NCBI GenBank assembly: GCA_048884965.1
Contig: JBHLQH010000005.1
Location: 110,157 to 174,156, forward strand
Direction: 5' to 3'
Source: Candidatus Thorarchaeota archaeon
GTDB lineage: Archaea; Asgardarchaeota; Thorarchaeia; Thorarchaeales; Thorarchaeaceae
DNA length: 64,000 nt
The translations under genes and the position numbers were made by a program. The notes beneath the pieces are model-generated. The model saw nothing but the letters and a program-made list of their open reading frames with translations. It ran no database searches and was not told the DNA's origin. Shown here one piece after another: positions 1 through 64,000 of this stretch (within the stretch, counting starts at the first letter, position 1; each line of letters starts with the position of its first letter).

Positions 1-102
1 TATTTGAGAGAATCAACAAGATTGTATATATCCTTTCTGAGAATTCTCTCATGGTATTAAGGTAAACATACTTAAATAGAAATTTCGTTTTTATCTCATA
101 TT

Positions 103-119
103 ACGTTTCTAAGAAACGT
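103..119. promoter_or_regulatory. Perfect 8-1-8 inverted repeat, possible transcription-factor site
   Basis: acgtttct-a-agaaacgt in AT-rich intergenic DNA. Confidence 0.3.
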
Positions 120-160
120 GACGCACGCGATGTTGCCTGGATGGGGTCTATGGGGTGCAA

Positions 161-283
161 TCCGGAGATGGTTTCGGTCTATATCTCTCTAGCAGAATCA
201 TTATTGCATATAATGGAACGATAGGACTGCATGAATCCCAGAAAGGATCAGGAGCATGTTTCTTGATTGAGCTGCCACTTTAA
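161..283 (+). pseudogene. Remnant of a histidine kinase HATPase_c C-terminus (G2 box to end)
   Basis: Manual translation SGDGFGLYLSSRIIIAYNGTIGLHESQKGSGACFLIELPL* fits the GxGLGL..I...GG.I....G..F.I.LP end of sensor kinases. In-frame TGA at 119-121; no N-terminal part present. Confidence 0.6.
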
Positions 284-285
284 CA

Positions 286-1719
286 TCAGGTAATTCCTTT
301 TTGACTCCCCTTTATCCTTCTTCGCAGCCTAAGACGAATCTCATTCATTTTCATTGATGCCTTTGTTTTGGATGGCCAGAATTGTTGGATTTCCTGAAAT
401 CCCATCACGTCGAAGTATAAGGGACACGCACCATTGCAATAATCGAAATGCTGACATTCCCTGCACCCCTCTGAAGCGTATTCTTTCTCTCTCCAGAACA
501 ATGAGGCTCTGTTGTACCATACTTTCTTGAATCCATCAGTCAAGATATTTCCTACTGGCTTGCTAAAACTAGAGCAAGGTAAAACTCCTCCTTCAGGATC
601 AATAGAGATCAACCCGTCGCACGCGGCGCACATCTTAGCTCCTAGCCCATGAGCTATTGGATTGAATAGACATACAGGTGTAGGAGCATACCACACAAAT
701 TGGATTTGTTTCTTCTTTGCTCGCTTCTGAATCCGTTTCACAATTTCCCCAATCTCAGAGAAGGTTATCTGAAGCTCGTTCCTCATCTTAGCAGCGCTGC
801 CAGTGTAAATGACCATATTCATACTAAAATACGACAGGCCCAAGACATCTGCGTGAAAATCAACTAGTTCTTCAAGTCTGTCAACGTTTGGACGACAGAT
901 TGTCGTGTTGCAATGAGTATAGATTTCAGTTTCCCGAAGATTCCTGATTCCCTGCACAGTTCTATCAAATGCTCCGCTAGTTCCAACAATAAAGTCATGA
1001 GTTGCAGCATCAGGTCCCTCGATGGAAACTTGTGCGCTATTGAGGTCTGCAGCAGCTAGATTCTCAACAAATTTCTTGTCACTGCAAAGCACACCATTTG
1101 TGATCAAGTTCATTCGAAGTCCTTTCTCCCTGCCATACTCAATGAGTTCAAAGATGTCCTTTCGTAGAGTAGGTTCCCCTCCTGTGAAGGATAAGCTCGG
1201 GACTTTTGCATCATTGACCAAGATATCGATGACTCTTTTCACCTCATCTGTCGACAGCTCACCTGAGTCACGATATGGAGAGAAGGCATAGCAGAATCTG
1301 CATTTGTTATTACATCGATATGTGAGCGCAATCTCACTAAGGACTGGATATTTGATATCTCCTGTTCCAAACGGTAGTATCTTTGCTGTCTGATATGAAT
1401 AGATGTTTTGATTTCCTGATACAATATTGCGTAAGTCATCGACAAATGCTGCGAGGTCATTCAGAACCTTCTGATTGTCAACCTCAAATTTAGTTGTGAG
1501 TTGCTTCACGACTCCTTCAGGAGTTTCTTCTGCCAATAGCAATTGCAACATGGTTCTTGCAGTTGCATTGAGATGCATTACTTTGTTGGGACGGAGTATG
1601 AGAAGGTTGTCCTCAGGTCGAACAAAGAAATAATCCCTTATCTCTCTCATGAACTTAGGTACCCATTTTAGATCATCAAAGGTATAATCGTAGTTCTTAG
1701 GATAATTTAAGGAGGACAT
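286..1719 (-). CDS. PqqD/RRE-domain radical SAM/SPASM peptide or protein maturase
   Basis: N-terminal RRE-like segment (LLILRPNKVMHLNATA...VLNDLAAFVDDL), CNNKCRFC (CxxxCxxC), FTGGEP, SPASM cysteines CAAC...GGVLPC...CRECQHFDYCNGAC. Start taken at ATG 1719; the ORF is open to 1770. Confidence 0.92.
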   Translation of the reverse strand: MSSLNYPKNYDYTFDDLKWVPKFMREIRDYFFVRPEDNLLILRPNKVMHLNATARTMLQLLLAEETPEGVVKQLTTKFEVDNQKVLNDLAAFVDDLRNIVSGNQNIYSYQTAKILPFGTGDIKYPVLSEIALTYRCNNKCRFCYAFSPYRDSGELSTDEVKRVIDILVNDAKVPSLSFTGGEPTLRKDIFELIEYGREKGLRMNLITNGVLCSDKKFVENLAAADLNSAQVSIEGPDAATHDFIVGTSGAFDRTVQGIRNLRETEIYTHCNTTICRPNVDRLEELVDFHADVLGLSYFSMNMVIYTGSAAKMRNELQITFSEIGEIVKRIQKRAKKKQIQFVWYAPTPVCLFNPIAHGLGAKMCAACDGLISIDPEGGVLPCSSFSKPVGNILTDGFKKVWYNRASLFWREKEYASEGCRECQHFDYCNGACPLYFDVMGFQEIQQFWPSKTKASMKMNEIRLRLRRRIKGSQKGIT

Positions 1720-1829
1720 TAAGCCACATCTAGAATACATAGTAATTAAGGCTTGGTTCGATTTCAGCATCTGAAAGGCTTATCAAGCTAGATTGATGAC
1801 TATTGATAACGCTTGGTGGAGAATTTAGT

Positions 1830-2228
1830 ATGAGCGCGAAGGAAACCAAACTACCTTACGGAATCATCAAGGATAAGAAACTGATAATGCACTTTAGCGC
1901 ATACGACATGGATCTTCCTGTCATTGCGGCTGGAATTCGAGAGCGTTTCGATGTTCTAAAAGAACTAGATGTTGCATTCTCAGGATTTGGAACAGAAGTC
2001 CCAGAAAAGATGACTGATCAGACCCCCGCGGTTGTAAAAGCCTTCTTTGAATATGTTGGGAAGGAGTCAGAGGCTGATGTTATCCTGAAGCGTGTCTATC
2101 ATCTCATCTGGGGTGGTATGATTCAAGAATTCCCAGACCTACTTGATTGGGCGACTGCAAAGGGTGATCTATCAAGTCTAACTCATGCGCAAGCTGATAT
2201 CATCAGGGCACGAAAAGGTGAGGAGTAG
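1830..2228 (+). CDS. Small soluble hypothetical protein, first gene of the unit divergent from the rSAM
   Basis: 132-aa ORF from ATG 1830 with GGTGGAG upstream; 29 bp gap to the next gene. Confidence 0.75.
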   Translation: MSAKETKLPYGIIKDKKLIMHFSAYDMDLPVIAAGIRERFDVLKELDVAFSGFGTEVPEKMTDQTPAVVKAFFEYVGKESEADVILKRVYHLIWGGMIQEFPDLLDWATAKGDLSSLTHAQADIIRARKGEE

Positions 2229-2257
2229 ATAGCTCCTATCATATCATTGGACGAACA

Positions 2258-4435
2258 TTGGAGATGGGTCCCAATTTGAAGAGAACTCACCGAAGCATTG
2301 TCTGTCTTTTCATTGTTGCACTAACAATGATGCCAAGCATTACATTTGCGACCGTACTAGCTCAGGCTGCTGAAGTGAACATTGATAGCGTTCGTGTTGA
2401 GGTGATTGTCCTACCGAATGGGAGGATCAATGTCACCTACTGGATGGAATTCACTGTAAAGAGTGGGTCTCTAGGTGGATTCGACCTATCAGGTATCCAA
2501 GAGAGTTCAATCTATGATCCTGCCCGTGCCTATGCAGATTATGATGGCACTCACTATCCTTTGGTTATTACACCTTTGGCAAATGGATATGGGCTTGACT
2601 GGACTCCTCGAACCCAAGAGGATGAATCCGTCCTCATTGTTTTTGGATACTTCAGTACTAACAGAATCATCGAAAAAACGACCGCAACTGTCACTCTTGA
2701 GGGATCAGGATCTACTGTCACTGGGGATTTTGGCGTTTTTAATTGGGCTCCTGTGCAATGGGAACAAGAGATAGGATATGAGAGTATCCGCGTTGTCTAT
2801 CCTATTATAATGGACCCCTCATGGATTACAGGAGAGGGTGGTATTACACCAGATGGAGCCGATTATGCAGGTTATGTTGTTGATTCTAGACAAGCTATTG
2901 AGGATTCTAACGGGAACTCTTGGGAGTATGATGAAGAGAACCTTTTGGCTTATCCTTCCTCCGCCAGTGCTTCACCTCGCAACTTTAGTCTAAGTCTTAG
3001 ATCCAACATCGTTCTCGCATATGACCACTTGCGGGTATTCCACTATACTAATTGGAGTTTCTATGAGCCCTTTCTTCAACCTGGCGCATTGTGGTACAGT
3101 ACTGAAGGATACATGAATGTGGATGCTGAAATCGAATTCGATGCTAGTATAGCTGTAATAAACATCGGTGATGGCGAACTCGAAGATGTTACTGTTACAA
3201 TGTCAGTTCCAGAGAATCTTACTTTGACTTCCGGGTCGACATCATACTATATTGGACTGCTGGATGGAGGAGAATATGTAACAGTAGAGTATTCTTTCAT
3301 TCCAGCAAATACTCCTCAAGTACTGACACTATCCTTCTTAGTATCCTCATCCGATTTGAATCAATCCCAATGGGTGACATTTACTTTAAGCATCTACGTA
3401 AGGGAATTCATCCCTCCCTTGATTCCACCTTCTTACCTCATATTTGGATTCGTAGGACTATGCGTGTTAGGAGTAGTCTATATCACTTATCGGAGGGTGA
3501 CCCGACGATATGGAGCAACATGGGAGATAGATGAAACAACGAGTGTCTATGAGAGTCCTGAGATAGGTATACAGACATTTGGCGAGCCTGGGACGGTCGC
3601 AGAACTGGATCCTATCGAGTCTGCTTTCTTTGTCAGTGCAAGTCGACAAAAGGTAGTATCTATGATTCTAATGTCGTGTGTCCGAAAGGGAGCTGTTCGA
3701 ATAATCTCAAGCGATCCATTGAAGCTGGTTGATACAGGAATCGAATTCGAAGATTTAACCTACTATGAACGGAAGTTCGTCGACGCAATAAGGGATAACC
3801 AACTGGACCCTGACAAGTTGGATGACATGCTTGAGGAATTAGCAGAGAAGGTCCAAGAGAAATCATGGAATGCCGATTTCGATGCTACTCGCGCACACCA
3901 TGATGAGATGGTCGACGGTGCTTGGAACGAGTTGGAATCCCAGCCAACCTTGGACGGTCGGACTGATTATTACTTCAATCAGCAATATCACGGAGGATGG
4001 GCTTGGTACTGGCTCTATATGCATCCCCATCATGACCGTGATCTTCCACGTACATTCACCCCTCCTGGTGGAACTATAGCAGCACCTCGTATCCCAGACT
4101 GGTTCAGTCAGATGGCGGAAGCTACGGGCAACGTTGTCACAGAAACTGGGCGCGTTATCGGAGATATTGGGGCAACAACTGCAAAAATAATGGGGAATGT
4201 AGCGAATACAATTGGTACCGTCTTCACTAATGTCGGTGAAATCGTACGAGCTCCTTTGAAGCCAATTCTTGAAGGCACAAGTCGCTGTGTATCACATGAT
4301 GCGTGTCACTCAGCATGTGTTTCGCATGATGCATGTCACTCCGCATGTCATAGCGCATGTCATAGTGCGTGTGTATGCCACAGTGCATGTCACTCCGCAT
4401 GTCATAGCGCGTGTGTTTCCGGAGGATTCAGATAG
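2258..4435 (+). CDS. Single-pass membrane protein (DUF2207-like N-terminus, Ig-like domain, TM, cytoplasmic domain) with Cys/His-repeat tail; candidate rSAM substrate
   Basis: Signal-like N-terminus, VEVIVLPNGRINVTY, Ig-like VINIGDGELEDVTVT, TM YLIFGFVGLCVLGVVYITYRR, tail (CHSA)n...CVSGGFR. Confidence 0.85.
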   Translation: MEMGPNLKRTHRSIVCLFIVALTMMPSITFATVLAQAAEVNIDSVRVEVIVLPNGRINVTYWMEFTVKSGSLGGFDLSGIQESSIYDPARAYADYDGTHYPLVITPLANGYGLDWTPRTQEDESVLIVFGYFSTNRIIEKTTATVTLEGSGSTVTGDFGVFNWAPVQWEQEIGYESIRVVYPIIMDPSWITGEGGITPDGADYAGYVVDSRQAIEDSNGNSWEYDEENLLAYPSSASASPRNFSLSLRSNIVLAYDHLRVFHYTNWSFYEPFLQPGALWYSTEGYMNVDAEIEFDASIAVINIGDGELEDVTVTMSVPENLTLTSGSTSYYIGLLDGGEYVTVEYSFIPANTPQVLTLSFLVSSSDLNQSQWVTFTLSIYVREFIPPLIPPSYLIFGFVGLCVLGVVYITYRRVTRRYGATWEIDETTSVYESPEIGIQTFGEPGTVAELDPIESAFFVSASRQKVVSMILMSCVRKGAVRIISSDPLKLVDTGIEFEDLTYYERKFVDAIRDNQLDPDKLDDMLEELAEKVQEKSWNADFDATRAHHDEMVDGAWNELESQPTLDGRTDYYFNQQYHGGWAWYWLYMHPHHDRDLPRTFTPPGGTIAAPRIPDWFSQMAEATGNVVTETGRVIGDIGATTAKIMGNVANTIGTVFTNVGEIVRAPLKPILEGTSRCVSHDACHSACVSHDACHSACHSACHSACVCHSACHSACHSACVSGGFR
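4286..4432 (+). repeat. Coding tandem repeat: CVSHDA x2, CHSA x7 (49 aa, 11 Cys, 9 His)
   Basis: 12-nt units TGY CAY (TCA/TCC/AGC/AGT) GCR read directly from the sequence. Confidence 0.95.
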
Positions 4436-4490
4436 AAGTACCGGAGCCGACACCTTCTTAGCCCCCTTTTTTTCCAGTTTCATGATTACG

Positions 4491-5711
4491 ATGGACCCCA
4501 TCGAAAGCTTCGTACAAATCTGCGGTGAGGTTGGCCACTTCACAGAACGCATTACAGGCGTCAATCTTGTTGATGCCTACATGGGACCTGAGGAGCTCGC
4601 TCCTCACAAACAGAGGACAGATTCAAACGCTCAGACTCTCTTTTCGAAGCTCGATTATCTCATCGACAATATTGAGGATAATATAGAGGAGGATCTGAGA
4701 AGAAGGTACTTGCTTGGGGAAGTAGATTCCCTAATTGCTGCAGTTAGAGTCTTCTCAGGTGAGCCAATGAGCTACGCTGATGCAGTCGAAAGCATGTTTC
4801 ATATTCCAATGCGAGGTTTTCCTGAAAGGGAAATACAACACTGGATTGACATTGTTGAGGACTTACTCTCAAATGCTCCTGGTGGTACTCTTCTTGAAAA
4901 GGTGGATTTGTTCTCAAAGGAAGGAGAAGTGACCGGGGATCAACTTCGTAATCTAATCATGAACGACCTCCAAAAGAAGTCACAAGAAGTAGGATTGCTA
5001 TTTCGGGATCGCATCTATTCTATCATGGGACAAAGTGTCAAAGATAACGGTGTAGAGTACAAATGCGTATTGGATAAACCGTGGAGTGGATACAACTGGT
5101 ATCAGGGTGGATTCAAATCTCTCAATGAATTCAACATTGAGCGACCTTTCAATCGTGATTCCTTGAAGGCTGTCATTTATCACGAGTATGAGCACCATGT
5201 ATCCAATCTATGGCGCGAACAGGTCTATCTCGAAACAGGTAATTTGGAACTATCCATCGTCCCACTACATACTGGTAGGTGTGTGATTTCTGAAGGGACT
5301 GCAGATACAGCAAAGGAATTCTTGGATATAGGACTAGACGATGATCGTACTAGTGTAATTGATGCTCTCTATATACTTCGCAGAATGACAAGTATCAATG
5401 CGGCAATCATGCTTAACAGCGAAAACAAGAGCATTGACAAGGCAGTAGAATATCTCATGGAATATGGTCTAAGAGATGAGGTTTCTGCACGAGGCTCAAT
5501 TGGATTCATTCAACCCAGACAATCTGATGGACGACCGAACTTCTTTGCACCATATGTCTTTACATACTACTTTGGTAGGACTGACTTTGTACGTCCAACA
5601 TTCCTGAAGGCGAAGAAAGAGAACCAGCTTGTGGAGTTCTATCGCACAGTGTATCTCAATCAATACTCAGGTTCAAGTCTTACTTGGAAGGAAGCTTTTG
5701 AGTGGTTGTGA
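4491..5711 (+). CDS. Putative zinc metallopeptidase (HExxH, DUF885-like)
   Basis: YHEYEHH plus downstream SEGTAD Glu and C-terminal YVFTYYFG. True start is probably ATG 4482 or 4491, not 4269. Confidence 0.7.
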   Translation: MDPIESFVQICGEVGHFTERITGVNLVDAYMGPEELAPHKQRTDSNAQTLFSKLDYLIDNIEDNIEEDLRRRYLLGEVDSLIAAVRVFSGEPMSYADAVESMFHIPMRGFPEREIQHWIDIVEDLLSNAPGGTLLEKVDLFSKEGEVTGDQLRNLIMNDLQKKSQEVGLLFRDRIYSIMGQSVKDNGVEYKCVLDKPWSGYNWYQGGFKSLNEFNIERPFNRDSLKAVIYHEYEHHVSNLWREQVYLETGNLELSIVPLHTGRCVISEGTADTAKEFLDIGLDDDRTSVIDALYILRRMTSINAAIMLNSENKSIDKAVEYLMEYGLRDEVSARGSIGFIQPRQSDGRPNFFAPYVFTYYFGRTDFVRPTFLKAKKENQLVEFYRTVYLNQYSGSSLTWKEAFEWL

Positions 5712-5718
5712 TATATTC

Positions 5719-6741
5719 TCAGAGAGAAATCTTTCCATCCTTCATGACTACGCGTTTACGACCATCTGCATAAGATATTGTAACTGTTGGCTTGCCTACG
5801 AGGAAATCTTGATGGTTCGCTGAGTTGTTTGCTACGATGCCAGGATAGTCCATATTGTTACCAAAGGCAACATGGATCGCATTGCCCACCTTCTCACTCT
5901 CCAAGAATTCTTCCACGATTCTAGCCTTTGGATTCAAACCAAACGCGAATTCACCTATGTGTTTCGCCATCTCATCAGTTGCTTGAGTATCGATTATAAT
6001 CTTCAATGCATCCTTGTCTTCACATTCAACAGATATTACCTTGCCATTCTCCGTCTTGATCGTAACAGGTTTCTTCAAAGGTCCTACTCCACCAACTGCT
6101 AGGTCACATACAAGAGTTCCATTCATCGATGTTTCAACAGGCCCCACCAATACTTCTCCTGTAGGGAGGTTCATCCATTTCATATCCTTCCAGTTCAAGA
6201 AGGTGTCAGAGAACCATGTTCTTCCTTTGACGCTAAATGTGAAATCGGAGCCCGAGGGCGAGGTCACATGTACTGATTCCACGTCTTGAAGACTTGCGAG
6301 TAGGTTTCTAGCATATTGCTGCATAGTAGCATTTTCTTCTCTGGACAATGAGAGTGCTCCTTCAGTTAGCATCTCCATATTGATACCTGGACAGTGACCC
6401 AATCTTGATCGTCCTTTTCGTGTTTCAAGTTTGATGATGCTTATTCTAAATGGTGTTTCTTGAGCATTTCCTCTAAGAATGTTGATGAAAATATCAGGTT
6501 GTCTGGGAGAATTAATCATCTCAATAAGCTCTGGGGGAGGTACCTTTCTGAATTCACGCTCGCTCGTTTCAAGAACTAGCATTCTGGTCCAAAGACCTAG
6601 TCTGAGCGCTCCCTCCGCAAAAACAGTACCAACATCCTTTCTGACATCGTCAGTGATTATTAAGATAGATTCACCCGGTCGTGCCTCTAGAACAGATTCC
6701 AATGCATTTGCAGCTGCTTCTCGTGGGTCCATCAATAACAC
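5719..6741 (-). CDS. Aminopeptidase, thermophilic metalloprotease (M29-like) family
   Basis: NLPTGEV, IGEFAFGLNP, ESEKV, HVAFG and HQD motifs. Confidence 0.85.
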   Translation of the reverse strand: MLLMDPREAAANALESVLEARPGESILIITDDVRKDVGTVFAEGALRLGLWTRMLVLETSEREFRKVPPPELIEMINSPRQPDIFINILRGNAQETPFRISIIKLETRKGRSRLGHCPGINMEMLTEGALSLSREENATMQQYARNLLASLQDVESVHVTSPSGSDFTFSVKGRTWFSDTFLNWKDMKWMNLPTGEVLVGPVETSMNGTLVCDLAVGGVGPLKKPVTIKTENGKVISVECEDKDALKIIIDTQATDEMAKHIGEFAFGLNPKARIVEEFLESEKVGNAIHVAFGNNMDYPGIVANNSANHQDFLVGKPTVTISYADGRKRVVMKDGKISL

Positions 6742-6808
6742 CTACCTTTGACGATGACCTTACCTGTTTTAGACTCTTCTGATTGAAGTCATTGGAAAAA
6801 GAAACGAG

Positions 6809-6835
6809 GGAGTGATGTCCGATTTCCATCACTCC
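6809..6835 (-). terminator. Hairpin followed by a pyrimidine tract after the 6845-8230 gene
   Basis: ggagtgatg/catcactcc 9-bp stem; the minus strand continues ctcgtttctttttcc. Confidence 0.55.
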
Positions 6836-6844
6836 AGATGATTT

Positions 6845-8230
6845 CTATTGATTCTTTGCGCTTGTGTATGCTCGGTCAAGCTCCTTGTTCATATCAGCAG
6901 GAATTCGTGTCTTTCCTGAGATATCACCTTCCTTCTTACGAATAAAGATGTACAGGAGTGTGACATACACAATATCGAAGGTTCTTAGAATCAAGGTGCT
7001 CGGAATCGCTGCGAAGATCAAGAAGAGTATCGCAAGCAGTATAGTTGTCAAGATGTCTCCAGCTGAGAGGAACCAGCCAATTACCGCTCCTCCCACAGTA
7101 AAGGAGAAGAACACAAAGAACGCCAGGACACCGAAACCCCAGCGCACTGCTGTTTCCTTGATGATGACATCAACGAAGTTGTTCTTCACAAGACTTGCAC
7201 TTGTCTTGATTCCATCCTTTGCTCCCTTTTCTTCTGCGACCATCACAGGGATGGTGAAATAATTGATGAGCGCCCATACCCAATTTATGATTCCTGCCGC
7301 GATGCCTCCAACAGCTCGTCCTGCAACGCCTTGATTCCTAGTAAGTGCTCGAATAGCCATTACGATCAGCCGCACAATGACTCCTGCAATGCTAAGTACG
7401 ATAATACCTCCGATCACATTCAAGGCTCCCTTGATGCCATCTCCCAGACCCGGATCTTGACCTCTCATGTAGATGTAAACCATTCCTGATGAAGTTGCAT
7501 AGGCAAAGTTGTAGAAGAATATTGTAACAAAGAGATACAGGACTAAACCAACGATCAATGGCCAACCATTCTCTACTGTAATAGTGGCAGTCCCAGCTAC
7601 GAATTCATCTAGTGGAATGCCCATGAAGTCTGCTAATGTAAATGTAATAGCTGCGAAGAGAATTGCTGAAACCAATGTGAAAATCATCGTTAGCAGTGGA
7701 GGAACGAACACTCCTTTCTCATCAAGACAAACTCTCCCTGTAAGTTTGATTATCTCTCCAGCTCTCTTTACACGATCCTTGAACACTGTGAATAGAAGAA
7801 CCGTTATGAGAAGAGTGAATAGCCCAGGGATCATAATTGGCCAAGCAGCAATAAGGGCTGCAAAGTTGAAACCTGTGGCTACCCAGAGTAGAATTACTCC
7901 AAGCCAAGTCATGACGTTCATGAAGATTGCCCCAATGTAAATCAGCGTTCCACCAAGCCTATTGGCAAGTGCTGAGGCCCCGATTCCCACTAAAATGGTG
8001 AATAAGATGATTGCACCAAAGAATCCTGCAATGTATATCATATTATCCAAAAAGAAGGTATCAATTCCCAGTGAAGCTATGATGGCAGAAATGTCAAATT
8101 TCTCCCACAGATACATTAGAGAATATACACCTGCTGCAATGAACGCTCCAAACACAACAAGGAGTCCAGCTATCGCTCCTTTATGGGAAGGATAGTTCTC
8201 CTTCGTATGATAGGTTAACAAATCCGTCAT
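6845..8230 (-). CDS. Polytopic membrane protein, choline-transporter-like (CTL/SLC44) or DUF6159-like
   Basis: About 10 hydrophobic segments; DRVKRAGEIIKLTGRV..P and WALINYFTIPVMVAEEKGAKDGIKTSASLV motifs. Confidence 0.6.
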   Translation of the reverse strand: MTDLLTYHTKENYPSHKGAIAGLLVVFGAFIAAGVYSLMYLWEKFDISAIIASLGIDTFFLDNMIYIAGFFGAIILFTILVGIGASALANRLGGTLIYIGAIFMNVMTWLGVILLWVATGFNFAALIAAWPIMIPGLFTLLITVLLFTVFKDRVKRAGEIIKLTGRVCLDEKGVFVPPLLTMIFTLVSAILFAAITFTLADFMGIPLDEFVAGTATITVENGWPLIVGLVLYLFVTIFFYNFAYATSSGMVYIYMRGQDPGLGDGIKGALNVIGGIIVLSIAGVIVRLIVMAIRALTRNQGVAGRAVGGIAAGIINWVWALINYFTIPVMVAEEKGAKDGIKTSASLVKNNFVDVIIKETAVRWGFGVLAFFVFFSFTVGGAVIGWFLSAGDILTTILLAILFLIFAAIPSTLILRTFDIVYVTLLYIFIRKKEGDISGKTRIPADMNKELDRAYTSAKNQ

Positions 8231-8370
8231 TTATCGATCTACTCCTCCAACGAGCAAATATATTCCCCTCTCTAACGACACAGCTTGTTAAATATTCCCA
8301 CTGACCTTGCTTTCATCCAATAAGCTCGCATATCGCAAGTCCTTTTAATTGAAATCTGCCAATGTCTTCC

Positions 8371-8841
8371 ATGCAAAATATTCTCTATTGTGAACCAGGA
8401 CGAATCTTTTGTAGGTCGAAACGTGTTCTTCTTGCTGTTGATGGAAGTGATAGGGCTGCAAGAGCTGCTTCCGTGGCATTTGAGATAGCTGAAATGACAG
8501 GGTCAAAGATACACATCATTCATGTGATACCTACCGCTTCCGTTCAACAAATAGCACTCATGACGGACGGAGATATTGAGGAAATCAAGCGGAAATACTC
8601 AGAAAATGGAAGACGCCTTCTGGAGGGCTACAAGAAAGCTGCAGAGGATTATCATCTTGAAGTTGAGCTCATCCTTGAAGAGGGACGACCTGCTAATCGC
8701 ATTGTACTCTATGCAAATGAAAATGAGATAGACTTGGTCGTCATGGGTTCTAGAGGTCCTAGAACTGGAAAACGAGTTGATATGGGAAGCGAAACCGAGC
8801 GCGTTGTCGAAGGAACAGAATGTCCTGTGATTATAGTATGA
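8371..8841 (+). CDS. Universal stress protein (UspA family)
   Basis: LLAVDGS, G.P...I, DLVVMGSRG, GSETERVV, CPVIIV; start may be 8362. Confidence 0.92.
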   Translation: MQNILYCEPGRIFCRSKRVLLAVDGSDRAARAASVAFEIAEMTGSKIHIIHVIPTASVQQIALMTDGDIEEIKRKYSENGRRLLEGYKKAAEDYHLEVELILEEGRPANRIVLYANENEIDLVVMGSRGPRTGKRVDMGSETERVVEGTECPVIIV

Positions 8842-8932
8842 TTCGATATATTTGAATAATGATCTTTTCTAGAGCTTGGTTCTAGACAAATGCATATTAC
8901 CAAAGTCATAGCCAATACTACTGGGATATCGA

Positions 8933-9400
8933 ATGACGAATAGCAAGAATTCCTTTCTGAGCCGAATACAAGTAATCTTGCTACCTGTTGATGGAAGTGA
9001 GAATTCGGATCGTGCCGCTCAAGTGGCAATTGATTTTGCAAAGATGACAAGTGCCAGACTTGTCATAATGCATGTCGTCAATATTGGTATAATTGAGCAG
9101 GTCTCACGTAACTTAGGAAAGACCACCGATGAAGTGAAGCAGAAATATAGGAAGGAAGCCCAGAGTCTACTGGAGAAACATTCGTTGATGTCTAAAAACG
9201 CTGGCGTCAATGCATCTACATCCTTGGAATTTGGATTGCCTTCAGAGAAAATCCTTCAACTTGCATCAACCAGCAAAGCAGACATTATCGTCATGGGCGC
9301 GATTGGTGCTTCCCAACAAACTCGAATAGAAGTCAACATTGGTAGCTCCACAGAGCGTGTAATTCGAAGAGCTCCCTGTAGTGTGTTTGTTGTGAGATAA
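8933..9400 (+). CDS. Universal stress protein (UspA family), tandem paralog
   Basis: LLPVDGSENS, DIIVMGA, IGSSTERVIRRAPCSVFVV. Confidence 0.92.
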   Translation: MTNSKNSFLSRIQVILLPVDGSENSDRAAQVAIDFAKMTSARLVIMHVVNIGIIEQVSRNLGKTTDEVKQKYRKEAQSLLEKHSLMSKNAGVNASTSLEFGLPSEKILQLASTSKADIIVMGAIGASQQTRIEVNIGSSTERVIRRAPCSVFVVR

Positions 9401-9413
9401 AAGTGAGTTGAGC

Positions 9414-9674
9414 CTATTCATCGCTCAACTCTTGGACCATCTTGATTATGTTTCCGATCTTCAGCATCTCCATTCCAGGACTTGCGTAGGACCCAGTGAT
9501 CTCTTGAGCGAATTCCTTTGGTATTCCATATTCGACAAGGGAGCTATAGAATGCCTTTGAGCCCTTCTTGACGGTACCTCTACTTCTTCTTAGTGACAAG
9601 TAGAGCTTGGCCAACATTTTTGTACCGCTTGTGAATGATGTCCAAATGATGGACCCGATTGCTCGAGCCATCAT
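9414..9674 (-). CDS. Hypothetical protein, paralogous motif to the upstream gene
   Basis: FYSSLVEYGIPKEFAQEIT; 4-bp ATGA overlap with the upstream gene. Confidence 0.7.
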   Translation of the reverse strand: MMARAIGSIIWTSFTSGTKMLAKLYLSLRRSRGTVKKGSKAFYSSLVEYGIPKEFAQEITGSYASPGMEMLKIGNIIKMVQELSDE

Positions 9675-10099
9675 TCTTCGTTATCAAACTCCTCGTCTTC
9701 GTCCTCATCATCCCATTTGATGCTCATACGGCGACGTCCTTTCCCTTTCCTCTCAGAGTCTACCTCACTTGTAACCATTCCAATTAGTTTCTCGAAGTCA
9801 AGTGCACCAACGAATTTCTTTGTCATCTCAAGGGCAACTGGCTCTGGGATTCCTTCCTCTATCAATTTTGAATAGAACTGACCTACTGCTGTTCCCATAT
9901 TTCCAGCCGCCTCAGGACTATAGACACTGCTAATGATTCCGCTGATCATCTTTGGGATTGAATCATTGATCGCGTTAAAGAGCTCGGGTAGAGCCTTTGC
10001 GATTTCACGTAATTCCTCTGCTTCATCAGAGCCTTTGCGTCTGCGTTCTTTTCTTTCATAACTGTCATTTGGTTCATCACTCATTGGATGTATCACCAC
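9671..10099 (-). CDS. Hypothetical protein with acidic tail
   Basis: FYSKLIEEGIPEPVALEMT; start uncertain (10099 or about 10084). Confidence 0.75.
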   Translation of the reverse strand: MVIHPMSDEPNDSYERKERRRKGSDEAEELREIAKALPELFNAINDSIPKMISGIISSVYSPEAAGNMGTAVGQFYSKLIEEGIPEPVALEMTKKFVGALDFEKLIGMVTSEVDSERKGKGRRRMSIKWDDEDEDEEFDNEE

Positions 10100-10280
10100 T
10101 ATACAATATGAGTGGTCACTGAATATAGAAGATGTGGAAAAAAGTGACCAATTCTAGTGGATTTATTCGTCAACATTGATCTTTTAATTCCTATTTGCTG
10201 GATTTGGTGACCTTTCCGACATTCTAAATTTTTCTCTGCAAATACCAATAGAACGGTCTTTACCTATACCTATCATCCTT

Positions 10281-11615
10281 TTACCCAACAAACCGTGTTG
10301 CAATTTCATAATACGCTTTCATTGTCAGGTCAATTTGACCTATGGAAACCCTTTCATCATCTCCATGGAATAATGATTGGACTATCTGTAAATTGAGTAG
10401 ATCATCTGATATGGCGAAACCATATGATTGAGTACTGAATGCATCTCTAAACAATCTGGCATCTGTACCTCCTGTTGAGAGCAGAGGCACAAGAATTACA
10501 TCCTGCCCCTTGATTTCTCTAGCGACTTCCGCCATCAGACTCACAAGCGGACTATCCACATCGCTCGATGTTCCTGGGAACATATCGCCGCCATCATCTT
10601 TCGGGATGCGTTTTATCTCTGCTTCAGCTGCGAGATCACCAAGCGCTTCTCTGATTTGGCCATAGGCGTCTTCCTCACTTTGCCCTGGCAGTAGTCTGAT
10701 ATCTACGTCGATGTATGCCTCTCCCGCAACAACATTGACCTTTGATCCGCCTTTGAAGATATTTGGCGAGATGGTCATCTGGGTTAAAGCATGCAAGAAT
10801 CGTGCCATCCCCATGTTTTCCTTGCTGAGCGAACCAAGTACCTGAGGGAGAGTTCTAGTGTTACTAGCCAGTTTCTTGACGATGGGACTTAAGTCTAATT
10901 TCTCGAGTAGTGGTTTGATGAATTGCGTGCTTCTTGGTGGTTGGTATTCAGAAAGACGCTGTACTGCATTTGCAGCTTTTACTACTGCATTATTGCTCTT
11001 ATACGGCGCACTTCCATGCTGTTCCTCACCTTTGAAAGTCACCCTTGTCCATGCCATTCCTTTCTCGCCATACCAGTAGGCAATCCTGTTCAAACCAATC
11101 GGTTCCCCTCCCTGTTCAGTTATTAGATAGTCAACACGAACCTTTTCAGGATGATTTTGAATCATCCACTTTGCTCCATATGTTCCAGCAGATTCCTCAT
11201 CAGCAACAATGAGTAGTTTCAGGTTTCCTTTTGGTTTGAATCCTTCACCATAAAGTTTGGCAAAGACGACCGTCTGAGTCGCAACAAAATAGAGCATATC
11301 AAGTGATCCCCTTCCCCAAACGCACCCATCCTTCACTATACCTTCAAATGGTGGGACTGACCATTTTCTCTCATCCAATACTGGAACAACATCTACATGA
11401 GACGGTCCGAACATAAGACTAGGCTTTCCGCCTGTCCCTTTGATTTCAGCAAGTAAATTTCCTCTCTCAGGAGCTGTTTCAAATATCTCATATGGAACTC
11501 CTTTGTCGTCGAGATACTTGCCAATCGTATGGATATTCCTCATTTCTCCCCCTGGGGGGTTGATGCACTTATTTCTGATCATCTCTTGCAGGAGATGGAT
11601 TGCCTCATCAAGCAT
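10281..11615 (-). CDS. M20/M25/M40 family metallopeptidase
   Basis: SHVDVVP, WGRGSLDM, ADEE, GGTDAR, HGDDER. Confidence 0.92.
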   Translation of the reverse strand: MLDEAIHLLQEMIRNKCINPPGGEMRNIHTIGKYLDDKGVPYEIFETAPERGNLLAEIKGTGGKPSLMFGPSHVDVVPVLDERKWSVPPFEGIVKDGCVWGRGSLDMLYFVATQTVVFAKLYGEGFKPKGNLKLLIVADEESAGTYGAKWMIQNHPEKVRVDYLITEQGGEPIGLNRIAYWYGEKGMAWTRVTFKGEEQHGSAPYKSNNAVVKAANAVQRLSEYQPPRSTQFIKPLLEKLDLSPIVKKLASNTRTLPQVLGSLSKENMGMARFLHALTQMTISPNIFKGGSKVNVVAGEAYIDVDIRLLPGQSEEDAYGQIREALGDLAAEAEIKRIPKDDGGDMFPGTSSDVDSPLVSLMAEVAREIKGQDVILVPLLSTGGTDARLFRDAFSTQSYGFAISDDLLNLQIVQSLFHGDDERVSIGQIDLTMKAYYEIATRFVG

Positions 11616-11712
11616 TCAGATCACTAATTATGGGGCGGACTTCAAACTAAAAAATACATTGACCCCAAGACATCTCGTACTCCTTAAGTATCGGTTTGGG
11701 ACCTGTAGATGC

Positions 11713-12972
11713 ATGTTCGACGAGGTGGAGTCAAAATACTCAGTGTGGCGAGATTACTACTTTGGAATACAAGGCGTGTTCTACTTCGCTCAAGGCATTG
11801 CCATGGGCGCGCTTTTCTTCTTGACTGCCTTCTTAGATTATCTTACTCTCTCTCCTTTTGAGAGGATTGCTGTGCAAGCGATAATCTGGCTACCTTGGTA
11901 TCTGAAAATTATTTTTGGAGTTCTTTCTGACAACTTTCCAGTTAGGAAATATGGACGTAGAAAACCCTACATCTTCACTGCTGGCATTGTGGGTGTTATT
12001 GGCTGGCTAACATTACCTCTACATCTTGCATTTGGTCCCTTGCTTCTGGTTTCAGGAATCCTTGCATCACTTGGAACAAGTATGAGTGATGCCACGATAG
12101 ATGCTTTGGCTGTTGATATCACTCCTCCCCAGAAAAGAGGAATGATGCAAGGGGTGTCTTGGGGGTCAAGAGGGATTGGTGTTGGTATTTCTGGACTAAT
12201 TGTGGGAGTACTTGCCGATGCCAATCAATGGTTCATCATCTATGCCGTTCCAGGAATCATAGTTAGTCTTGCGTGCTTCCTTGTTCTTCTGTTCAAGGAG
12301 AACCCCTTACCTACTGACTTCAAGAGGGTTCCAGTGGCCGTCTACGAAGGTGTTCTGAAGACTCGCGAAGTCTTAGTCTGTATGCTGTTCCAAATCCTGT
12401 CAGGAGCAGGGATTGCTATTCTGGCTATCATGCAGACATATCTAGATGAGTCTGTAGGATTCGATAACTCAACGATTGGAGTCATCTTTGTGATCTTCTC
12501 ACTAGGAATGTTCGGAGGGGCTGTCGTCTTTGGCCTTCTTGGCGATAAGGTATCTGTTCGTATGACATTGCCCATCACATCAGCTTTCTATGCAATCTTA
12601 GTGGTTTCCGTCCTCTTGCTCAACTTAGGGGATTTTGCTGTGGCTTCTGCTTTCTTCCTTCTTGTTGGTATAGCAAATGGTGGTTATGAAGCCACTCAGA
12701 TGCGAATCAGCATGGACAACTCACCAAGCATTGTTGCTGGATCAATGTATAATCTATACAACAGCCTATCCAACTTGGGTCAGACTGCTCTTGGTGCGAT
12801 ATTGATTGCAGCTGTTGTCACAGCATTGGGTGACTTTAGATTGGGATGGCAATTAGCTGTTATCTTCCTAGTGGTTGCACTTTTGCCTGGCTATCAATTG
12901 GCAAAATGGCGAGAACAAAGAGAAGTATCTGGAGAACAGGCCCCTGTCATCATAGATGGCGAGTCGTTATAA
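11713..12972 (+). CDS. MFS transporter (BT1/AmpG-like)
   Basis: PWYLKIIFGVLSD, YGRRKPY, DATIDALAVD, GLLGDK; about 12 TM; start taken at ATG 11713. Confidence 0.85.
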   Translation: MFDEVESKYSVWRDYYFGIQGVFYFAQGIAMGALFFLTAFLDYLTLSPFERIAVQAIIWLPWYLKIIFGVLSDNFPVRKYGRRKPYIFTAGIVGVIGWLTLPLHLAFGPLLLVSGILASLGTSMSDATIDALAVDITPPQKRGMMQGVSWGSRGIGVGISGLIVGVLADANQWFIIYAVPGIIVSLACFLVLLFKENPLPTDFKRVPVAVYEGVLKTREVLVCMLFQILSGAGIAILAIMQTYLDESVGFDNSTIGVIFVIFSLGMFGGAVVFGLLGDKVSVRMTLPITSAFYAILVVSVLLLNLGDFAVASAFFLLVGIANGGYEATQMRISMDNSPSIVAGSMYNLYNSLSNLGQTALGAILIAAVVTALGDFRLGWQLAVIFLVVALLPGYQLAKWREQREVSGEQAPVIIDGESL

Positions 12973-13215
12973 TTTCGGTGCAGTCCGGAGTCTGGTGGAT
13001 TTCACCAGACTCTTTTCTGCTATTTCGCGGGAGTTTTGAGAACATATGACTGCCAGGACTCCTGCTACCAAGAGTCCCATAGCAGCTGGTACGAGGAGAA
13101 CAGAGAGGTAGAATGAGAATGCTAAAGCCGCCGATCCATAAATTATCTTTCTGGAGGTTAACTGTCTACGGGGACCGGCGGTTTGTGGTGGCGCTTGTCG
13201 ATTCATCACGACCAA
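12967..13215 (-). CDS. Small membrane protein
   Basis: 82-aa ORF with a long hydrophobic hairpin, filling the intergenic gap. Confidence 0.55.
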   Translation of the reverse strand: MVVMNRQAPPQTAGPRRQLTSRKIIYGSAALAFSFYLSVLLVPAAMGLLVAGVLAVICSQNSREIAEKSLVKSTRLRTAPKL

Positions 13216-13227
13216 CTCGAATGAAAG

Positions 13228-13269
13228 TCAAACGTTTGATGTTTGACAAACATTGTATGGCATCAAACG
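13228..13269. promoter_or_regulatory. Cluster of CAAAC/GTTTG palindromes (operator-like)
   Basis: tcaaacgtttga (13228-39), atgtttg-a-caaacat (13239-53), catcaaacg (13261-69). Confidence 0.5.
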
Positions 13270-13343
13270 CATATAAACATTACTAAGAACGCTTTCTATT
13301 CGACCCTCTGAAAAAATAGATAATCCCAAAAGAAAAGATTGAA

Positions 13344-13814
13344 TCATTTGGTCAGTGTAAAGAACCTAGCTCTTTCATCCTCGTCCTCGATGACGTTCAG
13401 TATGCCTCTTTCAAGAAGTGCGTTGACTCGCTCTCGAACAATTCGTCGAGAGGCTGTTCCTCTTTCAGACCTAACCGCCGCTGTCAACTGGCTGATATTC
13501 AAAGGTCGATTTGCATCTAAGATCCTAATAATGAGCCAGGATATTTGATCCTTCTTCAGGTCTCCATATCTAGATTCCAGACGCTCTGCTTTAGTGAATT
13601 TGGACATGAGCTTGACCATCCCGTCATAGAACTCAAATCCCTCTCGAATCACTTTGGCAGATTCGCTGACCTCTTCAAGACCTGGGCCAATTCTCTCGAT
13701 GAGCGATTCCACTCGTGCTAATCTTTTGGAAATCTCATCTAGGCGACTCTGAACCTCTTCTATAGTGAGTTCGGATTTGGTTGGATCATCACTAGTATTC
13801 GAACTCGGATTCAA
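13344..13814 (-). CDS. Coiled-coil + winged-HTH DNA-binding protein
   Basis: N-terminal heptads; IIRIL...LNISQLT...SRRIVRERVNALLERGIL wHTH pattern. Confidence 0.75.
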   Translation of the reverse strand: MNPSSNTSDDPTKSELTIEEVQSRLDEISKRLARVESLIERIGPGLEEVSESAKVIREGFEFYDGMVKLMSKFTKAERLESRYGDLKKDQISWLIIRILDANRPLNISQLTAAVRSERGTASRRIVRERVNALLERGILNVIEDEDERARFFTLTK

Positions 13815-13929
13815 TGTAAATTCGCCATCACTGAATAACTTCGAACCATGATAAATGTGATTACGTCAGCCATGTGCTACGCCAAAGGATTTTATCGGGG
13901 TGTTGTATCCCTTTTGATGAGGTAGCAGT

Positions 13930-15336
13930 TTGAGCTCGAGTGAGTCAGATGAATCCCAAAAGGAAGTAGTCATCCCAATCAAGGATATCTTCCACTTCTC
14001 CCACTTTGGGCACTTCTACAAGCTCTATGTACCAATCGCTATTCTGATTGGAGCGATTGCAGGAGTAGCTATGATTGCCTTTCAGCTACTAATAATCGGA
14101 TTCACCGAAATCTTTAGCGTCTTGCCTAATTTCGTTGCACCTCTTATAGGCGGCATCTTTTCAGGTATTCTAATCTACTTCGGAAGGAAGGAGATTCAGG
14201 GAAGTGGAATCTCAAAAGCAATTGAGATGACCCACAATCCTGGCAAGTTCAAGAGCAAGACTGCTGTTACAAAATTGGTTGCCACATCTGTTTCCATTGG
14301 GTCTGGAAATCCTGTCGGACGAGAGGGACCTGCAGTTCTTATCGGTGCATCAATTGGAAATTCAGTTGGGCGACGACTCGGATTTAGTGAGGCTTCTCAT
14401 CTTCGAGTTTTCCTGATGATGGGGTCCGCAGCAGCGACTGCTGGTATCTACAAGGCTCCACTTGGTGGAGCTCTCTTCGCAACTGAAGCTCCGTATCGAA
14501 GAGATGCAGCCTTAGGATACTTTGTGCCAATCGTTATTTCTGCAATAACTTCGTATGTGGTGTATGCAGTAGTAATGGGCATAGATCCAATCCTTCAATT
14601 CACTGCAAGCTTCGACTTGACACTAGGGGTTTTGCCCCTTCTCATAGTCTTCGCTTTTGTAGCGGGATTGATCTCAACTTTCTTCTCCATCTTCTTAATC
14701 GCAACTCGTAATTTCTTCACACTAAAGCTTCCTGACTGGATGGATCCTGTAGCTGGATCCGCCCTTGCATGTGGCGTGATTTTTCTTACAGGGCTAATAT
14801 TGGACCCATCGCTCACAGTTGCTGGGATGGGCTATGAGGTCATAAACAACTTGGCAAACTCCTCAGTTCCCATTCTGATTCTCATTGTCCTTCTATTCGG
14901 TAAGCTCTTTGCATCATCATTTGTCGTTGCTGGTCGCGTATCTGGTGGTGTGCTTGCATCCTCTCTATTCGTTGGTGCGATGCTTGGAGCTGTATTTGGG
15001 GAGGTCTTCTATCCTTCACATATTGGCGCATTCATTGTGATGGGTATGGGCGCTGTTCTAGCGGCAAATACAAACACTCCAGTTGCAACTACTATTATGA
15101 TGCTAGAGATGAGTCATTCCTTGGATTTGATCATCCCTCTTGTTCTTTGTGTATCTATTGCCTACCTAGTAAGTGGTGGAACCTCTCTCTATGAAGGTCA
15201 GAAAATAAGTCGAGATGATGAGGAAGAAGGTTTCTTCAAGCTCGCTGAATCTCTACCAACTTCTGATACAAAACTAGAGCTCATCAGTCATGATGAAAAT
15301 CCCGCAAATTCATCTACCTCCGAGGAATTGGAATAG
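13930..15336 (+). CDS. ClC family chloride channel/antiporter without CBS domains
   Basis: GSGIS, GREGP, APLGGALFATE, SLYEGQ. Confidence 0.92.
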   Translation: MSSSESDESQKEVVIPIKDIFHFSHFGHFYKLYVPIAILIGAIAGVAMIAFQLLIIGFTEIFSVLPNFVAPLIGGIFSGILIYFGRKEIQGSGISKAIEMTHNPGKFKSKTAVTKLVATSVSIGSGNPVGREGPAVLIGASIGNSVGRRLGFSEASHLRVFLMMGSAAATAGIYKAPLGGALFATEAPYRRDAALGYFVPIVISAITSYVVYAVVMGIDPILQFTASFDLTLGVLPLLIVFAFVAGLISTFFSIFLIATRNFFTLKLPDWMDPVAGSALACGVIFLTGLILDPSLTVAGMGYEVINNLANSSVPILILIVLLFGKLFASSFVVAGRVSGGVLASSLFVGAMLGAVFGEVFYPSHIGAFIVMGMGAVLAANTNTPVATTIMMLEMSHSLDLIIPLVLCVSIAYLVSGGTSLYEGQKISRDDEEEGFFKLAESLPTSDTKLELISHDENPANSSTSEELE

Positions 15337-15428
15337 CTGAATGAAACGCAGTTAAATTAATCAGTTATCGAATCATATGTGTACTCGATTAGCCCCAGAA
15401 CCTAATCAGTCGCCGCGAGGTTTAGGAG

Positions 15429-18107
15429 ATGCAATTGAGAAAGAAGATGCTAAGCAGCCTAATTATTTTCATCCTTACCATACCATTGATTCCCTTCTTT
15501 GTTTCTGAATACAAAGAGGCAGAATCCCCCCTTACAAATGATGGCAATTCTATTGATTTCGTTTCACTAGAACAGGAATACGGATTAAGTATTCCGCTAG
15601 TCGTATGTTTCAATGACGATTTATCTGATGACATAATTAGAGCGAACTTACAGGCTATCGGAATTACATACAGCTTTGGTGATTTGGAAAGCAGCCAAAT
15701 AGGACCCTATCATCTACTTCGAGGTTCAAAAGAATCCTATTCGACTATGATTGAGGTTCTTGATATCTCCTACATCGCTCCACAGACTTCATGTAGATAC
15801 ACAGAATCAACTCGGGATACATCCATTCCTGAGATTAATGCGACTCTAGTCTGGCAGACGGTTGACGAGCTTGATAGAAATGTCACAGGACGTGATATTC
15901 TCATCGCTGATTTGGACACTGGTATTGACTGGACACATCCTGATTTCTGGTTCGCCAACGGTTCTGCATATAATTGGGGAGAATCTGTTTCTGATGGAAC
16001 TCCAAGTAATGGAAGCGACTTCATAGATCTAAACGATAGTGGAACCGGTAGCGCCAATGAAACATTGCGATTTATCGATTTAGCCGATGACGGATACTTC
16101 AATGTCTCAACCGATTGGATTTGGGCTGAAAACCTTACTCAAGATGGAATTCCGAATATTGGTGAGCCTTTCTTTGTTGTAGAAGACACAAATGGAAATG
16201 ACCTGCTTGACTTGGGTGAACAGCTCATCATGCTTAATATGCCAAAGACCCGATATATCGTTGAGGCTGATGGAACACCATCACGAAACGTCCGCTCTTG
16301 GGTCAGAGGTGTAAATCTTACAAGTAGTACTCATGAGGACACTGATGGACATGGCACCTCAGTGAGTGGCATCCTTCTCGGTGGCCAAATAGGGTATAGA
16401 AAGTACGTCGGTGTTGCACCCGATGCTGAACTGATGATGGTGAAAGTCCTTGGAGCAAGTAATGAATGGCTTACCATCGAGGAGGGTTTAGCTTGGGCTT
16501 ATAATCATGGAGCTGATGTAATTCTCATTGAGGTCGGATCCTGGACCTACCAATATCTTGATGGTAGCTCTGCTACTGAATCTTTTATCGATACGATTGT
16601 TTCGAATGGCGTTCCTGTCATCGCTCCAAGTGGAAATCTTGGTGGAATGAATAAGCACGCATTGTTTGAGGTTCCTGCTGATAACCCTCATCAGGTTGAT
16701 TTCCATGTCCCTTCTGATGACCCGCATATTGAGGATGTCTATATCACTGTACTTTCCGTTAATACTACAGATTTTGACGCCTGTAATTTCAGTGTTATCA
16801 TAAACTTTGCCGCATGGGGCGGACCTCTTGTTACGATATATTTGCATCCAGGTTCAGGATATCAAAACTTCAATCCAGAATCTCCGATTGTCTTTGGTCC
16901 AAACATACTGAATGTTGAGTCGTTCACCTCAATATCATCAAGATCCACTAGTATGCTGGGTATCCACATCTCTGCTACGACAGCAGCTGGTATTCCTAAT
17001 ACAGATCCGCCGAATGGACCTCCCTATCATCAGGTCAATGTTACAGCTCCGCAACAAACGACTTTCCACTGCTACATATCAGATGATCAGAGCTCATGGA
17101 GTGGTGGTGCGGTATGGATGACAGACATCTCTGATGGCTATGAAATAACTTGGCCATCTACAGCGGACTCTGCAATTAGTGTCGCATCATATCGAGTAAG
17201 GAATCTAGTTGCAGCAGAAACAATTGGTGATATAGCCAGTTTCTCTTCGAGAGGTCCTCGAATCGATGAGGTGCTAAAACAAGGAGTCGCAGCTCCTGGT
17301 GGTTATGACATCATTACCGCGTATTCGAATGCGTCTGAATGGTTCTCATGGTACAACGCATTTGGAGTGCTTGATTTCACAGGACGATTTGCGTCATATC
17401 AGTTGTTTAGTGGGACAAGTGCATCAGGACCGCATGTTGCAGGATGTGCTGCGTTAATGATGCAAGTAAATTCAACTTGTGGCTCAGTTGTTGGAGACGT
17501 TATCGAAGCCACTGCCCTATCTGATATCTACACATCAGCGACTCCCAATCCAATTTGGGGCTATGGAAAATTGGATGTCTACGGGGCCGTAGAAGCTGTG
17601 AATCCTGTTGTAGAGTCCAACGGTCCTGCGATTGGTGTTCCAGACACCTCGCTACCTCTAACAGGCACTCCTGTTGAGATCAACGTTACTGTTTCAGACC
17701 CTAGTGGAGTGAGTTCGGTTATCTTGCAATACTATAATGGAACTTCTTGGAACAATATCTCCATGACTTTTGAGAACGGACACTATACCGCGATCATTCC
17801 GGGTCTTCCGGCAGGAACGGTTGTATCCTACAGGGTAATTGCAAATGATACACTGGGAAATATCGCGGTCAGCCCCTCCTATCTCTACACGGTGCAGGAT
17901 CCAAGCACCACTACAACCACAACTGAAACTACAACGACCGGAACTACAACTGGAACAACCACAGGCACCACGGATACTACGACAGTAACCACTTCACCTA
18001 CAACGACGCCGATCTCTCCGAATTATCTCAACCTTGCAATAATGCTAGGGATTGTACTAGCGATTGTTGTTTTAGGTTGCATCGTGTCTAGGAGGCGACA
18101 ACGATAG
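15429..18107 (+). CDS. Membrane-anchored S8 subtilase
   Basis: DLDTG, HGT, GTSAS triad; signal peptide; Thr-rich linker, TM and RRRQR. Confidence 0.92.
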   Translation: MQLRKKMLSSLIIFILTIPLIPFFVSEYKEAESPLTNDGNSIDFVSLEQEYGLSIPLVVCFNDDLSDDIIRANLQAIGITYSFGDLESSQIGPYHLLRGSKESYSTMIEVLDISYIAPQTSCRYTESTRDTSIPEINATLVWQTVDELDRNVTGRDILIADLDTGIDWTHPDFWFANGSAYNWGESVSDGTPSNGSDFIDLNDSGTGSANETLRFIDLADDGYFNVSTDWIWAENLTQDGIPNIGEPFFVVEDTNGNDLLDLGEQLIMLNMPKTRYIVEADGTPSRNVRSWVRGVNLTSSTHEDTDGHGTSVSGILLGGQIGYRKYVGVAPDAELMMVKVLGASNEWLTIEEGLAWAYNHGADVILIEVGSWTYQYLDGSSATESFIDTIVSNGVPVIAPSGNLGGMNKHALFEVPADNPHQVDFHVPSDDPHIEDVYITVLSVNTTDFDACNFSVIINFAAWGGPLVTIYLHPGSGYQNFNPESPIVFGPNILNVESFTSISSRSTSMLGIHISATTAAGIPNTDPPNGPPYHQVNVTAPQQTTFHCYISDDQSSWSGGAVWMTDISDGYEITWPSTADSAISVASYRVRNLVAAETIGDIASFSSRGPRIDEVLKQGVAAPGGYDIITAYSNASEWFSWYNAFGVLDFTGRFASYQLFSGTSASGPHVAGCAALMMQVNSTCGSVVGDVIEATALSDIYTSATPNPIWGYGKLDVYGAVEAVNPVVESNGPAIGVPDTSLPLTGTPVEINVTVSDPSGVSSVILQYYNGTSWNNISMTFENGHYTAIIPGLPAGTVVSYRVIANDTLGNIAVSPSYLYTVQDPSTTTTTTETTTTGTTTGTTTGTTDTTTVTTSPTTTPISPNYLNLAIMLGIVLAIVVLGCIVSRRRQR

Positions 18108-18211
18108 CATCATGAGATAGATTTTTCCGTAAATGAACGCTGTATGGGATGGTCTTATATGTACTTGACTTTCTTGCGAATAGCAATCATCAGAATCGGA
18201 AGGTATCGTCC

Positions 18212-18559
18212 ATGAAGAAACTCGGGGAGTTTGAACTTCAATTTAAAGAGGAAGGGACCCAGAAGACGATGCCTGTTGAAGTATTAGTTGATAGAGAGAA
18301 CACAATCGTTGTGCTCGATTGTAATTGCTGTCAGAATACATTATCCAGTAGACTCCCTGGTGGTGTCTTGATACCTATAGCTTCTACGCTGAAAATCTTC
18401 TTTGAGAATCATGGAATGAGGAATTTGGGTGTTCGTGTATCAGGAACCATAATGCGAAGGACATACAAGGGTCTCGCTGATGAAACCATCATTCCTGATA
18501 TGAAGAGGGAGCTTGAAACAAGCGTTTCTGCATTTTCAAAACGAAGAAAGAAGAAGTAG
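18212..18559 (+). CDS. Hypothetical protein (CNCC motif, basic C-terminus)
   Basis: ORF from ATG 18212 with GGAAGGT upstream; open from 18149. Confidence 0.7.
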   Translation: MKKLGEFELQFKEEGTQKTMPVEVLVDRENTIVVLDCNCCQNTLSSRLPGGVLIPIASTLKIFFENHGMRNLGVRVSGTIMRRTYKGLADETIIPDMKRELETSVSAFSKRRKKK

Positions 18560-18580
18560 AGGAAAAACTCCCCCTACTTC
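18553..18580. terminator. Hairpin between convergent genes
   Basis: gaagtag...ctacttc stem. Confidence 0.4.
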
Positions 18581-18602
18581 AATGATTTAAAGACTCTAAG
18601 TC

Positions 18603-19685
18603 CTATTGGTTCTTTGCCTGGAACTCGGTTAGGAACTCTGCAAGCGCTTTAACACCATCTACTGGCATCGCATTATAGATAGAAGCTCTCATGCCTCCAA
18701 CGGATCGATGTCCCTTGAGGCCAATGAGATCCTTCTTGGTTCCCTCTTCAACCACTTTATTCTCAAGTTCTTCACTCGCCATGGTGAAGGTGACATTCAT
18801 GAGTGAACGTGAGTCCTTCTTAGCGTGTCCGCGGTAGAAGCCATCAGAATGATCAATGACATCGTAGATCATCTTTGCCTTGTCACGATTTTGCTTCTCT
18901 ATTTTACCTACTCCTCCAAAGTCCTTCCAGTAATCCAAACATAGCTTGCACATGTATATCGGAAAGACTGGTGGAGTATTAAACATTGAATCTTTGGCAT
19001 GCGTCTTCCATTTGAGCATCGTTGGTGTTTTTTCAGGCACTCGCTCAAGCAAGTCCTCCCTAACGATGACCAATGTAACTCCTGCAGGTCCAAGATTCTT
19101 CTGAGCACCTGCATATATTGCTCCGAAGTTCTTGACATCAACTTCCCTGGCCATTAGGTCTGATGACATATCACATACAAGGGGAACACCATCAGGGGTC
19201 TTTGGAAACTTCTCCCACTGTGTGCCGTAAAGTGTATTGTTGCTGGTAATATGGAGATATGCTGAATCCTTTCCCATAGTATATTCGCTAGGAATATGAT
19301 TGAAGTTCTCGGATTCTGATGAAGCGATGACTTTGACATCACCGTATAGCTTGGCCTCCTTGATGGCTTTCGTTGACCACCCACCTGTGTTGATATACTC
19401 CATGGGTTTCCCTGGCACATGCAAGTTTGCCGCACTCATCATAAATTGAGTTGATGCTCCGCCTCCCAACCACATAATCACGTAGTCGCTTGGGACACGC
19501 ATTAGCTCTCTCACAAGACCTGTTGCCTCATTCATTACTTGCTCCCATTCATCTGAACGATGGGAGATTTCCATTACAGACATTCCAGTGCCCTTGAAGT
19601 CGAGTAACTCCTCTTGTGCTTTCTTTAAAGCAGGTAAGGGGAGAGTTGCAGGACCTGGATAGAAATTGTAGACTCGTTTTGCCAT
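18603..19685 (-). CDS. serC: Phosphoserine aminotransferase (bacterial-type)
   Basis: YNFYPGPA, SVMEISHRS, DMSSD, GAQKNLGPAG, NTPP, GHRSVGGMRAS. Confidence 0.96.
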   Translation of the reverse strand: MAKRVYNFYPGPATLPLPALKKAQEELLDFKGTGMSVMEISHRSDEWEQVMNEATGLVRELMRVPSDYVIMWLGGGASTQFMMSAANLHVPGKPMEYINTGGWSTKAIKEAKLYGDVKVIASSESENFNHIPSEYTMGKDSAYLHITSNNTLYGTQWEKFPKTPDGVPLVCDMSSDLMAREVDVKNFGAIYAGAQKNLGPAGVTLVIVREDLLERVPEKTPTMLKWKTHAKDSMFNTPPVFPIYMCKLCLDYWKDFGGVGKIEKQNRDKAKMIYDVIDHSDGFYRGHAKKDSRSLMNVTFTMASEELENKVVEEGTKKDLIGLKGHRSVGGMRASIYNAMPVDGVKALAEFLTEFQAKNQ

Positions 19686-19702
19686 GTTAATACCCTCTTA
19701 CA

Positions 19703-21034
19703 TTATTTCAGTTTGTTAATTGTGAACCCTGTCCAGATTTTTGGTTGAAAGAATGTGCTCTTCTGAGGCATCACCTCAAAGTTCTTCGAAACCGCTTCTA
19801 CTTCTTTGACCTTTGTGGGGTTCATATAGAACACTGCCTGTGCTTCAGCTTTCACTGAACTAATAGATTCCTCTATCGCATCACCGATTCCTTTGAGATA
19901 GACTACGAATCCGCCTCCTTTCATGGTGCCTTGCTGTAGTTTCTCTTTATCAATGCCAAGCATCTTGTCTAGAATCAATGCATGCAGAATAGACACATCT
20001 AACTTCCGAAGCTCATCTGAGCTTTCCGGTAATATATTCTTCATGATAGTGACATCTTTGAGTGTAAGTGTATAGAAGAAGTCATCATTCATGAAGAGGC
20101 CAAAAGCGTGCCGTTCTTCTTGGAATTGCGATTCCATCATATCGAACATCGCTTCTTTATTATCGAATCGTGATATGGTGAAGAATTCTTCAAGTTTATC
20201 CAATAGAATATCCTTGTCAAAGTCATCAAGATTCTGAATCAATCTATGGGTTGGTAGGACCACTAGACCCGGATTGGATATGTTAACAAAAGTGAGCATT
20301 CGATAACGAGCTGTTTCGAGCGTAGGATTTTCCTTTGAGAGTTTCAGTGCAGTCTTGTATCTATGATGCCCGTCAGCGATTATAACATACTTATCCTTCA
20401 TTAAATGAATGATTTGACTTGTGTCTTCCTGATTGTCTATCTTCCAGATTCTATGACGAACTGATTCATAATCTGTGACATCGATTGCTGCTTCATTCTT
20501 CATCGCCTTTTCTAGGATAGAATCTACTTTGCCTTCGTGGTCAGGATAGATCACGAATATCTGACCAAAATTAGCCATTGAAGCTCGACATAGGCTTAAT
20601 CGATCTATGATGTCTTTGGGTAGGGTTTCTTCATGCTGAAGAACTCCTGCAAATGATCCGGACTTTGGGGCTTCAGTCGCAAACTCCTCTAATTCTATCA
20701 AACCTATGAAGCCAAATCTGAAGAGTTGCTTTCCAAATACTTCAAAATCTTGCCCGTAGACATAGAAAGACTCTTTCTCATCTTGGACTAGAATTTCATC
20801 TCTAATCCATTGTTGAAGATGCTCATTGGCTCTGGTGTACTGATTATTATCGTCTGTATCATTTTCTTGTGGCTTATTCTTAGTAATCCACGCTATGTTA
20901 TACGGCGACAAGGATTGAATCTGATCAACTTTTTCTCCCTTTATGATATCATATGGAGGTGCAACAGTTTTTGAGATATCCTTGATTTTTTCCTTATTAT
21001 ATCTGAAAGCCTTGAAGGGAACTACTCGAACCAT
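19703..21034 (-). CDS. DUF1015 family protein (ParB/Srx-like fold)
   Basis: APPYD, HEET, IADGHHRY, MPQKSTFF; adjacent to serC; start taken at ATG 21034. Confidence 0.88.
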   Translation of the reverse strand: MVRVVPFKAFRYNKEKIKDISKTVAPPYDIIKGEKVDQIQSLSPYNIAWITKNKPQENDTDDNNQYTRANEHLQQWIRDEILVQDEKESFYVYGQDFEVFGKQLFRFGFIGLIELEEFATEAPKSGSFAGVLQHEETLPKDIIDRLSLCRASMANFGQIFVIYPDHEGKVDSILEKAMKNEAAIDVTDYESVRHRIWKIDNQEDTSQIIHLMKDKYVIIADGHHRYKTALKLSKENPTLETARYRMLTFVNISNPGLVVLPTHRLIQNLDDFDKDILLDKLEEFFTISRFDNKEAMFDMMESQFQEERHAFGLFMNDDFFYTLTLKDVTIMKNILPESSDELRKLDVSILHALILDKMLGIDKEKLQQGTMKGGGFVVYLKGIGDAIEESISSVKAEAQAVFYMNPTKVKEVEAVSKNFEVMPQKSTFFQPKIWTGFTINKLK

Positions 21035-21199
21035 ATAGGTCACTCCTGTATGAAATGGACCAGTGAGCGCTTCGCCGCAGGATGCTAGACATAAGTCTTT
21101 CTCATTATGAAATAAACTAATAACGGTTGAATCCCCTATAGTCAAACTTAAATTCATACCATGCGCGTGCACGCGAACCAAAACATTGGGGGTTTCCTT

Positions 21200-21460
21200 A
21201 TGGAGTTCTGCGAGAAGTGTGGTGCTCTAATGCTACCATCAAAAAAGGACGACAAGAAGACTGTTCTGAAGTGTCGTGAATGTGGGCATGAGAAGAGCAT
21301 GAAGCCTGATGGATATAAGGTTGAATTTCGTGTTAAACATTCACCAAAAGAGAAAATTGTCGTCGTGGAAGAGGACGATCGACAGTTCGAAGAGCTCACT
21401 GAGGATGAGAAGAGAGAACGAAGGAAGGAGATTCTTGAGTTCTACGAATCTGAGGATTAG
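21200..21460 (+). CDS. RpoM/TFS-like zinc-ribbon protein lacking the C-terminal ribbon
   Basis: MEFCEKCGALMLP...LKCRECG; ends in a charged tail with no second CxxC pair. Confidence 0.8.
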   Translation: MEFCEKCGALMLPSKKDDKKTVLKCRECGHEKSMKPDGYKVEFRVKHSPKEKIVVVEEDDRQFEELTEDEKRERRKEILEFYESED

Positions 21461-21597
21461 GCTCCACTTTCTCTGAATAACCTTTAAGTTCAGCGAATGA
21501 TATGACAATCTAGTGGAATAAATGGACTCTAGAAGTCGTTGCCACCTCCTTTTGTCAACCTTGGTACAAGATTTCAGAAATAGCTGGAGGAAATAAA

Positions 21598-22476
21598 TTG
21601 AATAAAATGAACAACTCTTTGATTCACGATGTCCAAACCTATATTCTTGAGAACGGCACCGCCGTTGATATTTTGAGACTGGTTTCTGCAGGATATGAGA
21701 TTCCTTCATCTGTAATTGACGAGGCCTTAGTAAAACTCAAGGCTTTGCAGAACACAGATGGTGGAATTCCTTTTGACCTAACTCGAGGTAATCCGAGTTC
21801 AGCTAAATTGACAGCTGAAATATTACCTCTTCTCCTTAGATTCAGAGAGTTGTATCCTGAACTCATTAACGCCATGATTTCCTTCTTGATTTCCAGGCAA
21901 AAGAAAGACGGAGGATTTGCAGAGACTCTGAACTTGGACTCATACATTGAGGACAAATACGGTTCAACAGAAGGCAGAGAATGGTATCCTGTTGGAAAAA
22001 GCATCACTTGGTTGACAGGAAAAGCATTGGAAGCTCTTGTGTTAGTTAATTATGACGATCAGGAGCGCCTTCGACGTTCAAGAGATTTCCTCATGTATTC
22101 TCAAAATGAGGACGGGAATTGGCCTGACTACCCTGACCATAGCGAGTCAGATCCACTAGGCACTGGAAACATATTACCTGCATTGCTCGCTATAGGAGTA
22201 GACTCGAATCATAAAGTATACAGAGGCGGCCGAGCTGCGCTCCTTCACCATCTAGTTACTTCAATCGAGAACAATTCGACATATGATATGGTAGATCTTA
22301 CTGCCGTAGGAAAACCTGAAACGCCACAAGAACGGGATGTGATTCTTCGGGGCTTGAATCTAATTATGGTTTCCCAGAACCACGATGGAGGTTGGGCTCC
22401 AGTAGGTACTAAGAAGAGTGATCCCGAGCTTAGCTCTATCCTTGCTTATGTTGCGAAGATATGTTCCAAATATTGA
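21598..22476 (+). CDS. Prenyltransferase/squalene-oxidase repeat (QW-motif) protein
   Basis: Four QxxDGG/W repeats: LQNTDGG, RQKKDGGF, SQNEDGNW, SQNHDGGW. Confidence 0.8.
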   Translation: MNKMNNSLIHDVQTYILENGTAVDILRLVSAGYEIPSSVIDEALVKLKALQNTDGGIPFDLTRGNPSSAKLTAEILPLLLRFRELYPELINAMISFLISRQKKDGGFAETLNLDSYIEDKYGSTEGREWYPVGKSITWLTGKALEALVLVNYDDQERLRRSRDFLMYSQNEDGNWPDYPDHSESDPLGTGNILPALLAIGVDSNHKVYRGGRAALLHHLVTSIENNSTYDMVDLTAVGKPETPQERDVILRGLNLIMVSQNHDGGWAPVGTKKSDPELSSILAYVAKICSKY

Positions 22477-22488
22477 AGTGGTGATGTC

Positions 22489-22998
22489 TTGGTAGACAAG
22501 AGAGTAGCTATCCTGCGGCGTGGAGGTTTCTATGTCGCAGGTGTGTTTACCCTTAACGGGATATTTTCTTGTAATCTACCAGAGAAGTCACGAGCTGCTG
22601 CAATATCCTCTGTTAGCGCGCAAGGACTTGTTGAAGAAAGACGTTCAGAGGATCTGCAGATTCTTGGGTATATCTTCGATATCATTGGAGGAATCAGAAT
22701 CGACCCAAATCTAGTGAGATTTGATTTCTCTGGATTCACAGACAAGCAAATCCGCGTCCTGAAGAGCACACTGAAAATCCCATTTGGTGAAACACGAACA
22801 TATGAAGGAATAGCCAATGATGCAGGACTTGAAGGTGCTTATCGATTTGTAGGAAATGTGATGGCATCCAATAGGTTTCCTCCATTGATTCCCTGCCATC
22901 GTGTCGTGGCAAAAAATGGGATTGGTGGCTACGGTGCAGGTGATGGAATTCCTACAAAAGTCGCTCTTTTAAAAGCAGAAAGAGCATTCGCGGATTAA
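22489..22998 (+). CDS. ogt: Methylated-DNA--protein-cysteine methyltransferase
   Basis: IPFGETRTY, RFVG, PCHRV active site. Confidence 0.92.
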   Translation: MVDKRVAILRRGGFYVAGVFTLNGIFSCNLPEKSRAAAISSVSAQGLVEERRSEDLQILGYIFDIIGGIRIDPNLVRFDFSGFTDKQIRVLKSTLKIPFGETRTYEGIANDAGLEGAYRFVGNVMASNRFPPLIPCHRVVAKNGIGGYGAGDGIPTKVALLKAERAFAD

Positions 22999-23053
22999 TT
23001 TCTCAGAATCCTTTATTTTGATTGTATTATTCAAAGGCATGGGACCTATCCTT

Positions 23054-23549
23054 AATGGGAGTGAAGTTGGTGAACCTTAAGGTAAGAAGAAACGGGGACT
23101 TAATAGAACTCCGCAAAGTTGAACTGGAAACACTCAGTCCACCACTATTCAGAACACTGATTGGCTACAACTCGCTGAAGCGACTTGGCTATTCAATATC
23201 TTTTATTCGACCTAAGAAGAGTTCCAGTGGTGACTTTGAGAGGATCCGGTACAACTTCATTGAACGTGGAGCAATGACGAGACAACTGGAAGACAATCTT
23301 GAACCTGATATGAAAAGGGGAATTTTGAACCAATTACCTCGTGGGGATTTCTCGATAGTACTTCTATTAACACAAATTCCAAGAAGAGGAGTCAACATTC
23401 GATTGGATAAGTTCGAATACGAGTTCTTGGGCTGCATTTTGATGCGCAATGATGAGGTCCTTGATGTCGTAATGAACAGCACTCCAACACGTGATATTCT
23501 CTTACCACAATACGAAGGCGTTGAAACCCCAGTATCTGAAGCAGCATAG
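23054..23549 (+). CDS. Hypothetical protein
   Basis: Co-directional ORF; start uncertain (23022-23054). Confidence 0.65.
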
Positions 23550-23554
23550 ATGCA

Positions 23555-23713
23555 CTAGAGTTCGCGAGTGACGGGAGTAATTCTCTCTTCGAGTTCTCTA
23601 AGTGCTATTCTTTTCTTTCTTGTTTTATTCGCCTGTATGGCAGATCTTCCAAATAGTATGGCTAATGGTGCGCCCCACCAAATAAGAATGAAGAGTAGTG
23701 AATCTGTCTGCAT
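23555..23713 (-). CDS. 52-aa single-TM small protein (not in ORF track)
   Basis: MQTDSLLFILIWWGAPLAILFGRSAIQANKTRKKRIALRELEERITPVTREL; fills the gap; TM followed by a basic stretch. Confidence 0.55.
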   Translation of the reverse strand: MQTDSLLFILIWWGAPLAILFGRSAIQANKTRKKRIALRELEERITPVTREL

Positions 23714-23824
23714 TGTTATTTCAACAAGTTCTCGTAATTGAATTATATTAAGGCTACCGCCCAGTGCATTTTACATCGCTCATCTTTATCAGGGGAGTGA
23801 TTCTTCTTTTTGTTGTGAATCTTG

Positions 23825-25495
23825 ATGTCGAAAAGTAGCACTCGACAGATACCAAAAGCTCTTGCGGATTTTGGTGAGAAGCAGTTTGAAGAAACAGGCC
23901 CTGATTCCGTAGAGGTATTGAGGGTAAAGGCTTCTACGATTCGGAAATATTGGTCGAGGCTTCAAGGGATCGCCTATCTTGTGGCAGTCATTAGTTCGGA
24001 TCGAGTTCGTGTATACTTCTTCAATGCAAATGCTGTGATGCTTGTTGGTGAAAATATTGATCATGACCAATACATTAAGGTTCGCGGAAAATCAAAACTC
24101 ATAAGAAAATATGAACGTCCAAAGCCTCCGACAGAGCTAGAGCTTAGGATGGAAGCAACTGAAGAGGTTCGATCCGCACTGGCAAAGGCACTCAAACGTG
24201 TTTCAAGATTCCTAGGTGAAAAGGAACCTGACTTTCCTAATATCTACGTTTCCAAATCATTGGAGTTTGGTTCACCACAGGCATTTGGCTTGAAGATTGA
24301 TGACGATGGGTCTTTCCTCTTCTTGGAATCCCATACTACTCCTTCCAATCTAGATGTATTGACTCTTAGAAGTGCGTTCCTCACTCTTTTGGACCGACAA
24401 CGAGCACGATTGGAGCTCTCGCAATGTGTTGCAAACGGTATTACTGCAATGCTTCTTAAAGACAAGCCTAGACAAGATTGGATCAAACGGTGGCTTGATG
24501 CAACTAAGGATACGGAGTTTCAAGGCATCGTACTGCATCTGGTCAAACATCTTGAAAGCTATGGATCGAATGGAATATCTAGGATTCTTCATCTTATTCG
24601 AAAAGCGCCTTTGTCAAGCCAAATCGAAAAGTGGGAAGACGCACTTTATGTAATCCATCGCTATCATGAAGTCAATCTAGGTACAGAAGCTTGGCCATTG
24701 GTAGATGGATTTTGCAGGTCGCTCGAAAAATCAAGAAGTCTTGTCAAGAACAGATATACCTTGGACGCAATACATCTTTCTCCCAGAGTCATCTGCAATG
24801 TTGTTCCTCTGGGCTTGAATCTTTTTGCAAACATTCATGAAAGATCTCAGGGACTCGATGAGCCTTGGCTCTCCATCGGATTCCTCGAAGGATCGAGACA
24901 AGCAAGTTTCGTATTGGATACCAAATCTGGAACCTTTGTTGAATCCATATCATATCATCTAAGATTAGATGATGTCTTCCCTAAACATGGCGGGATCCTA
25001 TCCACTGGAAAAGATATCTTGCGATGGGCTTTATCCAAATTATCGGTCTTTGATCACGATCCTGCAACATTTGAGATCAAACTCCCTATGAAGGATGCAG
25101 TCTTGACAGAGGCCGAAAAGGCGGTCCTTGAGAGATTATCTCTAGGAGACCCCGACATCCTATCTAATACGTTGGTCGGTTCCCCCCAGAGGATTGAATC
25201 ATTGGTGAATTCCGGTTGTATCGCAATTATTCCATCCTTCGCACACATAGGCGTTGAACCGAACTATTTGGTTCGTGGCAATATAGATACAATAAACAAA
25301 TTGATTCTTCCTTGCGTACTTGAAGCAACCGTAATAGAAACTGAGCAAGACGCTTATGCGGTGGTGTCTGCCCCTTCTGTTTGGGGCCGCCAGTTAACTA
25401 GTAGCAGTTGTGATTCGGATTTGAACCTCTACGTACTGAATTCCATTGAGTCTCCACGCGCTATAGTCAGAGAGGAGAAGATATTCAGTAAGTGA
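23825..25495 (+). CDS. Hypothetical protein, possible Lrp/AsnC-like C-terminal region
   Basis: 556-aa ORF; LTEAEKAVLERL...LVNSGCIAIIPSFAHIG. Confidence 0.7.
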   Translation: MSKSSTRQIPKALADFGEKQFEETGPDSVEVLRVKASTIRKYWSRLQGIAYLVAVISSDRVRVYFFNANAVMLVGENIDHDQYIKVRGKSKLIRKYERPKPPTELELRMEATEEVRSALAKALKRVSRFLGEKEPDFPNIYVSKSLEFGSPQAFGLKIDDDGSFLFLESHTTPSNLDVLTLRSAFLTLLDRQRARLELSQCVANGITAMLLKDKPRQDWIKRWLDATKDTEFQGIVLHLVKHLESYGSNGISRILHLIRKAPLSSQIEKWEDALYVIHRYHEVNLGTEAWPLVDGFCRSLEKSRSLVKNRYTLDAIHLSPRVICNVVPLGLNLFANIHERSQGLDEPWLSIGFLEGSRQASFVLDTKSGTFVESISYHLRLDDVFPKHGGILSTGKDILRWALSKLSVFDHDPATFEIKLPMKDAVLTEAEKAVLERLSLGDPDILSNTLVGSPQRIESLVNSGCIAIIPSFAHIGVEPNYLVRGNIDTINKLILPCVLEATVIETEQDAYAVVSAPSVWGRQLTSSSCDSDLNLYVLNSIESPRAIVREEKIFSK

Positions 25496-25519
25496 AAACT
25501 GGTAAGACAGCTGGGCTTC

Positions 25520-27601
25520 CTATGATAAGTCACCTATTGATGAATTGAAGATAGTATCAACTAGCTCTTCCGCTTTATCAAAGGTATCGTCTTTTATTCC
25601 TTCAAGAGTAATAGATGGATAGATGTCTTCAAATGCCTTTGCAAACTCTCGCAAGAGATAGCGAATATCAAAGGATTCCTCCTCCGCGATCAAGGTTACG
25701 ATTCTTCTCTCGGTATGTTCCATCATTAGAGTAAAACCTTCGTGATTGATAGATCGTAGCATGCCGATTTTGCCCATCACCTCATTTGAGAAGGTCGTTA
25801 TTGCAGAGATGAAACCACTCACTAGACCACTATCCATTTCCATCTCTGAATCAAATTGATGGACAAATTCCGATAATCCTGATTCTTTACAAAGAGTTAG
25901 TAGTATGTAAAGCGCAGGTCTAGGTACCTGTCTCAATTGACCTGCAGGCTTGAACGCAGCTACGCGTTGCATCTTCTTTGATAAATCTGGACTCGGTGCT
26001 GGAACCACTTGCTTTCCAGCAATCAGATTCAATCTGTTCTCCGCTTGGGCCAGGAGTCTACTATCTTCTACATATGCCGCGACGCTCTTCGCTCTCTCCG
26101 CATCTCCCTTGGCCTCGAGTTTCTTACCTGCTAGCCTAAGGACATCGCTTCGAAGTAGTAGCGCTTCTGCATAGAGGTGTTGAAGTCCTTGTTCCTTTGC
26201 AATCTGAATGAGATCATCAAGATGATATATTGCTTGACTAACTTCTTCCTCTGCACCCTCATCCTGATAGGATTGCATATGCGTTTGAGCAAGATTCAGC
26301 TCGCTTCTAACTAGAATCTCGAAAAGATTATTCTCCCGTCCGATTCTCAGTGCTTCTTCATAGCTCTTGACTGCCAATTTCCATTTCTTGTTTGCCGCTT
26401 CCACCGCACCTTTCGCTACTTGATAGGCTGCTTTATGAAGTGGCTTCTCAGACTCTGTAACTTTATCTCTAGTGATTTTCAGGTATTTCCTTGCTTCCTT
26501 TTCTTGTCCTGTACGTGCCAAAAGAATGACATACCAAGCATATACCTCTATTGTACCAAATTGAGTCTTCTCCTCGATTCTGATTGCTTCGTTCAGGTAT
26601 TTGTGTGCTTCATCATACCTTCCAAGAGTAAAAGCTATCTCACCAAGATTCGCCAAAGGTGCTGTCTTTGCAGCATCCATATCCATGATATCATACGCTT
26701 TTTTGTAAAACTCCAATGCTTCCTCAAGATTTAGACTGTTGTGACGCAATGTCCCTAGATTATTGTAAGCCATTCCTAGCCCAAGGTTGAATGATAGAAT
26801 CTCACTGATCTCCTTCACTCGAAGATAGTGCTTTTCGGCGTCTTGACATTCTCCTGACAGATTGCATATGTTCCCTCTCAGATTTTCAGAAAGCGCTAGA
26901 AACATTCGATGATTACCTTTCAATGCCATATCTTGTAGAGTATCATTGATTCTTGATGCCCTTGCGGCCTGTCCTACAACTCTCAGCAGGTCTCCAACTA
27001 CGTAGAGGGTGAACATGGTTTCAGTCAGGGGCTCTTCTACTTGCTCCGGATAGGTCTCTAGGAGATTATCAAACTCCATCACTGCAACTACTACGCTAGT
27101 ATCTCTTTCAGCTGCTGCCAATAGAACTCTCACTGTACTCAATCTAACTTTATCCGAAGGTGGTGAGTCCTCAGTTACTCCTTCTTCCATCTGCTTCAGA
27201 GCTTCTCTAAGTCCTTCTGCATCAGATAAGGCAAAAAGAACAATGCTTCGAAGACTTAGCACTTCAATACTTGTCAAACCTGTGGATAGGAATAAGGCTT
27301 CAGCCATTCTCCCTCTCGTGAGGCATGATTGCAATCCAAGCGCAATTATATCCGGCCTAGGATTCTCTTTCATACATTCCTTGGTTGCCGCATCAATCGA
27401 TACATCTGTAAATGCCGCGAATAGGTTTTGCCCCTCACTCATCTTCGCCTTTATTCCACTGAATATTTCATCCCAAGGAATTTGGGTCGAACCTTTCAAA
27501 TGAATGAATTCAGGGGGAACCTCCATCACGTTCAAGACAAGCACTACTCCACGAGCTTGCATAAATGCGTATTGGGTCTTGCGGTTTCGGCGTCGTTTCA
27601 T
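25520..27601 (-). CDS. TPR protein with C-terminal longin-like domain
   Basis: TPR motifs (AYNNLG, LANLG...A..YLNEAI); C-terminal SGL...DSGLVSGFISAITTFSNE...EFAKAFE; start may be further downstream. Confidence 0.8.
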   Translation of the reverse strand: MKRRRNRKTQYAFMQARGVVLVLNVMEVPPEFIHLKGSTQIPWDEIFSGIKAKMSEGQNLFAAFTDVSIDAATKECMKENPRPDIIALGLQSCLTRGRMAEALFLSTGLTSIEVLSLRSIVLFALSDAEGLREALKQMEEGVTEDSPPSDKVRLSTVRVLLAAAERDTSVVVAVMEFDNLLETYPEQVEEPLTETMFTLYVVGDLLRVVGQAARASRINDTLQDMALKGNHRMFLALSENLRGNICNLSGECQDAEKHYLRVKEISEILSFNLGLGMAYNNLGTLRHNSLNLEEALEFYKKAYDIMDMDAAKTAPLANLGEIAFTLGRYDEAHKYLNEAIRIEEKTQFGTIEVYAWYVILLARTGQEKEARKYLKITRDKVTESEKPLHKAAYQVAKGAVEAANKKWKLAVKSYEEALRIGRENNLFEILVRSELNLAQTHMQSYQDEGAEEEVSQAIYHLDDLIQIAKEQGLQHLYAEALLLRSDVLRLAGKKLEAKGDAERAKSVAAYVEDSRLLAQAENRLNLIAGKQVVPAPSPDLSKKMQRVAAFKPAGQLRQVPRPALYILLTLCKESGLSEFVHQFDSEMEMDSGLVSGFISAITTFSNEVMGKIGMLRSINHEGFTLMMEHTERRIVTLIAEEESFDIRYLLREFAKAFEDIYPSITLEGIKDDTFDKAEELVDTIFNSSIGDLS

Positions 27602-27682
27602 TTCGGGCGTGAATCATAATATTCATAGAGCATTCATCTTTCTCTTCGCACTATACAAAAAGTCTATTGGAGATGATAATCT

Positions 27683-29071
27683 TTGTTTGACCAACTAGAA
27701 AAAGCCCTTGAATATGGTCAAAACCTTGGTGCATCCTATGTTGAGCTAAGAGGTGAATCTGGTTTTGTTGAGTATATTCAGATGGATGATGGCCGCGTTA
27801 ATGCATTGACTCAAAGACTTGAGCGCGGAGTGGCTATCCGAGTATTGGCTGATGGAGCATGGGGTTTCGTTTCAACAGGTGAAATGAATACTCTTACTGA
27901 GAGTGTTGAGAATGCATACAAGATGGCAAAGGCTGCTGCGAAAACTCGACATGAGCGAATCGAATTGATTGATGTAAAGACCCATGAAGAAGTCATCAAG
28001 TCCAAAGGCGAACGAGATCCTCGCTATGTTCCGATCGAGGAAAAGATTCAGTATATGACCAGTATAACTGAAATCGTTCGGAATTATGATCCGCGGATTT
28101 CCGCGGTTACTGTAAAAGTACGAACCGCGTCAGGGCAGAAATACATCGTCACGTCAGATGGTACTCGAATAGAAACACCTGTGTTGTTGGTTTGGGTATA
28201 CCCGTGGGTGTCAGGAAAGGAAGGTATCAGGCTGAGTGCAGCCCGGCATGAAGAAGCTTCAACACACGATGGTTGGGAATTCATGGACACTTTTGCGACT
28301 CCTGAATTCATGGGAGAAACAGTTGCAAAGAGAGTGAAATTACAGCTAGAGGGTATTCCTGCAAAAGGCGGTTCTTTCCCATGCATTGCTGGTCCTCGTG
28401 TCATTGGCGTTCTCGCTCATGAAGCACTGGGTCATCTTGCGGAAGCTGATCTTACAATACAAAGCGCATTCAATGGGAAAGTAGGAGAGGTAGTGGCTTC
28501 TGATGGAGTAAATATGATTGATGATGGTACACTCCCCGATGTTATTGGAACCTCGAAATTCGATGACGAAGGAGTAGCTGCTAGTAGAGTTCACATCATC
28601 AAGGATTCTGTTTTGACCGAGTTGCTGACCAATAGAGAGTATGCAAAGAAGATCGACCAAAGGGCTACGGGAAACGCTCGTGCAGAGAGCTATCTCTATC
28701 CTCCAATAATAAGAATGCGAAATACCTACTTCGATAAAGGCGATAGTTCTATGGAGGAATTACTCGAAGGTATCGAATTCGGGTACTATTGTGTGGACTT
28801 TCGGGGCGGACAAGCACAAATGAATGCAAGTTTCCAAGTCGGCATTCAAGAAGCTTATGAAATAGTGAACGGTGAAATTGGTCGGCCAGTGATGGATTTG
28901 TCAATCTCCGGAATTGCCACAGACTCCTTGTTCAAGATTGAAGGAGTGGAGAAGAAAACCTTTCCATGGGAATCTGGAAGATGTGGAAAGGGACAGGAGG
29001 CGTTTGTTGCATCTGGTGGTCCCAACATCAGATTTGCGCAAGGTGGAATTACATTCGGAGGGAAGAATTGA
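27683..29071 (+). CDS. tldD: TldD metalloprotease subunit
   Basis: GAWGF, HEALGH (HExxxH), DDEG, RMRNT, CGKGQ. Confidence 0.93.
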   Translation: MFDQLEKALEYGQNLGASYVELRGESGFVEYIQMDDGRVNALTQRLERGVAIRVLADGAWGFVSTGEMNTLTESVENAYKMAKAAAKTRHERIELIDVKTHEEVIKSKGERDPRYVPIEEKIQYMTSITEIVRNYDPRISAVTVKVRTASGQKYIVTSDGTRIETPVLLVWVYPWVSGKEGIRLSAARHEEASTHDGWEFMDTFATPEFMGETVAKRVKLQLEGIPAKGGSFPCIAGPRVIGVLAHEALGHLAEADLTIQSAFNGKVGEVVASDGVNMIDDGTLPDVIGTSKFDDEGVAASRVHIIKDSVLTELLTNREYAKKIDQRATGNARAESYLYPPIIRMRNTYFDKGDSSMEELLEGIEFGYYCVDFRGGQAQMNASFQVGIQEAYEIVNGEIGRPVMDLSISGIATDSLFKIEGVEKKTFPWESGRCGKGQEAFVASGGPNIRFAQGGITFGGKN

Positions 29072-30429
29072 TGATTGATGAAAAGGAATTACTTGAACTC
29101 TGTAAGTTTCTAGTCGCTGAAGGAAAGAACATGGGTGCTGATAGCGTTGAGATTCAAGCCCAAGACTCATCCGATTTGCAATCAACTATAGAGATGGGGC
29201 AAGTGTCAAGTGTCAATCTCAATAAGGGAGTTGAGATCGCAATTCGCGTCTTCATCGGGAAAAGGACTGGCTCTGCTTTTACGAATATTCCAACTGAAGA
29301 ATCGACAAAGGAAGCTCTTGAGTTAGCGATTGCCGCAGCAAAGGCTACCACAGAGGATGAATCACATCAATCACTCCCCGAACCAAAGGAATATGCTAAA
29401 GTCACAGGTTTATGGGATGCCTCTGTTGTAGATTCAGAGGCATCAAAGGTTGCAGAGGTATCCACGACTCTTGTTCAGAAGAGCACGCAAGAAGAACCTG
29501 GTCTCATTGCTGGTTTTGGAGGGACAGGAAGCGTTGTGTTTGTAGGCGCCTACGCAAATAGCAATGGTGTTGAACATTCAGAGAAAGGAACTGTTGCATA
29601 TACCTATCTTGCGGGTGTCGCTCCAACAGAAACCGGAATGACTCCCAGTGTGCTAGGGTTTGATGTGCGTCGCGATGCTGCTCTCGATGTCGATTTTGTT
29701 GTAAGAGAGGTAGTAGATAACATCCGGATTGTCAAGAAGACTGTCGCTGGAAGGACAGGCAAATTCAAGGTAATCATGCATCCTGGTGCATATGGGCAAA
29801 TCATGACCTTTACTCTTTTCCAGTCAATTCGCGGTGATAATGTAGCTCGCGGAAAATCTAAGATTGGCGATAAGATTGGCGAGAAAATCGGGTCTGAACT
29901 TATCACCATCGTGGATGATGGCTTGGACATCCGAGGACTTAATGCAAGTATTGCAGATGACGAAGGAGTTCCCCGTCAACGGACTCCAATAATTGAGAAT
30001 GGCGTTCTGCGTTCATTCATCTGGGATAACTATTGGGCACGAAAGATGGGAGTTCAGAGCACAGGAAATGCAAAACGGAATAAGCGGCAGGGACTAGTGG
30101 AAGTATCCACGAGCAATATCATCATTGAACCTGGGTCCCGTGATCTCGATTCTATTCTCTCAGAGATTGAGTATGGTTACTACATTCGCGGCGTTCAAGG
30201 AGCTCATAGCTCCAATCCTGAATCTGGTGACTTCAGTGTTGTAGGTAATCCTGCCATTCTAATTGAGAATGGACGTATGGTAGGTGCGGTGCATGGTCTA
30301 ATGCTATCTGGAAATATCTACGATTTGTTGAAACAAGTTGATGAGGTTGCCAGTGATCCCAAGAACATGCAGGACCTGATTGCGCCTGAGATCGTCTTCA
30401 ACGATGTTGATGTGATATCAAAAGAATAG
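29071..30429 (+). CDS. pmbA: PmbA/TldE subunit
   Basis: DDEGVP, STGNA, SGDFS, no HExxxH; TGATG coupling with tldD. Confidence 0.9.
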   Translation: MIDEKELLELCKFLVAEGKNMGADSVEIQAQDSSDLQSTIEMGQVSSVNLNKGVEIAIRVFIGKRTGSAFTNIPTEESTKEALELAIAAAKATTEDESHQSLPEPKEYAKVTGLWDASVVDSEASKVAEVSTTLVQKSTQEEPGLIAGFGGTGSVVFVGAYANSNGVEHSEKGTVAYTYLAGVAPTETGMTPSVLGFDVRRDAALDVDFVVREVVDNIRIVKKTVAGRTGKFKVIMHPGAYGQIMTFTLFQSIRGDNVARGKSKIGDKIGEKIGSELITIVDDGLDIRGLNASIADDEGVPRQRTPIIENGVLRSFIWDNYWARKMGVQSTGNAKRNKRQGLVEVSTSNIIIEPGSRDLDSILSEIEYGYYIRGVQGAHSSNPESGDFSVVGNPAILIENGRMVGAVHGLMLSGNIYDLLKQVDEVASDPKNMQDLIAPEIVFNDVDVISKE

Positions 30430-30532
30430 GTAAAGCTGTGGTGGTTACACCCACCACACATCTTTCATCCCTGAAAACAGAAAGCATATCTGTCAATCAG
30501 GTTGTGTGCTCAAATAGTAACGAGGTTGAATC

Positions 30533-33500
30533 ATGTATAGACATCTGCTTGTATTGCTACTTGTTTTCTCAACTCTTCAAATTCCTATGGTTATGTCAAC
30601 TTCTACCGTTTACTCAGATATTTCAACGAAGGTGACCGATTCGTATATCGAATCACAGCTAAAGATGGAACTTCAAGAGTATGCAAATCGAGCATCTGCG
30701 TTCAGATCATCATCTACTAGCTCTGGCGTGAGCAGCATCCTTAGATTTGAGCTCGAACTCACAACTGATCAAATTAATTTCGCTGAATCTCTAGGTATTG
30801 AGTTCAAGAAACGGAATAGTCAAGTCGTTCATGTAGGAAGTATCTACCTAGCCACTGTTTCAACTCTGACCGCAATCACAGATATCTCCCCACTCGGTTT
30901 ACTTCAAGCTTCATCTGGATCCAAGAAATTCTATCCCTCTCTTTCTTCATCAGTTCCAGCAATAGACGCTCCTGAGGTCTGGAGGGATTTCACGATTGAT
31001 GGCACTGGGACGCGAGTAGCTGTGATAGACACAGGGGCTTCATGGCTCCATCCTTCTCTTTGGCGAGCATCCTCTGAGGAATATGATATTCTTACAGATG
31101 GTTCCCACTTCTATGTGGATATCGACGATGATTCCGTTATTGACTCTGATGAAGGCCCAATAAATACTGTAACTGGGCAAAGTGGCTCTTCCATTGATTA
31201 TAGTGAGGATTACATGTTCATAGACATCGGCGATAATGGCAGATTTGACTACAGCTTGGGCGACCGCTGGCTTGGTGGAATTGATGCAAATGATAACACA
31301 TTCATCGATTTAGCATCGGAGAAAGTTGTTATATTAGGGGAATCAAAGGTTGCAATTCTATACGACCAAACAATTGCAAGTGTATTTGTAAGGGGCGTCA
31401 ATCTCACGGATGCAGTCAACATAGGTGATACAAATGGTCATGGTACGCATGTAGCTTCCACAATCGCTGGTGGCCAGATTGGTATGATTAATTATGTAGG
31501 CGTAGCGCCTGGAGCTGATCTCATCATCATTAAGAGTCCTCTTGATTCGGAGAGTGTCCTAGATGGAATCGCATTTGCCGCAGAGAATGATGCAGATGTG
31601 ATCAATATGTCCTTCTCGAGCTATCTGGGTTTTCTTGATGGGACGGATCTTGAGGACCTTGCAATAAGTGAAGCATTCCTCCAATATGGAACTCTTTCCA
31701 CGCTTGCTGCAGGAAATCTTGGTGGGCGTCCGAAACATGCAAGCTTCACAGTAGCATCTGGTGAAGAGGAAAGTGCGACCTTCAATGTACAGAACCCTCC
31801 CGACTATTCCTTCCTGAACATCCTATGGCGAAGTGACAATGATGACGAGCATATTATTCTCACACCACCAAACTCTGAGGAGCAAATCGATCTAGGCTCA
31901 TTCAATGAGATACTTCGCGATCCATTCGAGATAAATCATGCTAACATCTCGGCATACGTTTTTCCTGACCAGAGCATTAAAGGAATGAATCGAATCATCG
32001 TTCAAGTTTCCGCTCAAGATCACTTTTGGGCCAATGGTGGATGGACTCTTACTGTTTCAAATCCTACAGGTGATGCGATTACAGTTCATGCATATGCATG
32101 GGATAATAACTGGGGTGGTACTGCACTTCGTTTCACATCCAAGATTGATTATACGCATCTTATTAGCTCGCCTGGGACATCCGACCTTGGTATCACTGTG
32201 GCGTCTTACAATGAGGTTACCCTAGATCTCAGCTCATCTTCTAGCATTGGTCCAAGGGTTGATGAAGTAGTCAAGCCAACAGTGACAGCTCCTGGTGATC
32301 AGATTCGAGCTGCCTATAACAGTGTGGTTTCATTATGGGTTAGTCGTTCTGGGACTAGTATGGCTGCACCTCACGTTGCTGGGGTTGTAGCACTTATCAA
32401 AGCTGCTTCAGGAGATTCAAATGGATGGCGCACACTTTCTGCACTACTAGAAGGTAGCGGGGGGTCTGAGAATCATTATAACACTCCCTCGATGTCGTGG
32501 GGATTTGGGATGGTGAATCCAGTTTGGTCCGTACAGCATGTTCTATCTCCATCCGATTCAGTACATTGGAATGGAGTTCCTCTTCTTGCATCTGATACCT
32601 TGGATCCGATTCTCCCCTCTTCACTTGACTTCCTAAATGCCAGTGTCTACCTGACAAACGAGAGTACTTGGTATAAGATTGGTTTCAGAGGCACTCCTGA
32701 TTTTTCAAGTGACAACATCTTCACATTGAATTGGGATACCGATAACTCAATGGCATCAGGTAGTCTTGGTGTCGATTTGAAGGTGAATATCTCCAATGGT
32801 ATTGCCAGAACCTATGAATGGCAAAGTGGCTCCTTCGTTGACATAGGGGTTGTGGATTGGTCAAACTCATCGAATAACCTCTACTTTTCTTTGGATCACA
32901 TTCTTGGTGTTGATTTCGGAAGAGTAGAATTCCAATGTGGTGACAACTCCAATTCATCTATAGACACAATATCTACCGCAACATTGGCTAATCAATGGTC
33001 GCCACTCATTGAATCATTCTCAATTGAATTCTTATCAGATGATGTCTACAGTGTTTCTCTTGAGATTTCTGATAGAGATACAGATTCAAGCCTTTTGGAC
33101 ATAGAGCTTGATGTGGTTGATGGAGGATTGACTTCTCTAGATACATTAACAGAAAGTGGCAAGTATCTTTTCGTCGGGACTGTGGATATTTCCGAAATCA
33201 CTGTCGATGAGATGTTGTCACTCTTACTATCAGTATCTGATAGCTTGAAGGATTTGATCATACCACCAATCCTTCTCTCAGGAGGTAGTTCACTAAAACT
33301 AGAAATCACTGAAGGCTTCTTGGATCATACTGTTGTCAGAGTTGGCCTCTTCATATCAGAACGAATAACAGGTAACTTTTCAGTTCGTGGTTATTTACTA
33401 GCTGCTGAGGTGCGTCTCTCACTTCAGCTCACATATGGATTGACATTCAATATGACCTTGCTTGGATCAAATGGTGAGTATACATTTGATGTATCGACCT

Positions 33501-33688
33501 ATGGATTAGTTTCTGGAATCTATGATGTACACGCAGTTGCCATCTCACAGGATGGAGCCGAAGTATCTCTTCTGATAGGGCAGCTGACATTAGTCGAAGA
33601 CTATTCGTATGCAATCCTTATAGGGGGAATTGGGATTGGCGTACTAGTTGTCTTCCTTTACATTTGGAGAACGCAGAAGAATCATTGA
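30533..33688 (+). CDS. Membrane-anchored S8 subtilase (paralog of 15429-18107)
   Basis: VIDTG, HGTHVA, GTSMAAPHVAG; signal peptide; C-terminal TM. Confidence 0.93.
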   Translation: MYRHLLVLLLVFSTLQIPMVMSTSTVYSDISTKVTDSYIESQLKMELQEYANRASAFRSSSTSSGVSSILRFELELTTDQINFAESLGIEFKKRNSQVVHVGSIYLATVSTLTAITDISPLGLLQASSGSKKFYPSLSSSVPAIDAPEVWRDFTIDGTGTRVAVIDTGASWLHPSLWRASSEEYDILTDGSHFYVDIDDDSVIDSDEGPINTVTGQSGSSIDYSEDYMFIDIGDNGRFDYSLGDRWLGGIDANDNTFIDLASEKVVILGESKVAILYDQTIASVFVRGVNLTDAVNIGDTNGHGTHVASTIAGGQIGMINYVGVAPGADLIIIKSPLDSESVLDGIAFAAENDADVINMSFSSYLGFLDGTDLEDLAISEAFLQYGTLSTLAAGNLGGRPKHASFTVASGEEESATFNVQNPPDYSFLNILWRSDNDDEHIILTPPNSEEQIDLGSFNEILRDPFEINHANISAYVFPDQSIKGMNRIIVQVSAQDHFWANGGWTLTVSNPTGDAITVHAYAWDNNWGGTALRFTSKIDYTHLISSPGTSDLGITVASYNEVTLDLSSSSSIGPRVDEVVKPTVTAPGDQIRAAYNSVVSLWVSRSGTSMAAPHVAGVVALIKAASGDSNGWRTLSALLEGSGGSENHYNTPSMSWGFGMVNPVWSVQHVLSPSDSVHWNGVPLLASDTLDPILPSSLDFLNASVYLTNESTWYKIGFRGTPDFSSDNIFTLNWDTDNSMASGSLGVDLKVNISNGIARTYEWQSGSFVDIGVVDWSNSSNNLYFSLDHILGVDFGRVEFQCGDNSNSSIDTISTATLANQWSPLIESFSIEFLSDDVYSVSLEISDRDTDSSLLDIELDVVDGGLTSLDTLTESGKYLFVGTVDISEITVDEMLSLLLSVSDSLKDLIIPPILLSGGSSLKLEITEGFLDHTVVRVGLFISERITGNFSVRGYLLAAEVRLSLQLTYGLTFNMTLLGSNGEYTFDVSTYGLVSGIYDVHAVAISQDGAEVSLLIGQLTLVEDYSYAILIGGIGIGVLVVFLYIWRTQKNH

Positions 33689-33701
33689 TTGGAGGAATTG
33701 T

Positions 33702-34982
33702 ATGAAGCTCGTTGTTATCGGATATGGACCTGGAGGCGTATCAGCTGCTACTTCTGCAAGGATATTCAATAGAGATGCGGAGGTAATCATCTACACTAGT
33801 GAACAGCTTGATGCACATCAAAAGCCCGGTGCATCATTAGCCTTGGAGCATCCCGATACAAATGCACTTTTAATTCCTGATTGGTCAATGAAACAGCTCC
33901 GAGAGATGGGAATCGAAATCAATAGTGGAGTTCGTGTTGTTGGAATTGACACTTCTTCAAAGACGCTGAGAATCGATAATGAAGGTTCTCTTACAGAAAC
34001 GAACTACGACAAGTTGATTCTCGCAACGGGAGGTATCCCCTCTGTACCCGAAATGAAAGGAGCTGACCTCGACGGAGTCTTTACTATTCAAGATATGAGT
34101 GACACTTCCAAAATCGGACAAAGATTAGATGGGTTGAGAACGCTTTTTGTTATTGGAGCAGGATTCAGTGGTTTGGAAGTCGCTGAACGCCTCATCGATT
34201 TAGGAAAGGATGTTCATCTCGTCGTCAGGTCTCGATTGATGCGACGGCTTCTCGAAGAGTCAATGAGTGCAGAATTGCTTTCCCGACTGCCAACAACATT
34301 GAATGTGCATATGGGTGTATCACCTGAAGAGATTCTTGGAACAGAAAGAGTCAAGGGTATCAAATTGAACGATACCACTCACAATGCAGATGCAATTCTC
34401 TTCATGACCGGTGTGAAGCCAAATATTGGGTTAGCTACTTCCATGGGCTTACATATTGGAGATCTTGGTGGAATCAAGGTCAATAATCTCTTGGAAACCT
34501 CAATGCAAGATGTCTACTCTGTTGGAGACTGCATTGAGATGTTCGATCGCATTACCGGAAAGCCAATTTTGATGCCTATTGGAAGTGTTGCAGCTAGGGC
34601 CGGGCGTCAGGCGGGTGTTGCAGCAGCTGGTGGCAAGAAAGTCTACGATGATGTATCTATTAGATTCCAGTATGACAGGATATTCGATACAGACATCGTT
34701 TGTGTTGGACATTCCTCCGAAACTGCAAAAAGTGTAGGCTTGAACACGAGTATTCAGTATCTTGAGGATCCTGATGAATTCACCAAAGTGGCATTGGTGA
34801 CAAAGGAAGATGGGACTCTCATTGGGGGCCAAGTGATAGCACCAAGGATGGGTGCGAGAATTGGCTATCAAATTCACGAGCGTGTTGAGAAAGGTGCAAA
34901 GCTAACGAAAGCTCCGCTCCTTGATCCTTTGCACAAGCGCATGCGCGACCTATTGGAATCTACACTGGGTCCTATTCAATAG
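33702..34982 (+). CDS. FAD-dependent pyridine nucleotide-disulfide oxidoreductase (NADH oxidase/CoADR-like)
   Basis: GYGPGG, LILATG, GAGFSG, YSVGDC; GGAGG upstream of ATG 33702. Confidence 0.88.
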   Translation: MKLVVIGYGPGGVSAATSARIFNRDAEVIIYTSEQLDAHQKPGASLALEHPDTNALLIPDWSMKQLREMGIEINSGVRVVGIDTSSKTLRIDNEGSLTETNYDKLILATGGIPSVPEMKGADLDGVFTIQDMSDTSKIGQRLDGLRTLFVIGAGFSGLEVAERLIDLGKDVHLVVRSRLMRRLLEESMSAELLSRLPTTLNVHMGVSPEEILGTERVKGIKLNDTTHNADAILFMTGVKPNIGLATSMGLHIGDLGGIKVNNLLETSMQDVYSVGDCIEMFDRITGKPILMPIGSVAARAGRQAGVAAAGGKKVYDDVSIRFQYDRIFDTDIVCVGHSSETAKSVGLNTSIQYLEDPDEFTKVALVTKEDGTLIGGQVIAPRMGARIGYQIHERVEKGAKLTKAPLLDPLHKRMRDLLESTLGPIQ

Positions 34983-37872
34983 ATGGAGGACTACTTTCCC
35001 ATTCAGGTGACCATTCTCTCTCAAATGGGGCGTTTCTCTTCTTTCCGCTGTAGAACTTCAAGAAGCCAACATATGCCAAGGCTAGTCCAACAATACCGAG
35101 AAGTCCATATACCACACCCATAAGAACTTCATCTTCCAGCGCTGAAACAGGTATCAGAATTGTCTTTGAGTAGGTCCTGACATATCCTTGCTCATTTGTG
35201 GCAATAATTTCGATTTCATAGAATCCAGTTTCTTCTAGAATGAACTCGACCGTGTATTTGTATCCCAATGACTCAATAACTGGTGCATCAATTTCATTTC
35301 CATTCGGATTTGTAATAGTGATTTCCACAGACTCCATATCCTCATCGAAGATGTAAGCAGTCAGATTCGCCTCTTCTCCGACATTTGCTGAATACATCTT
35401 GACATCATAGATCCTTGGCAGATTGGGTATAATAGCTTCTGCAATGTTCTCAAGTAGCTTCAAGTTATCAGCTCCACTGAGAATCGCATCATAGATGCTT
35501 GTGTCGTAGAGAATGGATCCATCTGATAATGCTATGACTTTGCCCTCTCCTGATTCGGCTACTGCAACAATTGCATGTGTTCTTGCTGCGTCCGTCCAGA
35601 CCAATCCTTTCGCACCTACGATAGAAGAATCAATCGATAGGCTTCCACCATTCAGAACATATACGTTCCTAACACCATCGGTCAATGTATCTGCATCCAC
35701 TGCTCCTCCATGGTCTGCTCCATACACATCTCCATTATTTTCTCCTATCCAGTATTCCTCGCATTGGATACCATATGGCTGCAAGATTTGATTGTATGAA
35801 GCTATGGAGAACGCTGGTTGATTAGTTTGTGAGTCGAATCCTTCAGATAGAATAATGAGTGTACCACCACCATTTACAAAGGAGTGAATAAGATCAATCT
35901 CGTTTTGTGTATAGGCCGCTTCAGTATCCATAATCAAGAGTACTTCTGTTGCTTCAAGTGATGCGGCATCGAATGCTTTAGGAAGAATGAACTCATCTTC
36001 CCAATTCTCTGGATATTCTGAAATCACCATACCTTGTTCCCTCAAGTACTCAGTAAAGTATCTGTAGTAGGAAACATCGTCTGGATCTTCAGTCGAATGA
36101 TGCCCCATATCTACCAGCAATCGACCACCATAAGTAGTAATTAGTAAATTCAACTCCATTGTTGCAATAATGTCATCCCCAGATATCAAATTCAAAGAAC
36201 CACTATAAGTTCCCAATGCAGATAGAGGAAGATTACTTGGAACGTCAAGGCTTATACTGAAATAGCTATATCCTACAGAAACATATACTTCTGACTCTGT
36301 TACCACAAATTGGGAAGCATTTCCTGTCATCTCGATATCTAGATTCCCTCGATTGACAGTGGAGATAACAGTGGCATTGGTTGGATCTCTTCTGTCTCCA
36401 ACTATCAATACCTGACTAGTACCAGGCAATGTTGGATATCGAAGAGGAGCGATCAATGTTGCTACACCAGAACTGCTAGCAATCAGCTCGGATGATCTTG
36501 TTGCATTAACTAGTCCGTATCCTTGCTCGAGAGGGTCGATCCCTAAATCAGTCGCACCACTCATCAAGAATGCTTTTACTTGGATGGGAGTAAGAGCTGG
36601 ATGCTTGTCTATAAGGACAGCAGCTACAGCTGCTATTTGCGGAGCTGATGCTGATGTACCAGACCAGAGTGTGTAATCGGCATCAAATTGTGATACATTG
36701 TATGGTGGATACTCATATGGATTTGCATTATCGATAATGCCAGACAGAACATTATACCCCGGCGCCAACACATCTGGTTTTGCTACTGCACCTACAGGCT
36801 CAGTCCGCTCACGATAGACAGGTCCCCTGCTGCTGAAGGATACTGCATCAGTACCTCCTATGGAAGACCCCACGGTGATGACCTCTTCAACGATTCCCGG
36901 GGATGTGATGGTGTTTGTTGCAGGACCTGAGTTGCCTGCTGCAACAACCACAATAATTCCAGCCTCTACGGCAGCCTTTGCTGCATTGGCTGATGCATCA
37001 GAATAGAGAGGATTATCGAGCCACGCTCCTCCAACACTCAAGCTAATTATGTCTACATTTGCAGTGATTGCATATTCGATTCCCTCAGCGATTACTGAAT
37101 CATCAGCAGCTCCAGATGAATCAAGCGATTTGATTACAAGAACCCCCGCCCCAACAGCTAGACCAGTATACGAATAGTTGGTACCTTCTCCAGATCCCGT
37201 AACCAACCACGTACATGCAGTTCCGTGTCCATTGTCATCATATGCGGCAATCCCGTCTGAAGGATCCAGATCATTCACCTCCCCAACGAGGTCATAGAAC
37301 CCTACTAGCTTCCCTGCTAAATCTGGATGATTCCCATCAGCCCCACTATCAATGACCGCAACAGTGATTCCTGATCCATTATAACCTTCATTCCACAGAC
37401 CATCGACTTGCAATATCTCACTAGGGTGAATATAAGATGCATCAACGGCACTCTGGAACGGTGCCACTAGAGTATCAAGAGGCTCTGCAGAAATATGCCT
37501 ATCGAAGTTGATAGAAATTACACCGTTTAGTGTGGTGAGCTTGTCTATTGCAGTAGAATCCGCATAGAGTGAGATAAATGGAATGTACTGAAAGACCGTC
37601 CTCACTTCGATGCCAACGATAGATGATTTCGAAACAATCTCTTCTATCAGATACGAGCTGTAGTCTGATTCAAACTGGACGGTAATCGGCAGCATTTCTT
37701 CTGGGGACGCTGATGCCATCACCGCTGCAAGATTTGTCGAAACGAGAGATTGTGTCGTTTCGTTTTGGGCTCCTGACATCATGGCAGCGATGCCAAATGA
37801 TGGCAAGATAAGGAGTAGGGCTACAAAGCTCAAGAGGAAGTAGTTGGAAAAGGTCTTAGTTCTTCTAGACAT
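34972..37872 (-). CDS. Membrane-anchored S8 subtilase with site-1-protease-like architecture
   Basis: VIDSG, HGT, AAGNSG, GTSAS; post-catalytic Ig-like and DUF4350/GATase-like domains; TM and short tail. Confidence 0.9.
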   Translation of the reverse strand: MSRRTKTFSNYFLLSFVALLLILPSFGIAAMMSGAQNETTQSLVSTNLAAVMASASPEEMLPITVQFESDYSSYLIEEIVSKSSIVGIEVRTVFQYIPFISLYADSTAIDKLTTLNGVISINFDRHISAEPLDTLVAPFQSAVDASYIHPSEILQVDGLWNEGYNGSGITVAVIDSGADGNHPDLAGKLVGFYDLVGEVNDLDPSDGIAAYDDNGHGTACTWLVTGSGEGTNYSYTGLAVGAGVLVIKSLDSSGAADDSVIAEGIEYAITANVDIISLSVGGAWLDNPLYSDASANAAKAAVEAGIIVVVAAGNSGPATNTITSPGIVEEVITVGSSIGGTDAVSFSSRGPVYRERTEPVGAVAKPDVLAPGYNVLSGIIDNANPYEYPPYNVSQFDADYTLWSGTSASAPQIAAVAAVLIDKHPALTPIQVKAFLMSGATDLGIDPLEQGYGLVNATRSSELIASSSGVATLIAPLRYPTLPGTSQVLIVGDRRDPTNATVISTVNRGNLDIEMTGNASQFVVTESEVYVSVGYSYFSISLDVPSNLPLSALGTYSGSLNLISGDDIIATMELNLLITTYGGRLLVDMGHHSTEDPDDVSYYRYFTEYLREQGMVISEYPENWEDEFILPKAFDAASLEATEVLLIMDTEAAYTQNEIDLIHSFVNGGGTLIILSEGFDSQTNQPAFSIASYNQILQPYGIQCEEYWIGENNGDVYGADHGGAVDADTLTDGVRNVYVLNGGSLSIDSSIVGAKGLVWTDAARTHAIVAVAESGEGKVIALSDGSILYDTSIYDAILSGADNLKLLENIAEAIIPNLPRIYDVKMYSANVGEEANLTAYIFDEDMESVEITITNPNGNEIDAPVIESLGYKYTVEFILEETGFYEIEIIATNEQGYVRTYSKTILIPVSALEDEVLMGVVYGLLGIVGLALAYVGFLKFYSGKKRNAPFEREWSPEWESSPPSIE

Positions 37873-38036
37873 TGTGGGGTGTCCATCCGTTCTTTGCTCA
37901 TTGGGATTAAAGTTAAGGTTTTGCTTGAGGGCGGGAATGTAGCAGTGTGTTGATTTTCTCGGATTTACCGAGCTATGAGAGTAAATCGGTTCATGCCCAT
38001 ATCATTATTGAAGATACTTCAAGGAGTAGTCTGAAA

Positions 38037-38327
38037 ATGGGAACTGAATCACAACAATATGAAAGAAGATTGCAGCTGAAGCATTTCTTTGATGATAGAG
38101 ATACTGGTGCCAAGCGCAGGACTTGGCTAGAGCTACAGATGGCCCTACCTCATAAGACTTCGGAGGGCTGGGTTAATGATGGAAAGGTACGACTCTCCTT
38201 AGGCGAGGACCGAGATATCAAAGGAGCCTTCATCCTGAATGTCGATGAAGCTTGCCGCTTGTATAAGGCACTGGAACTCTTGATCCAAGACCACGAGTTA
38301 CAAAAAGCATCTCTCTGGCGAGAATAA
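38037..38327 (+). CDS. Small hypothetical protein
   Basis: 96 aa from ATG 38037 with AAGGAG upstream. Confidence 0.7.
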   Translation: MGTESQQYERRLQLKHFFDDRDTGAKRRTWLELQMALPHKTSEGWVNDGKVRLSLGEDRDIKGAFILNVDEACRLYKALELLIQDHELQKASLWRE

Positions 38328-38463
38328 TTCATCTGATTTGTTCCACCCTCTCTATTTTGGTGGAACAAGTTACTCTATTTATGGCTGAAATACAGTGTAA
38401 GAAGAGATATATTTCAAGAACCTATCAATCAAAGCAGTAAAGTGTAATCAGGAGGAACTGTAT

Positions 38464-39561
38464 TTGGTAAACTCAGATGCCACAATTTACTTTGCAATGC
38501 TTATCGACTTTCCTACCGAATTTGGAAGCAACCTTGCAGCTTCCCTTCCATTTGTGTTGCCCCTGTTATTTGGGGCTATTCTACTATTGCTCTATCAGAG
38601 ATATCTTCCTCCCAAGGAAACACGAAGAAGTGTGATTATCTTTATTGGATTAGTAGGACTTATTGGAGCCTTCATCTTGATATTATACTCAGGTTTTGGC
38701 TTTACTTTTGGATCATATGATTTGTTTGTGGCAATCCTCCAACGAGTCTCTCACATGTTGTTCACCTATTCTATTGTATATTTCATGGTATATCTGGTTG
38801 GCACGATTCTCATTTTTGCTTTCATGGCCAGATATGTCATCACTCCTCCTGACCCTGATTTCACAGCAATGCGAAGTCAGTTGAAGGATTTGACTGATAC
38901 ATCTGAGAGCATTATGAAGCAAAAGAAAGAACTAGAAGCAGAGAACAAACGTCTGAGTGAATTTCTGAAGGATAAAGAGGAAACACTTGAAGTTCTTCAA
39001 TCTGAGCTGGAAGGATTGAAGGTTTCAGTAGGAGCGCGGGAATCATCCCTTGCTGAGATGGAATCAAAACTCCGAGAATCTCCTTCAGATGAAACAGCAG
39101 AGCAAGAACTCTTGGAAACGATCTCCAAGAAAGATGAAACCATTAGTCGACTACAATCAGAACTTGCAGACCTTCAACTCATTATGAACGGATCTGGAAC
39201 TCCAGCTGCACAGGTGGTTTCCACACCTCACGACTCAGAGAAGATTGAAGAGTTAGAGGCAAAGCTTACAGCTCTAACTTCGCGAATAGAAGATTATGCC
39301 CGAAGAGCTGAGACCGCAACTGAAGTATCTGACAGTGTCATTTCAGATCTTGCAGAATTGATCTCCCAAGTCGGAGCGAGTGGACTTGAACCCCCGATAA
39401 AGAAGACCCTCACTAGTTTGATTGAAGGTCTTGGACGTTCCATGGGCAGGATAATTGGCAAACCTGCAGAGAAGGATGATGCTCCGAAAATTGAGCTCAT
39501 TGGGGCAGTGATGATGGTGCATGAGGTTGTCGATAGTATAAAGAAGATGACACGAAAATAA
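38464..39561 (+). CDS. Membrane protein with long cytoplasmic coiled coil
   Basis: 3-4 N-terminal TM segments, then about 150 aa of heptad repeats. Confidence 0.8.
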   Translation: MVNSDATIYFAMLIDFPTEFGSNLAASLPFVLPLLFGAILLLLYQRYLPPKETRRSVIIFIGLVGLIGAFILILYSGFGFTFGSYDLFVAILQRVSHMLFTYSIVYFMVYLVGTILIFAFMARYVITPPDPDFTAMRSQLKDLTDTSESIMKQKKELEAENKRLSEFLKDKEETLEVLQSELEGLKVSVGARESSLAEMESKLRESPSDETAEQELLETISKKDETISRLQSELADLQLIMNGSGTPAAQVVSTPHDSEKIEELEAKLTALTSRIEDYARRAETATEVSDSVISDLAELISQVGASGLEPPIKKTLTSLIEGLGRSMGRIIGKPAEKDDAPKIELIGAVMMVHEVVDSIKKMTRK

Positions 39562-39779
39562 TACCTTCCTGTCTGTCGATTAGACCAAACAATTGTTACC
39601 TAAAATTAGTATCTATAGAGCAATATGGGAATTATTAGACTTTATTAAGAGCACTTATAACAACCTTATTCTCAAATGAGGCACTGATAATCCTCCATGT
39701 TAACATTGGGAATCTGATAACGGTTTACTCATGAATGGATAGGCACAATCCTTAATAGTGGCTATTCATTGCCTCGTAG

Positions 39780-39944
39780 TTAATCACGCAAGATGTAGAG
39801 AACGCGGAATGAGGAGATGTGTTTGCCTGCCCGACGGGGCGGCGTTCTCGGCAAACACTGGTTTATTGCACTCAGAGCATGTCTTAGTCGACTCGTGCTC
39901 TGATAACTCTGTTCTCTATTGAAGAGTGAGGAGAAAGAGAAAAA
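39780..39944 (+). ncRNA. Candidate structured 5' leader RNA (pseudoknot plus hairpins)
   Basis: gagaacgc/gcgttctc, gtgtttgcc/ggcaaacac, gccc/gggc and tcagagcatg/cgtgctctga pairings; TATA-like cttaatag at about 39751. Confidence 0.45.
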
Positions 39945-42900
39945 ATGAGCTTATCAAATAAATCGGCAGTTCTGCTATTTATTGCCGTCTTGACACTTTC
40001 AGTGTTCATGACGCCTTCAGGCCCAGTGGCCACAGAACTCGCAAGCTCACCAGCCCTATCTCCAGCTACACAAGAGCAAATCAATGATTGGTACGAAACC
40101 GTGGCACAGCCAGGTTTCCGCCCAGAGATTGATGCAGCTCTTGCTGAGTGGATGGAGACAGGTAAGGTCGCCGATGAATTAGTCACAACTCAGAAAGGTG
40201 TTAGCGCACTTGTTGTCGTTACGCCTGGAGCTGATATGGCTGCCATCCGTGCAGTTGTTGATGTTGACTATTTCGTCAATCTGAACTATTTCAAGACCCT
40301 TAAGGTCACAATGAATAGTCCAGAGGCACTAGCTAAGCTTGCTGAAATCGAAGGTGTTGGCATAATTGATGCAGATACCTGGCGCTTTCCAATTGGCGAT
40401 GATCTCGTAAAAGAGCTCGATATCGCTCCAACCATTCCTAGTGATGGAGTTGATATGGAAGCCATCTACGATATCGTCGGTGCAAGTGATGCTTCAGTGA
40501 CTGAAACCGGTCTTGGTATAACAGTCGGTCATGTAGACACTGGTGCAGACTTTGGAAACCCAGAGCTACAATCATCATATAACACTGGTTCCTACGATCC
40601 AACTGGTGAAGGTTTGACCCCCATGTGGTACTATGCAAACTCAACAAATGTTGCAAACGCTACTGCATGGCTTGAAGATGGTAACCTTCTAACCTACGTC
40701 GATGGCGGAAAAGTGATGTTGAACGTCACTGGTTGGGATCCACTCCTGAACATGTATGGTAGCGTTCGTTACCTATATGGTGATGGTGGATACACCTCAA
40801 GTGGGGCAATCAATCCCTACAACGATCGTGTTGGATTCATCTGGTTATATGCATGGGCTTGGGGTATTCAAATCAATGATACTTGGCTAGAGTCAACCAT
40901 GGTGGACTGGGAACTACCAACAAACAACACTGGTGGATTTACCATTCAGGGTGATTACCAGCTTAACTGGGTATTCCAGCAACACAATGGTCCATACGCA
41001 AAGATATTCGCTCCCGCAATGGTGTGGAATGACACATCAACTGATGAGTATAAAATGGCCATCAACTGGGAAGATACTGATGCTTGGAACTGGCTTTGGA
41101 CAGGTGGATTCTACTACGAAACCCTAAACATGTCTCATCCCTCCGCAGGTGACCTTGGTGCCATCTATAACAAGTTCGACTGGAACTTTACAGATGACGT
41201 TGCCGGTGGTGAATGGTATGACATGTCATCAGCAGCAAAGGCTATCGTTGCACATGACTATAATGGTGATGGCATCGATGACTTCAGCCTCGGTGCACTA
41301 TCTTGGTGTTACGATGCTTTCGAGTTTGGTGATGACCCAATGTTCTTTGGTTTCAGTGAGAGTGGTGACTTCAGTCTCTACTGGGACGATGGCAGCCACG
41401 GTACTGCAACAGCAGCACACGTAGCAGCTGATGGTCTATACGAATACGAAGATCCAAACAGTGGAACAACCTTTGAAATGAAGGGTATCGCACCTGATGC
41501 TGATATCATCTCAGTCAGAGCCCTCTCTGGTGCTTCTGATTACTTTAGCTACATTTGGTGTGCTGGATTCTCAATGACAAACGAGACATCTGGTGAGTTC
41601 ACCTTTGATGGTGAGCACATGGCAGACCTCGTGACCAACTCTTGGGGTTGGATTACTGAGCCCGCCAGTCAGATGAACTACTTGGCATTCACTTGGGAGA
41701 TCTTGGCAACTCCTGGTATCCTCGATGGTTCCTATCCTGGAGTACTACATGTATTCTCAGCAGGTAACGAGGGTGAAGGTTACATGACCATTGGTCCTCC
41801 TGGTGCCGCTACAGCAATCTTGTCAGTTGGTGCTTCAACAGCAAGCGACTGGCTATCATACCTATATGGTGATACTCCCGCGACACCCTACGAGGGTATC
41901 GCAAGCTTCAGCAGCAAGGGTCCAAGCTTCACTGGCTATCCAAAGCCCGATGTTCTTGCTCCAGGTCTAGCTGACTACAGCGCAATTCCATGGTTCTACC
42001 TATACTATGCTCCAGCATGGAACGGTGGTCCCTATGGCGACGAATTTGAAACCGGTGTCAATGTAACACTGTTCAGTGGCACAAGCCAAGCAGCTCCCGT
42101 TGCAGCTGGTGTAATCGCACTAGCAATGGAGGCTATGGGCTTTGACTCCAGCAATGACGATGATCCATTTGTGGTCAAGATGATGATTCAGCACACTGCT
42201 GAGGATCTTGGTTACGATCCAGCCACACAAGGCTTTGGTCGAATCAGTATCGTCAACTTCATTGACTTCTACGAGAACGGTGGCTACTACGGTGGTACAC
42301 TCGATTCAGCCATGAACTATGCTGACTTCATTGGTGACTCATGGGCATACTGGGGTCTACTTCCAGGAACCTACATGCCAGTGGATGTCAACAGCTCGGC
42401 AGTCGCATTCCCAGATGACAACTACGATGGTGCAATCTTCTTCGGACAAGTGTTCCAAGATGATGTTGTAACTATCAACTACGAGATTTGGGATGAGCTA
42501 GGCACACTAGAAATTGCTGATTGGAGTGGTGTTTCTGATGCATACAAATACGTAGAGGGTGATACATTCACCTTCACTGGAACAACCTACTCATACAATG
42601 ACACAGTCGTTTACGATTGGCCCGAATGCCAGATGTACGGCTGGTTCAACATCTCAGATGAGCTAGGCACAGACTATGCAACCCTCATGGGTCACGATAT
42701 GGTTTCGATCATTGTCGGATTCGATGCAGGTGATGTAGCCGGTGACGAGCCATGGATGTTCCTCTATGAGTGGACTGATTCCAACAGCGATGGAAAGCCA
42801 AACCTGTACAATGCTACAACTGGGTACGGTGATGAACTCGACCGACTCACAAGCGCAGGTAACCCAAGCAATGTCAACTTCATGGTATGGGCTGGTGACA

Positions 42901-44687
42901 TGAGCATTGAGAATATGACTCTCGTTATCCACGATCCAATTCATGATGTCAACATGACTGCTCCAGGAAATGACTTCACAGTCACCATGATTGGTTGGGA
43001 CCTGACTCTAGACACAGACATTACCTTTGCTGACAATGGTGTTGATGCAACTACAACAGTGAATGTTACCCTGACTGTACCATCTGATGCTGATGCCGGT
43101 ATTCACACTGGTTTCATCGACTTCGATGGTTATATGTGGGTACCATACACATACACAGTTGTCTACAACATCACTGCTGATGCAGGTGCTGTCAACACAG
43201 TCTTCGATGGATTCGGCGCAGAGCTTGAGCCATACGATAATACCCTATACGGATGCATGTACGAGGATCCAGACGCTTGGGACTTCAGAAGCTACGTAGT
43301 CTACAACCCATATGAAGACGCTACCTACCTAGGTCTGCGTGCTGAATGGGAGGACGAAGGCAATGACCTATTCATCCAAGTCTATGACGCGGAGAATGGT
43401 GACATCGCAACCAGCTCAGCTGAAACAGCCACAAGCACTGCACTCCTTGGAGAGATTGATGGCAAGGGTTACTACTACATATTAGTACACCCACTAGCCT
43501 TGAATGGAACCGTTACATTGCCTGCTAACTTCACGCTAGAAGCAATGGTTTACGACGATTTGACTGACCAGCCCGTTATTCTGAGCTACACCTCAGATGA
43601 CAGGGGCGACTTCACAACTGTCTTAAATGGTGATACCGTTTGGGGTGACCACGCAGTCCTTAATGCATCATACCCAGCATTCAACCTACCAAATATGCCT
43701 GAGTTTGAGATTACAAGCGTCCGACTCGGATTCTTGTCAGGCGTCTTTTCGCAACACACTGGTGATCTAGTCATACCATCCGCATCATACGATCCGTTCT
43801 CCGGTACCGTTGATCTGACCCAATTCGCTTGGGACTATATCGATGGCATCGTTGTAGGTGATACAGTAGACATTACTGTTGACTTCACGAACGGTGACTG
43901 TGACATCATGGTTTGGTGGGCTGACACTGACAACACAACTTGGTCCTACGGTAACAACCTAGTAGCAGATCAGATGGCAACTGGTGCCCATCCTGAGGAA
44001 GGCTCATTCACAGCCGCCCGCAGTGGCAGAATTGCTGTCGGTATCTTCGACTACGACCTTGGAGCCGGCCAGTGGGAGGTAACTGTTGATACCCGTGTTG
44101 GTGTCTACGAATCCGCTACTGGTGGCGAGGTTACCTATGATACCTACGACCTTGAGAGGAATGGTACCTTCTCTGTCCAGCTTGTCGCAACAACTGCAAC
44201 TAACATCGGATTCGAAGTTAACTTGGCAGGTGTAACCTTCCAGAACTACTTCAGTCCATACTTCCAGACAGTTGATGTGACTGGTGCTGGTGCAGTCAAG
44301 ACCATTGAGTGGACCTTCACAGATCTGAACGCTGGAGATGACCACGAATTTGAGGTGCTCCTATCAGGCGATGGCGGTGATACCTACCAGCTCATAGCCA
44401 CCGGTATTGAGGATCTTGAGTTCGATTGGGACTCTACAGGCTTCACTGCGAAGAACTACCAAGTGTTGGTCAGGGTAACTGACTCCTACGATTTGACAGA
44501 CGAGATTGAGTCTGATCCATTCGCAGCAGGAACAGTAACTGTTACGACGCCAACGACAACAACCGATACAGGTCCAACTACTCCTCCACCTCCGCCACCA
44601 GACATCCTCCTATGGATAGGTCTGATCGGTGGAATTGGTGTTGGTGTCGTTGTGATACTGATACTCTTCTTAGTCAAGAAGAAGTAG
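39945..44687 (+). CDS. Very large (1580 aa) cell-surface S8 subtilase (pyrolysin/STABLE-like)
   Basis: HVDTG, HGT, SAGN, GTSQAAP; many NxS/T sequons; Thr/Pro linker, TM and KKK. Confidence 0.93.
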   Translation: MSLSNKSAVLLFIAVLTLSVFMTPSGPVATELASSPALSPATQEQINDWYETVAQPGFRPEIDAALAEWMETGKVADELVTTQKGVSALVVVTPGADMAAIRAVVDVDYFVNLNYFKTLKVTMNSPEALAKLAEIEGVGIIDADTWRFPIGDDLVKELDIAPTIPSDGVDMEAIYDIVGASDASVTETGLGITVGHVDTGADFGNPELQSSYNTGSYDPTGEGLTPMWYYANSTNVANATAWLEDGNLLTYVDGGKVMLNVTGWDPLLNMYGSVRYLYGDGGYTSSGAINPYNDRVGFIWLYAWAWGIQINDTWLESTMVDWELPTNNTGGFTIQGDYQLNWVFQQHNGPYAKIFAPAMVWNDTSTDEYKMAINWEDTDAWNWLWTGGFYYETLNMSHPSAGDLGAIYNKFDWNFTDDVAGGEWYDMSSAAKAIVAHDYNGDGIDDFSLGALSWCYDAFEFGDDPMFFGFSESGDFSLYWDDGSHGTATAAHVAADGLYEYEDPNSGTTFEMKGIAPDADIISVRALSGASDYFSYIWCAGFSMTNETSGEFTFDGEHMADLVTNSWGWITEPASQMNYLAFTWEILATPGILDGSYPGVLHVFSAGNEGEGYMTIGPPGAATAILSVGASTASDWLSYLYGDTPATPYEGIASFSSKGPSFTGYPKPDVLAPGLADYSAIPWFYLYYAPAWNGGPYGDEFETGVNVTLFSGTSQAAPVAAGVIALAMEAMGFDSSNDDDPFVVKMMIQHTAEDLGYDPATQGFGRISIVNFIDFYENGGYYGGTLDSAMNYADFIGDSWAYWGLLPGTYMPVDVNSSAVAFPDDNYDGAIFFGQVFQDDVVTINYEIWDELGTLEIADWSGVSDAYKYVEGDTFTFTGTTYSYNDTVVYDWPECQMYGWFNISDELGTDYATLMGHDMVSIIVGFDAGDVAGDEPWMFLYEWTDSNSDGKPNLYNATTGYGDELDRLTSAGNPSNVNFMVWAGDMSIENMTLVIHDPIHDVNMTAPGNDFTVTMIGWDLTLDTDITFADNGVDATTTVNVTLTVPSDADAGIHTGFIDFDGYMWVPYTYTVVYNITADAGAVNTVFDGFGAELEPYDNTLYGCMYEDPDAWDFRSYVVYNPYEDATYLGLRAEWEDEGNDLFIQVYDAENGDIATSSAETATSTALLGEIDGKGYYYILVHPLALNGTVTLPANFTLEAMVYDDLTDQPVILSYTSDDRGDFTTVLNGDTVWGDHAVLNASYPAFNLPNMPEFEITSVRLGFLSGVFSQHTGDLVIPSASYDPFSGTVDLTQFAWDYIDGIVVGDTVDITVDFTNGDCDIMVWWADTDNTTWSYGNNLVADQMATGAHPEEGSFTAARSGRIAVGIFDYDLGAGQWEVTVDTRVGVYESATGGEVTYDTYDLERNGTFSVQLVATTATNIGFEVNLAGVTFQNYFSPYFQTVDVTGAGAVKTIEWTFTDLNAGDDHEFEVLLSGDGGDTYQLIATGIEDLEFDWDSTGFTAKNYQVLVRVTDSYDLTDEIESDPFAAGTVTVTTPTTTTDTGPTTPPPPPPDILLWIGLIGGIGVGVVVILILFLVKKK

Positions 44688-44702
44688 GTTGTATAGTTTA
44701 AT

Positions 44703-44738
44703 GGGGACTTTTTTGTCCCCTCCCCCCTTTCTTTTTTC
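44703..44738 (+). terminator. Hairpin plus T-rich terminator
   Basis: ggggac-tttttt-gtcccc followed by tccccccttt cttttttc. Confidence 0.65.
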
Positions 44739-44785
44739 ATTTCAATTCTGCGAGTATAATTGAGGATTGAATTCCCCGTAGTAAC

Positions 44786-45772
44786 TCACATCAGAACATC
44801 AGCATTCACGATATTAGGTGGTCTCTGTCCATTCAATCCCGCTACAAGATTCTCTATTGCAATATCAGCCATTCTTGTCCTTGTAGCTATTGTTGCACTA
44901 CCAATATGTGGGAGAAGAACCACATTCTCTAATTCTAGTAATTCATTTGCTCTCTGTACAGGTTCGATCTCAAACACATCTAGCCCTGCTGAGCGGATTC
45001 TTCTCTCTCGAAGAGCTTCAATCAAATCTCTCTCGATCACTACTCGCCCTCTTGATGTGTTGATTAGAATGGCCGTTGGCTTCATTCGCGACAACTCATT
45101 CTTCCCTATCATTCCATCAGTTTCCTCTGTGAGCGGGACATGTATTGAGATAATGTCAGATTCAGTAAGAAGAGTGTCAAGATCAACTCGTTTGGCTCCA
45201 AGGTTGACTTCTGCTGAGTGCGTAATATCGTTTGAAGACCGTGAATGGTAGAGAATCTTCATGTCAAATCCAGTTGCCCTTTTTGCTACTGCATATCCAA
45301 TTCTACCCATACCAATAATTCCCAAAGTCGCATTGAAGATGTCAACACCAAGCAGCATTTCTGGTCCCCAAGCCACCTTCCACATTCCTTTTCGGACATA
45401 GGAATCTGATTCTACAATCCTTCTTGCGCATGAAAGTATCAATGCCCACGAAAGATCTGCTGTGGTTTCAGTAAGAACACCTGGCGTGTTGGTCACTATT
45501 ATCCCCTTTGCTGATGCTGTGTCAATATCGATATTGTTGTATCCTACAGCGTACTGGGCGATTATCTCGAGATTAGGCAGAGACTCGATTAATTCTCCAT
45601 TGATATCATCTGAGAGAAGGGTGACCAGTCCTGAACAATTTGAGGCTCTATCAATGATATCATCTCGTGTTGGCGGGATTTCTTCATCCCATACATCAAC
45701 CTCGCAGATGCCATCCAATTTACTGATTGCCGTCCCTGGCAACCTTCTAGTAATAAAGACCTTCTTCTTCAT
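44786..45772 (-). CDS. gyaR: Glyoxylate reductase / D-2-hydroxyacid dehydrogenase
   Basis: AQYAVGYNNID, NTPGVLTETTAD, GMGRIG, NTSRG, LDVFE.EP, PHIGSAT. Confidence 0.9.
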   Translation of the reverse strand: MKKKVFITRRLPGTAISKLDGICEVDVWDEEIPPTRDDIIDRASNCSGLVTLLSDDINGELIESLPNLEIIAQYAVGYNNIDIDTASAKGIIVTNTPGVLTETTADLSWALILSCARRIVESDSYVRKGMWKVAWGPEMLLGVDIFNATLGIIGMGRIGYAVAKRATGFDMKILYHSRSSNDITHSAEVNLGAKRVDLDTLLTESDIISIHVPLTEETDGMIGKNELSRMKPTAILINTSRGRVVIERDLIEALRERRIRSAGLDVFEIEPVQRANELLELENVVLLPHIGSATIATRTRMADIAIENLVAGLNGQRPPNIVNADVLM

Positions 45773-45957
45773 CTTAGTGACCTATTCTCCATTTCCGCTA
45801 CACTAGAATAAGGATTCCGGACAAGCTCTATTCTCCCAAATGAGAGTAGATACTCAAAATTGCTATTCTATGCGGTGAACCGTTCCCTTATATTATGATT
45901 CGAGTAATAGAATCGAGTCCGAAAGGACAATTACGGTAACGGGTGAATACGGTGAAG

Positions 45958-46227
45958 ATGTCCAGCTTTGAGCTTCCACGTAGTGCAATAATTGTGTTGG
46001 ATCGACTACAGCATGAAGGTCCAATGACACCGAAGGACATCAGTAGCAAAGTCGATCTTGCTCCCCGTACAGTGTCTTTCGCATTGAGGAAGTTAATGGG
46101 TCAAAACCTGTGCAGGAAGATTCCAAACCTTAGTGATATGCGTCAGCCTTTGTATCAAGCTGATGGTGAGCGCGCAAGGGAACTCCGCATGAAGTACGAG
46201 CATGTTTTCAGACAGGTGCTAATGTAG
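45958..46227 (+). CDS. Small winged-HTH (MarR-like) regulator
   Basis: GPMTPKDI...LAPRTVSFALRKL...DMRQPLY. Confidence 0.85.
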   Translation: MSSFELPRSAIIVLDRLQHEGPMTPKDISSKVDLAPRTVSFALRKLMGQNLCRKIPNLSDMRQPLYQADGERARELRMKYEHVFRQVLM

Positions 46228-46230
46228 CTT

Positions 46231-46268
46231 AATGGAACGACATATCTGTCGCTTCCATTTCTCCTTTT
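46231..46268 (+). terminator. Hairpin plus pyrimidine tract
   Basis: aatggaa-cgaca...tgtcg-c-ttccatt followed by tctcctttt. Confidence 0.5.
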
Positions 46269-46321
46269 ATGGCCGTCAAAGTTAAAGGGTATGCAATCTT
46301 GTGCATATAATGTGAGAAGAG

Positions 46322-46507
46322 ATGGCGCACGAAGGATATGCTCTTGTGATGATATGCCTTGGAGTGATTCTTCTCGTAGGTTATCTGTTGGGCCCTCGGA
46401 ATGAGGTTCGGAAGGTGAAACGCTTGGAGGGTATGGTTATGTTAGTTCCTACAGGTGCGTTGCTAGTCATTCTTGCATTGATAGTCTTCTCAGGCATAAT
46501 TGGCTAG
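46322..46507 (+). CDS. Small two-TM membrane protein
   Basis: 61 aa; two hydrophobic helices with a basic loop. Confidence 0.7.
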   Translation: MAHEGYALVMICLGVILLVGYLLGPRNEVRKVKRLEGMVMLVPTGALLVILALIVFSGIIG

Positions 46508-47484
46508 GAATCACTAAAATCCATCTTGATGAGCTTTAGTAGAATTGCCAAAGAAATGATGTCAGCAGTCGTTCCAGGATTTAGTCGATTTCCATCAGAT
46601 CTCAGAATACCATCAAGGTCTGCTAATAGCGATGAAATTTCACCTACCTCCTGAGTTGACTCAACAATTTTCTGAGCATAGGATTGGATTTCCTTCGCTT
46701 TATCTAGTCCCACCTTTTTTATTATTAGGCCATCTGGCTGTTTAGACAGTAACCAGAGAAATGTTCGTACGATTCCTTCCTCTAGGTCTTCAAGATCATC
46801 GGATATCCTATCCAGATAGGGATAGACCTCATTGAGAGTCATCTGGAAATAGCTGGACCACTCTTTTGATAAAGACTCTACTTCTGATGAGAGGTTGAAG
46901 AGCTGTTTCAAGGTCACATTGTCTCTTTCTATGTTCTTCATGACATGAGGATTATTGATATCATATCTCTCATGAATCTCACTCCATGTCTGCACTTCTC
47001 TATTCATATCGCCTCCTGGATTTGCCAGATGAAAGGCTTTGTAGACATTTAGAGTGTCAACAATTGTTGAGCTATCGATGATAATCCTAACCCATTTTTT
47101 CAGTGTTGGGATTGAGAGTTTTCCCATTTCCTGAATTGTCGCAGATGCTCCAACAACGATGGGAATATACAGCAGGATTGTTCCTAGAATGGTGTTCCTT
47201 CTATTTAGTCCTCCAAATACATCTTCTGAGCATTCAAGAATCAATTCTCCCAAGCCTACTTCTTGAGGTGTTATTTCTTGTAATGCTAGCTTCACACCTC
47301 TCTCAGAGGAAATGTAGAGGCCATGACCAAGTAGAGCAGCGCTTGCGAGGAAGTGTCGATAGCCAGTATCAGAAAATGCTCTAAGCCGATTCACATTACC
47401 TGGCTTGGGAGAGCTGACCTCAAGCAGTACAGATAACTGTGATAGGCTGGCAATCCTCCAAGCTATATCTGACATATTGTCCAC
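46504..47484 (-). CDS. citG: CitG family triphosphoribosyl-dephospho-CoA synthase-like protein
   Basis: LEVSSPKPGNV, NTILG, PDGLI.KK.G, NPGTTAD. Confidence 0.85.
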   Translation of the reverse strand: MDNMSDIAWRIASLSQLSVLLEVSSPKPGNVNRLRAFSDTGYRHFLASAALLGHGLYISSERGVKLALQEITPQEVGLGELILECSEDVFGGLNRRNTILGTILLYIPIVVGASATIQEMGKLSIPTLKKWVRIIIDSSTIVDTLNVYKAFHLANPGGDMNREVQTWSEIHERYDINNPHVMKNIERDNVTLKQLFNLSSEVESLSKEWSSYFQMTLNEVYPYLDRISDDLEDLEEGIVRTFLWLLSKQPDGLIIKKVGLDKAKEIQSYAQKIVESTQEVGEISSLLADLDGILRSDGNRLNPGTTADIISLAILLKLIKMDFSDS

Positions 47485-47538
47485 GTACCTGTACTCTCCT
47501 TATCAAGTTCGTGGATAGAAAAAAGGATATTTGGAAGG

Positions 47539-47892
47539 ATGGTTATTCTTGGTCCGATCACAATGAGCATTCCTGCAAAGATTACATTTTCCCAAATTGG
47601 CATCTTCGTTTCGATAATATCGTATCTCGCAGTTCGAGGATTCTTCGTTGTGTTAAATATTGGACTGCTGTGGACACAAGCTGGCGGATTCCTAAGCATT
47701 GCATTTCCAATCATCCCTGTGATTGTCCTCGGTTTTACAGCATGCGTGGTATCCTATGGGTATTCCTACCTAGGTCTCTGGCTCATGGATAATGATCAGT
47801 ATTTTCTGGGCGTATTCTTTGTTCTGCTTGGAGTTATCCTAGTTCCTGGAGGAATTGGCGTCTATTCATGGTTCGCATTTCCGTTACTCTAG
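47539..47892 (+). CDS. Small membrane protein (3 TM)
   Basis: Hydrophobic 117-aa ORF in the gap. Confidence 0.55.
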   Translation: MVILGPITMSIPAKITFSQIGIFVSIISYLAVRGFFVVLNIGLLWTQAGGFLSIAFPIIPVIVLGFTACVVSYGYSYLGLWLMDNDQYFLGVFFVLLGVILVPGGIGVYSWFAFPLL

Positions 47893-48627
47893 TATCTTAG
47901 GAATAATCTCAGACGCCCTTCCTTTGATTACTATGTCTGCAACGTCATCCCTATTAATCCCCTCAAGATTTACTAGAATAATTTTGGCACCTGATTCCTT
48001 AGCCAGCTGAGGAAGATACGCTGCAGGATAGACTGTCAAGCTTGTTCCAATCACGACCATCAAATCACTTCTGCGGCATAATTGAATAGCAGATTCCATT
48101 GACTTCTGGGGAAGAGGCTCATTAAACAGGATGGCTTCTGATTTGAGGACCCCGCCGCAATTGTCACATTTCGGTGGTATTTCACCATGAACAACTCGTC
48201 GATGGATTTCAGTATCCGCGTACTCTTGATGGCATTCCATACAGTATGCCCGTAGATAGTTGCCGTGCAACTCTACAACGTTTTGACTCCCAGCTGCTTG
48301 ATGAAGATTATCTATGTTCAGAGTGATAACTCCCATTAGCCTACCTACACTCTCAAGATTGGCTAAAGCAAGGTGTGCAGGATTTGGCTTAGCTTTTAGA
48401 ATAAGGTCCGCAATCTCTTGACCCATGGTCCAGAATTTGCTGGGATCTGCTAAGAAACTATCATATGTAGCATACTCATGCGGATCAAACCTTTCCCATA
48501 GTCCGCCTTCGGATCGAAAATCGGGGATTCCAGAATCAACGCTAATACCTGCTCCAGTAAAGGCGATGATTCTTTTCGAGTCGAGAATCAATTCTCTTGC
48601 ATCTTGTAGTAGTTTTTCGTCGACCAT
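47884..48627 (-). CDS. cobB: Sir2-family NAD-dependent protein deacylase
   Basis: TGAGIS.DSGIPDFR, ELHG, CxxC..CxxC zinc site, GTSL.VYPAA. Confidence 0.93.
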   Translation of the reverse strand: MVDEKLLQDARELILDSKRIIAFTGAGISVDSGIPDFRSEGGLWERFDPHEYATYDSFLADPSKFWTMGQEIADLILKAKPNPAHLALANLESVGRLMGVITLNIDNLHQAAGSQNVVELHGNYLRAYCMECHQEYADTEIHRRVVHGEIPPKCDNCGGVLKSEAILFNEPLPQKSMESAIQLCRRSDLMVVIGTSLTVYPAAYLPQLAKESGAKIILVNLEGINRDDVADIVIKGRASEIIPKILE

Positions 48628-48836
48628 TCTGAATAATGTGAAGACCGAAGCTTTGATGTCATTTTCGGTTCAAATGACAGAATGCCATGTCGAAAGCTTT
48701 TTCTTAATATCATAATCAAAACAGATGGAGTCACTGAGGGAATATCCCACGTATCAGGTACAGGATACCATGTCTGACTCGATACTTTCTCCGTGTGATA
48801 GTCAAGAACTAGTCAGAAGCAGGTAGTGTTTGGAAT

Positions 48837-49481
48837 ATGTTCGAGGAAAATCATGATCCACAGGAGAACCGTGAATCCTTTCAAGAGAATGAAGAAGAAA
48901 TGGATGAGGTTTCTCTTGACTTTGATGAGGATTCCCCCATCTCTGAGAAAACTGAATCAGAGAGGAAGAAGGAAGAGATATCCGAGGAGGAAAAGGATTC
49001 CTATCAGGAGTTACATGACAAGTACCTTCGTCTACAAGCAGAATTTGACAACTATAGAAAGAGAATGAACACCCGTTTTGAAGAAATTACTCAATTTGCA
49101 AGTGAGAGCATTCTACTAAAGGTGCTCGATGTCGTGGATAACATGCAGCGAGCATTGGAATCTGATTTTTCTGCTGATCCAGAGTCTGCAAAGGCAGGCG
49201 TTGCTGCAATATACAAGCAAATTGAAAAATTGCTTCAGAACGAGCAAGTGCGTCCAATAGAATCCCTTGGGAAGGTGTTCGATCCATATTATCAAAATGC
49301 CATTAGCACAGTCAATGATGAAAGTCTTCCAGATAAGACCGTTATCCAAGAATATCAGAAAGGATACATGCTTCGAGATAAGGTACTCCGACCTGCAATG
49401 GTTTCTGTGAATCGTCATCTTGCAGCAGACGATGCAACCAATATAGAACCGAATGGAGAGACTGACGAAGATATTAATTAG
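48837..49481 (+). CDS. grpE: Nucleotide exchange factor GrpE
   Basis: [20 protein letters not shown]...VLRPAMV. Confidence 0.95.
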
Positions 49482-49513
49482 AATCAAGAAAGCGAACAAG
49501 AAGGTGGAAAAGA

Positions 49514-51403
49514 ATGTCAAAGATTGTAGGAATCGACTTGGGAACAACAAATAGCGGAATTGCCTACATGGAGGGTGGTAAGCCTACCATCATACCCAAT
49601 GCTGAAGGGAAGCGACTAACTCCTTCGGTTGTCGGTATAACTCCAAAGGGTGAGATTGTAGTGGGCGAGTTGGCGAAGCGACAGTCAGTATCGATGCCTG
49701 ATAGAACTGTACGCTCGATCAAACGCCATATGGGTGAAGACCACAAAGTGAAGATCGATAACAAGGAATACAGTCCGCAGGAAATATCAGCGATGATATT
49801 GTCCAAGATGAAACGTGATGCTGAAGCATTCCTTGGTGAAGAGATCAAGAAAGCAGTAATCACTGTACCCGCGTATTTCAATGATGCACAAAGACAAGCA
49901 ACCAAAGATGCAGGACGAATCGCAGGGTTCGAAGTAGAAAGAATCGTCAACGAACCTACTGCATCAGCACTAGCATACAATTTTGAACGTGTTCAAGAAG
50001 TCAAGACTCTTGTTTTCGATCTTGGAGGCGGAACATTTGATGTCACCATTCTTGATATAGGAAAGGAGGATGGAGAAACTGTCTATCAGGTCCTTTCAAC
50101 CAATGGGAATACGAAGCTTGGCGGTGATGATTGGGACAATCGAGTTATCAAGTGGATTGTTGAAGAATTCAAGAAAGAAAGCGGCATGGACATCACAAAG
50201 GATCTTTCAGCGATGCAAAGACTTCGTGACGCGGCAGAGCAAGCGAAGATCGAACTCTCCACTGTTATGCAGACAAACATCAATCTACCTTATATCACAG
50301 CTGATCAAACCGGTCCCAAGCATATCAATTTGGATTTGACTCGATCACAATTTGAGAAAATGACAGAAGATTTGGTTCAGGCAACTTTGGGTCCTATTCG
50401 GATTGCCCTGTCTGACGCAAAGATGGAACCGGAGCAAATCGAGAAAATCCTTCTCGTAGGCGGAGCCACTAGAATGCCGATGATACAGAATGTAATTCGA
50501 GCTATGTTTGGAAAGGAAGGGGATAAGAGTGTCAATCCTGATGAGGTGGTCGCATTGGGTGCTGCTGCTCAAGCTGGCGTCCTTGCTGGAGATCGCACAG
50601 ATATTCTCCTCCTTGATGTCACTCCTCTGACCCTAAGTATTGAAACACTGCATGGCGTTGCCACACCACTCATTGAGAGAAACACCACTATTCCTACAAG
50701 GAAGAGCAAGACTTTCACAACTGCAGATAATAATCAGACTGCGGTAGACATTCATGTGGTTCAAGGAGAACGTCCAATGGCCAATCAGAATATGACCCTC
50801 GGGAAGTTTAGACTGGATGGTATACCTCCTGCGCCTCGAGGAGTTCCTCAAATCGAGGTAACATTCGATATTGATGCGAACGGAATTGTCAATGTGAGTG
50901 CTGAGGACAAGGCAACTGGAAAGAAGCAATCCATCACAATCACTGCATCAACAAATCTCTCTTCTGATCAAGTAGATCAAATGGTGAAGGATGCAGAGCG
51001 ATACGCTGAGGAGGATCGAAAACAACGTGAACAGATTGAGGTCAAGGTCAATGCTGAGAACTTAGTATTTCAGACCGAGAAACTACTTACAGATCTAGGA
51101 GATAAGGTGCCAAGTGATTTGAAGTCGCAAGCTGAATCACATATTGTAACACTCAACGCGGCAATCAAAGCTGATGACTATGAAAAGATGAAATCAGGTA
51201 GAGATGAGCTTGAGAAAATACTTCATAAGATATCGGAGAAAGTCTATGCATCACAAGGTGCTGGACCTGGCTTCGATCCCTCACAATCTGGATTTGATCC
51301 TTCTAAGATGGGCTTTGATCCAACAAAGGCATCAGGTGATAGCTCTCAGAAGGATGTATCAGACGAAGATGTCGTCGATGTTGACTTTGAAGATCTTGAC
51401 TAG
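49514..51403 (+). CDS. dnaK: Chaperone DnaK (Hsp70)
   Basis: [48 protein letters not shown]. Confidence 0.98.
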
Positions 51404-51421
51404 AAAAAAAGGTGATATTCC

Positions 51422-52456
51422 TTGGCAGCAGATGATTACTATGATATTCTAGGCGTTGGAAAGAACGCTACTCAGGAAGAGATTAAGAAGGCATATCGGA
51501 AGCTCGCCAAGGAATTACATCCCGATAGAAATCCAGATAAAAATGCTGAAGAGCGCCTGAAATCAGTCAATGAAGCGTATGGTATTCTAAGCGACCCTGA
51601 AAAGAGAGCCAACTATGATAGATACGGAACTGCAGATTTCGAAGGCATCAACATGGACGGCTTTGGCTCCATCTTTGATCAAATATTCCGAGGGTTTGGT
51701 TTTGGTGGAATGGATAGAGGTTTTTCACAGAGAGGTCCACCTCAGGGAGAATCCCTTCGACTAAGGATCCCCTTGACCTTTGAAGAGGCATTCTTTGGAG
51801 TCGAAAAGGAAGTGGCAATTCGGAGAAAGATCTCTTGTACATCATGCAGTGGCTCAGGAGCTGAAGTTGGCACTTCTCCTGTTCGATGCAAGACCTGTGG
51901 AGGTAGAGGTCAAGTTGTCCGAACAATGGGCGGATTCATGCAGGTATCTCAGACGTGCCCTTCATGCCGAGGTGTGGGACAAACAATTGATACTCCTTGC
52001 AAGCAATGCAATGGTAGTGGACTTGAATCGAAACGTGAGGAACTCAAGTTTCCGCTCCCACCTGGTATCGAGGATGGAATGATGCAACGGATACGAGGAG
52101 GAGGGAATGCTGGTCCGAGAGGAGGGCCACCAGGAGATCTCATAATTCTATTTGAAGTTGAAGAACATGATCAGTTCATACGAAAGGGCCTCCATGTCTT
52201 CTTGGAAACGGATATCCCATTCACCGTTGCTGTTTTGGGGGGTGAAATCGAGGTGCCAACGATGTGGGGTGTAAGCAAGCTCAAAGTCAAGAAAGGCACC
52301 AAAGGTGGAACCGTTCTTAGGATGAAGGAGAAGGGCGTACATACAAACGACGGAAGGAAAGGCGATCAATTAGTACGAGTTGAGATTCATATCCCCGATA
52401 AGCCATCAAAGGAGCAGCAGAAGCTACTTGAGCAGATGAGTGAACTTGCTCTTTAG
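51422..52456 (+). CDS. dnaJ: Chaperone DnaJ
   Basis: J domain with HPD and four CxxCxGxG repeats; TTG start after GGTGA. Confidence 0.97.
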
Positions 52457-53019
52457 AAGTCAAGTGGTTTGCAGATGCAGGCTCTCATTTTCAATGAAAT
52501 GAAGTTGCTTGTGTTCGTCGGTCTTACCAACCATGCTGTGTCAGCACCTCTACCAGTTCCTCCAACACAGATTACATCCTTATCCACTGGAACAAGTCCA
52601 GCATCAGCTGCCATCATGGCAATCTCTGCGCAGACCTTGGTTCCTTGCCCAAAGGTGCGATATGCATATGCTAGGATTTCAGTTGTTGAATATGTCTGAA
52701 GCGCATTTCTTATTCCTCGCGCAATACCAGCAAATGCATGAGTTGTCGTTAGAACAGTCGCACCTTGATTCTCTGTCTGCTTCTTTTTATCTGGGTCTAT
52801 CTCATTGAAATTTGGTTGCCTAAACCCTGTATGGTGTGTAACTACTATTGTCTTTGCTCCAAAGGCTTTTGCAAAGAGTAATCCTGTTGTTCCTTCTGTC
52901 GTTGCAACCACGACTTGCTCTATATCTATATGTTCCTTCAAGAACTGCCTGACTCTCTCCAGTACCTTTGATGTTGTTTCTTGAGATACATTTGTGAAAT
53001 ACTTCGTAGTGATTTCCAT
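52453..53019 (-). CDS. Pyruvate-kinase C-terminal-like (alpha/beta) domain protein
   Basis: [45 protein letters not shown]. Confidence 0.85.
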
Positions 53020-53046
53020 GTGCCAATATCAAATAAAAGGACAACT

Positions 53047-53526
53047 TTAGCGTTTCTTTTCTACGTCTGCTTCTATTCTTGATACCTCAGTTCTCTGCCA
53101 GGTTCTTAGGAAATACTCTGCAATAACAAATATCATGAGAATGATCAGTGCAGTCCAAAAATCAACAATAGTGTTCGGAATGGTTGAAATGAACCATGCA
53201 GCAGCAACTACCACGACGATTGCAAAAGACTGTTTTGCCACAGTTCTCAACATTTGAGAATCATGGTCCTCTTCTTCTTCGTCGAATGTCTGCACCTTCC
53301 CCCATTCTTGTGCAATCTCTTCAGGTTGACCTAATGCTGATAGGACCTCTTTGACAAGGACCAATGGATCAACATCAGGATATTGATCCTGCTTGTCCTG
53401 CAACGAATCAAGAATGTGCGTTCTAATATCCTCAACCAAATCATCTGTTTCAAATGAATCTGGCAAAGCTCTACCGACTCTTTTCAAATAGGCATCGATT
53501 TCTCGAGTTGCCTCGTCCTTGGTCAT
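53047..53526 (-). CDS. HAAS-domain membrane protein (PadR partner)
   Basis: IDAYLKRV...DIRTHI...LGQPEEIA plus two TM; ATGA overlap with padR. Confidence 0.8.
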   Translation of the reverse strand: MTKDEATREIDAYLKRVGRALPDSFETDDLVEDIRTHILDSLQDKQDQYPDVDPLVLVKEVLSALGQPEEIAQEWGKVQTFDEEEEDHDSQMLRTVAKQSFAIVVVVAAAWFISTIPNTIVDFWTALIILMIFVIAEYFLRTWQRTEVSRIEADVEKKR

Positions 53527-53885
53527 TCTCTCAAAACCTCCAATTTTTCGAATATCTCACCAAGAATGAAGGATAGTTCTCTGTAGACTCGGTCTCCCTC
53601 GCCAGTGAGAACATACACTTTGCGTGCAGGGCCAGCTTCAGAACGTTCCTTTCTATCATTTAGTAATCTCTCTTTTTTTAGTCGATGAAGTATTGGATAG
53701 AGTGTTCCTTCCTTTACTTCTAGTAGACCATCTGTTTTATCCGCTAGCTCCCGCGCAATACCATAACCATGGATGCCATCCTCATGGCGTTTGACAATAG
53801 CTAGAACTGCATATTGAAGAAGACCTCGTCTAATCTCAATTTTCCAGCCTTCCTCAAAGTTGTGGGCTTTCTTCAAGCAGACCAA
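53523..53885 (-). CDS. PadR family transcriptional regulator
   Basis: RRGLL, HGYGI, EGTLYPILHRL, RKVYVLT..G. Confidence 0.93.
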   Translation of the reverse strand: MVCLKKAHNFEEGWKIEIRRGLLQYAVLAIVKRHEDGIHGYGIARELADKTDGLLEVKEGTLYPILHRLKKERLLNDRKERSEAGPARKVYVLTGEGDRVYRELSFILGEIFEKLEVLRE

Positions 53886-53937
53886 CCTCTTGGTTATGTA
53901 GTATCATCAGACGTTTGGATGTCTTTAAGTCTGTTCC

Positions 53938-55317
53938 TCAAGGAGTATGCATTGTGTCTGTATCATGTCTTCTATTCTGTACAAAGAATCTCAATTCGCT
54001 CCTAAGAGTTGATTGGTACGATTTCGGTTCTTTAATCAGCAGATAGAAGAATGAAGCGATGAATCTTAGAATTCCACTTGCGATCAACATCCAGAAGACT
54101 GCCTGATAATTACCTATGAATATGACTAGTGCTTCTCCAAGCAAACCTGCTATTAGTGAGCCCATCAAATAGATTATCCCTGTAAATGTATTGTAAACTG
54201 AGAGATGTGCCCCTCGCTCTTCAACAGGTGCAATATCGTAGATGTATGCCGTGATCGCATTGAATGAAGCTGCAGTACAAAAGCCAGCAAGAGCATTTGC
54301 GATATAGATTATCCACACGCCTGGGATAGATAGTGTATTGGAAATAGGGATTGCAAATGCATAGAGAATGGGGACTAGAAAAAGGAAACCTCTTCCAAGT
54401 AGTATTAGTGGTTTTCTTCCAACTTTGTCACTCAAACGTCCAAAAGGTATTGAGAATATCACTGTAAAGATGGTCATCATCGCTGATGCGATTGCTATTT
54501 CAAGAAGTGTATTTTCCAACCATTGTCTTTGAACCACAATGAAGTAAGGCCATGCCATGGACATCGCGAAGGAGAAGAATACAGCTACAAAGGAAAAACG
54601 TCCGAAATTCCCTCCTTGAGAAAGCAGTCTAAGCACTGGAGGAAACCCACGTTTTTTCACCTCACTAGTTTTGTGTTCCTGAATTCTCATTGATAGAAGA
54701 GAAGCGATAATTCCTATGATAGCAGCGAAATAGAATGGAAGATAGTAGGCTTCTCTCCAAGCCTCAACCGGAGGGAATAGAATCAGTCCGAGAGGTCCTA
54801 AGGTATTCTGAAAGACTTGTATTAGAAATGGGAGCCCTGCGAGAAATCCCGATACTAGAGTAGCGCTTAGAGATGCGAAATTCGTAATTACTCCTAATCT
54901 TCCTAATTCGTTACCTCTGTTCTCCTCTCCCATGAGTCCTCCAATCAAGGACTGCCATGTTGGAATCTGTATACTGAATAGGATGGATTGGATACCATAT
55001 AGAATAATCATATGGATAGGGGTTTCTGCCCAGAGAAACAAAAACACCATGAATAAACCGGTTAGCGTCCCAAACGCTACAAATGCCTTGTTTGATCCGA
55101 CTTTATCTGAAGAGGCGCCCCATGCAGGTTGCAGAATTGTAGGCGCAACATTGCCAACACTCCTGAAGGTTCCTAATTCGGCATAATTAGCGCCCATATC
55201 AAGAAGGTATGTATTCAGAAATGGAGAATGAAGCCCTACAGCAAATTGAGTCAAAGCTCCCACTAGGTAAACTCTTACAGGAAGCCTATGGGGTAGAGCC
55301 TCAGAAGATTCTGGCAA
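53938..55317 (-). CDS. MFS transporter
   Basis: WGASSDKVG, GRLSDKVGRK; about 12 TM; probable TTG start at 55317 after GGAGA. Confidence 0.88.
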   Translation of the reverse strand: MPESSEALPHRLPVRVYLVGALTQFAVGLHSPFLNTYLLDMGANYAELGTFRSVGNVAPTILQPAWGASSDKVGSNKAFVAFGTLTGLFMVFLFLWAETPIHMIILYGIQSILFSIQIPTWQSLIGGLMGEENRGNELGRLGVITNFASLSATLVSGFLAGLPFLIQVFQNTLGPLGLILFPPVEAWREAYYLPFYFAAIIGIIASLLSMRIQEHKTSEVKKRGFPPVLRLLSQGGNFGRFSFVAVFFSFAMSMAWPYFIVVQRQWLENTLLEIAIASAMMTIFTVIFSIPFGRLSDKVGRKPLILLGRGFLFLVPILYAFAIPISNTLSIPGVWIIYIANALAGFCTAASFNAITAYIYDIAPVEERGAHLSVYNTFTGIIYLMGSLIAGLLGEALVIFIGNYQAVFWMLIASGILRFIASFFYLLIKEPKSYQSTLRSELRFFVQNRRHDTDTMHTP

Positions 55318-55453
55318 TATTTTGATTTCTCCGGTATTATAGGAAGTCGCCCGATAAAATCTCCCTATTAATCCTGTTTCTTTGGACAAGATGACTGAAC
55401 CGTAGATATTATCAAGAGATTTTTTCCTAAGACAGCGTAGTGAGAGCTGCATC

Positions 55454-56563
55454 ATGCTTGAAGAGAATATATATCGACGAAGATATGATGAAATCCAACA
55501 TGTGCTAGAAACCAATGACGCTGATTTTGCTTTGTTGACACCTTCTCCAAGCTATCAATACCTTACAGGTTCAGCCTATCAAATGCATGAACGATTGGTT
55601 GCGATGCTGGTGACTCGTGATGGCGCTCCTCGTATTATTGCGCCTGCTTTCGAGGTTTCAGATCATCAAAACAATACTTGGGTAAAGGAAATCCTTCCCT
55701 GGACTGAAGAGGATGATCCATACAAGTTAGTCGTAGATGCACTTGGACCTAAAAAAGACGGTCTTCATGGGATGTTCGACGAGAAACTTCCTATAGGTAT
55801 CTACTGGCAGCTTGAAAAAGCTCTCAAAGGTTTCAAGAAGACCACTTCGCTGTCTACACATCTTGAGAATATGCGACTCATTAAGAGTCAAGAAGAAATC
55901 ACTATGATGAAAAAAGCTGGCAAGATTATTGACCAAGCTGTTTCCAAAGCATTCGCCCAAGCTTCCATAGGAATGACTGAAACCGAAGTAATGCAAATTG
56001 TTCAGAATGAAATTGCACGAAATGGAGCATCCCAGACTTTTGCCGCGGTGCAGTTTGACGAGAAGACAGCATTGCCTCATGCAAAATCTGGGAGTGAAGA
56101 GCTTCGAGAAGGAGATATGGTTCTAATGGACTGCGGTTGTTCAATAGGTGGATACAACACTGATATGACTCGGGTAGGGGTCGTTGGTGAGCCCACTGAT
56201 GAACAGAAGAAAGTCCATTCAGTAGTTCTCCACGCACTAGAAACTGCTCTGGAAAAGATAAAGCCCGGTATTGCTTGTGGTGCAGCTGATGGGATCGCCC
56301 GACGAGTAATTCAAGAGGATGGATATGGAGATTACTTCACTCACCGGCTTGGGCATGGGATTGGCTTAGAGGTTCATGAGCGTCCCTATCTTGTAAGGGG
56401 CAATTCTCATACCTTAGAGCCTGGGATGACCCATAGTATTGAACCTGGAATATACATGGAAGGAAAATTTGGAGTCCGTATAGAGGATCTAGTAGCGATT
56501 ACGGCAGATGGTGTTGAAGTATTGACCTACACTCCGAAAGATCTATTCATCATCGATGTCTGA
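55454..56563 (+). CDS. Xaa-Pro peptidase (M24B)
   Basis: MRLIKS, PH, D.G...GY.TDMTR, HRLGHGIGLEVHE, EPGIY, GVRIED. Confidence 0.93.
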   Translation: MLEENIYRRRYDEIQHVLETNDADFALLTPSPSYQYLTGSAYQMHERLVAMLVTRDGAPRIIAPAFEVSDHQNNTWVKEILPWTEEDDPYKLVVDALGPKKDGLHGMFDEKLPIGIYWQLEKALKGFKKTTSLSTHLENMRLIKSQEEITMMKKAGKIIDQAVSKAFAQASIGMTETEVMQIVQNEIARNGASQTFAAVQFDEKTALPHAKSGSEELREGDMVLMDCGCSIGGYNTDMTRVGVVGEPTDEQKKVHSVVLHALETALEKIKPGIACGAADGIARRVIQEDGYGDYFTHRLGHGIGLEVHERPYLVRGNSHTLEPGMTHSIEPGIYMEGKFGVRIEDLVAITADGVEVLTYTPKDLFIIDV

Positions 56564-57214
56564 TGTGGTGTGTTGGATCTCATCCGATGTATCAGTTCTT
56601 TCCGGATCTGTTTGAGGCTCTTCTGGAGCTGGCTGCTCTGGAACTGCTTTTGACATTAGTTCCTCTAGCTTCGCTCTATCTTCTTCTGAAAGGTTGCTCA
56701 TCGCCATTTGATTTTGAATCGCCACTGTGTTCATAATGACTGAATAGAATCCGGGAAGTACATGTCGAGTGAATATCCTCTCATTATATTCTTGCTCAGC
56801 GAGGTCTCTGGCTGTCTTCAACGATTCCTTGGAAATCTCCCCTTTTCCAACTCCGGGGCAATTCTTATCACTTACATAGAACCTGCTGCCGTCGTATTCT
56901 AAGGGATAAGTCCTGCATGAAATTGGCTTTGAGTACATAATGCCACAGCTCTTCGTTTCCTCATCATAAAAGATACAAGCTCTCTTCTCTGGATTCTCTT
57001 TGAGGGGTTTTTGAAATGCAGCGATAGCAATGTGATTCTGATCCTCCTTATCCGGGAATATGACAAATCTATCTATGACATGCTGCAATTGTCCAGAAGC
57101 TGTCCATCTTGATAGGTCTCCTAACGTGATCCTAATCTGCTCTCTTGTATGACAAGCTTGTGTCTCACATTCCTTTTCCAGACATTTGAAGCTATATTTT
57201 GCCTTCTCGCTCAT
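56543..57214 (-). CDS. YkgJ family cysteine-cluster protein
   Basis: FKC...C...CH, CIFY...C...KPISCRTYP, CPG; start taken at ATG 57214. Confidence 0.85.
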   Translation of the reverse strand: MSEKAKYSFKCLEKECETQACHTREQIRITLGDLSRWTASGQLQHVIDRFVIFPDKEDQNHIAIAAFQKPLKENPEKRACIFYDEETKSCGIMYSKPISCRTYPLEYDGSRFYVSDKNCPGVGKGEISKESLKTARDLAEQEYNERIFTRHVLPGFYSVIMNTVAIQNQMAMSNLSEEDRAKLEELMSKAVPEQPAPEEPQTDPERTDTSDEIQHTTSDIDDE

Positions 57215-57365
57215 GATAATCCCTCTACGGAATAGGCGCATCCTGACAGAGTTCTTATTTCTTTCGAAAGATGAAATGACCAATCCGATACCTTTTTCTA
57301 ATGGCTTCTTGGAGTTCGGCCCTTGAGTAACTCTAAATTTGTTGTTCTCACCCGGAGAAGACAAA

Positions 57366-60194
57366 ATGGATAATGGTCATTGGTATTCTAATGATATTGA
57401 TTATGTCAAGAAAACTCTTGACACTTCTGACGAAGGACTAACAGCCGCTCAAGCAGAAGAACGCTTGAAGATATATGGATTCAATGAGCTTGTCGAAACT
57501 GGCGGAATAAGTCCACTTCGAATGTTCATCAACCAATTCCTCGATCCCATGGTAATCATACTGATAATTGCCATTATAATCTCGGTTCTTACTTCATTCA
57601 TACCTGGGGCCAATGAAGAAGGTGGTCTTATCGATGCGTTTGTCATAACGGCAATTGTCATCTTCAATGCCATCTTTGGATTTGTTCAAGAATATAAATC
57701 CGAACAAGCTCTTGAAGCCCTAAAACAGATGGCCGCACCCACTGCTCGTGTTATGCGAAATGGGCTATGGACTGATATCGAATCGAGAGAGTTAGTTCCT
57801 GGCGACTTGATTAGTCTTGAATCAGGTGATTTAGTCCCTGCAGATGGTCGTGTCACCTATGCAGTTGGTTTCTCAGCAGACGAGGCTCCTTTGACTGGAG
57901 AATCGCTTGCTGTTCGCAAGGTATCTGAACCCATCCATCTTACTAGAACAGTGGTTGGGGATATGAAGAATATGCTCTTCCAAGGTACTACTATTACAGC
58001 GGGAAAGGGTCGTGCGATAGTAACCGAAACGGGAATGAAAACCCAGTTTGGGAAGATTGCAGAGATGGTCCAAGAAAGCGAGAAGGATATGACTCCTCTG
58101 CAAGTGGATCTCGATGACTTGGGAAAGAAACTTGGTGTATTGATTATTGCGTTGTGTATTCTTGTATTCGCAGCAGAGATAATCCGGAATGTATCTGATA
58201 GCCTTATTGAAGAGCTCATGGCTGCTATCGCTCTTGCTGTTTCTGCCATACCAGAAGGCCTTCCAGCTGTAGTCACTATAACTCTTGCAATTGGAGTGCA
58301 GCGAATGGTGCAGCAGCACGCAATCGTTCGTCGCTTGCCCAGTGTCGAAACTTTGGGATCTACTACGATCATCTGTTCAGATAAGACTGGGACGATTACG
58401 AAAAACGAGATGACCGTTAAGACCATCTACACAAATGAGCGAGTTTTTGATGTTAGCGGTGTTGGATATAATCGTGCTGGAGAATTTTCAGTTGATGACC
58501 AGAGTATTGACCCGACAATTGATGCTAATTTGAAACTATGTCTGGAAATTGGTCAGCTTTGTAGTAACACCATGCTTCAGAAGGACTCTTCCGAACGAGC
58601 CGACTGGTCAGTTATTGGAGACCCTACCGAAGGTGCACTCCTTGTGGTTGCAGAGAAGGGTGGTATCACTCACTCGGAAACCCTCAGGAAGTATGAGGAG
58701 GTTTCTGAGATTTCCTTTGATTCTGCTCGCAAAAGAATGACTGCAATTAATGTGGATAGTGCGGGCAACTACTATGCTTTCTCAAAAGGAGCTCCTGAGA
58801 TCCTGCTTCCACTATGTTCTCATATCAGCAACAATGGATCTGTTGAGATATTATCTGATGAGCATAAAGCTAAGATTCTTGAAATGAATGCTGATCTTGC
58901 CGAGAATGCACTAAGGGTTCTCGCTCTTGCATACAAACCAATTCCAGAGGAGATTCCTGATTGGGAACCTGAGAAGGTTGAGAAAAACCTCATTTTTGCA
59001 GGTCTTGTTGGGATGATTGATCCCCCAAGGGACGAAGTCCACGAGGCAATTCGTATCTGTAAGAAGGCTGGTATTCGTCCCATCATGATAACAGGTGACC
59101 ATAGACTCACCGCCAAGGCAATTGCTCGTAGTGTTGGTCTAATTGAGTCTGATGATCAAGTCCTTACTGGTGCTGAGATTGACCGAATGTCAGAGGCAGA
59201 ATTTATTGAATGTGTGAAACGATGCAATGTCTTTGCTCGTGTCGCACCCGAGCACAAGCTCCAGATTGTTAATGCTCTCAAGGGGTCAAATCAAGTTGTT
59301 GCAATGACAGGTGATGGTGTTAATGATGCTCCCGCCATAAAGGCAGCTGATGTAGGTATCTCTATGGGCATTCGAGGTGCAGATGTCACAAAAGAAGCAT
59401 CAGATGTCATCCTCACAGATGACAATTTTGCAACGATCGTTTCTGCAGTGGAGAAGGGGCGTGAAATATATTCAAATATTCGCAAGTTTGTACGATTCTT
59501 ACTAGCCGCGAACTTCGACGAGGTATTCTTGGTATTCACCATTATCATGATTGGACTTCCACTACCTATAACTGCAATCCAAATACTGTGGCTGAATTTA
59601 GCCACGGATGGCTTTCCCGCATTGGCGTTAGGGGTTGATCCACCTGAGCAAGGCGTCATGGACAGGGCTCCACGGAGACCTGGTGCGAAGATGATGGATA
59701 AGGGAATGATATCATTCATCCTCATAGCTGGATTCTTTGCATTCTTGGCATCAACTACAGTTTTTCTCTACTCTATTTGGCGACTTAGCGGAGGAGTTAT
59801 TCCTGGTATAACAGCTCCTCTCATGACTGATGTCGAGTGGACAACAGCACTTGCTCCAAGTGGTCTGCTTTGGGCGGATATCCTAAGGCATGCACGAACG
59901 ACCGTTTTTGCTAGTGTTGTTACATTCGAACTGCTATTCGTTTGGAACTGCAGGGATGAGTATCATCCAGTATGGAGGACGACTATACGTGAGTCCAAGT
60001 ACCTTATTGGAGCAGTCATCCTCTCTGCTGTGCTGACGTTGGCAACCATCTATTTGCCCTTAATGCAGCCATTATTTGAGACCGTACCTCTTGATATTGG
60101 AGATTGGATGATAATATTGGTAACATGCTTGCCTGCTCTACTTATTCCACCGAACATCATTTTTGGCTATTTCCGAGATAGAATCAAGAACTAG
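57366..60194 (+). CDS. P-type IIA cation (Ca2+-type) ATPase
   Basis: TGES, PEGL, DKTGT, KGAPE, DPPR, TGD, GDGVND, QILWLNLATDG. Confidence 0.95.
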   Translation: MDNGHWYSNDIDYVKKTLDTSDEGLTAAQAEERLKIYGFNELVETGGISPLRMFINQFLDPMVIILIIAIIISVLTSFIPGANEEGGLIDAFVITAIVIFNAIFGFVQEYKSEQALEALKQMAAPTARVMRNGLWTDIESRELVPGDLISLESGDLVPADGRVTYAVGFSADEAPLTGESLAVRKVSEPIHLTRTVVGDMKNMLFQGTTITAGKGRAIVTETGMKTQFGKIAEMVQESEKDMTPLQVDLDDLGKKLGVLIIALCILVFAAEIIRNVSDSLIEELMAAIALAVSAIPEGLPAVVTITLAIGVQRMVQQHAIVRRLPSVETLGSTTIICSDKTGTITKNEMTVKTIYTNERVFDVSGVGYNRAGEFSVDDQSIDPTIDANLKLCLEIGQLCSNTMLQKDSSERADWSVIGDPTEGALLVVAEKGGITHSETLRKYEEVSEISFDSARKRMTAINVDSAGNYYAFSKGAPEILLPLCSHISNNGSVEILSDEHKAKILEMNADLAENALRVLALAYKPIPEEIPDWEPEKVEKNLIFAGLVGMIDPPRDEVHEAIRICKKAGIRPIMITGDHRLTAKAIARSVGLIESDDQVLTGAEIDRMSEAEFIECVKRCNVFARVAPEHKLQIVNALKGSNQVVAMTGDGVNDAPAIKAADVGISMGIRGADVTKEASDVILTDDNFATIVSAVEKGREIYSNIRKFVRFLLAANFDEVFLVFTIIMIGLPLPITAIQILWLNLATDGFPALALGVDPPEQGVMDRAPRRPGAKMMDKGMISFILIAGFFAFLASTTVFLYSIWRLSGGVIPGITAPLMTDVEWTTALAPSGLLWADILRHARTTVFASVVTFELLFVWNCRDEYHPVWRTTIRESKYLIGAVILSAVLTLATIYLPLMQPLFETVPLDIGDWMIILVTCLPALLIPPNIIFGYFRDRIKN

Positions 60195-61048
60195 GTTGGA
60201 AGTCTAACTTCCAACCATTTTTCTATATCCTTCAGTACTCTCTCTTTCTCGATCTCCGCATGGAGCTCATGATAGAATCCCTCGTAGTACATCCATGTCT
60301 TATCCTGTGACCCTAGCGAATCAAAGAATTCTTTGGTCTTCTCAGCCTTTACCATTCTATCGTCACTTGCTTGCATGACTAGGGTGGGAGTACTAATCTC
60401 TGGAGCGCTTGCCATGGCTCTTTTTGCAGCCTTTAGACCTTCAATGCCAAATCTTGCCGTCACCCGATCAAAACGCAGCGGGTCGTTCACATGTTCTTCA
60501 ACTACTTCCTTGTCATGCGAAGAGAATTCAAGATTAACTTCATTTGAGAAATATCGCTTGACATTGAATACTGATAGGAGCCTTCCAGCTATGTATTTTC
60601 CTAGTGAAATGTCAAGATTCTCTGATACAGCTGGACATTCCAATATCATCCCATCTACATCCTTTGGGTAGGTTGTGATATATCGAATCACATGCTGCCC
60701 ACCAAGAGAGTGTCCAAAGAGGAATGTAATCCTATTGATGAACAAATCCTTGACTTGCATTACAATGTTATACATATCCTCTATGTACTCGTCAAAATTC
60801 ATCACATGTCCCTTAAGTCCTGCATAATGACCAAACCCTCGCATATCTGGTGCGAAAACAGCGAGTCCCCTCTGTGCGAAATACTCACCGATATTCTTGA
60901 GAGTGTACCCATGACTACCAAGTCCATGGATTGCAATTAGGAGAGCTCTCGGTTTCTCATCGTCAGGTAGCCACACTGACATATGCATTTTCAAGCCGTC
61001 AAAACCAGTATAATTGCTCTCTTTGAATTTCATCTGACCCACTAGCAA
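60191..61048 (-). CDS. Alpha/beta hydrolase (lysophospholipase/monoacylglycerol lipase-like)
   Basis: HGLG.H, DMRGFG, GHSLGG, D..V, YHE. Confidence 0.9.
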   Translation of the reverse strand: MLVGQMKFKESNYTGFDGLKMHMSVWLPDDEKPRALLIAIHGLGSHGYTLKNIGEYFAQRGLAVFAPDMRGFGHYAGLKGHVMNFDEYIEDMYNIVMQVKDLFINRITFLFGHSLGGQHVIRYITTYPKDVDGMILECPAVSENLDISLGKYIAGRLLSVFNVKRYFSNEVNLEFSSHDKEVVEEHVNDPLRFDRVTARFGIEGLKAAKRAMASAPEISTPTLVMQASDDRMVKAEKTKEFFDSLGSQDKTWMYYEGFYHELHAEIEKERVLKDIEKWLEVRLPT

Positions 61049-61112
61049 ATACTATGAATATCTGCTAATAAGCCTGATAGCTCTTGAAAGAATGTGCGAA
61101 TAAGAAATAGAG

Positions 61113-61133
61113 GGGAAGTAGATTCTACTTCCC
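61113..61133 (-). terminator. Perfect inverted repeat after hbd
   Basis: gggaagtaga-t-tctacttccc; the minus strand continues T-rich. Confidence 0.55.
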
Positions 61134-61142
61134 TAGATCTTA

Positions 61143-62024
61143 CTAGAATCTATTTGGAACTGGAGTTTCCCCTGAGTAGTCGTAGAATCCCATGCCTGCT
61201 TTGCGACCGACCCATCCCGCACGAACCATCTTTCTCAGAAGTGCAGGTGCACGATATTTGCTGTCTTTGAATTCATCAACAAAGTAATCTGAGATGTAAA
61301 GCATGGTATCAAGTCCAACAAAGTCAGCAAGTGTCAGTGGTCCCATAGGCCAATTCAGTCCGAGCTTTATTGCCAAATCCATATCTTCAACAGTCGCAAC
61401 TCCTTCTTGGATTGCGAAGACCGCTTCAAGAAGCGCTGGAACTAGGAGACGATTCACTGCGAATCCCGGCGCTTCGTTGACCAATACAGTCTTCTTCCCT
61501 ACCCTATGAGAAACCTCTTCAATGACCTTTACAGTTTCATCCGTTGTTGCCTGACCCTTAATGATCTCCACAAGTCCCATCACCGGAACAGGATTGAAGA
61601 AATGCATGCCAATGAACTTTTGAGCCCTCTTTGTGACTGCCGCCATCTGGGTGATGCTTATACTTGATGTATTTGATGCAAGAATGGCATGTGCTGGGGC
61701 TGCTTCGTCCACCTCTCTCCAAGTATCTAGTTTCAGCTTGACAATCTCTGGTATTGCTTCGATAACAAGGTCTGCATCCTTGACAGATTCTCTCAGGTCC
61801 AGAACGCCATGAATCCTACCCAAGATTGCGTCAATCTCTTCCTGAGTTATCTTGCCTTTGGCAAGACCTCGTTCAAGATTCTTCTTGATTGTTGCGATGC
61901 CACCATCAATGAATTTCTGGTCGATATCGCGCATCCTTACTTCGTAGCCCGCTTGCGCGCAGACCTGAGCAATTCCATTGCCCATCTGTCCTGCGCCAAG
62001 GACTGTGATCTTCTTGATATCCAC
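61143..62024 (-). CDS. hbd: 3-hydroxybutyryl/3-hydroxyacyl-CoA dehydrogenase
   Basis: GAGQMGNGIA, EAIPE, SNTSS, GMHFFNP, PMGP; GGAGG upstream of GTG. Confidence 0.93.
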   Translation of the reverse strand: MDIKKITVLGAGQMGNGIAQVCAQAGYEVRMRDIDQKFIDGGIATIKKNLERGLAKGKITQEEIDAILGRIHGVLDLRESVKDADLVIEAIPEIVKLKLDTWREVDEAAPAHAILASNTSSISITQMAAVTKRAQKFIGMHFFNPVPVMGLVEIIKGQATTDETVKVIEEVSHRVGKKTVLVNEAPGFAVNRLLVPALLEAVFAIQEGVATVEDMDLAIKLGLNWPMGPLTLADFVGLDTMLYISDYFVDEFKDSKYRAPALLRKMVRAGWVGRKAGMGFYDYSGETPVPNRF

Positions 62025-62269
62025 TATTGTTCTCCTCCAATATTGTTTCAGGATGTATCAGGCTCCCAACTGAGTCCGTAATATGTCTGTCGAAGGACTG
62101 GATGCACACTCACTCTGGAAGGCGAAATTGGATAGTTTAGGTTTTTACGAAAAAGCATCTAACTACAAACTTTTTGTATAATAAACAAAAACATGCAAAT
62201 TGGTTTGGTAAGCAAACCTTTATATAAGTAAATCACTCTATGGATATCACGAAATGAAAGGTGAATATC

Positions 62270-62380
62270 ATGACAAACCGAGAAACAAAGTATGAGCCAT
62301 CAAGTCTCTCTTTGCTAACCACAACAGGCAGGAACATACATGTTGCCCTTCCTTGGGATGGGGAATCCTTTAGGAGGTAA
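62270..62380 (+). CDS. 36-aa upstream ORF coupled to the MFS gene (not in ORF track)
   Basis: MTNRETKYEPSSLSLLTTTGRNIHVALPWDGESFRR; AGGTGA upstream; TATA-like tttatata at about 62219; TAATG overlap. Confidence 0.45.
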   Translation: MTNRETKYEPSSLSLLTTTGRNIHVALPWDGESFRR

Positions 62381-63846
62381 TGGAGATGGAAGTGTCAAAG
62401 AGATTCTTTGGTCTAGAGGATGCCAACCCAAATGTCATCAAATTGGCAAGGATCATGTCTATCCTTATGCCCCTATTTTCCCTTACTGTAATGATTAGCA
62501 CAACCTTCTTCATGATATTTATCGCTGAAGCGGTAGGGCATGGTGATTACATTCAAGGGCTGGGGTTAGTTGGAACCCTTGTTGTTGTACAGATGGCAGT
62601 GCAGACATTGCTTGACTATCCTACAGGTGCAATTGGTGATTGGCTTGGTCAACGGTTTATTATTGCGTCTGCATTCCTAACTTATGCAGTATCTTACTTC
62701 TTAGTATCAACGGTTACCTCCACAACACCTCTAGTGTTCTTGGTGCTGATTTACGCACTTCAGGGATTTGCGAATTCACAGCAGAGTGGAGCTCTCGGGG
62801 CTTGGTTTGATAACAACTATAGAGTAGCTGTTCCCGGTGACTTTGAGAGGAAACAATACGGTGTATTTCAAGCGAGACTCGGAATGATTTTCCAGATCGT
62901 TGCAACACTGTCCTTGATTCCCGGCGGTATCCTAGCTGGTATATTTGGTCGTGCTTGGGTTTTCCAACTCCAAGGAGTTCTTGCTATTGTAATAGCGATA
63001 GTTGCATTCAATGTAGTAAGAGACCTCCCTGAAGTACAAGAGGAGAAGCGAAAGCAGGCTCGACCAACTATGAGTGAATACACTTCTCTTCTTAGGGGCG
63101 GTGTCAGTTATCTCTTCAACGAACCATGGGTCAAATATGTCATCATAGGTAGCATGCTTGCAGGTAGCACAGTGATGGTTTGGGGTAATCTCATCCTATT
63201 TCCGATGTACTTCAGCTACCTCTTTACAGATGTCGCAGTCGCTTCATACAGAACACTTCTGTTCGCTCCTGGCGTAGTGAGTGGTGAGAGGTCTGGTGTC
63301 TGGTCCAGAAGGTTTGAGCCAAAGAAATGGATTCCACGTTTTAGATTGCTGCAAGCCGGTGGATTCTCATTCTTCATCATCTTTGCAGCGATCATGTTCT
63401 TCTTTCCCCCACCCGCTGGGTTGACACCTGCCATCGATTTACTGCTACCTTTCACATCTATTGTATTCATGAGCATCCCCATAGATTCCATCGGACCTGT
63501 GATACTCATTGCACTAACATTCTCTTTTACAATGTTTGCCAGTGCATGCGCAGATATCCTGACACAACGTGAGATGCTTGATGTTATACCCAACAACATC
63601 AGGAATAGCATGTACTCCCTGCAACCCACAGTCATGATGCTTTTTGCAATTCCCCAGATTGGCATATTTGGTTGGCTCATTCCAATCATAGGCTTCCCAT
63701 TAACATTGGTAATTGTCGGATTGGTCAATCTTCTTGGAGTTGCAATCATCAAGAAGGGATTAGATCAACCAAAGCCTTCTGAACGTAAAGCCGTCGAACA
63801 GATTGAACAAGAACCTATCGAGATTGAGTCTATAGTAACGGACTGA
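62380..63846 (+). CDS. MFS-type transporter
   Basis: DYPTGAIGDWLGQR, SGALGAWFDN; about 12 TM. Confidence 0.85.
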   Translation: MEMEVSKRFFGLEDANPNVIKLARIMSILMPLFSLTVMISTTFFMIFIAEAVGHGDYIQGLGLVGTLVVVQMAVQTLLDYPTGAIGDWLGQRFIIASAFLTYAVSYFLVSTVTSTTPLVFLVLIYALQGFANSQQSGALGAWFDNNYRVAVPGDFERKQYGVFQARLGMIFQIVATLSLIPGGILAGIFGRAWVFQLQGVLAIVIAIVAFNVVRDLPEVQEEKRKQARPTMSEYTSLLRGGVSYLFNEPWVKYVIIGSMLAGSTVMVWGNLILFPMYFSYLFTDVAVASYRTLLFAPGVVSGERSGVWSRRFEPKKWIPRFRLLQAGGFSFFIIFAAIMFFFPPPAGLTPAIDLLLPFTSIVFMSIPIDSIGPVILIALTFSFTMFASACADILTQREMLDVIPNNIRNSMYSLQPTVMMLFAIPQIGIFGWLIPIIGFPLTLVIVGLVNLLGVAIIKKGLDQPKPSERKAVEQIEQEPIEIESIVTD

Positions 63847-63856
63847 AGGTTATGGA

Positions 63857-63914
63857 ACAGAATAAGGTCGAAGACGTGATTTATTGATAGTCACAAATTG
63901 TGACCTTATTCTGT
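63857..63914. repeat. 13-bp inverted repeat overlapping a 7-1-7 palindrome
   Basis: acagaataaggtc (63857-69) / gaccttattctgt (63902-14); gtcacaa-a-ttgtgac (63890-904). Confidence 0.6.
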
Positions 63915-64000
63915 GACCCTCTATTGTGGCTTCGGTATATATACTAAATCTGCTACCATATACTTGTGAAATATCATGGCTCTAGCAACTAACTACAGAA

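Follow-up and report, generated by a model that had tools for sequence, protein, structure and literature searches.

A radical SAM enzyme paired with a DUF2207-related membrane protein whose Cys-repeat tail may be its substrate

Within a 64,000-nucleotide stretch of a Candidatus Thorarchaeota genome (hereafter the window), an RRE-radical SAM-SPASM enzyme (rSAM) is encoded beside a single-pass membrane protein that ends in a Cys-rich repeat. That the two proteins form a dedicated physical pair we regard as very likely. We also favor, at a rough probability of 0.6, a model in which the enzyme docks on an internal leader and modifies the membrane protein's own tail, and we hold a covalent change of the tail to be probable to the same degree; a thioether as the specific modification is put forward more tentatively. 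We predict that a signal peptide exports the membrane protein and a single transmembrane helix (TM) anchors it, and that the RRE grips a YxxP-type strand right behind the TM as an internal leader, tethering the enzyme at the membrane. SAM-derived radicals would then modify the Cys repeat of the same protein, ~240 residues further on, most likely forming several Cys-to-carbon thioether cross-links, with the S-C-alpha type slightly favored. The product would probably remain attached to the protein and form a module in the cytoplasm, either rigid or metal-binding. This module would belong to a receptor-like membrane complex with a 2TM-wHTH-Zn-ribbon protein as a partner, and we speculate that its likely role is the sensing of envelope, metal or redox stress.

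Gene layout and conserved pairing

All four open reading frames of the locus were confirmed to be present. The rSAM gene (286-1719, minus strand) has its longest frame from 1770; since homologs align from residue 17-27, the ATG at 1719 is the likely start, giving a protein of 477 aa and a gap of 110 bp (1720-1829) to the ATG of orf132 at 1830, which would be a shared promoter region. The enzyme matches the Pfam families PqqD (PF05402), Radical_SAM and SPASM. The RRE (PqqD-like) domain (1426-1599, minus strand) scores 38.9 bits, above the cut-off of 23.4 (E 1.1e-9), the CxxxCxxC SAM-cluster motif (1291-1314, minus strand; C153, C157 and C160 of the 494-aa frame) is invariant in 54 homologs, and the SPASM region (424-672, minus strand) holds conserved Cys at 367, 381, 399, 436, 439, 445 and 449 in the same frame. 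The window rSAM has an eighth SPASM Cys, C384, which the wider set does not conserve, possibly leaving one Fe site open. The domain composition and head-to-head arrangement given in the preliminary description are thus borne out. On the plus strand follow orf132 (1830-2228; 132 aa, soluble), the membrane protein (2258-4435; 725 aa) and an HExxH protein (409 aa, a probable metallopeptidase), previously described as a three-gene unit. The reading frames are there, but the peptidase gene does not hold as a conserved part. A T7 tract (4467-4473, plus strand), possibly an archaeal terminator, lies between it and the membrane gene, and other genes often do. The head-to-head layout of rSAM and orf132 is kept in Thorarchaeota; in bacteria and other archaea the rSAM and membrane genes are mostly on the same strand and often adjacent.

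The architecture of the membrane protein was derived from AF2 models, hydropathy and sequons. It has exactly two hydrophobic segments, the signal peptide and one TM at residues ~391-418 (3428-3511, plus strand), the latter ending in a basic stop-transfer patch, RRVTRR. All five N-x-S/T sequons precede the TM, consistent with a C-terminal part that faces inward, and ~307 residues would therefore lie in the cytoplasm, in keeping with the earlier view that the tail faces this compartment. The AF2 models give the order signal peptide, beta-sandwich ectodomain, TM, leader-like segment, folded cytoplasmic domain, linker and tail. PF09972, the N-terminal domain of DUF2207, matches 10 of 27 homologs (best E 9e-8); the window protein itself matches neither PF09972 nor the C-terminal domain PF20990, and a search of the genome for the latter at E 0.001 gave no match. 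By hhalign, the ectodomain aligns with the N-terminal ectodomain of E. coli YciQ at 64% (E 7e-5), and the YciQ C-terminal part at 0.7%. Atlas neighbors of the membrane protein score under 0.9, a search of plasmids found no relative, and GOLPH3/Vps74, the best VIA match to the fold of the cytoplasmic domain (Z 6.2, rmsd 4.5, 160 aligned), was set aside as below the trust level.

The pairing of enzyme and membrane protein was then followed across genomes. The rSAM lies beside the membrane gene in 39/39 Thorarchaeota loci with an upstream flank and in 9/9 distant loci with flank, and both are jointly lost from 19 Thorarchaeota genomes. In G324, G326 and G327 the block is cleanly deleted and the flanking genes are joined. 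Among 400 Asgard genomes, 60 carry the pattern (CA)3-GGG and 59 of these also carry the rSAM; only one of 259 rSAM-negative genomes has it. We claim no p-value, since kin genomes are not independent. These data support the proposed dedicated pair, and tail and enzyme are almost always absent together, a comparison that the preliminary description had suggested. Two rSAM loci, L093 and L098, have no membrane gene within 6 kb on both sides. The enzymes form two clades that track two tail types, described below: enzymes of the CACA-tail proteins make up one clade (11/11, support 1.0), apart from those of the CHxA proteins (support 0.95). The distances of the rSAM and of the membrane protein with its tail removed correlate (Spearman 0.93, 61 pairs), as co-inheritance alone would also produce. 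The window rSAM falls in the type A clade, shares 38-45% identity, along its entire length, with the rSAMs adjoining distant tail proteins and is their best match in its own genome; the type A enzyme is dedicated to the membrane protein. A precursor fused to a surface protein had been thought unusual for an Asgard archaeon. The system is not restricted to this group, being present in bacteria and other archaea as well.

Predicted docking behind the membrane helix

Just inside the membrane, right behind the TM, residues 429-442 (3542-3583, plus strand; core YESPEI) carry the motif [YW]xxPx(hydrophobic). Its Pro (P434 in the window) is found in 167 of 167 distinct homologs and the full motif in 160; the seven that lack the aromatic residue are of the Promethearchaeota and L144 types. 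YxxP in lasso peptides and WxxP in StsA are reported RRE recognition sequences (PMC12710340), and the segment thus matches by sequence the RRE-recognition motif of lasso peptides. E. coli YciQ, our single control, has neither such a motif behind its TM nor a Cys repeat.

Co-folding of the near-whole enzyme with the whole cytoplasmic part of the membrane protein scored 0.83, the best of three controls scoring 0.00; the mark applied is attained by 58 of 80 solved complexes versus 2 of 110 mismatched pairs. Between runs, at least 35% of contacts are shared, the partner pLDDT is no lower than 63, and the confident contacts center on P434 within an RRE cleft formed by the strand-3/helix-1 end and helix 3. 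The RRE is therefore predicted to bind the membrane protein at residues 429-442. The preliminary description had suggested co-folding the RRE with the last ~120 residues; the models place the confident site at a different position, and a construct of the last 120 residues alone would miss the recognition strand. The pass in co-folding may stem from likeness to solved RRE-leader complexes. The deep alignment model has the YxxP segment ordered on its own domain (pLDDT 78-89), so that it may be structural, and many DUF2207_C domains start with a similar y-x-p-P motif.

The same co-fold gives the tail no confident placement in the active site. This is compatible with another explanation, which we consider unlikely, namely that the membrane protein is a tether or regulator whose unmodified tail serves as a chelator of metal or Fe-S, or supplies the enzyme with clusters or electrons, while the chemistry falls on something else, such as a lipid, a cofactor or a partner protein. 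Dense Cys/His and Cys-X-Cys repeats are classic unmodified metal ligands, Zn-ribbon partners are common, and the highest NCBIfam scores of the rSAM are to two SPASM enzymes of heme pathways, AhbD and NirJ2, all well short of cut-off. However, the chain brought in by an RRE is normally the one being modified, and conserved small-molecule pathway genes were not found near the system, save for a class I methyltransferase in type B. Two features of the tail and the active site, taken up in the next section, also speak for the tail as substrate.

The Cys repeat and its candidate chemistry

The tail (4286-4435, plus strand) is a (Cys-His-Ser/Asp-Ala)n repeat of 49 aa with 11 Cys and 9 His that ends in VSGGFR and is the presumed core. 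When the tails of 44 Thorarchaeota genomes are compared, synonymous differences affect 57% of codon pairs and amino-acid differences 0.6%, versus 31% amino-acid differences over the 47 codons directly before. Synonymous change is thus saturated while the amino acids are near-invariant; the tail is not a product of chance, is under extreme purifying selection, and cannot be explained as recent slippage. As even Ala and Ser scarcely vary, the tail would fit enzyme recognition better than a metallothionein-like sponge, which counts against the metal-chelating alternative. The same CHxA-type repeat is found in bacterial homologs. Within this genome the multi-unit repeat occurs once, on the membrane protein. 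As noted earlier for the locus, no small Cys-rich reading frame flanks the rSAM on either side, and this extends to the rest of the genome, in which no free precursor was found; nor was a conserved small precursor gene seen among the neighbors of relatives' loci.

Two tail types were distinguished: (CHxA)n, type A, with His at every fourth residue, and (CA)n-GGGR, type B, a strict Cys-Ala alternation without His. Besides Ala and Gly, they have only Cys in common. The tail is retained even with a C-terminal extension of ~90 aa behind the repeat. In P0163 and P0170, two homologs that seemed to be tail-less, the repeat is internal and the rSAM is adjacent; most others look like fragments or frameshifted calls. 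Heme c attachment via CxxxCH was judged unlikely, by reasoning only, given the cytoplasmic location of the tail and the absence of His from type B.

No NCBIfam model attains its cut-off on the rSAM, which lies far below it for PapB (NF047865; 95 vs 340), StsB (NF045574; 109 vs 625), SkfB (TIGR04403), MftC (TIGR03962), PqqE (TIGR02109), HxsC (TIGR03977) and ACGX (TIGR04340). SkfB is the top PDB match of the family profile (E 3e-38; 6EFN), and the nearest solved relatives are SkfB and PqqE, the latter as close by sequence. Six residues in catalytic-site proximity were scored after hairpin sactisynthase group 1 (Precord et al. 2023): they read YTISSS here, YTISKL in StsB, YTFSQL in SkfB and FFTSHQ in CteB, an identity of 4/6 to StsB (positions mapped by motif only), 3/6 to SkfB and 1/6 to CteB. 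By these residues the active site leans toward a StsB/SkfB-type sactisynthase rather than CteB. Y-T-I-S may be common among SPASM enzymes, which would weaken the StsB match. The six residues also differ with tail type (YTISSS vs YTITQS), a shift that argues against a tail serving solely as chelator or tether.

If the tail is the substrate, its chemistry could still be other than a thioether, such as epimerization of alternating residues, His-carbon cross-links, or methylation with the type B methyltransferase. The strict Cys-Ala alternation of type B, the His periodicity of type A, the nearness of PqqE and the class I methyltransferase encoded after the rSAM in 12 of the 19 loci assigned to type B are all consistent with this, but Cys alone is shared by both tails besides Ala and Gly, and seven conserved SPASM Cys fit thioether enzymes. 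We rate such chemistry slightly below even the tether explanation. An MftC-like C-terminal decarboxylation is unlikely given the internal tails of homologs with extensions. For the thioether proposal there is precedent, as QhpD, PapB and CteB are SPASM enzymes that make Cys thioethers, QhpD doing so inside a protein subunit. The likeness to this class drawn in the preliminary description stands, though not for a CteB-like active site.

Related systems and neighboring genes

A close parallel is CrpC of Methanococcus voltae (TIGR04463), another archaeal RRE-rSAM-SPASM enzyme with seven SPASM Cys. It makes thioethers on an entire protein, CrpA, within Cys-rich repeats at the C-terminus, and binds it by RRE-leader plus domain contacts (PMC13692751). 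CrpA (29 kDa) has its leader at the N-terminus and repeats a 17-residue unit containing C-X-X-Q/D (PMC13692751), whereas the partner here is an integral membrane protein of 60-100 kDa with a mid-protein recognition strand and a 4- or 2-residue repeat, and the 25 best NCBIfam matches of the rSAM do not include TIGR04463. StsB/StsA (PMC10288494) shares WxxP-type RRE recognition and a CxCxC core resembling the type B tail, but StsA and SkfA are small free precursors with hairpin Cys-to-Gly links, and catalytic positions 5-6 are SS or QS here versus KL in StsB. The CXXX-repeat targets (TIGR04114/PF27846, TIGR04117) likewise have Cys at every fourth residue beside an rSAM; unlike the 725-aa protein they are short (~100-aa model). 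PF27846 matches several homologs weakly, and TIGR04117 gives homologs 13-14 bits against a cut-off of 50 and does not match the window tail. TIGR04115, which we take to be the corresponding maturase model, is also absent from the 25 best matches. With the ranthisynthase substrates of PapB and CteB the window tail shares two CX3D spacings, which are absent from type B and lost in most bacterial tails (CHD or CVHD instead). The DUF2207 proteins YciQ and S. mutans SMU.243 have a related N-terminal ectodomain and a Gly-rich end, though YciQ differs in its extra TMs, Gly-only tail and lack of an rSAM neighbor; an SMU.243 mutant is stress-sensitive (PMC10457818). For TIGR04222 integral membrane proteins with MNIO enzymes, modification of a Cys-rich C-terminal region by the enzyme was proposed (PMC12452194), but the enzyme class differs, the tails are predicted periplasmic and the linkage is loose, the enzyme being missing in a third of genomes.

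In contrast to a classical sacti- or ranthipeptide cluster, the system has neither a small free N-terminal-leader precursor nor a co-inherited releasing protease or exporter. We did not find it described in the literature (CXXX repeat, DUF2207 with radical SAM, Asgard RiPP, PspA links), where subscription papers were thinly covered. Whole-protein radical SAM cross-linking has been shown for few substrates (QhpC; CrpA, 2026), and we found no integral membrane example. If our model is true, integral membrane proteins bearing an internal leader would be added to these substrates, in bacteria as well as in Asgard and other archaea. Tools for finding precursors target short reading frames and would miss such proteins, which would account for an otherwise orphan rSAM clade. 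The system offers a first biochemical handle on DUF2207-related proteins, and the two enzyme and tail types constitute a natural swap experiment. Our broadest reading, to which we give rather less than even odds, is of widespread receptor-like membrane proteins with built-in RiPP logic, namely an RRE-binding strand behind the TM and a Cys-repeat core, on which a tethered rSAM creates a retained poly-thioether (or other new) structure that serves in the cytoplasm as a metal-sensing or signaling module together with 2TM-wHTH-Zn-ribbon and, in some lineages, a PspA-like protein.

Among the neighboring genes, orf132 is present in 56 of 86 family genomes and absent from 19/19 lacking both rSAM and membrane protein. 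It has no Pfam, NCBIfam, PHROG or Atlas match and no homolog in non-Thorarchaeota loci, and is a Thorarchaeota-specific accessory part that is co-lost with the pair. A fourth co-lost gene, encoding the 2TM-wHTH-Zn-ribbon protein, lies ~3 kb outside the window. The HExxH gene (4482-5711, plus strand; ~4482 is the likely start, and a longer frame that opens at 4269 would overlap with the tail) had been proposed to release or trim the modified tail as a peptide. It is adjacent here and ~0.05-2.7 kb away in most Thorarchaeota loci, and its HEYEH motif is invariant with EG downstream; it has no family match, its sole PDB match being neurolysin (E 0.13), and it is unrelated to the peptidase adjoining some bacterial loci. 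However, its presence is uncoupled from the system in both directions: it is kept without rSAM, orf132 and membrane protein in G321 (98% complete), G324, G326, G327 and G395, and was not found though the system is kept in G385, G386 (94%), G323 (95%) and G322. It was seen only in Thorarchaeota loci, and the neighbor survey found no protease or transporter common to all system types. We therefore reject it as a system member and consider tail release by this peptidase highly improbable. The M29 and DUF6159 flanking genes show the same loose synteny.

Gene block and membrane protein

The four ORFs named in the preliminary description were all found where it had placed them. The minus-strand gene encodes a radical SAM enzyme (rSAM) with PqqD, Radical_SAM and SPASM domains, for which no curated NCBIfam model reached cut-off; homologs favor a start at ATG 1719, separated by 110 bp from the ATG that begins the 132-aa gene (orf132). 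The 725-aa DUF2207-like membrane protein has a signal peptide and a single transmembrane helix (TM, 391-418) followed by RRVTRR, and its C-terminal 49 residues, the tail, contain 11 Cys and 9 His. Close homologs are Thorarchaeota records (53-69% identity). Since all five glycosylation sequons precede the TM, the final ~307 residues most likely lie on the cytoplasmic side; together with RRVTRR, this favors the cytoplasm-facing tail proposed earlier. Codon pairs from 44 tails differed silently in 57% of cases and in amino acid in 0.6%, against 31% amino-acid differences just upstream, and these values indicate that the repeat is kept by selection on the protein.

In Foldseek, the ectodomain (window 2372-3394) matched best to chains of the oligosaccharyltransferase, which look like ribophorin I/Ost1 (E 3e-9, with a low whole-chain TM-score), and to TRAP-complex Ig-like domains, the second presumably via a Thorarchaeota-specific CARDB-like insert; both resemblances appear to be at the level of fold only. 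Its first domain is common to bacterial homologs. For the cytoplasmic domain (window ~3600-4230), the top fold match was GOLPH3/Vps74 (Z 6.2, rmsd 4.5, 160 aligned; next unrelated row 3.4), a likeness that may serve as a lead only.

Genes inherited with the enzyme

The preliminary description had suggested looking for an RRE-rSAM near homologs of the membrane protein, and this association was found: the rSAM adjoins the membrane gene in 39/39 Thorarchaeota loci with upstream flank (five further loci are interrupted by a contig end or a gap), and an rSAM-SPASM gene is adjacent or one gene off for all nine distant homologs with enough flank. The distant homologs of the membrane protein (22-35% identity) are of bacterial or other Asgard origin, and the untruncated ones carry (CHxA)n repeats at the C-terminal end. 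Over their full length, the six CHxA-type enzymes share 38-45% identity with the window rSAM, which is their top match in the genome. When the search started from the enzyme, most metagenome loci again showed the pair; L093 and L098, both with complete flanks, have the rSAM without a membrane gene nearby.

The family set comprised 86 genomes, of which 63 contain the rSAM, 59 the membrane gene and 56 orf132. This three-gene block was jointly absent from 19, some of them 97-98% complete; in G324, G326 and G327 the genes on either side of the missing block are joined directly. The absences include all six other genomes of the source genus (G325-G330), and presence in the source genome alone (7.2% contamination) reflects either genus-wide loss with retention here, reacquisition or mis-binning.

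A 241-aa 2TM-wHTH(PCI-like)-Zn-ribbon gene lies about 3 kb beyond the rSAM end, about 2.8-3.5 kb before window base 1 (G000:C5:106620-107345 on the source contig; L054:6464-7189). It is full-length in nearly all block carriers and missing or reduced to TM and Zn ribbon in 19/19 block-less genomes. It is lost or truncated together with the block despite a retained PLP-enzyme gene between them, and very likely represents a fourth component. Many loci from bacteria and other archaea contain a 2TM-(wHTH)-Zn-ribbon gene weakly related to it (E 1e-4 to 1e-6).

The HExxH gene departs from the block's pattern, being retained in five genomes without the block, not found in four with it, and not found outside Thorarchaeota in the loci compared. 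On this distribution we regard it as a neighbor, and not as the system component proposed before. An M29 aminopeptidase gene (window 5719-6741) and a DUF6159 membrane gene (6845-8230) lie on the opposite strand, in loose synteny in Thorarchaeota, and are retained where the system is lost; two universal-stress-protein-like ORFs of 159 and 155 aa, identified by eye, stand in tandem at 8362-9400.

Two enzyme and tail types

A second enzyme clade, sister to the window type, was found in Asgard genomes (HMM score 340-380 versus 500 or more). Its neighbor is again a membrane protein of this kind, but one whose C-terminal end consists instead of a Gly-rich linker followed by (Cys-Ala)n-GGGR (type B, or CACA; (CHxA)n tails and their enzymes are type A). 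Of 400 Asgard genomes, 60 show the (CA)3-GGG pattern, and the enzyme is present in 59 of these; two loci carry both repeats within one tail. A tree of the 61 paired enzymes places the CACA type in a single clade (support 1.0), and across these pairs the enzyme distances track those of the membrane proteins (correlation 0.93); as shared ancestry could alone yield both, these results show co-inheritance and do not speak to catalysis. At the six catalytic-site positions that PMC10288494 defines, type A enzymes have YTISSS and type B enzymes YTITQS. Some type B loci contain a second, weaker-scoring rSAM paralog in tandem (L140:1-1231, L141:2288-3712).

Predicted internal recognition strand and proposed modification

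All 167 distinct homologs have a Pro directly C-terminal of the TM, and 160/167 have the motif [YW]xxPx(hydrophobic), with both types represented; YxxP (lasso peptides) and WxxP (StsA) are reported RRE recognition sequences (PMC12710340). The single control, the ordinary DUF2207 protein YciQ of E. coli, has no such motif, Cys repeat or rSAM neighbor. Hybrid or divergent members are L050:5631-8773, L144:9608-12382 and L145. L050 and L144 have the YxxP motif without the aromatic residue; in L050, ectodomain plus TM and cytoplasmic tail parts are apparently encoded by different genes, with CHxA and CACACAGGGW repeats combined in the tail.

The near-whole enzyme was co-folded with the entire cytoplasmic part, leaving the choice of site to the model. 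The score was 0.83 (best control 0.00), a mark reached by 58/80 solved complexes and 2/110 mismatched pairs; runs share at least 35% of contacts, with partner pLDDT at least 63. Confident contacts join residues 429-442, centered on P434, to the strand-3/helix-1 end of the RRE, helix 3 and the linker after it. Of the RRE-tail association that co-folding had been proposed to check, binding to the membrane protein is thus predicted, at 429-442, while the tail itself received no confident placement. The pass may reflect resemblance to solved RRE-leader complexes, and residues 429-442 are also ordered on their own domain in the monomer model.

We propose that the rSAM would be tethered by its RRE at this internal strand behind the TM and would, with a probability of roughly 0.6, modify the tail of the membrane protein. 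The main alternative, that the membrane protein merely anchors or regulates the enzyme and an unmodified tail chelates metal, seems unlikely. For a modified tail, thioethers are the leading, if tentative, candidate. The enzyme family has seven conserved SPASM Cys, a number shared with CrpC, the enzyme that introduces cross-links into a Cys-rich protein of an archaeon (PMC13692751). The catalytic-site profile agrees with StsB at 4/6 positions, SkfB at 3/6 and CteB at 1/6, and so leans weakly toward S-C-alpha links over the PapB/CteB type invoked previously. Since no protease is co-inherited and some homologs run ~90 residues beyond the repeat, the tail probably stays attached to the protein, contrary to the suggested release or trimming by the HExxH peptidase.

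CrpC/CrpA, QhpD/QhpC and StsB/StsA work in a similar mode, but the window system appears to belong to none of them, because all named models fall below their own cut-offs on the rSAM and neither a small precursor, as noted before, nor a linked protease was found. CXXX-repeat models match the tails only weakly, and TIGR04222 with MNIO enzymes is the closest proposal for a membrane substrate (PMC12452194). The rSAM/membrane-protein system is real and widespread, and no paper describing it was found in the literature searched; added here are the position of the predicted internal recognition strand, mapped with a co-fold run against controls, evidence that the peptidase is uncoupled from the system, a fourth gene lost along with the block, and active-site residues that differ between the types.

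Its biological role is a matter for speculation, with hints from the receptor-like layout, the Zn-ribbon membrane partners and a PspA-family gene behind the rSAM at two loci. This gene, of PspA/IM30 type, lies immediately after the type B rSAM (L155:9612-10325, L157:9462-10169) and possibly indicates an envelope-stress link; a DUF2207 mutant has a stress-sensitive phenotype (PMC10457818). At that position after the rSAM, a ~395-aa coiled-coil gene is found in many bacterial loci of type A. In one bacterial branch a conserved ~325-aa membrane protein follows the rSAM (L045:3330-4301, L048:10029-11057, L051:10064-11050); it matches no known family and is also seen in a number of Asgard loci, L142 and L143 among them.
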